Source: Candidatus Saccharimonadota bacterium
Lineage (GTDB): Bacteria > Bacillota_I > Bacilli_A > Mycoplasmatales > Hepatoplasmataceae
Length of the DNA: 32,000 bases
Direction of reading: 5' to 3'
Assembly: GCA_027925225.1 (NCBI GenBank)
Contig: AP027131.1
Span: forward strand, 1 to 32,000
The notes under the pieces are model-generated. The model did no database searches and had not been told where the DNA came from. It was given only the letters and a program-made list of their open reading frames with translations. This document shows, in pieces, positions 1-32,000 of the stretch. Positions within the stretch are counted from its first letter, which is position 1; the number at the start of each line of letters is the position of its first letter. A program made the translations under genes and the position numbers.

Positions 1-9
1 TTATTAATA

Positions 10-23
10 AGTTTTTAACAAAA
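10..23 (+). repeat. Copy 1 of the 14-nt repeat AGTTTTTAACAAAA, upstream of dnaA. Candidate oriC element or degenerate DnaA-box cluster.
   Basis: An identical 14-mer recurs at 1526-1539 in the dnaA-dnaN spacer. Both copies are followed within about 15 nt by (C)TTAATAA. Confidence 0.5.
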
Positions 24-83
24 ATGTTAATAAGTTTATTTCTTTCTTTTATTTTTTTTTGTAAAAAAACTTAAATATAATAA

Positions 84-92
84 TGTGGATAA
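84..92 (-). promoter_or_regulatory. Perfect consensus DnaA box (TTATCCACA on the minus strand, TGTGGATAA as written).
   Basis: Exact 9/9 match to the canonical DnaA box, 9 nt upstream of the dnaA ATG at 101. It is flanked by T9-10 and A7 runs at 41-70. Confidence 0.75.
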
Positions 93-100
93 ATTGAATT

Positions 101-1468
101 ATGGAAAAATTAAGTCTTATTTGAAAAAATATTTATGAATCAGTTGCGATAGAAGAAGAACAAAAATTAACTTTTGAGTTGATGATGACTGATACAAATT
201 TAGAAAAAATTGACGATTCTAATAAATTAATGGTGATTACAACAAAGAATAAAATTGCCGAAGTGATTATTAAAAATGATTTTTATAATCTATTAATTAA
301 TGCAATAAATAAAAATTATCTTGATTATAAATTAGAAATTTTTTATAAAGATGAATATTCAAAAAATAAAAAAAATAATAAAGAAGAAAAAATAGAAATA
401 AAAACAAAAGATAATTATGAACCTAATGAAAGATTTACTTTTGATAATTTTATAGCTTCAAAAGATAATAAATTACTTTATAAAGCTGCTATTACAATTT
501 CAAAAAATAGATCTAAAAGTTGAAATCCTTTTTTTATTCATGGAAAAAGTGGACTTGGAAAAACTCATATTCTTCATGCAATAGCAAATAATGCAAAAGA
601 GCAAAAAAGTTATAAATCAATAAAATACATAGAAGCAAAAGATTTTGGACAAATTGTTGTAAGAGCAACAATCTCGGGAGACAGAAATGTTGATAAAAAT
701 TTAGAAGAAATAAAAAATGAATTTTTAAATTACGATTTGCTTTTAGTAGATGATATTCAATTCATTCAAAATAGAAATAAAACAAAAGAAATTTTCTTTT
801 CTATTTTTGATAATTTTATTAAAAGTGATAAAAAAAATAAACAAATTGTTGTAGCTTCAGATCAAGAACCTGAAGATTTAGTAAGTTTTGAAGAAAGATT
901 TATTACAAGATTTAAAAAAGGGTTGCTTTTAGGAATTACTCCTCCAGATAAAGAAACTGCAATTGAAATTTTAAAAATGAAAATTAAAAATCTTGAAGGA
1001 TTAAATGAAATAAAAATAAAAGATGATGCTGTTGAATGAATTGCTGTAAATTATGGAAAAAATGTTAGATTTCTTGAAGGAGCTTTAAATAAATTACTTC
1101 TTTTTTCTATCAATGAAGATAAAAATGATTTTGAAATTAATTTAAGTGATGTGGTTAATATTTTTAAAGAATCAAATTCAATAAATAAACATATTACAAA
1201 GGAAAATATAATATTCACAATTTCAAAATATTTTGGAATTTCAAAAAGTGATTTACTAGGACCAACAAGAAAAAAAGAAATTGTTTTTGCAAGAAATATA
1301 TCAATTTATCTAATAAGAGAATTAATGAATGATTCTCTTATAGAGATTGGAAGATTTTTTAAAAGAGATCATTCTACAATAATTGTTTCTTTAAATAAAA
1401 CAAAAAATACAATAAATACTAATATTAAATTAAATGAAACAATTCAAGAAATTAAAAAAATGTTATAA
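101..1468 (+). CDS. dnaA: Chromosomal replication initiator DnaA (455 aa). Fuses track ORFs 179-523, 737-1039 and 1151-1468 through in-frame TGA codons.
   Basis: N-terminus MEKLSLIWKNIYESV. Walker A FIHGKSGLGKTH, Walker B LLLVDDIQF, and C-terminal DNA-binding signature IGRFFKRDHSTIIVS. All segments are in frame 2 with only TGA between them. Confidence 0.95.
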
Positions 1469-1525
1469 ACATTACATTAATATTTTATTAATATAGTTTA
1501 ATCAAATAAAACATACTTAAGATAG

Positions 1526-1539
1526 AGTTTTTAACAAAA
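1526..1539 (+). repeat. Copy 2 of AGTTTTTAACAAAA, in the dnaA-dnaN intergenic spacer.
   Basis: Identical to 10-23. Followed by TTAACATGCTTAATAA, compare ATGTTAATAAG after copy 1. Confidence 0.5.
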
Positions 1540-1592
1540 TTAACATGCTTAATAATAATAATAAATAAAAATTAATATTATATGAGGTAAAA

Positions 1593-2711
1593 ATGAAATT
1601 TAAAATAAAGACAGATGAAATAAAAAAAATATCTAAAAAAATAGTAATTCCTTCTACAAATTTAATAAATAAAATTGAATTTACAGGAATTTTAATAAAT
1701 GTTTTTAAAAATAAAATAACATTTGAAACAAAAGGAGAATTTCTTTCATTAAAAGCTATTTTGAAAAAAGATTTTGAAATATTTAAAGAAGGAAAAGTAT
1801 TAGTAAAATCAAAATTATTTAATGAAATTATTTCTAAAATAACAGATGAATTTGTTGAAATACATACAATGGGTGATAATGTTTTAATTATTAAATCTGA
1901 AAATTATGAATATGAATTAAATTTAATGAATTCAAAAGAATTTGAAGAAGAAAATTTCAATGTTGATTCAAAAGACTTTTTCATTTTAAGTTACCAAAAG
2001 TTTTTTAAATTATTTAAGGGTGTTATTTTTTCGGGAGACATATCTGCACCAAGAAGAATTTTACAAGGTGTTAATTTAGTAATAGAAAACGGGATTATAA
2101 AAACAAGTGCTACAGATAACACAAGAGCAACAATTTTAAAATTAAGTTTTAATGATCAAAATTTAAATTTAAATAAAATAATTCCTATAAAAGTAATTCA
2201 AGAAAATCTAAATATTTTTGAATCATCAAAAGAATTAAATATTTTATTTAGTCATAATAAAATTTTAATTACATCTGAAAATTTTATTTCAAAAGGAAAT
2301 TTAATCGAAGGCGTATTTCCTAATGTTGAAAAAATTTTTCCAATAAAATTTAAAAATTACTTAGATATAAGCAAACAAGAAATTTTAAATTTAATTGATG
2401 GAACAACAGTAATAAATTTTAATAAAAATTCAGATACTAATGTTATAAAATTTCTTTTTGATAAAAATGAAATAATAGTTGAATTTAGAGAACTAGAAAT
2501 TGGTTATTCTAGTTTAAAAACAAAAAAATTTGATTTTCAAGGTGAGAAGAATTTTTTTATTAGTTTTAATCCAAGATTACTTAGAGAAGCAATAACTAAT
2601 TTAGATGCAGAGAAAATAAAAATAGGATTTAATGATTCAAATTCTCCTTTTGTAATATTTGGAAAAGATAGTAATTTTAAAAGTTTAATTCTTCCTTACT
2701 TAATGAGTTAA
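1593..2711 (+). CDS. dnaN: DNA polymerase III beta sliding clamp (372 aa).
   Basis: Position immediately after dnaA, typical clamp length, an ATDNTRA block resembling the ATDghRLA clamp motif, and RBS GAGGTAAAAATG. Confidence 0.85.
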   Translation: MKFKIKTDEIKKISKKIVIPSTNLINKIEFTGILINVFKNKITFETKGEFLSLKAILKKDFEIFKEGKVLVKSKLFNEIISKITDEFVEIHTMGDNVLIIKSENYEYELNLMNSKEFEEENFNVDSKDFFILSYQKFFKLFKGVIFSGDISAPRRILQGVNLVIENGIIKTSATDNTRATILKLSFNDQNLNLNKIIPIKVIQENLNIFESSKELNILFSHNKILITSENFISKGNLIEGVFPNVEKIFPIKFKNYLDISKQEILNLIDGTTVINFNKNSDTNVIKFLFDKNEIIVEFRELEIGYSSLKTKKFDFQGEKNFFISFNPRLLREAITNLDAEKIKIGFNDSNSPFVIFGKDSNFKSLILPYLMS

Positions 2712-2750
2712 AATAAGTTTAATTACCTTATTTAGAAAGAATGATAAAAA

Positions 2751-2972
2751 ATGCCCATTTGAGCTATAGTTCTTGTTTCTGTTATAGGTTTCATAATTTT
2801 TATTTTAATTTTATGATCGCTTGGAAAAGAAACAGTTTTCTTTATTTTTAATAGGATTTTAATTCCTATACTTGTAGTTGCAGCTATAATAGCAGCTGTA
2901 TTTTTTATTGGCGTTGCGCTTTTAGATACTTATTTTGGTACTAATATATGAGATTCTTTAAATTGATTTTAA
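2751..2972 (+). CDS. Small hypothetical membrane protein of 73 aa with two predicted TM helices and four TGA-Trp codons. Invisible in the standard-code track.
   Basis: Manual table-4 translation: MPIWAIVLVSVIGFIIFILILWSLGKETVFFIFNRILIPILVVAAIIAAVFFIGVALLDTYFGTNIWDSLNWF. An in-frame TAA lies 2 codons upstream of the ATG. Confidence 0.55.
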
Positions 2973-3044
2973 TTTTAAAAATAAGAAAAAAATATAAAAT
3001 AATATAACTTTAATAATAATAAAAATTTTAAAAAAGGAAATAAT

Positions 3045-3596
3045 ATGGAGAAAGAAGTAAAGGGTATTTTTGAAAAAACAGAATTAGCACATTATGTTTC
3101 TTTACTTTACGAAAAAGAATATAATGAAAAAATTTCTTCAATAAAACTTCAAAAATCAATTTATTTTTTATTTGCATATTGAGCAGGATTTGGCAAAAAA
3201 TTATCAGAAGAAATAAAAGAAAAAAAAGAAAAAGGAAAAATAAATGAAATTTATCTTTTTAAAAATCCTAGATTTCAGGCAAGACAATTTGGACCTGTAG
3301 AGATTGATATTTTTTCAGAATATAATGAAAATATAAAATTATCAGATATCGAAAACATCAATGAATCGATTGAAGATATTAGTAAAAAATTAAAAAAAAT
3401 AAATTCAGAAGCAAAAAATTTTGTCGATTCTTTTTTAACGAAAAATATTTTTAAAATTAGTGATTTTTCACTTGCGATAAGAAGTCATAAAGATTTATCT
3501 TGAAAAAAAGCATGAAAAACAAAAGAAAATAAAAACAAATTTATATCATCAGAAAAAATTGTTGAAGAATATTTTAAAAAATATTTAAATGATTAA
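3045..3596 (+). CDS. Panacea / DUF4065 (SocA/GepA-like) domain protein of 183 aa. Candidate antitoxin.
   Basis: Table-4 translation gives the family's two hallmark blocks, SSIKLQKSIYFLFAYW and RFQARQFGPVEIDIFSEY (compare KLQKLLYF...F.AW.yGPV). RBS AAAAAGGAAATAATATG. Three TGA-Trp codons. Confidence 0.65.
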
Positions 3597-3602
3597 TTTT
3601 AA

Positions 3603-3839
3603 TTAAATATAGATCTAGATTTTTGCAAAAACGATGATATTGATTTTACAGATATTTTTAATGAAGAAGAAATTGAAGATTTAATTCCTAATTCTTTAGA
3701 AAAATTTTCAAAAATAAATAAAATTTTGATTAAATCATGCGCTAAAAAATCTTTTAAACTTGAAAAATATATGTTTACAAATAAATTAAGCAATTATAAA
3801 GTAAATTATGGAAGAAATAAGTTTCATGAAAAGATATAA
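3603..3839 (+). CDS. Start-less 78-codon ORF in the same frame as the Panacea ORF, separated from it only by TAA-TTT-TAA. Either a decayed C-terminal tail or a small gene with a non-canonical start.
   Basis: Frame-0 translation: LNIDLDFCKNDDIDFTDIFNEEEIEDLIPNSLEKFSKINKILIKSCAKKSFKLEKYMFTNKLSNYKVNYGRNKFHEKI. No ATG, GTG or TTG occurs before the codon-56 ATG. The track's minus-strand ORF 3599-3793 mirrors it. Confidence 0.25.
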   Translation, partial: LNIDLDFCKNDDIDFTDIFNEEEIEDLIPNSLEKFSKINKILIKSCAKKSFKLEKYMFTNKLSNYKVNYGRNKFHEKI

Positions 3840-3958
3840 AAGATTTTTTGAATCCATTAGTCAAAAAAACCGATAAATAAGATTTCTAATTTTTTGTTTT
3901 ATAATAAAAGTATCTTTAATATTATTTTTTAAGATTTTAATTAGTGTTTATTTGTGTT

Positions 3959-5299
3959 ATGGATACAATATTTTCTTTAGTTACAAAACCCATAAATCAA
4001 AATGTTGGGATAATAAGAATTTCAGGCCCTGAAACTTTTTTGCTTACAAAAAAAATCTTCCCTTTTACAAAATTAAATCATTCTACATTAGAAGTACATA
4101 AATTATTTTTAAATGACGAATTTATTGATGATGTAATTCTTTTAATTTTTGCTTCACCCAAATCTTTTACGGGAGAAGATACAATAGAAATTCAGTTTCA
4201 CGGTTCAATGTATATTGCTGATAAAATTCTTTCCTTTTTAGAAAAACAAGATGTTAGACAAGCGAAAGCTGGCGAATTTATGCAACAAGCATTTTTTAAT
4301 AATAAAATAGATTTAATTCAATCGGAAGCAATAAATGAATTAATAACAACTGAAGATAAACTTGTTGCTAAAAAAGCTTCAGAAAATATAAATAATAAAC
4401 AATCAAATGAATTAAAAGATATTTTAATTCATTTAGAAGATATCATTGCTCTTATTCAAGTAAGCATTGATTATCCTGAAAATACAGATTTACCAAAATA
4501 TAGTCATGAAGGAATTGGAAAAAAAGTAAAAAAATTAAAAGAAAATATCGAAAAAATATTAACTAATTCTAATAAATTATTAAATGCATCAAAAGGAGTA
4601 AAAATTGCTTTTATAGGATTTCCTAATGTTGGAAAATCAACCTTACTAAATTCTTTTTTAAAAAAGGAAAGAGCAATTACATCTAATATTGCAGGGACAA
4701 CAAGAGATTTAATTGAATCAATATTTTTTTTAGACGGTCTTAAAATTACACTTATAGATACAGCCGGAATTAGAAAAACAAATAGTATTTTAGAAAAAAA
4801 AAGTATTGAAAAAGCAATTTTAGCGACAAAAGAAGCAGATTTAATTTTTATGCTTTTAGATTCAACAAAAGATATTAAAAAACAAGAAGAAGAATTATTT
4901 AAGAATATTGATACAAATGATTTAAAAATAGTAAAAGTTCTTACAAAGATAGATAAAAATCAATCAAAAAGAAGTGAAAAAGATTATTTAAAAATTTCAG
5001 CACTAAATAATGAAATTTCTGAGATTATAGACTATATAAAATTATTTATTAAAAATGAAGTAATAAACTTCGAAGAAGAAGAAAAAGCAATTTTAATTAC
5101 AAGTTTTCAATTTGCGAATCTTCAAGAAATATTAGATTCATTAATTAAAATAGAAAGCTTTATTTTTGAAAAAGTTGAATTTGATTTAATAAGTTATGAA
5201 ATAGAAAGGGCGATGGATATAATTAAAAAAATTTTAGGAATTAAAAAAGATCCAAACTATTTAAATGATCTTTTTAGTAGATTTTGTATAGGTAAATAA
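3959..5299 (+). CDS. mnmE: tRNA modification GTPase MnmE (TrmE).
   Basis: MDTIFSLVT...GIIRISGPE N-terminus, G-domain motifs GFPNVGKSTLLN, TTRD and DTAGIR, and the invariant C-terminal FCIGK. ATG 3959 is preferred over the upstream GTG 3944. Confidence 0.93.
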   Translation: MDTIFSLVTKPINQNVGIIRISGPETFLLTKKIFPFTKLNHSTLEVHKLFLNDEFIDDVILLIFASPKSFTGEDTIEIQFHGSMYIADKILSFLEKQDVRQAKAGEFMQQAFFNNKIDLIQSEAINELITTEDKLVAKKASENINNKQSNELKDILIHLEDIIALIQVSIDYPENTDLPKYSHEGIGKKVKKLKENIEKILTNSNKLLNASKGVKIAFIGFPNVGKSTLLNSFLKKERAITSNIAGTTRDLIESIFFLDGLKITLIDTAGIRKTNSILEKKSIEKAILATKEADLIFMLLDSTKDIKKQEEELFKNIDTNDLKIVKVLTKIDKNQSKRSEKDYLKISALNNEISEIIDYIKLFIKNEVINFEEEEKAILITSFQFANLQEILDSLIKIESFIFEKVEFDLISYEIERAMDIIKKILGIKKDPNYLNDLFSRFCIGK

Positions 5300-5300
5300 T

Positions 5301-6071
5301 ATGAATAAAATAATAGACTCTCATACACATTTAATTAAAAGTTTTTATAAAGATAAATTTGATGATGTTTTAAAAAAAACATTGGATGAATTATTTTTAA
5401 TTGTTAATATTGGTTTTAACAAAAAAGCAATGAATGAAGTTTTAGAATTAAGCGAAAAATACAATAGTATTTATTCAGCAATAGGTTTTCATCCTTTAGA
5501 TGAAAAAGAATATAATGAGGATTCTAAAAATTTTTTAGAAGAAAATTTAAAAAGAAAAAAAGTTTTGGCTCTTGGAGAAATTGGACTTGACTATCACTAT
5601 CCTCCTTTTGATAAAGAAAGACAGAAGTTTGTTTTTAAAGAACAAATTGAACTTGCTAAAAAATTAAGTCTTCCTATTATTATTCACGCAAGAGATTCAA
5701 TTGATGATGTTTATGAAATAATAAAAGATTATCCCAATCAAAAGTTTCTATTGCACTCTTGAGGAATAAAATTAGAAGATTCTAAAAAATTTTTAGATTT
5801 AAAAAATACATGATACGGATTTAATGGAGTAATTACATTTTCTAGTACAAAATATTTGACAGAAATATTACAAAAAATTCCTTTAAATAGAATTATGTTT
5901 GAAACAGACTCTCCTTTTCTTACACCTGTTCCTTTTAGAGGAAAGAAAAATAGTCCTTATAATGTAAAACTTGTTTATGAATATTTTTCAAAAATAAGAA
6001 ATATTAAAGAAGAAGAATTAGAAAAAATAGTATTAGATAATTTTTCAGTTTTTTTTAATATAAAATTATAA
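5301..6071 (+). CDS. tatD: TatD-family metal-dependent hydrolase/DNase (256 aa). Fuses 5301-5762 and 5856-6071 via two TGA codons.
   Basis: IDSHTHL, GEIGLDYHY, IIHARD and FETDSPFLTP motifs. Starts 1 nt after the mnmE stop. Confidence 0.88.
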
Positions 6072-6073
6072 TT

Positions 6074-6850
6074 ATGGTTCAATATAAAAAAAATTTAGGA
6101 CAAAACTTTCTTATAGATTTAAATAAAATTAATGAAATAATAAATAATATTCCAAATTTAGATTTAAAAGGTGAAATTTTCCTTGAAGTAGGTCCAGGTA
6201 AAGGAGCGCTTACAAAGGAAATTACAAAAAGAAATTTTGTAATTGCAATTGAAATTGATAAAAAACTAACTGATTATTTAAAAGAAGAAATTAAAGAAAA
6301 TATTTGTCTTTTAAATCTTGATTTTTTAGATGTTAATTTAAAAAAATTACTTAAAAAATTTGAAAAAGTTAATTTTGTTTCAAATCTTCCCTACTATATT
6401 TCTACTAAAATTATTTTTAAAATTTTAGAAGAAGAGAAAATTCAAAATGTTTCAGTAATGCTTCAAAAAGAATTAGTAGAAAGAATTTTGGCAAAACCAA
6501 AAACAAAAACTTATGGAAGACTTTCTGTGAGCATCAATACTTTTTTTGAAATTAAAAAAGAAATAAGAGTACCAAAAGAATGTTTTTATCCAAAACCTAA
6601 AATAGATTCTTCTTTTATTATTTTGAAAAAAAAAGATATTAAAATTGATAAAATAAAATATTTAGCTTTTATAAAAGAATGTTTTGCTAACAAAAGAAAA
6701 ACATTATTAAATTCTTTAAAAAATAGTAATAGCATTTATTTAAATAAAGTAAAAGATTTTTTAGAGTTAAATAAGATAAATATTCTTACAAGAGCAGAAG
6801 AAATAAGCGTTAATTTTTATCTTTTAATGTGAGATTACATTAAGCAATAA
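6074..6850 (+). CDS. rsmA: 16S rRNA (adenine1518/1519-N6)-dimethyltransferase RsmA/KsgA.
   Basis: LGQNFL, SAM motif LEVGPGKGALT, and SNLPYYIST. Extends 6 codons past the track end through a TGA. Confidence 0.9.
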
Positions 6851-6953
6851 TAAAATTAAATAGTATAATAATAGACACTATATCATAGGAAAAATAAATA
6901 TTTTATGATAACTAGTTTATTTATAAATAAAGAAGGAATTTTAAATATTAATA

Positions 6954-7925
6954 GTGAAACAAGAGTATGTAGTATATGGTTTATCAGCAAGTAGAAATTT
7001 AGCAGAACATGTTGCTAAATTTCTTAAAAGAGATTTGGGTGCTGTAAAAGTTTCTACTTTTGCAGATGGTGAATTATTTATTCAAAATGAAACATCAGTA
7101 AGAGGTAAAATTGTTTTTGTAATTCAATCTACCTCAAATCCAGTAAATACTTCATTAATGGAATTACTTATTTTTGTTGACTCTTTAAGAAGATCATCAG
7201 CAAAAGAAATAAATGTAATTATTCCATATTTTGGTTATTCAAGACAAGATAGAAAAACTCATGGTAGACATCCAATTACCACTTCTCTTGTTGCGAGATT
7301 ATTGGAAGAAGCAGGAGTAGATAGAATGATTACTTTTGATTTACATGCTTCTCAGATTTTAGGTTTTTTCAAAATTCCTGTTGACGAACTTAAAGCATTC
7401 GGACTTCTTGGAACTTATTTAAAATCATTAAAAATAAAAGATTTAGTAATTGTTTCTCCAGACCACGGGGGACTTATAAGAACAAGACAACTTTCAAAAT
7501 ACTTAAATGCTCCAATTGCAATAATTGATAAAAGAAGAATTGGCATTAATGAAGTAGAAGCTATTTCAATGCTTGGTGAAGTAAAAGGGAAAAATTGTAT
7601 TCTTTATGATGATATTGTAGATACAGGCGGAACTATAATGGAAGCTTACAAAATTTTAAAGAAAAATGGTGCAAAAGATGTTTATGTTGCAGCAACACAT
7701 GGTATCCTTTCACAAAAAAACGGAGAAAAAGAAACAGTAGAACAAAAATTTAAAGATTTAGGAATTAAAGAATTGATTGTAACAAATTCCATAGAGATAA
7801 AAGAAAGCAAATTTCTTAAAGTTGTAGATTTAGCAAAACCAATAGCAGGTGTAATAGAAACTCATGTTAAAAATGAATCAATTACAGATTATTTTATTAA
7901 AAAATATAATGCTTTCTTTTATTAA
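6954..7925 (+). CDS. prs: Ribose-phosphate pyrophosphokinase (PRPP synthetase).
   Basis: GYSRQDRK, DLHASQ, and PRPP-binding DDIVDTGGT. GTG start preceded by AAGAAGGAA. Confidence 0.93.
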   Translation: MKQEYVVYGLSASRNLAEHVAKFLKRDLGAVKVSTFADGELFIQNETSVRGKIVFVIQSTSNPVNTSLMELLIFVDSLRRSSAKEINVIIPYFGYSRQDRKTHGRHPITTSLVARLLEEAGVDRMITFDLHASQILGFFKIPVDELKAFGLLGTYLKSLKIKDLVIVSPDHGGLIRTRQLSKYLNAPIAIIDKRRIGINEVEAISMLGEVKGKNCILYDDIVDTGGTIMEAYKILKKNGAKDVYVAATHGILSQKNGEKETVEQKFKDLGIKELIVTNSIEIKESKFLKVVDLAKPIAGVIETHVKNESITDYFIKKYNAFFY

Positions 7926-7969
7926 TTATTATTAAATAATTAATAAAAGATTAAATTAGGAAAAAATAA

Positions 7970-8884
7970 ATGGAAAAAGAACAAATTACTGCTACTGAAT
8001 TAGCAAAAATTAATGAAATAAGAAATTTATTTAATCCTTTTATTAAGGATATAAAATTAAATAAATTTAAAATAAAACATCTTCCAAATCATAAAAGTTA
8101 TTCTTTGTTTGGAATAATTTCAGATTATCTTATTAGATATTTATTTTTAAAAAAAATAAAAGAAAATTATTTAGTTGAATCTGATGATTTTATAAATAAA
8201 TTAACAGAAACAACAGAAGAAATAATAGCGTATAAAAGTTTTAATATACTTATAAATTATTCAAGTTATTATGATCCTGATAATATTCAAGAAAAAGAGT
8301 TTTCAAAATTTAAAGAAAGATTAAATGAAGAAATTTCTAATTATCTTTTTAAAAATGAAAAAGATTTATTTGAATTATTTAAAACAATTTATATTTTATC
8401 TATTTCAGATATTATTTTTAGAGTTGGCAAAAAAGAATATATTCTAAATTCTTTAAATAATTTTTTAGAATTTGAGGAATTTTTAAGTAATAAAAATAAT
8501 AAAAAATATGATAATCTTTTTGAAGATTTTAAAAATATTTATGAAAACTTAAATATTTTATTAAAAAATGATTTAAAAATAAAAAATTTTAAACTAAATC
8601 CTTCACTAGGATTAACTGAGTCAAATATATTAATAAAAGCAGATGCCGATCTTATTTTAGAAGATACATTGGTAGAAATAAAAACATCAAAAGATCCAAA
8701 TGTTAAAAATGATTATTTAGAACAGTTATTAATTTATGTGCTTCTGTATTTTAAAAAAACAGGTAAAATAATAAAAGATTTTAAAATAATAAATCCAAGA
8801 GCAACTAATTTAATTACATTTAAAATTAGTTGAGATAAAGATTTATATAACAATTTTAAAAATACTTTAAATAATTTTTTTTAA
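7970..8884 (+). CDS. Hypothetical protein with a RecB/Cas4-like PD-(D/E)xK nuclease core (304 aa).
   Basis: N-terminal ITATEL block and LFGIISDYLIRYL. C-terminal ADADLILEDTLVEIKTSK (D...E-x-K) followed by QLLIYVLLY (QxxxY). One TGA read-through adds 17 codons. Confidence 0.6.
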
Positions 8885-8898
8885 AAAAAGGAATTTTA

Positions 8899-9246
8899 AT
8901 GGAAGCATTATTACAAATATTTTTAAGTTTTTTAGTTTCTATTATTGCAGGAATTATTAGTAATTTTTTATTTTTTTGAATTCAAAAAAATAAAAAAAAA
9001 GATTTTTCTTTAAATAAAAATTTAATAAAATGAAAAAAAGAAATAAAAAACATTAATTCAAAAAATACACTACCAAAATCAATAAAAGAAATAGAAAATA
9101 ATAATTTTAATTTTGAAAAAATAAAACTTTCTAATAATTTATTTTTATTTCAAAAAATTTATAAAAATAAAGAAAAAGATGAATTAAAATATTTTTATTA
9201 TCTTTTATTTATTTTTATTTCAAATAATAAAAATAATGATTTTTAA
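8899..9246 (+). CDS. Small hypothetical membrane-anchored Lys/Asn-rich protein (115 aa).
   Basis: Table-4 ORF: MEALLQIFLSFLVSIIAGIISNFLFFW (N-terminal TM) followed by a K/N-rich tail. RBS AAAAAGGAA. The 3' end overlaps the upstream ATG of pth. Confidence 0.4.
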
Positions 9247-9256
9247 AAAAACAAAA

Positions 9257-9778
9257 ATGAAACTTATAGTAGGACTTGGAAACCCAGGAGAAAGATATAA
9301 AAATTCAAGACATAATTTAGGATTTATGATTATTGATTATTTTTGTAAAGAGAAAGGAATAAAAATTAGTAAAAAGAAATTTAATGGAATATATGAAAGA
9401 ATAAAAGAAAATAATCAAGAATATATTATTTTAAAACCTATGAGTTATATGAATAATTCAGGAGAAGTAGTTTATTTATTTGCAAGTTATTTTGCAATAG
9501 AACCAAAAGACATACTTATAGTTTATGATGATAAGGATATTTTATTTAATAAATATAAAATATCAAATAAAGGATCTTCTGCAGGTCATAATGGAGTAAA
9601 AGATATATTAAAGCATTTGGATAAAGATAATTTTACAAGACTTCGCTGTGGAATTGGTCCGGTAAATAATAAAAGAATAGAAGATTTTGTAATGGATGAT
9701 TTTTTAAAAAAAGAATTAAAAGAATTAGATTTAACAAAATATTTAAATTTAATATATTATTTTTTATACAATGAATAA
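9257..9778 (+). CDS. pth: Peptidyl-tRNA hydrolase.
   Basis: MKLIVGLGNPGERYKNSRHNLGF and GHNGVKDI motifs. An alternative upstream ATG exists at 9236. Confidence 0.92.
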   Translation: MKLIVGLGNPGERYKNSRHNLGFMIIDYFCKEKGIKISKKKFNGIYERIKENNQEYIILKPMSYMNNSGEVVYLFASYFAIEPKDILIVYDDKDILFNKYKISNKGSSAGHNGVKDILKHLDKDNFTRLRCGIGPVNNKRIEDFVMDDFLKKELKELDLTKYLNLIYYFLYNE

Positions 9779-10583
9779 CAATATAAAAAAAATTAAAAGA
9801 TATAAAAATAAAAAAATTCAAAATAAAAAAAAAGACGGATGAGAAGGAATGAAGAAAAGAAGTTTTACAATAAAAAAAACATCTTTTTTGAATATTCCAT
9901 TTGATAAGCAATGAAATATTAAGGAAGATGAGTCTTATTTATACTATTTAAATACATCTTTTTTTATTTTAGAAAAGGATTTTTTAAATTTAGAAAAAAC
10001 AAATTTAAAAGAGTATAAAGGAGATAGTAAATATTGACCAGATTTTTCATTTATTAATAATAAGAATGAGAATCTGTCTTTTGAAATAAAAAATATAACT
10101 CCAGAGATACTTAAAAATTGTAGACACCAGTACTTTGAAAAATTAGGGATAAAAACAGAAAAAGATTTTAAAAAAAAATTTAAATCTATTAACATTTACG
10201 ATAAAGATTTTAAAAAATGTTATTTAAATTCTTATGAAAAACAAAAAAAACAATATGAAAAAGATTATGTAAATAAAAAAATTTCCAAATTATTAAAAAA
10301 AGTGACTAAAAAAATTAATTTAGAAACAGGATATAGCGAAAATAAAGAAAATATTAAAAATTTTAAAAAATACAATAAAAACTATTTAGGTTTTGTTTTT
10401 ACAAATTTTAATTTATTTGATGAAAAATATTTTAAAGAAAAATTAATTTCTATAAATTTAAAATTATTTGAAATTCAAAAAAAATTATTAAATAAATATG
10501 ATGGAATTATTTTATTAGTTTTTAATCTAAAAAAAACAAAAAATTATGAAAATTTAATTTTTATTATTAAAGGAGAAAAGTAA
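9771..10583 (+). CDS. Hypothetical Lys-rich protein (270 aa). Only its last 93 codons appear in the standard-code track.
   Basis: Continuous table-4 frame with three TGA-Trp codons. The ATG at 9771 overlaps the pth stop (ATGAATAA). Alternative ATG at 9849. I recognise no family motif. Confidence 0.5.
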
Positions 10584-10648
10584 AGAATAAATATAAAATT
10601 AATATATTTTTATTTAATTTTTTTTAAAATATAATTAAAAAAATTAAA

Positions 10649-11554
10649 ATGTTTAACAATAAAAAAACAATAGTAGTAGGTGTATCTGGAGGGTCTGATT
10701 CGATGGCCCTTTTAGATATATTACAAAAAAAAGATAAATATAAAATAATTGCAAATCATATTAATTATCATTTTAGAACTGATTCTAATTATGATGAAGA
10801 AGTTGTAAAAGATTACTGCAATAAAAATGATATAAAATTAGAAATTCTTAGTGTAAATGATGAACTCTATCAAAATTATAATTATTTAAAAAACAAACAA
10901 TCAATTGCAAGAGAAATAAGATATGATTTTTATTTAAGAAATGCTGATAAATATCAAGCTTCATCACTTTATTTAGCACATCATAAAGATGATTTTATAG
11001 AAACTGCAATTATGCAAGAAAGCAGATCAAATTCTTTATTTTTTTATGGAATTTCAGAAAAAAGCTATTATAAAGGTTTAAAAATAAAAAGACCATTAAT
11101 TAATAAATATAAAGAAGAACTTATTGCTTATTGTAGTAATAATAATATAACATTTGCTATTGATAGTACTAATTCTCAACCAATATACGAAAGAAATAGA
11201 ATAAGGATAGAACTTTCAAAGAGAACAAAAATTCAAAAAGAAAAGATTTATGATTACTATAAAAAAATAAATGATTCAAATGAAATTAAAAGAAAAAAAA
11301 TAGAGAATTTATTTCAAACATGAGAAAAAAAGATTTATAATTACACTTTCTTATTAAAGCAAAAAGAAGAATTAAGAAAACATCTTTTATATAGGTTTTT
11401 AATTAATAATGATTATTTTATTAAAATTAGTACTAATAAACTAGAAGGTCTTGATGATTTTTTAATAAAAGGTTCTAAAGACAAGTCTTATAGACTGACA
11501 GAAAATTTATATTTAACAATTGAAAATGATGTTTTGGTAATAAAGGAAAAATAG
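10649..11554 (+). CDS. tilS: tRNA(Ile)-lysidine synthetase TilS (301 aa).
   Basis: PP-loop VGVSGGSDSMAL. One TGA read-through. The stop TAG directly abuts the hpt ATG. Confidence 0.88.
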
Positions 11555-12076
11555 ATGAAAAAGCTAAAAACAAGGCAGCTAAAAGGGAAAAATGAAATAA
11601 AAATTAAATTAAGAAAACTAGCTTATCAAATAAACAGAGATTTTAAAAATGAAAAAGAACTTCTTTTTATAGTTGTAATGAAGGGTGGAATGTTTTTTGC
11701 TTCTGATTTACTTAAATTAATAAAAATAGATTTAGAAATAGATTTTATTTTTTCTAAATCATATGAAAAAGAAAGTAAAATAGGTAAACCAATCATTAAT
11801 TATTTAAATACAATAGATCCAAATAATAAGCAAGTAATTATAATAGATGATTTAATTGATACAGGTGAAACATTAACTAATATTATTAATTTAATAAAAG
11901 AGAAAAATCCTAAAGGAATTTCAGTAGCTACAATTTTTGGAAATGAAAAATGAAGTCAACCAGAAATTAAAAAATATTATCTTTTTAAAACTAAAAAAGA
12001 TTATTTTGTAATTGGTTATGGTTTAGATTATGAAGAAAAATTGAGAAATCTTTCTCATATTTCAATTGTAAAATAG
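11555..12076 (+). CDS. hpt: Hypoxanthine(-guanine) phosphoribosyltransferase.
   Basis: PRPP motif VIIIDDLIDTGETL and C-terminal FVIGYGLDYEEKLRNL. The tilS-hpt-ftsH order is conserved in Firmicutes and Mollicutes. Confidence 0.9.
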
Positions 12077-12111
12077 TTAAAATATGTATAATTACTATTA
12101 TTATAAAAAAA

Positions 12112-14310
12112 ATGGAAATCTTAGAGCAAAAAGAAAACAGAGTTTTTTTAAAGGGACAAAACCCCAATTCTCCTAATAATACTTCTAATAAAGAAAGCAA
12201 TCAAGAAAAAAAAGAAATAAACTCTCCTTCAAAAGAAGATAACAAGGATAGCTCTTTTAATTCTAAAAATCCTTCAAATAACAATGAAGCAAAAACACCA
12301 GAAAGTAAAACTTCTGAGCAAAAAGCTGCAACTGATAATACTACCGTAAAACCCACTCCTCAACAAGGTAAACCTAATTCTAATAACCCAAATCAAAAAC
12401 CACCACAAATGCCACCACAAAAACTTCCAAAGAAAAAGACTTCAACACTTGCAAAAATTCTTTGAATAATAGTTATTGTTTTATTAATTTTTCTTATTTT
12501 TGCAATTATTTTTGGTGTAAGAACAGAATATGTTTATTATGATGAATTCTTTAATAATTTAACTTTAGCAACAAATAATGCAACACCAAATGATCCTGTT
12601 TACCTTAATTGAAATATTAATGATGGAGGATATGTGACTGCATCATTTATTTATGATGATATTCAATACGTCACTTATTTTGATGATATACAGCAGGCCA
12701 TTGATTTATCTAATCAATATTTATCTAACTTTGATGTTTTAATAAGTTCTGGTTTATTAGAAGTAGTTCCTCAAAATCCTGAACCTTCATTTTTTGCATA
12801 TCTAATACTTTCATGATTACCTTGATTATTCTTCTTTGTTCTTGCTTGAGTAATTATAAAAATGGTTGTTGATAAACAACAATCAGCAGGAAAAATTCAG
12901 AAAAAATCGCTTACTCCACAAATTTCAACAGTTACATTTAAAGATGTTGAAGGTTATTCGGAAATTAAACAAGAATTATCTGAAATTGTAGATTTTATGA
13001 GAAATTCTGCAAAATATAGTGCAGCAGGGGCAAGAGTGCCTAAAGGTGTTCTTTTATCTGGCCCTCCAGGAACAGGTAAAACATTATTTGCTAAAGCAAT
13101 AGCAGGAGAATCAAAAATTCCTTTCTATTCTATTTCAGGTTCGGATTTTGTTGAAATGTTTGTAGGTGTTGGTGCGTCAAGAGTTAGATCATTATTTGAT
13201 CAAGCAAAAAAAACTGCTCCTTCATTAATATTTATTGATGAATTAGATGCTGTAGGTAGAGTAAGAGGAGCTGGCTCTGGTGGTGGAAACGACGAAAGAG
13301 AACAAACATTAAATCAAATGCTTGTTGAAATGGATGGATTCACTTCAAATACTGGAATAGTAATAATAGCTGCGACAAATAGACCAGATATTTTAGACCC
13401 CGCTTTAAAAAGACCAGGTAGATTTGATAGATCTATTGATATAAGACTTCCTGATATTAATGAAAGAGAAGCAATATTAAAACTTCATGCAAGAAAAGGA
13501 AATAAAAAATTTGCATCTGATATTAATTGAAGAAACATAGCAAGTAGAACACCAGGATTTTCAGGTGCTGAACTTGAAAATGTAATAAATGAATCAGCAA
13601 TACTTTCAGTAAGACTTAATATACCAGTTATTACATTAGATATTATTGATGAATCAATAGATCGTGTAATCGGAGGACCTGCAAAAGTAAATAATGCAAT
13701 GTCTAGAGAAGAAAAAGAACTAATAGCACATCATGAGGCTGGACATGCTTTAATAGGACTTAAATTAGAACATGCTGAGAAAGTTCAAAAAATATCAATT
13801 GTTCCTAGAGGGCAAGCTGGTGGATATGTATTAATGACTCCTAAAAAAGAAAAAATTGTACAAACAAAAGCTGAATTAATTGCAAAAATTATTTCCTATA
13901 TGGGAGGAAGAGCATCAGAAGAAATTTTCTTTGGAAAAGAAAATGTAACAACAGGTGCATATTCTGATATTCAAGAAGCAACTATTATTGCAAGAAGAAT
14001 GATTGCTGAATTTGGTATGTCTGAAAAATTAGGACCAGTACAATATGACAAACCAGAAGGAATGTATTATTTAAGAAGTTCAATTGATAGAACTCATTCA
14101 GAAAAAGTTGCTTATGAAATTGACCTTGAAGTGAAAACTTTAATAGAAACTTCATATAAAAATGCTCACACTATAATAAACAATAATAAATCTATGATTA
14201 AATTATTTGCAAAAGCTCTTTTAATAAAAGAAGTTTTAAATAAAGAAGAAATAGATTATATTTATAAACATAAAAAATTAACTGAACAAATGCAAGAAAT
14301 GGAAAAATAA
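12112..14310 (+). CDS. ftsH: ATP-dependent zinc metalloprotease FtsH (732 aa) with a low-complexity N-terminal extension of about 116 aa. Fuses four track ORFs.
   Basis: [51 protein letters not shown], and zinc site HEAGHAL. All segments are in frame 1 and joined by TGA. Confidence 0.96.
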
Positions 14311-14325
14311 AAAATTAAATAGTTT

Positions 14326-14357
14326 AAAAAAATCTTCCTTAAAGGAAGATTTTTTTT
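14326..14357 (+). terminator. Rho-independent terminator after ftsH.
   Basis: A-run, then ATCTTCC, loop TTAAA, GGAAGAT, then T7. The perfect stem is flanked by A7 and T7, so it could work in both directions. Confidence 0.8.
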
Positions 14358-14451
14358 ATAAATAAAATTATATTTTTAATTATTTATAATTAGTTTAATG
14401 TGAATTTTAATAATATGAATAATAATAATAATTTTATCCATAATTTCAATT

Positions 14452-17400
14452 ATGGCATTTCTACTTTTTATAATTAAATTTAAAAAAAATGCTTTAATTT
14501 ATAAATCAATATTTACTTCTTTATTTAAAAGTGTTACTTCAGTTATTATAATAATTGTTTTTTATTCAGTTACTTTTTCTCTTATAGGAACATTTTATTC
14601 TTATTCAGAACAAATAGAAGAATCTCTTTATCCTTTAATTATTGATTCTAAACCCAACCAAGTAAATTATGCTGGAATTACATTAAACAGTTTAGAAGAT
14701 GATAATGATAATTATAATAATTTATTTGAGTTTTCAATAAGTAGATTAAATTCTGATTTTGATATAGGTGATGTAATTTTAGAAACAGATGAAGATCTGA
14801 TAAATGAATATGATTTATTTTTTGAAAGTGAATATTCTATATCAAATTTTTGAGGAAATTATGGTTCTCTTTATTTTCAAAATATTGAAAATTTTATAGC
14901 TTCATTAGTTTTTGAAACTACTTTTTCTAATTTTAATGACGGGTTAATAGATGATGAAATAGATGATAATGGCTCAAATTATGAAATAGTTTATAATTTT
15001 TTCCCGCATTACATATATCAACCTGTTGTATCCGACTCTTATAATGAAATATATTTTTTAATGGGTTATAATCAATTTCAAACAAAATGATCACCACTCT
15101 TTAGATATAGTGGGAAAAATAATAATTATGTAATTGATAACATAATAATTACAGAATATGCGCCAGGTTATGATGATGAAACAATAGAAAATGAATTAAC
15201 ACAAGTAGGAGATTCATATGATGAAAATGGCACTAAAAATTCTCCATTCAAAATTATTATTCAAGAGGAATATCTTGATGCAAATGATATTGATTTATCA
15301 AAAGAAGGAGAAAATATTTTAAAAATAAATGATTATTATTTTGAAATAATGGCTTCAGCTTGTTTTTCAAATGTAATTGCTCCGGTTTATTCTTCAACTA
15401 ATTTTATTACAGATTTTTCTAGTCAATCTACCTTTTTAATGAATCCTGAATCACTTGTTAAAATAACAAATGGTAAATTAGAATATTCATTTGACTTTGG
15501 ATTTACAGATTTTTATGATAAAGCTGACAATATTTATTATTATCGTGACATGGGATTAGATGAAGATAATCATTCTGAAATATATGATAGAACATATGAA
15601 TTAGAAGATTATATTTATGATTCAACAAAAACAAATAATATCCCAATAGTATCTGATAGATCAATTAATTTAGATGATGTTGGAATGATAACTGGCGAAA
15701 ATTATTCTTTAAATTCATATAGAACAAATGGAGTACTGGATGAACTTAATAATGAAACAATATTTGCTAATGTATTTATGTACATTTTTTTAATAATAAT
15801 AGTTTTTGTGCTTATTCTTTTAATTCAAAAAAGAGTTAAAGATTATAGTAAACAATTTGGAACATTAAAAGCATTGGGTCTTAATAGGCATGAAGCTTCA
15901 GTGTCTTTTATTATGTATCCGCTTGTAATAATTTTGGTTGCTGGATTTATTGCGCTGTTACTTTCAATACCGCTTCAAATGTACACGCTTGGTTTGTTTC
16001 ATAGTTTTTTTTCATTGCCTGGATTAACATTTGGTTTTTCATTTTGAAGTGTCTTTTATGTGGTATTTTTGCCTGCATTGATTTTATTTGGAATAGCAGT
16101 AATAATTTCTAATTATATTTTAAGAAAATCACCAATTGATCTATTATCAAATAAAATAAATGATGATCCAAGTGCTATTGTTGTTTATTCGGGAAAATTA
16201 GTTCCTAAAAATGCATCATTTTCTTATGCTTATAAATTTAAGGGTCTTTCCCGAGCTTGGGGTAAATCATTGCTTTTACTTTTTGCTGTTTTTATAGCAA
16301 CAGCACTTACTTCTCTTTCTTTTGCAGCAAGAAATATAATTACAAATACGCAAGAACTTGCAGCTGAGGGATTTAATTTTGAATATTATTCTTCTATTAA
16401 TGAGACAAAATATGAATATGATTTTTATGATTTAAATGAACAAGAAGGTGATTATAAATCTAATCAAGATCCACTTTATAATGATGAATTACTTACTTTT
16501 AATGAGATTAATCAGATTGAAAGTGATATTTCAAGTAATCCCGACATAGTTTATCAAGATTTAGGCGAAGTTATTTTAAATCCAATAAATGGAACAAATG
16601 GCATAGAAACTGAAGTTGTTTCAAATAATGTAGTTAATTATTATATTCCAAAAGAAGCTTTATTAAATTTTTGTATTGTAATTGATTTATTTGAAGAATC
16701 CAATTATTATTCTTTATTAACAACACCATGAGAAGGAAGCGAGTATTCAGCTATTGATTTTTTAAATATTAGCAATCTATTTTCAATTAATATAGATTTA
16801 AGTTTAAATAAAATGGGAAGCGAATTAACATTTGATGATGTTCTTAATGAAATTATAAACGGTGCTGATGTAAGTTCTTATTTGGATTATGCCCCAGATA
16901 TTGTGTTTAAAGACATTTACTATGATTCTTTAAATCAAGCATTAGCAACTGGAGGCAATGTTAAATTTGAGTATATAGATGAAGAAGATAGTGAAAACAG
17001 ATTTAATATTGATTACGATAGTGTAAGATTAAATATTTTTAAATATTCTGATTCAATAAATAAGGTTTATGAATTACCACAAGAGTCATATCAAAAATTG
17101 GTAGAACAAGAAGATTTGGTTGATCAATATGGAGAATTAGATTATATTCCTGTGGTTGTTGATAGCTTTACATTTAATTATTTAAGAGTTCTTGCTCCAG
17201 GTATATTTACTTATGATGAATCAGATCAAAGTTATAACACTGATGAATTATTTTTAACAGATAAAGATAATGAAATTTATAGAGAACCAATTTCAGTAAA
17301 AGTTTTTCCTTATCAATCTAATCTTGCAGTTGGATTTACAACAACAGAAAAATTAATTCAAAATTATTCTGGCTGAAATTTTCTAACTAATATGAATAAA

Positions 17401-18030
17401 ATTTATTATCAAAATATTTATTGAACTAGTTATTTAACGCCAACGCAAGAAGAAACATTCAAACCACCTCAAACTTTGACAATTGTTCCAATTAATCAAT
17501 ATGCAAGTGAAAACAATGGTGAAACCTTAACCTTTGAAGAGTATATTGATAATTCAAAATCATTAGAGACTGCACCTCTTTCAAAAAAATCAATTTCGAA
17601 TCAAACTGACTTTCTTTATGAACTTGTTAATGGATTTTTATTGTTACTTTCTCTTTTTTCATTAATGGTTGCACTTATACTTACAGTAATTGCAATAAAA
17701 GATGTAAATGATAAATCAAAAAAAGAAGTTGCTATGTTAAAAGCAATTGGTTATTCAAATTGAAAATCAACTTCTCTTGTTCTTACTCCTTATATAATAA
17801 TAATAATAATTGGATTTATATTATCTATTCCTTTTGCATTTTTAATGTTATTTGGAATTTCAAATGTTTTAAATAATTTAACGGGAACAAGTTTTACTTT
17901 TGCTGTTAATTCTATACAATGGATTTATATTACAATTTTTATAGTTGGCCTACTTCTTATTTTATTAATGATGGCTTACAATGCTTTCAGGAAAACAAAT
18001 CCATTAGATGCAATCAAAGAGGAAAATTAA
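14452..18030 (+). CDS. Giant ABC transporter permease with two FtsX-type TM modules and two large extracytoplasmic domains (1192 aa). Fuses six track ORFs.
   Basis: All six fragments are in frame 1 and separated only by TGA. FtsX-like blocks KALGLNRHEASVSFIMYPLVIILVAGFI and MLKAIGYSNWKSTSLVLTPYIIIIIIGF. Alternative in-frame ATG at 14398. Confidence 0.85.
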
Positions 18031-18031
18031 T

Positions 18032-19186
18032 ATGAGTAAAAAAAATGAAAAAACTTTAGATAAAGAGAAGAAAAAGTTAATTAAAAATGAAAAAAACGCA
18101 TCTAAAAAAAACAAAAAAGTTCTTAAAAAAGAAAAAGCTAATTTAAAAAAAGAAGAAAAAAAAACAGAAAAAAAAAATGATAAATTAATTAAAAAACAAA
18201 AAAGAGCATCAAGAAATGATTCAGAATTACTTAATTCTTATTCTAAAGAAGAATTAAGTAATTCATTTACAAAAGCATTAAGTGAAAAACACTTTTTAAC
18301 TCATAAAAGTAAAGTAAGATTTATCAAAAAATATAGAAAATATTTAATAAATCAAAAAAAGAAAATTTTTAAAGGAGAAATAAAAAGATCGGCAAATCCA
18401 ATAGAAAAAAAGGAACTAAGAAAAAAATATAAAAACAGTTTAATTTATGGTAAAACACAAAACAGTAAAGATAATATAATTGATTTAATAAATATAAATA
18501 AGTTATATACTTCAAAAGAAACTTATGAACATGTTTTAAGAGATATAAACCTTGTAATCAAAAAGGGAGAAATAGTAATAATATTAGGTGCTTCAGGTTC
18601 AGGTAAAACAACACTTTTAAATGTTCTTTCAGGGCTTACAGATGCAACATCAGGTGATGTTATTGTAAATAACACAAATTTATTCTATCTTTCCGAAAGC
18701 AAAAAAACAAAGTTTAGAGCTGACAATTTGTCTTTTGTTTTTCAATCTTATAATTTAATTCCAACTCTTACTGTATCTGAAAATGTAAAAGTGGGTTACA
18801 ACTTAAGAAGACAAAACAAAGAAGGAAAAAATGTAAAAGAAATCCTAAAAATTTTAGGAATTGAAAAACAAGCGAATAAATATCCTTTTCAATTATCAGG
18901 AGGACAAAACCAAAGAGTTTCAATTGGGAGAGCGCTTGCAAAAAATCCAGAAATACTTTTTGCCGATGAGCCTACTGGAGCATTAGATGAATTTCATGGG
19001 AAAGAAGCATTAAAATTATTATTAGAAATTAACAAAAAATATGGTACAACTTTAATTATTGTTACTCATAATCCTAATTTTTCAGTTGTTGCTGATAGAG
19101 TAATAAGAGTTGTAGATGGAGAGGTTTTAAAAATTGATAGACATGGAAGCAAAACAACAAATGTTGACTCAATCAAATGAGTTTAA
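18032..19186 (+). CDS. ABC transporter ATP-binding protein (MacB/LolD-like NBD) with a Lys-rich N-terminal extension of about 165 aa.
   Basis: Walker A GASGSGKTTLLN, signature LSGGQNQRVSIGRAL, Walker B ILFADEPTGALD. ATG 18032 follows AGAGGAAAA. A terminal TGA read-through adds W-V. Confidence 0.9.
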
Positions 19187-19193
19187 TACAGGA

Positions 19194-20675
19194 ATGAATG
19201 ATCAAGAAAAAAATAGATTAGAAAAATTAAATTCTTTAATTAGAATGGGAGAAAATCCTAATTTTTCTTCTTTCAAAGAAAACACTAATATAAAAAATTT
19301 AAACTTACTTTATTCAGAAAAAAATAGGGAAGATTTAGAAAAAATTGCAAGCAATTTAAATTATTCTATTTTTGGTAGAGTAATGATTATAAGAAATCAA
19401 GGAAAATCATTATTTATTATTATTAAAAGATTTACTGATAATTTACAACTTTATTTAAATGAAAAGAATTTTTCAATAGAAAATTGAAAAATTCTTTCTT
19501 ATTTAGATATAGGAGATCAAATTGGAGTTACTGGAAATATAATGAAAACACATACAGGAGAATTAACTTTAAAAGTTAAGAAATTAAAAATTCTCACAAA
19601 ATCACTTAAACCACTTCCAGAAAAATTTCATGGTTTACAAAATATAGAAGAAAGATATCGTAAAAGATATTTAGATTTAATAATGAATGATAATGTAAAA
19701 GAAATTTTTATAAAAAGATCAAAAATTATAAATGAAATAAGATTTTTATTAAATAATAAGGGTTATGTAGAATTTGAAACTCCAATTCTACAAGAACAAG
19801 TTACAGGCGCAGCCGCTAAACCTTTTACTACTCATCACAATGTTTTAAAAAGAGACTTTAATCTTCGGATAGCTACAGAAATTCCACTTAAAAAGATAAT
19901 TGTGGGAGGCTTTGATAAAGCTTATGAAATTGGAAGAATTTTTAGAAATGAAGGAATTTCTATAAAACATAATCCAGAGTTTACTTCACTTGAACTTTAT
20001 GAAGCATTAGGTGATATAAATTCTATGATAAATATTACAGAAGAAATAATTGAAACAGTTTCTTTAAAAGTAAATGGGAAAACAGATATTACTTATCAAA
20101 ATGAAAAAATTTCTTTAAAAAAACCATTTAAAAAAATTGAAATGATTGATTTAATAAAAGAAATTACTTCTGTAGATTTTAGAAAAATAAAGACTTTTCC
20201 CGAAGCTAAAAAAATTGCAAAAGAATACGCAGTTGAATTAAAACCATTTCATGATAAAATGGGGTATGTAATAAATGAATTTTTTGAACAAAAATGTGAA
20301 TCTTTATTAAAAAACCCAACTTTTGTTACAGGTTATCCCGTAGAAGTTTCTCCATTAGCTAGAAGAAGAGAAGAAGATTTAAATTTAACTGATAGATTTG
20401 AATTATTTATCTTAGGAAGAGAATATGCAAATGCTTTTTCAGAACTTACTGATGTAAGAGATCAATATGATAGATTTTTAGAGCAAGAAAAAGAAGCAAA
20501 AAAAGGAAATGATGAAGCAACAGAAATGGACCATAGTTTTATAGATGCACTTAGTTATGGTCTTCCTCCTACAGGAGGAATGGGACTTGGGATTGATAGA
20601 TTGGTTATGCTTCTTACAGATTCATCATCTATAAGAGATGTAATTCTTTTTCCTCATCAGCGTGAAAAAAAATAA
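19194..20675 (+). CDS. lysS: Lysyl-tRNA synthetase, class II.
   Basis: MNDQEKNRLEKLNSL N-terminus, FRNEGISIKHNPEFTSLE (motif 2 region), and GGMGLGIDRLVMLLT (motif 3). One TGA read-through. Start chosen after the ABC ATPase stop. Confidence 0.93.
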
Positions 20676-20678
20676 AAC

Positions 20679-21551
20679 ATGAAACAAAATTATTTATATA
20701 AAACAAAAATAAATTATTTAGATACACAAAAAGCAATGTCAATGATAGAAGAAGAAATTCTTGACATTTTAAAGAATAAATTAAATGTTCTTAAAATAAG
20801 AACCCCTAAATATTTTAATGAGTTAGATTTTGGTCTTGAAAGAAGCGAATATAAAAATTCAAGAAATATAAATTTTGATTCTATTTCTGATTATAAAATA
20901 TATAAACTTTATAACGATTATAGTGATTGATTTTATAATAAATTGATTAATTTAAATATAAAAAATAATAATGGTATTTTTTCGCAGTGTAATTATATTG
21001 TTCGAGATGAGCATGAATTTGGTTTAAAAACTTTTGAAAGAAATGAAATAATAATATATTTTAAATATGAAAATATTGAATTAGCAAAAAATAAAATTCT
21101 TGAATTACTTTTATTATTTTTTGATGAATTTAGAAATTTAAAAATAAAACTTAATCAAACATTTAAAGAATTAGAAGATGTTTATCCAAAATTTGTAAAA
21201 ATTTTGGATTTAAACAAAGAGGAAAAAGTTAAATTGAAAAAAAATTCAATAGAAGATATTAAAAGTTATTATTTGCAAAGAAATATGTGAAATATATTTA
21301 CATATGATTTATCAGAAAAAAATAAAAGATATTCTTTAAGTATTTATATAGATAAACTAAAAAAAGTTGCGAACATAATAGAAGCAAGGTATTTTGAAGA
21401 TTTAGATGTAAATTATTTTAAAATAAATATGAATTTAGATCTTATTTATATGACTTTTCTTGAAAAATTATTTATTTATGAAATTCAAGAAAATATTAAT
21501 AATGCTAATATTCAAAAAATATTAGCAGAAAATAAAATAAATAATATTTAA
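20679..21551 (+). CDS. Hypothetical protein of 290 aa with weak collinear resemblance to aspartate-ammonia ligase AsnA (class II aaRS-like fold). Catalytic motifs are not conserved.
   Basis: Blocks NKLNVLKIRTPKY, YSDWFYNKL and GIFSQCNYIVRDEHE line up with my recollection of E. coli AsnA RLGLIEVQAPIL, LAKWKRQTL and GLYTHMKALRPDEDR. There is no GGGIGQSR-like block. Two TGA read-throughs. Confidence 0.4.
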
Positions 21552-21585
21552 TTTTCTTTGTTAAAATTAGATTGGTTAATATCCT

Positions 21586-21612
21586 TGCTCTTTTTTCTTA
21601 ATAAGGAGAGCA
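21586..21612 (+). promoter_or_regulatory. Stem-loop in the rpsF 5' leader that pairs an upstream AAGGAG copy. Possible S6/S18 autoregulatory leader.
   Basis: TGCTCTTTTT / loop TCTTAAT / AAGGAGAGCA gives 10 bp including 2 G-U pairs. The real RBS AAAAGGAG lies 9 nt downstream at 21621-21628. Confidence 0.35.
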
Positions 21613-21633
21613 GTTATACCAAAAGGAGTATGT

Positions 21634-22032
21634 GTGAGAAAATATGAGGTAATGTTATTGTTTCAACCCACGCTTGATAAAGATATGCTTTTTCAAGAAA
21701 TGAGTGAAGCCGAAAAGCAATTGGGCGGAACAATTATTAGAAAAGATGAGTGAGGCCTTAGAAAACTTGCTTATCCAATAAGTAAATTTTTAGAAGCATA
21801 TTATGTAATTTATTATATTGAGACTGAGCCAGTAAATATAATAGAATTTAAGAAAATGCTTACTATTAAAAAGGAAATAATTAGAAATATGATTATAAAA
21901 CATGAAAAAAAATGACCATTTGAAATGAAAACAACAAAAGATTTAGTTTTTCAAAATAGAAGACAAAATATAAATAAAAAACAATATAGTGAACAAAGCG
22001 AAAAAGTAGAAGAAGATAAAAGTGATAAATAA
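21634..22032 (+). CDS. rpsF: 30S ribosomal protein S6. Absent from the standard-code track because of its GTG start and two TGA codons.
   Basis: Translation (M)RKYEVMLLFQPTLDKD...DEWGLRKLAYPI. RBS AAAAGGAG. Confidence 0.9.
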
Positions 22033-22465
22033 AGTTTTACTTACAGGCAGACTTACTTCAAATATTGAATTAAGACAAACAAATGATGGAATAGTTTTTT
22101 CTTATTTTACATTGGCCGTTCAAAGAATGAGTTCAAAAAATGAAACAGATTTTATTTCTTGTGTAACTTGAAGAAAAACTGCTGAATTTATGAGAGATTA
22201 TTTAAAAAAAGGTTCATTAATTGGAGTTGAAGGAAGACTTGAAGTTTATCGTTTAGAACAAGATGGAAATTATCAAACAAGAACAAATGTTAATGTTTCT
22301 CAAGTTCACTTTTTAGAATCAAAACAACAAAATATAGATCAATCAACTGAAAATGTATTTAATACAAATACAATACAAAAAAATAATTTTAATAATAAAA
22401 ATTTTGACAAAGAACAAGATGAAATGAAAATGGAGGATATCGATTTTGATGAAATCGATTTCTAG
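22022..22465 (+). CDS. ssb: Single-stranded DNA-binding protein.
   Basis: GTG start, [19 protein letters not shown]...FTLAVQR...WRKTAEF, and acidic C-terminal tip DIDFDEIDF. Overlaps rpsF by 11 nt. Confidence 0.9.
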
Positions 22466-22476
22466 AAAGGAGAATT

Positions 22477-22740
22477 ATGCCTAGAACAGCAAAAGGAAGA
22501 AAAATCAAAAAAAAACCAATGAGATTTAAAACTTCTAATAAAAAATGTATTTTTACAGAACAAAATATTGAATATATTGATTATAAAGATGTAGAAGTAT
22601 TAAAAAAATTTATATCATATTCAAATGGTAAAATTTTGTCAAGAAGAATTAAAGGTGTATCTGCAAAATATCAAAGAAAATTATCTCTTGCTATTAAAAG
22701 AGCTAGAGAAGTTGGCCTTTTACCATTTGTAGATTCATAG
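22477..22740 (+). CDS. rpsR: 30S ribosomal protein S18.
   Basis: [51 protein letters not shown]. Confidence 0.95.
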
Positions 22741-22741
22741 A

Positions 22742-24703
22742 ATGAAAAAACGCTTAAACAATTTTTTTATAATTCAAATTTTATCAGCAGTCATTTTGGC
22801 ATTGTTGGTTATAGTTTTTGTATTATTATTTTTTGAAGAAGACTTTTCAGCAGTTATTTATGGAGTCTTCTTTGGAGCGACAATACTAATTTTTATATTA
22901 GTATTTTTTTATTTACTTTATTATTTTCAAAAAAATAGAAGACTTGTGAAAAGTTTTTTTTCACTTTTTCCAGATGTTATTGACAGTTTTCATTTTAATT
23001 TAAATAGTGGTTATATTATTTATGATGAAAGAAATAGAATTGTTTTTATTTCTAAATGATTATATGAAAATGGATTTAAGATATTTTTAGGTAAAAATAT
23101 AAATTTGTTTTATTCTCAAAGAAAATTTTTTGATAATGATGATACAATTTTTCATTTTAAAAATTCAACATATTTAGTAAAAAAATATAGTAAAACAAAT
23201 ATTTTAATTTTTAAGGATGAAACAAATCTTTCATTTTCAAATCAAATTATTAAAAAAAGAGATCTTGCTTTAATTGTTATAGATAAACATTTTTCAAATA
23301 AGGTAATTGATAAAGCAAAAATAAATTTAAATATAAATGAATACTTAGAAAAATGATCTGAAAAAAATAGTGGAATTTTACGTACTGAATCTACATTTGA
23401 TAGTTCTACACTTATTATTTTGAAATGAAATAAAATAAATACAGAAATAATACAAAAAAATTTAATGAATAAACTTATTGAGATTTTAGGAAATAATGTT
23501 CAAAATGCTTCTATTTCAATTGGTATTGCTCATGGTAATTTAGAGCTGGGTGATTTATTTAATAATGCAAAAGAAGCAACAGAACATGCTAAATCTAGAG
23601 GCGGAAATCAAGTAGTTATTTCTGATGAAAAAAATAGACTTTTAGTTGTAGGGGAATCAACGGTAAAAGATCAAGATAATTCTAAAGTAGAGTTAAAATT
23701 TTTTAATGATAATTTTACAAATCAACTAATTCATTTAAATAGAATTTTTATTACTGCACATATAAACGCTGATATTGATGCATTAGCTGCTAGTGTTGGA
23801 CTTGCAAGATTTGTAAAAGAATATAATAAAAATGTTTCAATTATTTTAGATGAATTTGATGGATCGTCTTCAAAAATATTTAATAATATTTCTCAACACA
23901 CTAAATCATTATTTATAAAAATAGATGATTTTAAAGAAAAAGTAAATAAAAAAATAGGAATAATAATTCTTGATACTTCAGATGACTCAAGAGTGCAAGC
24001 ATTTGATCTTTTGGAAAGCGTCGAAGTAGAAAATAGATTTATTATTGATCATCATAGAATAGGAATATCTAAGATAAAAACAATAAAAGAAAATGAATAT
24101 ATAGATACAGCTTCTTCTTCAACATCAGAATTAATTACTGAACTTTTTCTTTTAAAAGAAGTTGAAGGAAAAGATTACAAACATCTTTCAAAAGAAGAAG
24201 CATCGCTTTTAATTCTTGGAATTTATTTAGATACAAATAATTTAAAAAGAAATACATCTCCTCGTACATTTGAATCACTAACATATTTAACAAATGAAGG
24301 AGGAGAAATTAATAACTTAATAAATTATACAAAGAGCGATTTTTTAAATACTCCTTTAATTGTTTCTGCGCTTGAAAATATTGATAAAATTACTTCTGAA
24401 ATTGTTTATACTTATATTCCAGAAATGCAGATTGTTGATGAATCAACGCTTTCATTTCTTGCAAATATGCTTCTAGATTATGAAGGAATAAAGGCATCAT
24501 TTATACTTGCTAAAATAAATAAAAATACTTATAAAATGTCTGCTAGATCTATTGATAAAATTAACGTTCAAAATATTTGTGAAAAGTTAGGAGGCGGTGG
24601 ACATTTTAATGTTGCTGCCGTTACTTTTAATAAAGATGACATGAAATTTAAAAATTTAAGAAAAAAAATTAGAGATACAATTATTGAATCGGTTGCACTT
24701 TAG
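22742..24703 (+). CDS. gdpP: GdpP-type cyclic-di-AMP phosphodiesterase with 2 TM, a PAS-like region, a degenerate GGDEF, and DHH/DHHA1 domains (653 aa). Fuses three track ORFs.
   Basis: Two N-terminal TM helices. DHH motifs AHINADIDALA, ILDTSD and IIDHHR, plus DHHA1 GGGGH. Position after rpsR as in Bacillus yybT. Confidence 0.85.
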
Positions 24704-24714
24704 TAGGAGAAATT

Positions 24715-26040
24715 ATGAATGAATTTTTAGTTGAAAATCAAAATATTGAAAGAGCATTACTGGGACTTGTTATTAGAAAGCCTAATTTAGTTTCTCAAAT
24801 AATTGGTGTTTTAAGAGAAGAATATTTTGACGGAAAAAATAAAGAAGTTTTTTTAAAACTAGAAAATTTATTTAAAAAAAATCAAAAAATTGATGAAAAA
24901 ATTTTAATTGATAATCTTGTAAAAAATGATAAAAGTGATTTAAAAATTTGAGCAGAATATATTGCTGATTTAAAATTAGATTCTGGATTTGAATTAAATA
25001 TAAGAAATTATATTGATTTAATTTTAGAAAAATATCAAAAGCAACAGCTTTCTAAAGTTTTAGATTCTTCATTAAGAACAATTACAAAAGGTAATAAATC
25101 AAAACATTTAGATGAAATTATTCAAGATATTGAATCAAATATTTTTCATATTACAAAAAGCAGAGAATTAAAAGATTTTGAACCGATTGTTAATTTAACA
25201 GAAGAATTTTCTAAAAAATTAGAATTAATTAAAAAAGAAGGTTACAAAGAAGGAATTGAATCAGAAATAGGACAATTAGATTTTATTTTAGGTGGTTTTA
25301 AAAAAGGTGAATTTATTATAATAGCAGCTAGACCTTCTATGGGTAAAACTGCTTTTGCACTTCAAATTGTAAACAACATTTCAAGAAGAAAAAAAATAGG
25401 TTTATTTTCTTTAGAGATGCCTACAACTTCTATTTTACAAAGACTTATTTCATCAGAAGCAATGATTACTCAAGATTTTGTTAGAAATTATGATAGATTA
25501 AATGACAAGGAAATAAAAAGAGTTCAACTCGCAATTGAAAGAATTAAACCTAAAAATATTTGGATTGATGATACACCGGGACTTACTTTGGGAGAACTTA
25601 CTTGAAAAATAAGGAAATTACATTCATTAGTAAATTTAGATTTAATTGTAATTGATTATTTACAACTATTAGAGTCAAATAATAGATCTGATAATAGACA
25701 ACAAGAAATAACAGAAATATCTCGTACATTGAAATCATTAGCAAGAGAAATAGAAATACCAATTATTGCTTTAAGTCAATTATCGAGAAGGGTAGAAACA
25801 AGAGAAGATAAAAGACCAATGATGTCAGATTTAAGAGAATCGGGAGCAATAGAACAAGATGCAGATGTTGTTTTATTGCTTTATCGAGCAAATTATTATA
25901 ATAAAGGAGAGCAGCAAAGAGCTATTATAGAAGACCTTGAAGTTATTGTTTCAAAAAATAGAAATGGAAAAACTGGAATTTCTAAGTTAGATATGAATAT
26001 GGAATTTGGTAAAATAACTTCAAAGGTTATGACGGAATAA
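24715..26040 (+). CDS. dnaB: Replicative DNA helicase, DnaB/DnaC type (441 aa).
   Basis: Walker [30 protein letters not shown] and [13 protein letters not shown]. Three fragments joined by TGA. Confidence 0.95.
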
Positions 26041-26044
26041 AAAA

Positions 26045-26278
26045 ATGAGTTCAGCATTAATGATTGTTTCTTTCATTATTTCAATTATTTTAATTATTGT
26101 TTTATATTTACAATCAGGGAGAGTAAAAAATGTAGGTTCTTCTATTATTGGAATAAAAGACGTTGAGTTATTCGAAAATATAAAAAGAAGAGGATTTGAA
26201 AAGTATTTGCATATCTTTACTTGGATACTTGTTGTAATTTTTATGGCACTTCCTGTGATAGCACTTATTGTTGCATAA
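26045..26278 (+). CDS. secG: Preprotein translocase subunit SecG.
   Basis: 77 aa with two TM helices and the LYLQSGRVKNVGSS loop typical of SecG. Conserved secG-rnr-smpB order. Confidence 0.75.
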   Translation: MSSALMIVSFIISIILIIVLYLQSGRVKNVGSSIIGIKDVELFENIKRRGFEKYLHIFTWILVVIFMALPVIALIVA

Positions 26279-26285
26279 AGAGAAA

Positions 26286-28361
26286 ATGGAAAAAAAAGAT
26301 TTAATTTTAGAACTTTTAGAAAAAAAGCCTTTAAGTTTTAAAGAAATACAAAGAGAACTTTTTAAAAAGCTTTCAGTTCAAAATAGAGAACTTGATTTAA
26401 TTCTTAATGAATTAAAAAGAGATAATAAAATTTATTTTAAAAGAAGAGAAGATAAATATTATTTAAAAAACGAAGAATCAGTAATTGGTATTTTTAAGGA
26501 AACAAGATTTCAATATGGTTTTGTTGAAGTGGAAGACAAAACCTATTTTATTCCAGAAAGATTTACTTCTACTGCTTTAAGTAATGATACTGTTAAAATT
26601 GTCCTTTTTCCACTTAGAGACAAAGACAAACCAGATAGAAGATCTGGGAAAATTGTTAGGATAGTAAAAAGAAATGGAAATAACATTATTGTTAGAGTTA
26701 AAAAAGATAAAACTAATAAATTGGTTATTTTGCCAGATGAAGAATCAAGATTTTCTTTTGCTCTTACAAATAAAGAAAATTATAAAGAAAACACAATTTT
26801 AGTTACAAGATTTCAAAATATATTTGAAAAAATTGTTTATCTTGATGTTTTAAAAATTTTAGGTGATGAGAGCGATGCAAAAATTGATTATCTTGTTCTC
26901 GCTTATAAAAATAATATTAAATTAAAATTTTCAAACGAAGCAATAATTGAAGCAAAAAAATTTGATGTATTTAAAAATAAAGAGAGAATTGATTATCGTA
27001 ATTTACTAACTTATACAATTGATGGAGAAAGTTCAAAAGATTTAGATGATGCAATAAGTATAGAAAAAGAAAAAGATGGATTTATTTTATATGTTCACAT
27101 TGCTGATGTTTCAAATTTTGTAAGAGAGGAAAGTGTATTGGATTACGAGGCCTATAAAAGATGTAATTCAATTTATTTAATAGATCAAGTTTTTCCAATG
27201 CTTCCTGAGATTTTATCAAATCAATTATGTTCTTTAAATCCCAATGTAGATAGACTTGCACTTACATGCAAAATGTTTATAAATAGAGCAGGGAAAGTTA
27301 TAAAATATCAAATTGATAATTCGATAATAAATTCTAATTTTAGACTCACATATGAAGAAATTGATGTTTTTTTTGATAACAAAAAAGAAATATTAAGAAA
27401 TGACGAAAACCTTACAAAATCTATTCTTTATGCAAAAGAGTTATCTCAAATTATAAGAAATAATAAATTAAAAAATGGAATGATAGATTTTAATCTTCCA
27501 GAAACAAAAATAGATTTAGATAAAAATGGAGAGCCAATTAGAATATGAAATAAGTTTCAAAGTGTTTCAGAAAAAATAATAGAAGATTTAATGGTAATTA
27601 CAAATCAAAGTGTAGCTAATTTTTTAATTCATAATCACATAAAAGGAATTTTTAGAATTCATGACAAGCCAAAACAAGCAAGTATTGAATCATTTCTATT
27701 ATTATTAAAAACACTTGTTTCTCAACCTATTGATTCCTCAGAAAAAATTAATCAACATTGATTTTCAAGATTTTTAAATGTAATTAAAGGTGAGGATTAT
27801 GAATTAATTGTAAAAAGAAATATGATTCAAACTATGGAAAAGGCAATTTATTCAAATAAGAATTCTGGGCATTATGCACTTGGATTAGGAGAATATTTAC
27901 ATTTTACTTCTCCTATAAGAAGATATGCTGATTTAATTGTTCATAGAAATATAAAAAAATTTTTAAAAGATAAATCCTATTTTAAAGATGAACATGATAA
28001 TGAATTGGAATCTATTGCACTTGAATGTTCAAAAAAAGAGAGAGATGCAGCAAATATTGAAAGAAAATTAAAAGATATTAAAAAAGTAAGATATCTTGAA
28101 AAACATAGAAATGAAAGTTTTGATGCAATAATAATCTCGTTTACAAAAATTGGAATGTATGTTGAAATTGATGGTTTAATTCAAGGAATTGTAAAATATA
28201 GCTCATTTTTAAATTCGGAATATTCATATGAAGAAAATAATTATTATGTTTCAATAATAAAAGACAAAAAAGAAGAGAGATATGAATTAGGGAAAAAAGT
28301 AAAGGTTAAAATAAGTGATTTAAGTCTTGTTCGAGGGCAAGTTGATTTTGATATTATTTAA
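26286..28361 (+). CDS. rnr: Ribonuclease R (691 aa).
   Basis: RNB motifs TIDGESSKDLDDAISI and HYALGLGEYLHFTSPIRRYADLIVHR, plus a C-terminal S1-like domain. ATG 26286 is preferred to the TTG at 26268 inside secG. Confidence 0.93.
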
Positions 28362-28367
28362 TTATCT

Positions 28368-28811
28368 ATGAAAGTAATATCTAAAAACAAAAGAGCAAAA
28401 TATGACTATGTTTTAAAAGATACTTATCTTGCAGGAATTTCCTTAATGGGATCTGAAGTAAAATCAATACGTGCGGGTGATGTTTCTTTAAATGAATCTT
28501 ATATTCTTGTTGATAAAAACAGAAATCTCAAACTAATAAATATGGATGTTAAAAAATATTCTTATTCTTTAGATTTTTCTAATTATGATTCTAAAAGAAC
28601 AAGACAACTTTTACTTACAAAAAATGAAATTAAAAAAATATCTGAAAAAGTAAAACTAGAAAATTTAGTTATCATTCCTACTGTAATTGGTTTATCTCAT
28701 AAAGGACTTGTAAAATTAGAAATTAGACTAGGTAAACCAAGAAAAAAATATGATAAAAGAGAATATGAAAAAGAAAAGGAATTTAAAAAAATAAGAAAAA
28801 ATTATTTATAA
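28368..28811 (+). CDS. smpB: SsrA-binding protein SmpB.
   Basis: NKRAKYDYVLKDTYLAGISLMGSEVKSIR N-terminus and a basic C-terminal tail. Lies immediately upstream of ssrA. Confidence 0.93.
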   Translation: MKVISKNKRAKYDYVLKDTYLAGISLMGSEVKSIRAGDVSLNESYILVDKNRNLKLINMDVKKYSYSLDFSNYDSKRTRQLLLTKNEIKKISEKVKLENLVIIPTVIGLSHKGLVKLEIRLGKPRKKYDKREYEKEKEFKKIRKNYL

Positions 28812-28910
28812 ATATAAACATTAGATGAAACTATAAGTATCTTTATTTAAAAAAATAATGATAAAATATAGTAAGACAGTAGATTTTTATTTATACTATT
28901 ACTTCTTAAT

Positions 28911-29254
28911 GGGGGTGTAGTGGATTTGACAATTTAGTGATTGTTTTAAATGCAGTGGTCTGATAAACCTTAATATCAAACCTTAAAAATAATCGGAAAC
29001 GATGATCAACCTGTTGATCTAGCATTAATGCAAGAAGAAGTTAATTCTTCTTATGCATTTGCATAAGTAGACAACATTTCTGATAAATATTACTCTTGGT
29101 ATTTATTGGGAAAGTTTTACAAGAGAAAATAGTAGGCATACTATAAATGTAAAAACCTTCCAAATTAAAAAAATTATTTAAAATGGATAAACTGTAGATT
29201 TTTAAAATTGGGTTGCTATTTTGGACTCGGGTTCGATTCCCGACACCTCCACCA
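28911..29254 (+). ncRNA. ssrA: Transfer-messenger RNA (tmRNA, ssrA).
   Basis: 5' GGGGGUG pairs with 3' CACCUCC followed by ACCA. T-arm GGGTTCGATTCCC. Internal tag ORF at 28995-29066. Confidence 0.92.
28995..29066 (+). other. tmRNA tag reading frame encoding (A)GNDDQPVDLALMQEEVNSSYAFA, then stop.
   Basis: The upstream context AAAAAUAAUC-GGA-AAC-GAU-GAU closely parallels E. coli AAAAAUAGUC-GCA-AAC-GAC-GAA. The tag ends in hydrophobic YAFA then TAA, like other Mollicutes tags ending in FAFA. Confidence 0.7.
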
Positions 29255-29275
29255 TTTAATTTATATGCGATTGTT

Positions 29276-30985
29276 ATGTTTTACTTTTTGCTAATCCTTT
29301 ATAATATTTTGTTTGCAGTTGCGATTTGTATAACTTATTTTTTAATAAAGGAATATAAAAGAGTAAAGGGTGACAATCGCCTTCTCTTATTTTTTTATTT
29401 TTTATTAGGACTCTTATTTTTTATTTATGAGTTTTTTATTGCATATTATGAAACAGATTTAACTTTTTTTCTTTCAATAATAGCAATTTATTCTTTCTTT
29501 TTTGCAATTTATAGTGATAGAAAATCAGTTTTTTTTATTATTCCACTTGCAACTGTAGGAACATTTTTTAATTTTTATAATCAGGATGTTGAATTTTTAA
29601 ATTCTTTTACATTTGCTATATTTAATTTTTTAATTATTATTTTTATTTCATGACTTGTCACATATTCAGGAATTGAATATTTTAAAAATAATAATAATTC
29701 TAAAAATGTAATATTAGCTTCCTTAATTTATTTAATATTCTTTTTTAGCTTCCTTGCAGTTTATGAAAAAATATTTTTAACATTAATAGCAAAAGATATT
29801 ATTTTGCTTTTCATTTATGAAATTTTAATTTTTTCTTTTTTTGTATTTATAGTTTTTTATTTATTTAAAGGTGTTGATCTACTTTATTTAAATTATTTTA
29901 ATTTAAGCAAAAATCTTTTTGATAAAAAACAATCTTATTATAAAATGGCACTTTGAAGAAAAAAATTGAATGAAAAAATATTTACTGAAAAAATAACATT
30001 TGGAGCATTAATTTTTTTAAAAATAAATTATAAAAATTTAGAAAAAGAAACACTTGAAAAATTTTTAGAAGATTTTAATAATGAATTAAATAAAAAATAT
30101 GAAAATGTTTTTTATTTTAAATCAAGTAATCTTTATTATTCTTTTTTTATTCCAATGAAAGAAAGTGATATAAATTTAGAAATTTTTTATCAAAATAATT
30201 CTTCAAAAATAAGAAAAAAAGATTTTTTTTCATCTTTAAAAAATATATTAACTAATAATTTATATAAAAATATTTCAAAAAAAATTTATATTTCTCTTTA
30301 TGGTGTAGACTCATCAAATATTAATGATTTAATTAAAAATAATGAATATTTAATTTTTGAAGATATAGAATTTGATAAAAAATATCCTATTCAAATTTTC
30401 AATTATAGAATTTTCAAAAACTCATTACTTGAAAGATTTGAGCTTTATACATATATGAGCAAATATGAAAAATTAGATTTAAATTATTATTTATATCTTT
30501 CAGAAAAAAAAATATACCTTTATAATGCAATTCTTACAGAAAATAATAATAAAATCTATTTAAATTCACTTGAATCCAAGAAAAGCAAAAAAGAATACAC
30601 ATATTTATTAAGATATGCTGCATTAAATGCTTTAAAAAATTTTAAAAAAGACGATTTTGATTATTTTATTTTAGATTATCCAATAAATTATTTAATAAAT
30701 AATGATATTGATATTACAATATTTGCTAAAAAAATAAGTAATATGTTTAATTATTCTTTAGAAAAATTATTAATTGGTTTTAGAATAGAAGATTTTAAAA
30801 AAACTTGAGAAATAAAAAAATTATCAGAAATTTTAATTAAATTAGAAGAGTGTAAAATAAAATATGCAATTTTAGATGAAAAAGAATATAAAAATATTCA
30901 CTCAAAATATTTAAATCCAATTTTAAAAATAGAAGGAAATAAATATAAAATAGCTAATAAAATATTTGATTTAAGTTTTATATAG
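29276..30985 (+). CDS. Polytopic membrane protein (about 7 TM) with a cytoplasmic region resembling a degenerate GGDEF followed by a degenerate, truncated EAL-like domain (569 aa).
   Basis: Fuses 29213-29653 (true ATG 29276, downstream of the tmRNA) with 29966-30808 and a tail via TGA. GGDEF-like pattern: DKKQSYYKMAL, FGALIFLKINYKNL, FYFKSSNLYYSFFIP (GGDEF replaced by SSNLY), IYISLYGVD. EAL-like pattern: LDLNYYLYLSEKKIYLYNAILTE, FILDYPINYL, LIGFRIED, KIKYAILDEKEY, ILKIEGNKY. Confidence 0.5.
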
Positions 30986-31035
30986 ATTTGATTTAATTTT
31001 TTTATAAATCTATAATTAAAATAGTATTAAGGAAA

Positions 31036-31608
31036 ATGACGGATACACAATTTTGGATAATATTAGGTGTTACGATAATTTTATTTGTGATTACATGAAT
31101 ATTTTTATTTAATCCTTTTCGTAAATTTAAAGCAATTTTTAAAAAGAAAACATTAGCAGAAGAAAAAATTGCTATTATTCAAAATATTATAATTGCACTT
31201 GATAATTTATCAAATATTAAAAGAGGAGCAACAATAATTTTAGATGATATTGATGAAACTAATGATTATATTGCAGATTATGAATATTTAAATTCTGAAG
31301 TAACATCAAATTTAATAACCAATATTTTTGAAGGTGTAAATACTCCGCTTCATGATGGAGCAATAGTAATTAATAATGGCAAAATGAAAAGTGCATCTGC
31401 TTTTATTTCAAAACTTTCAAATAAAAAAGTTCCTTCTCAATTTGGAACAAGACATAGATCGGCTCTAGGACTTAGTGAGGTTACGGGTGCTGTAATTATT
31501 GTTCTTTCAGAAGAAACAAAAAATATTCACATTTTTTATAAAGGGAAATTTGAAAAAATAAATAAAAGTAATCTTTTTGAAAAAATATATGAGAAATGAG
31601 TAAAATAA
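31036..31608 (+). CDS. Diadenylate cyclase (DAC domain) with a single N-terminal TM helix, CdaM-like (190 aa).
   Basis: TM FWIILGVTIILFVITWIFLF. DAC motifs RGATIIL, LHDGAIVI and GTRHRSALGLSE. Two TGA read-throughs. Confidence 0.85.
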
Positions 31609-31623
31609 AAATTAAGGAGAATT

Positions 31624-32000
31624 ATGGCTACAAATCATATAGAGGCAAAAAATGACGAAATAAATAAAATTGTTTTAATGGCAGGAGATCCATTAAGAGT
31701 AAAATATTATGCAGATAAGTTTTTAAAAAATAAAAAACTAGTTAGCAAAGCTCGTGGAATACTTGCCTATAGTGGTAAAGTAAACGAATTAGAAATTACA
31801 CTTATAGGACATGGGATGGGACTTGATTCAATAGGTATTTATGCTTTTGAATTATTTAAATTTTATAATGTTGATTTAATTATGAGATTAGGGTCTTGTG
31901 GTTCATATAATAAAAATATTAATCTTTATGATTTGATAGTCGCTAAAAGTGCTTATTCTTTTTCAAATTATGGTAAAACATATAAATATTCTAATAAAAC
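31624..32000 (+). CDS. deoD: Purine nucleoside phosphorylase, DeoD type. 3' end runs off the window.
   Basis: MATNHIEAKNDEINKIVLMAGDPLRVKYYADKFL...GHGMGLDSIGIY...RLGSCG, collinear with E. coli DeoD. RBS AAGGAGAATTATG. Confidence 0.88.
   Translation, partial: MATNHIEAKNDEINKIVLMAGDPLRVKYYADKFLKNKKLVSKARGILAYSGKVNELEITLIGHGMGLDSIGIYAFELFKFYNVDLIMRLGSCGSYNKNINLYDLIVAKSAYSFSNYGKTYKYSNK

Follow-up and report, generated by a model that had tools for sequence, protein, structure and literature searches.

The origin region of Candidatus Hepatoplasma vulgare, a woodlouse gut symbiont, raises the question of whether a short stretch of DNA between dnaN and mnmE encodes a toxin-antitoxin pair. Under genetic code 4, the gene order in this oriC region is dnaN, a gene for a small membrane protein (TM73), a gene for a 183-residue protein (ORF183), a 362-nt spacer and mnmE. 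The genome that harbours this islet is 0.66 Mb in size and deletion-prone, and belongs to an obligate arthropod symbiont. In the original prediction, an islet of non-housekeeping open reading frames was placed at positions 2741-3943 of the window (the whole 32,000-nt stretch of DNA that was analysed), with TM73 proposed as a membrane toxin and ORF183 as its Panacea-type antitoxin. PanAT systems are type II toxin-antitoxin systems with Panacea/DUF4065 antitoxins (Kurata et al. 2022, PMC8832971; Ernits et al. 2023, PMC10440598), and membrane-acting PanT toxins are known among them (PMC8832971). The features of the locus are as follows.

1593..2711, + strand: dnaN (beta clamp), the upstream housekeeping flank, with Pfam domains DNA_pol3_beta, _2 and _3
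2751..2972, + strand: TM73 (HPAVJP_0030), an annotated H. vulgare gene for a two-helix membrane protein of 73 aa
2973..3044, + strand: spacer of 72 nt between TM73 and ORF183, with an AGGA Shine-Dalgarno-like motif before the ORF183 ATG
3045..3596, + strand: ORF183 (HPAVJP_0040), an annotated H. vulgare gene for a stand-alone, divergent Panacea/SocA-family (PanA-like) protein of 183 aa
3597..3958, no strand given: spacer of 362 nt before mnmE
3603..3839, + strand: ORF3, an unannotated open frame of 78 codons without an ATG, GTG or TTG start
3959..5299, + strand: mnmE (trmE), the downstream housekeeping flank, with Pfam domains TrmE_N, MnmE_helical and MMR_HSR1

Both genes lie where they were predicted and are open under translation table 4 only; under table 11 they are broken, and TGA encodes Trp at four codons in TM73 and three in ORF183. 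The gap of 72 nt between the TM73 stop and the ORF183 start is likewise correct. TM73 and ORF183 are real genes; 3597-3943, the remainder of the predicted islet, contains no annotated gene and only the start-less 78-codon frame. GC and GC3 of the islet equal those of the host, and neither an Rfam family, an att-like repeat, a tRNA nor a composition anomaly marking recent insertion was found at the islet, nor was an integrase found in the window. A promoter scan gave 18 promoter-like sites compared with 13.4+/-3.2 in shuffled sequences, i.e. no enrichment, and the sole terminator-like hairpin returned by a terminator scan sits within the TM73 coding sequence. TM73 begins 39 nt past the dnaN stop with no terminator in between, and is probably co-transcribed with dnaN.

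Judged from sequence, paralogue and profile evidence together with a confident AlphaFold model, ORF183 is a genuine but divergent stand-alone member of the Panacea family (PanA-like). The blocks IKLQKSIYFLFAYW and FQARQFGPVEIDIF, on which this label was originally based, are both found in the protein, as are all three hallmark blocks of the family (KLQKxxYF, AWxYGPV and SHxDxxW). The label stands on profile and transitive evidence but not on the direct test that had been proposed for it, since Pfam PF13274 scores ORF183 itself at 13.6 bits (E=0.13) against a gathering cut-off of 25.7 bits. The best named match is NCBIfam SocA_antitoxin (E=1.9e-5, 24.4 bits), and phrog_1281 is matched at E=1.9e-10. 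There are 101 relatives at E<=1e-10, and PF13274 is matched at E<=0.001 by 51 of 55 aligned family members. Against an HMM of 53 relatives, built from sequences of unrelated lineages with Hepatoplasma sequences excluded, ORF183 scores 142 bits (E=7e-40, Z=1e6). The protein falls below the PF13274 threshold because an insertion of ~25 residues splits the domain and a near-invariant Trp is replaced by Arg80; this Trp of the AWxYGPV block, conserved at >=90%, is Arg80 in both Hepatoplasma paralogues. A degenerate DNA pattern search for the Arg-variant PanA motif was negative. The second in-genome copy of ORF183 (HPAVJP_5530) is 59% identical (E=4e-51) and passes the PF13274 gathering score with 26.2 bits. 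The AlphaFold2 model of ORF183 (pLDDT 92.9, pTM 0.90) has helices plus strands at residues 77-80 and 83-86, at the 'FQAR..GPVE' block, and the Panacea fold is described as compact alpha-helices with a beta1-beta2 hairpin (PMC10440598). The modelled helices and strands would be in keeping with the architecture of stand-alone PanAT antitoxins, from which ORF183 differs by its sub-threshold PF13274 score. Sequence and fold searches with ORF183 found no solved Panacea structure in the PDB, and its fold matches in BFVD are unnamed entries.

The closest relatives of ORF183 are 30-39% identical across all of their roughly 165-180 aa and share with it the motifs KLQKxLYFLFA, YGPV and SDFxLVxxSHxDxxW. 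In temperate phages, the genes for the nearest PanA-like relatives directly follow a holin and an endolysin and are themselves followed by an overlapping ORF. The pooled set comprised 51 loci: the cultured Brochothrix phage BL3 (gp22 holin, gp23 amidase, gp24, gp25, then integrase), 46 IMG/VR loci and four metagenome or genome contexts. A downstream ORF is present in 48 of the 51, and 47 of these overlap the PanA-like gene by 4-47 nt. A LIDLYHL-type motif occurs in 32 of the 48 downstream partners, which are ~200 aa long; a transmembrane segment is predicted in only four of the 48. The usual carriers of the ORF183 subfamily are temperate phages of low-GC Gram-positive bacteria, and the soluble LIDLYHL protein of about 200 aa is presumed to be the toxin of this phage two-gene module. 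ORF183 resembles the PanA-like member of the module in sequence and motifs but not in setting: the phage gene follows holin and endolysin and overlaps its ~200-aa partner, whereas ORF183 has no such partner and lies between chromosomal housekeeping genes. In the window, the partner was sought as a gene of about 170-220 aa that overlaps the PanA-like gene on its downstream side and carries the motif [LIV][LIV]D[LIVM][YHF]H[LIVM]. A profile of 34 downstream partners found nothing in the six-frame translation of the window (best E 0.6, at unrelated positions), and the LIDLYHL-type motif is absent from every frame of 3590-3960.

The explanation that we favour, although with a little less than even confidence, is that ORF183 is what has been retained of an old mobile-element module, a PanA-like gene that is now solitary, and that TM73 is functionally unlinked to it. 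The ancestral layout, as seen in the relatives, would have had the PanA-like gene first in an overlapping two-gene module after a lysis cassette and the LIDLYHL protein second. In Hepatoplasma, the second gene is missing, with only the 362-nt spacer and its start-less open frame remaining; since the LIDLYHL partner is gone and the spacer alone is left, ORF183 would be a solitary antitoxin-type gene. It may have arrived with a mobile element that inserted between dnaN and mnmE long ago and has since ameliorated fully, and ORF183 could still bind another protein as a neutraliser or sensor, as Panacea proteins do. TM73, a selectively constrained, lineage-restricted membrane mini-protein, would then have no functional link to its neighbour. 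What the analysis shows is family membership, how the partner is arranged in relatives, its absence here and selection on TM73; no comparative evidence ties TM73 functionally to ORF183. About half of all Panacea proteins lie outside toxin-antitoxin-like loci, and in a phytoplasma only 3 of 25 lie inside one (PMC8832971). A toxin-less antitoxin would be expected to decay in a deletion-prone genome of this size, which weighs against a solitary ORF183. The gene is intact, its N-terminal 35 codons have a dN/dS of 0.22 and its paralogue is intact as well, and therefore something may be left for it to neutralise.

Purifying selection acts on TM73 as it does on dnaN, and the gene is real: compared with a second Hepatoplasma lineage, a Logan relative (L001), dN/dS is 0.19 for TM73 and 0.17 for dnaN. 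Amino acid identity to this lineage is 87% for the dnaN product and 84% for TM73; the spacer between TM73 and ORF183 is only 69% identical and contains indels. The protein is very hydrophobic (GRAVY 1.78) with 5 charged residues only, and AlphaFold2 places helices at residues 3-22, 26-62 and 66-72 (pLDDT 86). Its sole homologue (P0004) is 84% identical, TM73 has been found in Hepatoplasma only, and an ENA contig carries a gene of exactly its sequence. Among annotated proteins of other Hepatoplasmataceae, neither TM73 nor ORF183 has an orthologue outside the H. vulgare lineage. TM73 gave no significant family match in Pfam, NCBIfam, PHROGs or PADLOC and no fold match in BFVD, tblastn against 50,697 phage records gave nothing beyond a match at E=4, and no relatives were found in IMG/VR and JGI metagenomes. 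In being a short, very hydrophobic two-helix hairpin, TM73 recalls small membrane toxins and holins such as GhoT, Hok/TisB-type peptides and class II holins. It differs from them in lacking a charged tail and an antisense-RNA or lysis-gene context, and no resemblance to any of these families was detected by sequence, profile or fold.

A working PanAT pair in toxin-first order, made up of TM73 and ORF183 as originally predicted, is possible but appears unlikely, and a solitary ORF183 is judged slightly more likely. In such a pair, TM73 would depolarise or permeabilise the membrane and ORF183 would neutralise it, either by binding before insertion or via the loop or C-terminal tail, and the module would stabilise the locus or serve as an abortive-infection defence. 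The arrangement is compatible with this. A two-helix mini-protein is indeed encoded upstream on the same strand, and the 72-nt gap is within the 100 nt allowed for a partner gene at PanAT loci (PMC8832971). ORF183 carries its own Shine-Dalgarno-like motif, AGGA, about 7 nt upstream of the ATG as read from the sequence. In two lineages, TM73 and ORF183 have both stayed intact under purifying selection, and both seem limited to the same lineage, as would fit their having been acquired together in a single cassette. Validated membrane-depolarising PanTs number three, and small transmembrane peptides are numerous among predicted PanTs; stand-alone Panacea domains can directly neutralise a membrane toxin (PMC10440598), and Panacea antitoxins often swap partners, with 325 of 1268 predicted pairs being toxin-first (PMC8832971). 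Nor would such a module be out of place in a reduced genome, as had been supposed: existing catalogues of predicted PanAT loci include Ureaplasma, Mycoplasma, Spiroplasma and phytoplasmas, and Hepatoplasmataceae possess restriction-modification systems and also CRISPR-Cas9, from which it follows that they face phages. The locus is only mildly unusual.

Comparison with other loci does not support the toxin role. Lack of conservation of the small ORF beside homologues had been named as an outcome that would refute the pair, and a TM73-like ORF was found at 0 of 57 PanA-homologue loci. Although the dnaN-TM73-ORF183 arrangement recurs in the second lineage, the genomes in which TM73 and ORF183 are adjacent number just two or three, all of them very closely related Hepatoplasma and collinear throughout; this adjacency is uninformative on functional linkage because dnaA-dnaN and everything else is equally syntenic there. 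The closest PanA subfamily has another, downstream partner, and in the H. vulgare proteome the second PanA paralogue is not matched by a paralogue of TM73. All three validated membrane PanT systems are antitoxin-first, the reverse of the order required here. In the one system for which an AlphaFold model has been probed by mutations, the contacts made by Panacea lie in a soluble N-terminal region of the toxin and in a short helix that precedes its transmembrane segment (PMC10440598). TM73 is almost wholly membrane-embedded and lacks such a region, as its first helix starts at residue 3 and its charged residues are so few. PanAT loci were also required to have no operon longer than three genes, and the co-oriented genes dnaA-dnaN-TM73-ORF183, jointly conserved in the second lineage, would fail this filter of the FlaGs pipeline (PMC8832971).

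A bolder version of the pair, which is more doubtful still, has TM73 as the first member of a new family of two-helix toxins, embedded almost entirely in the membrane, that are neutralised, toxin-first, by a stand-alone Panacea variant with the Trp-to-Arg exchange, the pair being kept by purifying selection beside oriC, for example as an abortive-infection module alongside CRISPR-Cas9. As TM73 lacks a soluble handle, Panacea would have to recognise its toxin in a way that has not been described, e.g. by pre-insertion capture or by binding of the short loop or tail.

The setting of the PanA-like gene in its relatives, with holin and endolysin immediately upstream, also allows the islet to be read as the stump of a prophage end, in which a holin and PanA survive while the endolysin and the partner are lost and TM73 descends from a class-II-like holin with two transmembrane segments. 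An endolysin would be of no use to a wall-less mollicute, and in size and two-helix topology TM73 resembles small holins. We nevertheless consider this descent improbable. Holin families in Pfam and PHROGs give TM73 no match at E<=10, the fold and phage-record searches described above were as unrewarding, and its C-terminal tail is uncharged, unlike those of holins. The window has neither att-like repeats nor an integrase, and the composition of the islet is fully host-like.

If ORF183 does have a partner nearby, it could instead be encoded downstream. Only one intergenic gap in the window exceeds the 362-nt one, namely the 401-nt gap behind smpB, and as that one is accounted for by tmRNA, the 362-nt gap is the longest without an explanation; 3597..3958 has no Rfam match and no flanking att-like repeats. 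ORF3, which shares the frame of ORF183 and begins 6 nt past its stop, could be what is left of a downstream partner or could have arisen by chance. That its product of ~77 aa is the true partner, in canonical antitoxin-first order, seems a poor prospect. Translation would begin at a non-ATG codon allowed in code 4 (TTA or ATA), or the frame would be a very recently inactivated toxin gene; it has neither a canonical start nor a Shine-Dalgarno motif, is unannotated and gave no homologue in searches. Its position and order are those of the downstream ORF in 48 of 51 homologue loci and of all validated membrane PanATs. The stop-free run has a chance probability of 0.02-0.06, but runs of 75-90 codons occur in other intergenic regions of the window. 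On one measure, in-frame codon usage is gene-like (0.445 per codon vs 0.57+/-0.13 for genes); a second measure cannot tell the frame from antisense frames. The segment KSFKLEKYMFTNKL aligns weakly with the N-terminal 'KSIKL...FTNFL' motif of the partner family, yet the LIDLYHL core is absent and the score against the partner profile is a non-significant 5 bits, with an empirical P of 0.06 from shuffles and 0.014 from pieces of real proteins. Descent of ORF3 from the phage partner drew no significant score from HMMs of 4 and 34 sequences. Its origin as a decayed PanA duplicate, which had been prompted by a 42-nt direct repeat of 71% identity, was rejected at a score of 0.7 bits.

The weakest candidate, and a very remote one, is a SocAB-like (type VI) system tied to dnaN, with ORF183 as a SocA-type adaptor that delivers a clamp-binding toxin to a protease; it was rejected, as ORF183 scores 24.4 bits against an equivalog cut-off of 190 (NF047745) and has no SocB-like neighbour, TM73 being all-membrane and ORF3 without homologue. 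SocA_antitoxin is the best named match of ORF183, and the SocA of Caulobacter, a DUF4065 adaptor, belongs to the same domain superfamily. Mollicutes generally lack ClpXP, and the ClpXP-dependent mechanism of the Caulobacter system is implausible for them. The islet comes straight after dnaN, and SocB, which binds DnaN, targets the beta clamp according to the account of Aakre 2013 given in PMC12795458; a place beside dnaN is common to every oriC-proximal gene, and its proximity here is coincidental.

The significance of the locus is modest overall because both family and domain, and the presence of the domain in Mollicutes, have already been described. A by-product of the comparison is a well-defined, uncharacterised phage module at the lysis-lysogeny junction, consisting of a PanA-like gene and a LIDLYHL protein. 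Should TM73 and ORF183 be a working toxin-antitoxin system, they would represent a new mini-toxin family and pose a recognition problem for the 'hyperpromiscuous' Panacea domain, namely how an antitoxin in the cytosol can deal with a toxin that exposes hardly any soluble surface, and a highly reduced symbiont would be seen to have kept an addiction or defence module. Should ORF183 instead be solitary, it would be one more of the roughly half of Panacea proteins found outside recognisable toxin-antitoxin loci, and the question would become why a deletion-prone genome retains two intact copies.

Homology to the Panacea family is secure for ORF183, the 183-aa product of HPAVJP_0040. The two hallmark sequence blocks quoted in the original prediction are present in ORF183. 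The PF13274 search that it had named as a check, taken literally, went against it: ORF183 reached 13.6 bits (E=0.13), short of the gathering score of 25.7. However, the paralogue HPAVJP_5530 is 59% identical to ORF183 (E=4e-51) and, at 26.2 bits, clears the PF13274 threshold. When both copies were combined in a profile and searched against 1.84 billion representatives, 224 matches reached E<=0.001 and 101 of these E<=1e-10; nearly all are full-length proteins of 160-180 aa, and PF13274 is matched by 51 of 55 aligned family members. Against an HMM of 53 non-Hepatoplasma members, a non-circular comparison, ORF183 scores 142 bits; other libraries give NCBIfam SocA_antitoxin (E=1.9e-5) and phrog_1281 (E=1.9e-10). 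AlphaFold models ORF183 confidently (pLDDT 92.9, pTM 0.90). The model combines helices with a beta-hairpin that falls on the FQAR/GPVE block, in agreement with how the Panacea fold has been described (PMC10440598); no solved Panacea structure for superposition was found.

The low PF13274 score of ORF183 is due to an insertion of about 25 residues, which parts the two hallmark blocks, and to a tryptophan-to-arginine change. The tryptophan of the AWxYGPV motif, conserved in at least 90% of the 55 family members, is Arg80 in ORF183 (window 3282-3284) and arginine in the same column of HPAVJP_5530. This single substitution (AGA versus TGA/TGG) is older than the duplication that gave the two copies, and may alter partner recognition.

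Candidatus Hepatoplasma vulgare is a mollicute of the woodlouse Armadillidium vulgare with a genome of 662 kb (PMC10928387). By exact protein matches, which give locus tags HPAVJP_0020 to HPAVJP_0040, the window is the oriC-proximal part of this genome; it has a G+C content of about 22% and uses TGA for tryptophan. Read under table 4, the layout is:

101-1468, dnaA
1593-2711, dnaN
2751-2972, TM73 (HPAVJP_0030), 73-aa two-helix membrane protein, followed by a 72-nt gap
3045-3596, ORF183, with its own Shine-Dalgarno motif
3597-3958, spacer of 362 nt before mnmE, the longest unexplained intergenic spacer in the window
3603-3839, + strand, ORF3, a 78-codon open frame directly after ORF183 in the same frame
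3959-5299, mnmE
3' of mnmE, in order, tatD, rsmA and prs

A second non-housekeeping islet of two genes lies between prs and pth (7970-9246, + strand). The product of its first gene (304 aa) has no Pfam match, and its C-terminal region resembles, by eye, a PD-(D/E)xK or RecB-Cas4-type nuclease motif string (DADLILEDTLVEIKTSK ... DYLEQLLIYVLLY); 14 nt downstream follows the second gene, whose 115-aa product has a TM helix at its N-terminus. AGGA Shine-Dalgarno motifs precede both genes, and the islet may be a remnant of a defence or mobile element. At 9771-10583 (+ strand), a 270-aa ORF rich in lysine and asparagine, with no Pfam match, overlaps at its start the end of the preceding gene, which we take to be pth. 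The spacers 22466-22741 (276 nt) and 26041-26267 (227 nt) matched no Rfam family and are free of stops over 90 and 75 codons; these runs may be extensions of neighbouring genes or hidden unannotated small genes. The long intergenic gap after smpB is occupied by a tmRNA gene directly 3' of smpB (28911-29254, + strand; Rfam 92.8 bits; ARAGORN tag peptide GNDDQPVDLALMQEEVNSSYAFA).

The nearest homologues of ORF183 share 30-39% identity and occur in a very uniform gene context. Four metagenome or genome look-ups, 46 IMG/VR viral contigs and Brochothrix phage BL3 all show the PanA-like gene after a holin-endolysin cassette and with an overlapping ORF downstream, often near a prophage end or integrase; in BL3, a cultured temperate phage, gp22 (holin) is followed by gp23 (amidase), gp24, gp25 and then the integrase. 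Counted over 51 metagenome, genome and IMG/VR loci, a downstream ORF is present in 48, overlapping the PanA-like gene by 4-47 nt in 47 of these. These partners are mostly 170-220 aa long, all but four of the 48 lack a predicted TM segment, and 32 carry a LIDLYHL-type motif; the family has no match in Pfam or PADLOC. The conserved neighbour in the subfamily of ORF183 is therefore a soluble downstream product of about 200 aa, not a small upstream membrane peptide.

This arrangement is itself a strongly conserved, uncharacterised temperate-phage module (loci L002-L011, L017-L059 and L063). A PanA-like gene (about 165-210 aa) and an overlapping second gene, whose product has about 170-220 aa and an invariant-looking LIDLYHL motif, always lie just past holin-endolysin and ahead of the integrase or prophage end, e.g. 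BL3 gp24-gp25 (L063, 2989-4060). More distant PanA relatives (L060-L062; 23-30% identity), with the PanA-like gene at about 2459-3019, have an overlapping downstream partner (246-249 aa) for which three TM segments are predicted. The wider PanA family does include membrane partners, but on the downstream side.

TM73 and ORF183 are real and constrained genes, since dN/dS is 0.19 for TM73 and 0.22 for ORF183 (over its first 35 comparable codons), with 0.17 for dnaN. Neither can be read through under table 11 because of four and three in-frame TGA codons, respectively. TM73 is extremely hydrophobic (GRAVY 1.78, five charged residues), with AlphaFold helices at 3-22, 26-62 and 66-72 (pLDDT 86). 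A Logan contig of a second Hepatoplasma lineage has the same order of dnaA, dnaN, TM73 and the start of an ORF183 orthologue, where it ends, at identities of 90% (DnaA), 87% (DnaN) and 84% (TM73). An ENA metagenome contig carrying the exact TM73 sequence repeats the dnaN-TM73-ORF183 order.

Our leaning, held at slightly less than even confidence, is that ORF183 is a solitary PanA-like gene and TM73 is unrelated to it. ORF183 would have been retained between core genes from an old, compositionally ameliorated mobile-element module, its canonical downstream partner would be gone, and TM73 would be a lineage-specific membrane protein. A 34-sequence profile found no LIDLYHL partner in any frame of the window. 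A TM73 profile run over 57 PanA-homologue loci, with 3,765 open frames in all, found no relative; phage records, IMG/VR and the JGI metagenomes likewise yielded none, and no TM73 paralogue was found in H. vulgare, although PanA is duplicated there. Roughly one Panacea protein in two is encoded away from toxin-antitoxin-like loci, and in one phytoplasma only 3 of 25 copies are TA-like (PMC8832971). The chief difficulty for the solitary-gene reading is the persistence of two intact copies in a genome of this kind, where an orphan antitoxin should decay.

That TM73 and ORF183 form a genuine toxin-first pair, as originally proposed, appears rather unlikely. The genes lie 72 nt apart on one strand, ORF183 has its own Shine-Dalgarno motif, selection retains both, and they appear lineage-restricted, judging from the lack of orthologues among annotated proteins. 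Membrane-depolarising PanTs and many predicted small-TM PanTs are on record (PMC8832971), and stand-alone Panacea domains can neutralise a membrane toxin directly (PMC10440598). However, conservation of the pair is limited to collinear sister genomes, the nearest subfamily of ORF183 has a different partner, and the antitoxin gene comes first in each of the three validated membrane PanATs. Only one case has been probed structurally, by an AlphaFold model of the interface checked by mutation (PMC10440598); there, Panacea holds a soluble N-terminal segment and short helix before the TM region, and TM73 has no such segment. TM73 also lies 39 nt past dnaN with no terminator between and evolves like a housekeeping gene, and the original PanAT pipeline would reject the locus at its "no longer operon" filter (PMC8832971).

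There is a slim chance that ORF3 is the true, or a recently decayed, partner of ORF183, from which TAA-TTT-TAA separates it. It has no ATG, GTG or TTG start, Shine-Dalgarno motif, annotation or homologue. Against the partner profile it scores at best a non-significant 5 bits, at the N-terminal KSxKL...FTNxL motif (empirical P 0.06 against shuffles, 0.014 against real-protein pieces). A stop-free run of its length has a chance probability of 0.02-0.06, and other window spacers hold runs of 75-90 codons. ORF3 is therefore a lead without proof and not a finding. Equally improbable is a prophage lysis-module stump with a holin-derived TM73, for which no holin similarity was detected in Pfam, PHROGs, phage records or BFVD. 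It is scarcely credible that the locus is tied to the neighbouring dnaN in a SocAB-like way: the SocA score is 24 bits, where the cut-off is 190, and there is no SocB-like gene. A small part of the probability goes to none of these readings.

Publications already cover the Panacea domain and its promiscuity, PanTs that act on membranes, and PanAT loci predicted in reduced Mollicute genomes, the last for Ureaplasma parvum, U. urealyticum, Mycoplasma mycoides, M. feriruminatoris, M. yeatsii, Spiroplasma citri and phytoplasmas; CRISPR-Cas9 and restriction-modification systems are likewise known from Hepatoplasmataceae. These contradict the premise that a toxin-antitoxin or defence gene is surprising here. 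TM73 as a new mini-toxin is possible but unsupported. What is new, if modest, is a divergent Trp-to-Arg PanA variant in Hepatoplasma.

Follow-up and report, generated by a model that had tools for sequence, protein, structure and literature searches.

A membrane pseudoenzyme with GGDEF-like and shortened EAL-like folds is encoded beside the diadenylate cyclase of Hepatoplasmataceae-like mollicutes

The gene and its conserved surroundings

The window, i.e. the whole stretch of 32,000 nucleotides analysed here, carries between the tmRNA gene ssrA and a diadenylate cyclase gene an open reading frame that NCBI annotates as hypothetical protein HPAVJP_0290 of Candidatus Hepatoplasma vulgare (Table 1). 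The host is a woodlouse gut symbiont. Read in genetic code 4 the gene encodes a protein of 569 aa with TGA as tryptophan at codons 126, 227 and 511; a single frame is open from 29198 to 30985 and the ATG at 29276 gives this length, while translation with table 11 breaks the ORF into fragments at the in-frame TGA codons. The start chosen by NCBI is a TTG 11 codons downstream of the ATG, yielding 558 aa (P0001). The ATG start agrees with the orthologue P0002 and leaves the first transmembrane (TM) helix complete, as in the other family members. Pfam and NCBIfam scans with HPAVJP_0290 as a single sequence gave no match, and the Hepatoplasmataceae genome paper mentions neither the protein nor c-di-AMP.

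Table 1. Features of the HPAVJP_0290 locus, in positions of the window
Feature	Coordinates	Strand	Basis
gdpP, c-di-AMP phosphodiesterase, 4.6 kb upstream	22742..24703	+	TM helices, GGDEF_GdpP, DHH, DHHA1
ssrA, tmRNA gene; 3' end 21 nt before the ORF start	28911..29254	+	ARAGORN
HPAVJP_0290, whole gene: 7TM / GGDEF-like / EAL-like pseudoenzyme	29276..30985	+	code-4 translation, NCBI, AF2, Foldseek
Membrane domain, aa 1-197, seven TM helices	29276..29866	+	AF2 helices, hydropathy/charge, family alignment
Juxtamembrane signalling helix and wide turn, aa 198-240 (…VDLLYLNYFNLSKNLFDKKQSYYKMALWRKKL…)	29867..29995	+	dN/dS, alignment, hhalign register
GGDEF-fold domain (predicted), aa 241-375	29996..30400	+	AF2 topology, Foldseek, motif table
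Inter-domain helix, aa 376-395	30401..30460	+	AF2 helix; P0001 residues 366-383 = ORF residues 377-394
Shortened EAL-fold domain, aa 396-569	30461..30982	+	Pfam EAL, HMM alignments, motif table, Foldseek
Spacer, 50 nt, AT-rich, with AAGGAAA ribosome-binding-like site	30986..31035	+	sequence
cdaM-type diadenylate cyclase, 190 aa, N-terminal TM helix and DAC domain	31036..31608	+	Pfam, NCBIfam, hydropathy

The original prediction had placed a single-TM DAC-domain cyclase 50 nt downstream of this gene, and the 190-aa product encoded there indeed matches Pfam DAC with E = 1.4e-30, carries the DGA and RHR motifs (HDGAIVI and GTRHRSA) and has its TM helix at aa 6-24. In NCBIfam it scores against both CdaA (9.5e-36) and CdaM (6.8e-32), in each case below the cut-off (110.6 against 225 bits for CdaM). 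It shares with CdaM (MPN244) the single N-terminal TM helix, the DAC domain and the DGA and RHR motifs (PMC5508000) but departs from that class in its sub-cut-off CdaM score and slightly higher score against CdaA, so that it is best described as a divergent CdaM-class member; it is presumably the symbiont's sole producer of c-di-AMP. No terminator-like hairpin was found in the spacer between the two genes, and the one promoter-like match there is uninformative, as the scan overall returned 29 such matches against 31.9 expected in this AT-rich DNA. The gdpP gene with its degenerate GGDEF domain lies in the window as had been proposed. The proposed absence of a CdaR-like gene also held, since no YbbR/CdaR domain was found in HPAVJP_0290 or in the window's unassigned ORFs.

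An exhaustive search for homologues returned the query and the representatives of 28 other clusters, 29 matches in total, and almost all of these are full-length. In a word-indexed search the index is saturated with AT-rich words, for which reason it recovered three close relatives only and, when given the family profile, nothing new. The family amounts to about 30 clusters, every placed one of which belongs to Hepatoplasmataceae-like crustacean symbionts; it is covered by no Pfam or NCBIfam model and annotated as ‘hypothetical’. It appears to be previously undescribed and to be confined to Hepatoplasmataceae-like mollicutes.

The pairing with the cyclase on which the original prediction was built is conserved throughout: in each of the 15 distinct loci the next gene, 24-67 nt away, is a DAC gene. 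Indeed all 15 have the whole block of ssrA, family gene, cdaM and deoD, and in every locus other than the present one the tmRNA gene precedes the family gene by about 14-75 nt. The genome scan for family members used a profile built from a 15-sequence subset of the 30-sequence alignment; a scan of metagenomes for members standing apart from a DAC gene added a single distinct locus, in which the block is unchanged. Conservation extends further, the run from gdpP, dnaB, rnr and smpB to mgtE and PLD being complete in most loci and the region of about 15 kb collinear. In Bg1 and Bg2 smpB and rnr are no longer upstream, and ssrA is still there.

Predicted architecture and loss of the catalytic motifs

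The fold of HPAVJP_0290 was modelled with AF2 from 30 family sequences, which gave a pLDDT of 82.8 (49 with 3 sequences). In the model seven TM helices are followed by a long helix running out of TM7, a GGDEF-fold domain and a shortened EAL-fold domain. The top Foldseek matches of the model are all tandem GGDEF-EAL proteins, namely PA0575, MorA, LapD, DosP and FimX, with E values of 3e-8 (5m3c), 3.2e-8 (4rnf), 2.5e-6 (LapD) and 4.9e-6 (DosP) over about 360 aligned columns each, which span both domains. The similarity to GGDEF and EAL folds claimed by the original prediction is thus strong for the predicted structure. Sequence comparisons were less uniform: hhalign of the family against DosP-type GGDEF-EAL proteins ran collinearly over 284 columns with an overall P of 0.079 from a narrow reference set, and profile searches against PDB sequences with the whole protein and with each domain returned nothing relevant. 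The two Pfam searches that had been suggested diverged, with no member matching PF00990 (0/30) and 9 of 30 C-terminal domains matching PF00563 below threshold.

The seven TM helices read from the sequence are borne out by the AF2 model and the hydropathy profile, which place the N terminus outside and the C terminus inside with Lys/Arg-rich loops on alternate sides. The motifs conserved in the membrane domain (KEYxR, DxR and KNN) all fall on cytoplasmic loops in the family alignment, and the extracellular loops are short and variable. Scanning 30 members matched this domain to no Pfam family and to no known sensor family. A 7TMR-HD module of the PgpH type (PF07698) was considered and rejected, as it reached E = 5.4 for HPAVJP_0290 and E<=1 in a single member of 30 (0.025), a non-recurrent match. 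A HAMP domain was likewise not matched in the Pfam scan of HPAVJP_0290.

The best-conserved part of the protein is the juxtamembrane segment aa 198-240, which consists of near-invariant alignment columns, shows 95% identity and a dN/dS of 0.02 against a 78%-identical orthologue, and in the hhalign register takes the place that the DxLTGLxNRR entry motif has in true GGDEF domains. For the gene overall dN/dS is 0.25, as against 0.18 for rnr and 0.14 for smpB. By these sequence measures HPAVJP_0290 is under purifying selection, which is strongest on the helix leading from the membrane to the GGDEF-like domain and includes both pseudoenzyme domains.

In the predicted model aa 241-375 follow the palm-like order alpha0-beta1-alpha1-beta2-beta3-alpha-beta4-alpha4-beta5, which fits the GGDEF fold, and FYFK-SSNL-YYSFFIP forms the beta2-turn-beta3 hairpin in place of xxaR-xGGDEF-axxxP. 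Foldseek matched the domain to the GGDEF-only structures 4urq, 4zmm and 6eib with TMt of 0.52-0.57 and a probability of 0.96-0.98. The model topology and altered hairpin thus agree with the GGDEF-like domain with replaced signature that had been proposed; sequence profiles lend it no support, PF00990 matching none of 30 members at E<=10 either full-length or as isolated domain, and hhalign against a DosP-type GGDEF alignment giving P = 0.0026 over only 33 columns. It is from predicted structure only that aa 241-375 would be assigned to the GGDEF fold. The functional positions are replaced. The turn is SSNL(Y) in HPAVJP_0290 and [AVS][ST]xxY family-wide, with no glycine and no acidic residue; the metal-binding Asp of beta1 is Lys249, an Asp being found in only 11 of 35 members; and the RxxD inhibitory site, which in GGDEF domains lies five residues ahead of the signature, corresponds to KKYEN, with no R..D pattern in the family columns. 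The domain also has a family-specific polar motif, NNxxxxRxxxD, at aa 307-316. That it might be a copy of the degenerate GGDEF domain of GdpP was considered and rejected, no similarity being found.

For the C-terminal domain, Pfam PF00563 matches 9 of 30 isolated domains (best E = 7.8e-6) and 5 of 30 full-length members, the best of the latter being P0024 with 23.1 bits and E = 5.6e-5 (gathering score 31.3 bits). All matches in the family fall below the gathering score, and HPAVJP_0290 itself gave no PF00563 match in the Pfam scan. EAL is the sole Pfam family that recurs among the 30 members, which at the level of sequence supports distant homology. Residues 471-559 of P0024 align to positions 60-151 of the EAL HMM, and the strands YFILD, LLIGF and KYAILD are the counterparts of the svN, lEitE and lDD strands. 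By HMM anchors LIGF falls on the ExxE strand and AILD on that of DD, in agreement with the original prediction. Structurally the domain matches the EAL domains of FimX and YkuI (4fou, 7lkq, 4f48 and 2bas) with TMt of 0.45-0.49 over 164-203 columns.

The EAL-like domain is also truncated, as had been proposed: 35 residues follow the DD equivalent in HPAVJP_0290 and 30-62 in the family (median 48), as against about 100 in DosP. It stops soon after the equivalent of the K strand (ILKIE), and the EGVE and QG units are absent, leaving an incomplete (beta/alpha)8 barrel that lacks its last two beta/alpha units, a third of the fold. Across the family the EAL strand has no conserved Glu. The Asn strand ends in Asp467 (Y in 13 and N in 7 members, the register being uncertain by a few residues), and the first Glu of ExxE is Gly501 (G in 26 and E in 3 of 35). 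Leu533-Asp534 are the DD equivalent, with N in 17 and D in 12 members at the second position, and the EAL Lys position is I or L in most members and K in 3. What is conserved are aromatic and polar residues at the strand ends of the half-barrel (IYYP, xY[PS], [ND]P and P[DE][FY]). The catalytic motifs are therefore gone family-wide with only scattered relics, as the original prediction, which for this reason took the protein for a sensor or receptor rather than an enzyme, had proposed. HPAVJP_0290 is a non-catalytic 7-TM pseudoenzyme with a dead GGDEF-fold and a dead, shortened EAL-fold domain.

Possible roles of the pseudoenzyme and its link to the cyclase

Several known proteins resemble HPAVJP_0290 in part. 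LapD of Pseudomonas and Vibrio likewise combines a membrane anchor, a signalling helix, an inactive GGDEF and an inactive EAL domain and works by a conformational relay and protein-protein contact (structural matches 6pwj, 2.5e-6, and 6pwk, 7.9e-6). LapD however has two TM helices, a periplasmic domain, a HAMP domain and a complete EAL barrel that binds c-di-GMP, whereas in HPAVJP_0290 the TM helices number seven and the outside loops are short, there is no HAMP domain, the EAL domain is two units short and the nucleotide-contact motifs are replaced. The mollicute lineage of the host is moreover generally assumed to lack c-di-GMP signalling. CsrD of E. coli is also a membrane-anchored double pseudoenzyme; it neither makes, breaks nor binds c-di-GMP, and sets a precedent for a function that outlasts the loss of all nucleotide chemistry. 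It differs in its two TM helices, its full-length Pfam-recognised domains and its action on sRNA decay, and no sequence similarity between the two proteins was detected; E. coli, to our knowledge, makes no c-di-AMP. The EAL domains of FimX and YkuI, degenerate EAL receptors of stand-alone or tandem build, are the best single-domain structural matches, yet these proteins are soluble, with complete barrels and c-di-GMP binding kept. GdpS of Staphylococcus, whose function is independent of c-di-GMP, is similarly a vestigial c-di-GMP-type membrane protein in a lineage without that messenger. It has a 5TMR-LYT membrane domain, a recognisable GGDEF domain and no EAL domain, unlike HPAVJP_0290, and we know of no link between GdpS and a diadenylate cyclase. 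CdaR, whose interaction with CdaA is proven in Firmicutes, resembles HPAVJP_0290 as a membrane protein encoded beside a membrane-bound diadenylate cyclase. It is however encoded downstream of cdaA and has one TM helix, extracytoplasmic YbbR domains and an unrelated fold.

By analogy with LapD, FimX, CsrD and YdiV, HPAVJP_0290 probably acts through conformational change and protein-protein contacts and not through chemistry. The conserved helix would transmit the state of the membrane domain to the pseudoenzyme domains in the cytoplasm. The leading candidate target of these would be the single-TM CdaM, whose gene follows after 24-67 nt in all genomes examined. That it targets CdaM, as a functional analogue of CdaR, is a tentative proposal founded on gene position and a shared theme only. 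The original idea of a regulator or partner of the cyclase thus fared unevenly: a dead 7-TM pseudoenzyme does lie next to the cyclase gene, and regulation itself drew no specific support. In a mirror-tree test the divergence of HPAVJP_0290 correlates with that of CdaM at r = 0.71 and with those of deoD, rnr and smpB at r = 0.69-0.80, i.e. with no CdaM-specific signal of co-evolution. A conserved CdaM TM helix was considered as a sign of an interface within the membrane and rejected, as this helix is the least conserved functional part of CdaM (0.43 against 0.70 for the DAC domain). Since ssrA, deoD and most of the block are kept as well, adjacency to cdaM reflects a collinear block and is of low specificity.

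These same observations speak for another reading, in which HPAVJP_0290 would be a conserved membrane protein with no part in nucleotide signalling (for instance a transporter, a membrane organiser or a host-interaction factor), the GGDEF-EAL part a leftover scaffold and the gene order simply inherited: the block of about 15 kb is collinear across the clade, CdaM shows neither specific co-evolution nor a conserved TM helix, and no known sensor family is matched by the TM domain. We consider this rather unlikely, because the strongest constraint falls on the coupling helix (dN/dS 0.02), as is typical of signal transmission, the conserved motifs of the TM domain face the cytoplasm while the outside loops are short and variable, and purifying selection extends to both pseudoenzyme domains. 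Nucleotides could also enter as ligands, with the degenerate EAL and/or GGDEF domain binding one and the protein serving as membrane effector or feedback sensor, much as LapD and FimX respond to c-di-GMP; its putative output would be CdaM, GdpP or the neighbouring transporter MgtE. The c-di-GMP receptors LapD and FimX are among the closest structural matches, the strand-end aromatic and polar residues of the half-barrel and the NNxxxxRxxxD motif are conserved, and the gene stands among c-di-AMP-related genes (gdpP and cdaM, in relatives also mgtE). Every one of the EAL motifs that hold c-di-GMP (the ExL-R, N and D positions) is however replaced, and the barrel lacks a third of its fold; judged from sequence, c-di-GMP binding by the EAL-fold domain seems unlikely, and c-di-AMP, pApA or ATP would be likelier ligands. 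We know of no c-di-AMP-binding EAL or GGDEF domain and regard such a receptor as unlikely.

All 15 loci, Bg1 and Bg2 included, have ssrA about 14-75 nt ahead of the family gene, and HPAVJP_0290 lies close to smpB and rnr as well; this brings to mind a role linked to RNA, for example in tmRNA maturation or turnover or with RNase R. CsrD, likewise membrane-bound and with degenerate GGDEF and EAL domains, sets a precedent, in that it controls the decay of sRNAs independently of c-di-GMP. As cdaM and deoD are linked to the gene just as invariably, position cannot discriminate, Pfam scans found no RNA-binding domain or motif, and the analogy is one of architecture only, which leaves this role very unlikely. 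Least of all do we expect an enzyme with non-canonical residues, such as a GdpP/YybT-like ATPase or a phosphodiesterase of another nucleotide. Degenerate GGDEF domains with residual ATPase activity do exist (GdpP/YybT) and the cytoplasmic domains are under purifying selection, but conserved residues that are acidic or could bind metal are found at neither active-site position, the EAL domain falls short of a full barrel and no similarity to the GdpP GGDEF domain was found, making this highly improbable.

Taken together we favour, with modest confidence, the reading of HPAVJP_0290 as a catalytically dead membrane signalling protein of tandem GGDEF-EAL descent with CdaM as its leading candidate target. 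A more specific form of it, in which a c-di-GMP-type protein stripped of its chemistry was rewired as a membrane sensor that sets CdaM activity in mollicutes without c-di-GMP, is speculative and in our judgement somewhat doubtful. In a bolder variant the half-barrel would have been turned into a c-di-AMP-binding site, which would provide direct product feedback on CdaM.

Implications for c-di-AMP signalling in mollicutes

c-di-AMP is essential to M. pneumoniae, from which isolation of a cdaM mutant proved impossible (PMC5508000). CdaM is anchored by one TM helix only and lacks a sensor domain; the control of its activity calls for further study, according to the same authors (PMC5508000). The conserved membrane pseudoenzyme encoded directly upstream is a concrete candidate for a CdaM regulator, within the limits set by uncultured hosts, a narrow family and a function that is proposed by inference. 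From an evolutionary point of view its GGDEF-EAL ancestry would persist under selection in a mycoplasma-like lineage assumed to be without c-di-GMP signalling, with an EAL barrel that lacks a third of its fold and may still be functional in some way. If our proposal were correct HPAVJP_0290 would represent the first known regulator of a CdaM-class cyclase and a case in which a pseudoenzyme cross-wired two cyclic-dinucleotide systems.

Coding region and neighbouring genes

The source organism, Candidatus Hepatoplasma vulgare, reads TGA as Trp, so that translation with table 11 splits the region into four fragments; under table 4 a single open frame spans 29198-30985. An ATG gives a product of 569 aa (in-frame TGA at codons 126, 227 and 511) that is 100% identical to the NCBI 'hypothetical protein HPAVJP_0290', for which the start is a TTG at 29309, 11 codons further on (558 aa). 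The 78%-identical orthologue uses the ATG too, and with it TM1 is complete, like that of the other family members. The cyclase ORF scores slightly better against the NCBIfam model CdaA (9.5e-36) than CdaM (6.8e-32), both under cut-off, and no YbbR/CdaR domain was found in the window's unassigned ORFs. The original prediction had described this ORF, a cyclase with a DAC domain, gdpP and the absence of CdaR, and it was right on every point checked.

Features of the window and their coordinates
Feature	Position	Remarks
dnaA and dnaN	83-2711	window start
ORF	3045-3596	weak DUF7020 match
ORF	7970-8884	no Pfam family at E<=0.01
ORF	8899-9246	no Pfam family at E<=0.01
ORF	9771-10583	no Pfam family at E<=0.01
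ftsH	12112-14310	
FtsX-type permease (1210 aa), then ABC ATPase	14398-19186	
ORF	20679-21551	no Pfam family at E<=0.01
gdpP	22742-24703	
tmRNA gene	28911-29254	3' end 21 nt before family gene
Family gene (569 aa)	29276-30985	ends 50 nt before cyclase ORF
Terminator-like hairpin (+)	29367-29383	inside family gene, codons ~31-36
NNxxxxRxxxD motif	about 30194-30223	aa 307-316
Cyclase ORF (190 aa)	31036-31608	one TM helix and DAC domain, Pfam E = 1.4e-30

In the window no terminator-like hairpin separates the family gene from cdaM. The sole one in 28700-32000, AGGGTGACAATCGCCTT followed by a T-run, lies 113 nt past the tmRNA 3' end and could be an ssrA terminator or attenuator; one match against 0.4 expected is not significant. 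The family gene starts about 14-75 nt past the tmRNA 3' end in every locus (the window, L001-L008 and L011-L016 from related genomes and contigs), even in the two Mycoplasma sp. loci, Bg1 and Bg2, that have lost smpB and rnr from the upstream side. This leaves no space for a promoter of its own, and its mRNA may therefore be a 3' extension of the tmRNA precursor, freed by tmRNA 3' processing.

Elsewhere in the window, the dnaA and dnaN genes, the location of all large genes on the + strand and a steadily climbing cumulative GC skew place its start in the replication origin region of the chromosome. A low-complexity stretch of ~110 aa with abundant Asn, Pro, Lys, Ser and Gln extends FtsH at its N-terminus, ahead of the TM helix, and the ftsH gene body has the highest GC content in the window (0.33 vs about 0.2 elsewhere). 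The FtsX-type permease has two FtsX stretches and a large extracytoplasmic region with many Asp, Glu, Asn and Tyr residues; the first ~170 residues of the ABC ATPase after it form a Lys-rich low-complexity tail. Five ORFs (115-304 aa) lack a Pfam family at E<=0.01, the weak DUF7020 match being the exception, and in the 304-aa one a D…E-x-K-like stretch, ADADLILEDTLVEIK, resembles PD-(D/E)xK nucleases.

A narrow family with degenerate GGDEF and EAL folds

On its own the protein gave no GGDEF or EAL match with either Pfam or NCBIfam models at E<=10, and a word-indexed search found just two further relatives (78% and 46% identity). Exhaustive phmmer searching of 1.84 billion cluster representatives returned 29 matches including the query, nearly all full-length (494-617 aa; two shorter) and 23-45% identical. 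Conservation spans the whole alignment and is strongest directly after TM7 (IExIYxNFxxLETFSxKDDxSYYKxSLAQ). Every relative that could be placed belongs to the same group of crustacean-associated mollicutes, among them Ca. Tyloplasma litorale, Mycoplasma sp. Bg1 and Bg2, a 'SnakePit' Mycoplasmataceae MAG and contigs from invertebrate sequencing runs. The family is real but narrow and appears confined to one clade. It is without any database model, no source gives the protein a name, and the genome paper on the Hepatoplasmataceae is silent on it.

Structure prediction with AF2 reached a pLDDT of 49 with three sequences and a confident mean of 82.8 with the 30-sequence alignment. In the latter model seven TM helices are followed by a long cytoplasmic helix that prolongs TM7, a short poorly defined turn and helix alpha0, then by a beta1-alpha-beta2-beta3-alpha-alpha-beta4-alpha-beta5 domain (aa ~241-375, ORF numbering), a connecting helix (377-394) and a beta/alpha domain (399-559). 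By hydropathy and the positive-inside rule the N-terminus lies outside and the C-terminus inside, which places the conserved loop motifs KEYxR, DxR and KNN all on the cytoplasmic face. The 7-TM module belongs to no recognised family; a PF07698 match was discarded as it does not recur among the relatives. When the model was compared with the PDB by Foldseek, the first nine matches were tandem GGDEF-EAL proteins only, over ~350-400 columns each: PA0575 (E = 3.0e-8), MorA (3.2e-8 and 5e-7), LapD (2.5e-6 to 2.9e-5) and DosP (4.9e-6 and 3.9e-5). Lower in the ranking stood BlrP1, the FimX and YkuI EAL domains (TMt 0.45-0.49) and GGDEF domains on their own (TMt 0.52-0.57). The similarity to GGDEF and EAL folds that had been proposed is therefore present in the predicted structure, and we consider this fold assignment solid, if mildly surprising in a mycoplasma-like organism.

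Profile searches supported the EAL half of that proposal, below the gathering score, and not the GGDEF half. PF00563 (EAL) was the sole recurring Pfam family among 30 members (5 full-length, 9 as isolated C-terminal domains; best E = 7.8e-6), all others being singletons, and PF00990 (GGDEF) matched none of the 30 middle domains. The best full-length match, residues 471-559 of the family member P0024 on EAL profile positions 60-151, scored 23.1 bits against a gathering score of 31.3. Profile searches against PDB sequences found nothing. Local hhalign against a DosP-type GGDEF-EAL alignment was collinear over 284 columns in the register originally proposed, with weak statistics (P = 0.079 overall, 0.0026 for 33 columns around SIYG…ELI, 0.15 for the EAL part). 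The EAL homology has independent support in these profiles, and the putative GGDEF domain is assigned from its predicted fold and its position before the EAL domain.

Motif positions, taken from AF2 strands, the hhalign register and local HMM alignments, were tabulated over 35 family sequences. The beta2-turn-beta3 hairpin (FYFK-SSNL-YYSFFIP) keeps its scaffold (K/R282 in 34, Y288 in 31, F291 in 34 and P293 in 19 of 35), and no member has a Gly or acidic residue at the turn. The metal-binding Asp of beta1 is Lys249 here and Asp in just 11 of 35. On the EAL-motif strand (IYYPxIxF) no conserved Glu was found among the 35; the Asn strand end is Asp467 (family: Y13, N7, F5), the first Glu of ExxE is Gly501 (G26, E3), the DD pair is Leu533-Asp534 (second position N17, D12), and most members have I or L at the Lys position, where K occurs only in the three Hepatoplasma sequences. 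Past the DD position 30-62 residues remain (35 here, median 48) vs about 100 in DosP, hence the EGVE and QG units are absent from the whole family. The barrel is indeed shortened, by about its last third; the second half originally thought missing was a slight overstatement. The scattered relic N, E, D and K in a few members fit a slow decay of a once-genuine EAL domain. The protein qualifies neither as an active GGDEF enzyme nor as an active EAL enzyme nor as CdaR. Between beta3 and beta4 of the GGDEF-like domain lies the family-specific polar motif NNxxxxRxxxD, its N and D near-invariant across 30 members and without counterpart in true GGDEF domains, which could be a partner-binding or ligand-binding site.

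Against the 78%-identical orthologue dN/dS is 0.25 for the whole gene (TM domain 0.24, linker aa 200-240 0.02, GGDEF-like 0.23, EAL-like 0.38), compared with 0.18 for rnr, 0.14 for smpB and 0.05 for cdaM; the gene is not a pseudogene. The turn joining TM7 to the GGDEF-like domain occupies the place of DxLTGLxNRR in true GGDEF domains, and the extreme constraint on this helix and turn suggests that selection preserves the coupling of the membrane domain with the cytoplasmic domains. Taken together, the results show a polytopic membrane protein under selection, whose GGDEF-fold domain and shortened EAL-fold domain are both dead.

Possible partners and function

The original prediction saw in the protein a candidate regulator or partner of the adjoining cyclase. 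The pair is co-conserved: in 15 of 15 distinct loci (the window, L001-L008, L011-L016) the family gene is followed by the DAC gene (gap 24-67 nt) and deoD. This is tempered by the surroundings, as most loci share gdpP-dnaB-(secG)-rnr-smpB upstream of the tmRNA gene and mgtE-PLD after deoD, so that the adjacency belongs to a collinear block of ~15 kb, with a breakpoint (upstream of ssrA) in Bg1 and Bg2 only; the tmRNA gene directly upstream is as invariant as the cyclase gene. Between pairs of loci, divergence of the family protein follows that of CdaM (r = 0.71) no more closely than that of deoD (0.69), rnr (0.80) or smpB (0.79), leaving no CdaM-specific signal. Across the clade the TM helix of CdaM is poorly conserved (mean consensus identity 0.43 vs 0.70 for the DAC domain) and thus gives no pointer to a specific helix-helix interface; unlike it, the juxtamembrane helix (EEKIxxIQxI) is well conserved, and an interaction, with which all these results are compatible, could involve this helix and the cytoplasmic domains. 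The regulator claim rests on position and on thematic fit, a cyclic-dinucleotide-type pseudoenzyme beside a cyclic-dinucleotide cyclase, and is not supported beyond gene order.

In L006, L008 and L011-L015 the block goes on past deoD with genes for the magnesium transporter MgtE (domains MgtE_N, CBS and MgtE) and for a protein of the phospholipase D family; the window stops short of the mgtE position. CBS-domain proteins are c-di-AMP targets in Firmicutes, and gdpP, cdaM and mgtE lie within about 12 kb in the relatives.

LapD, FimX, CsrD, YdiV and staphylococcal GdpS act without catalysis, and by analogy we infer that this protein does so too: the conformational state of the membrane domain would be relayed along the conserved helix to the pseudoenzyme domains, and these would in turn contact a partner, for which CdaM is the leading, if tentative, candidate. 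The nearest proteins in architecture are membrane-bound degenerate GGDEF-EAL proteins of the LapD and CsrD type, from which ours differs in its 7-TM module, a GGDEF domain no longer recognisable by sequence, an incomplete EAL barrel, c-di-GMP-contact motifs that have all been replaced, its mollicute lineage and a constant place ahead of cdaM.

A membrane function outside nucleotide signalling seems unlikely beside the constraint on the link from the membrane domain to the cytoplasmic domains. Slightly less probable still is a nucleotide receptor, for example for c-di-AMP; the motifs that contact c-di-GMP in related folds have been replaced. A CsrD-like role tied to ssrA, smpB and rnr strikes us as improbable. 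Residual non-canonical enzymatic activity, for which selection on the cytoplasmic domains might be invoked, is the least credible reading given the lost active sites. Regulation of CdaM by this protein, our preferred if doubtful proposal, is testable, though the organisms are uncultured, and speaks to the control of CdaM, a question open in the literature (PMC5508000; PMC13022847).
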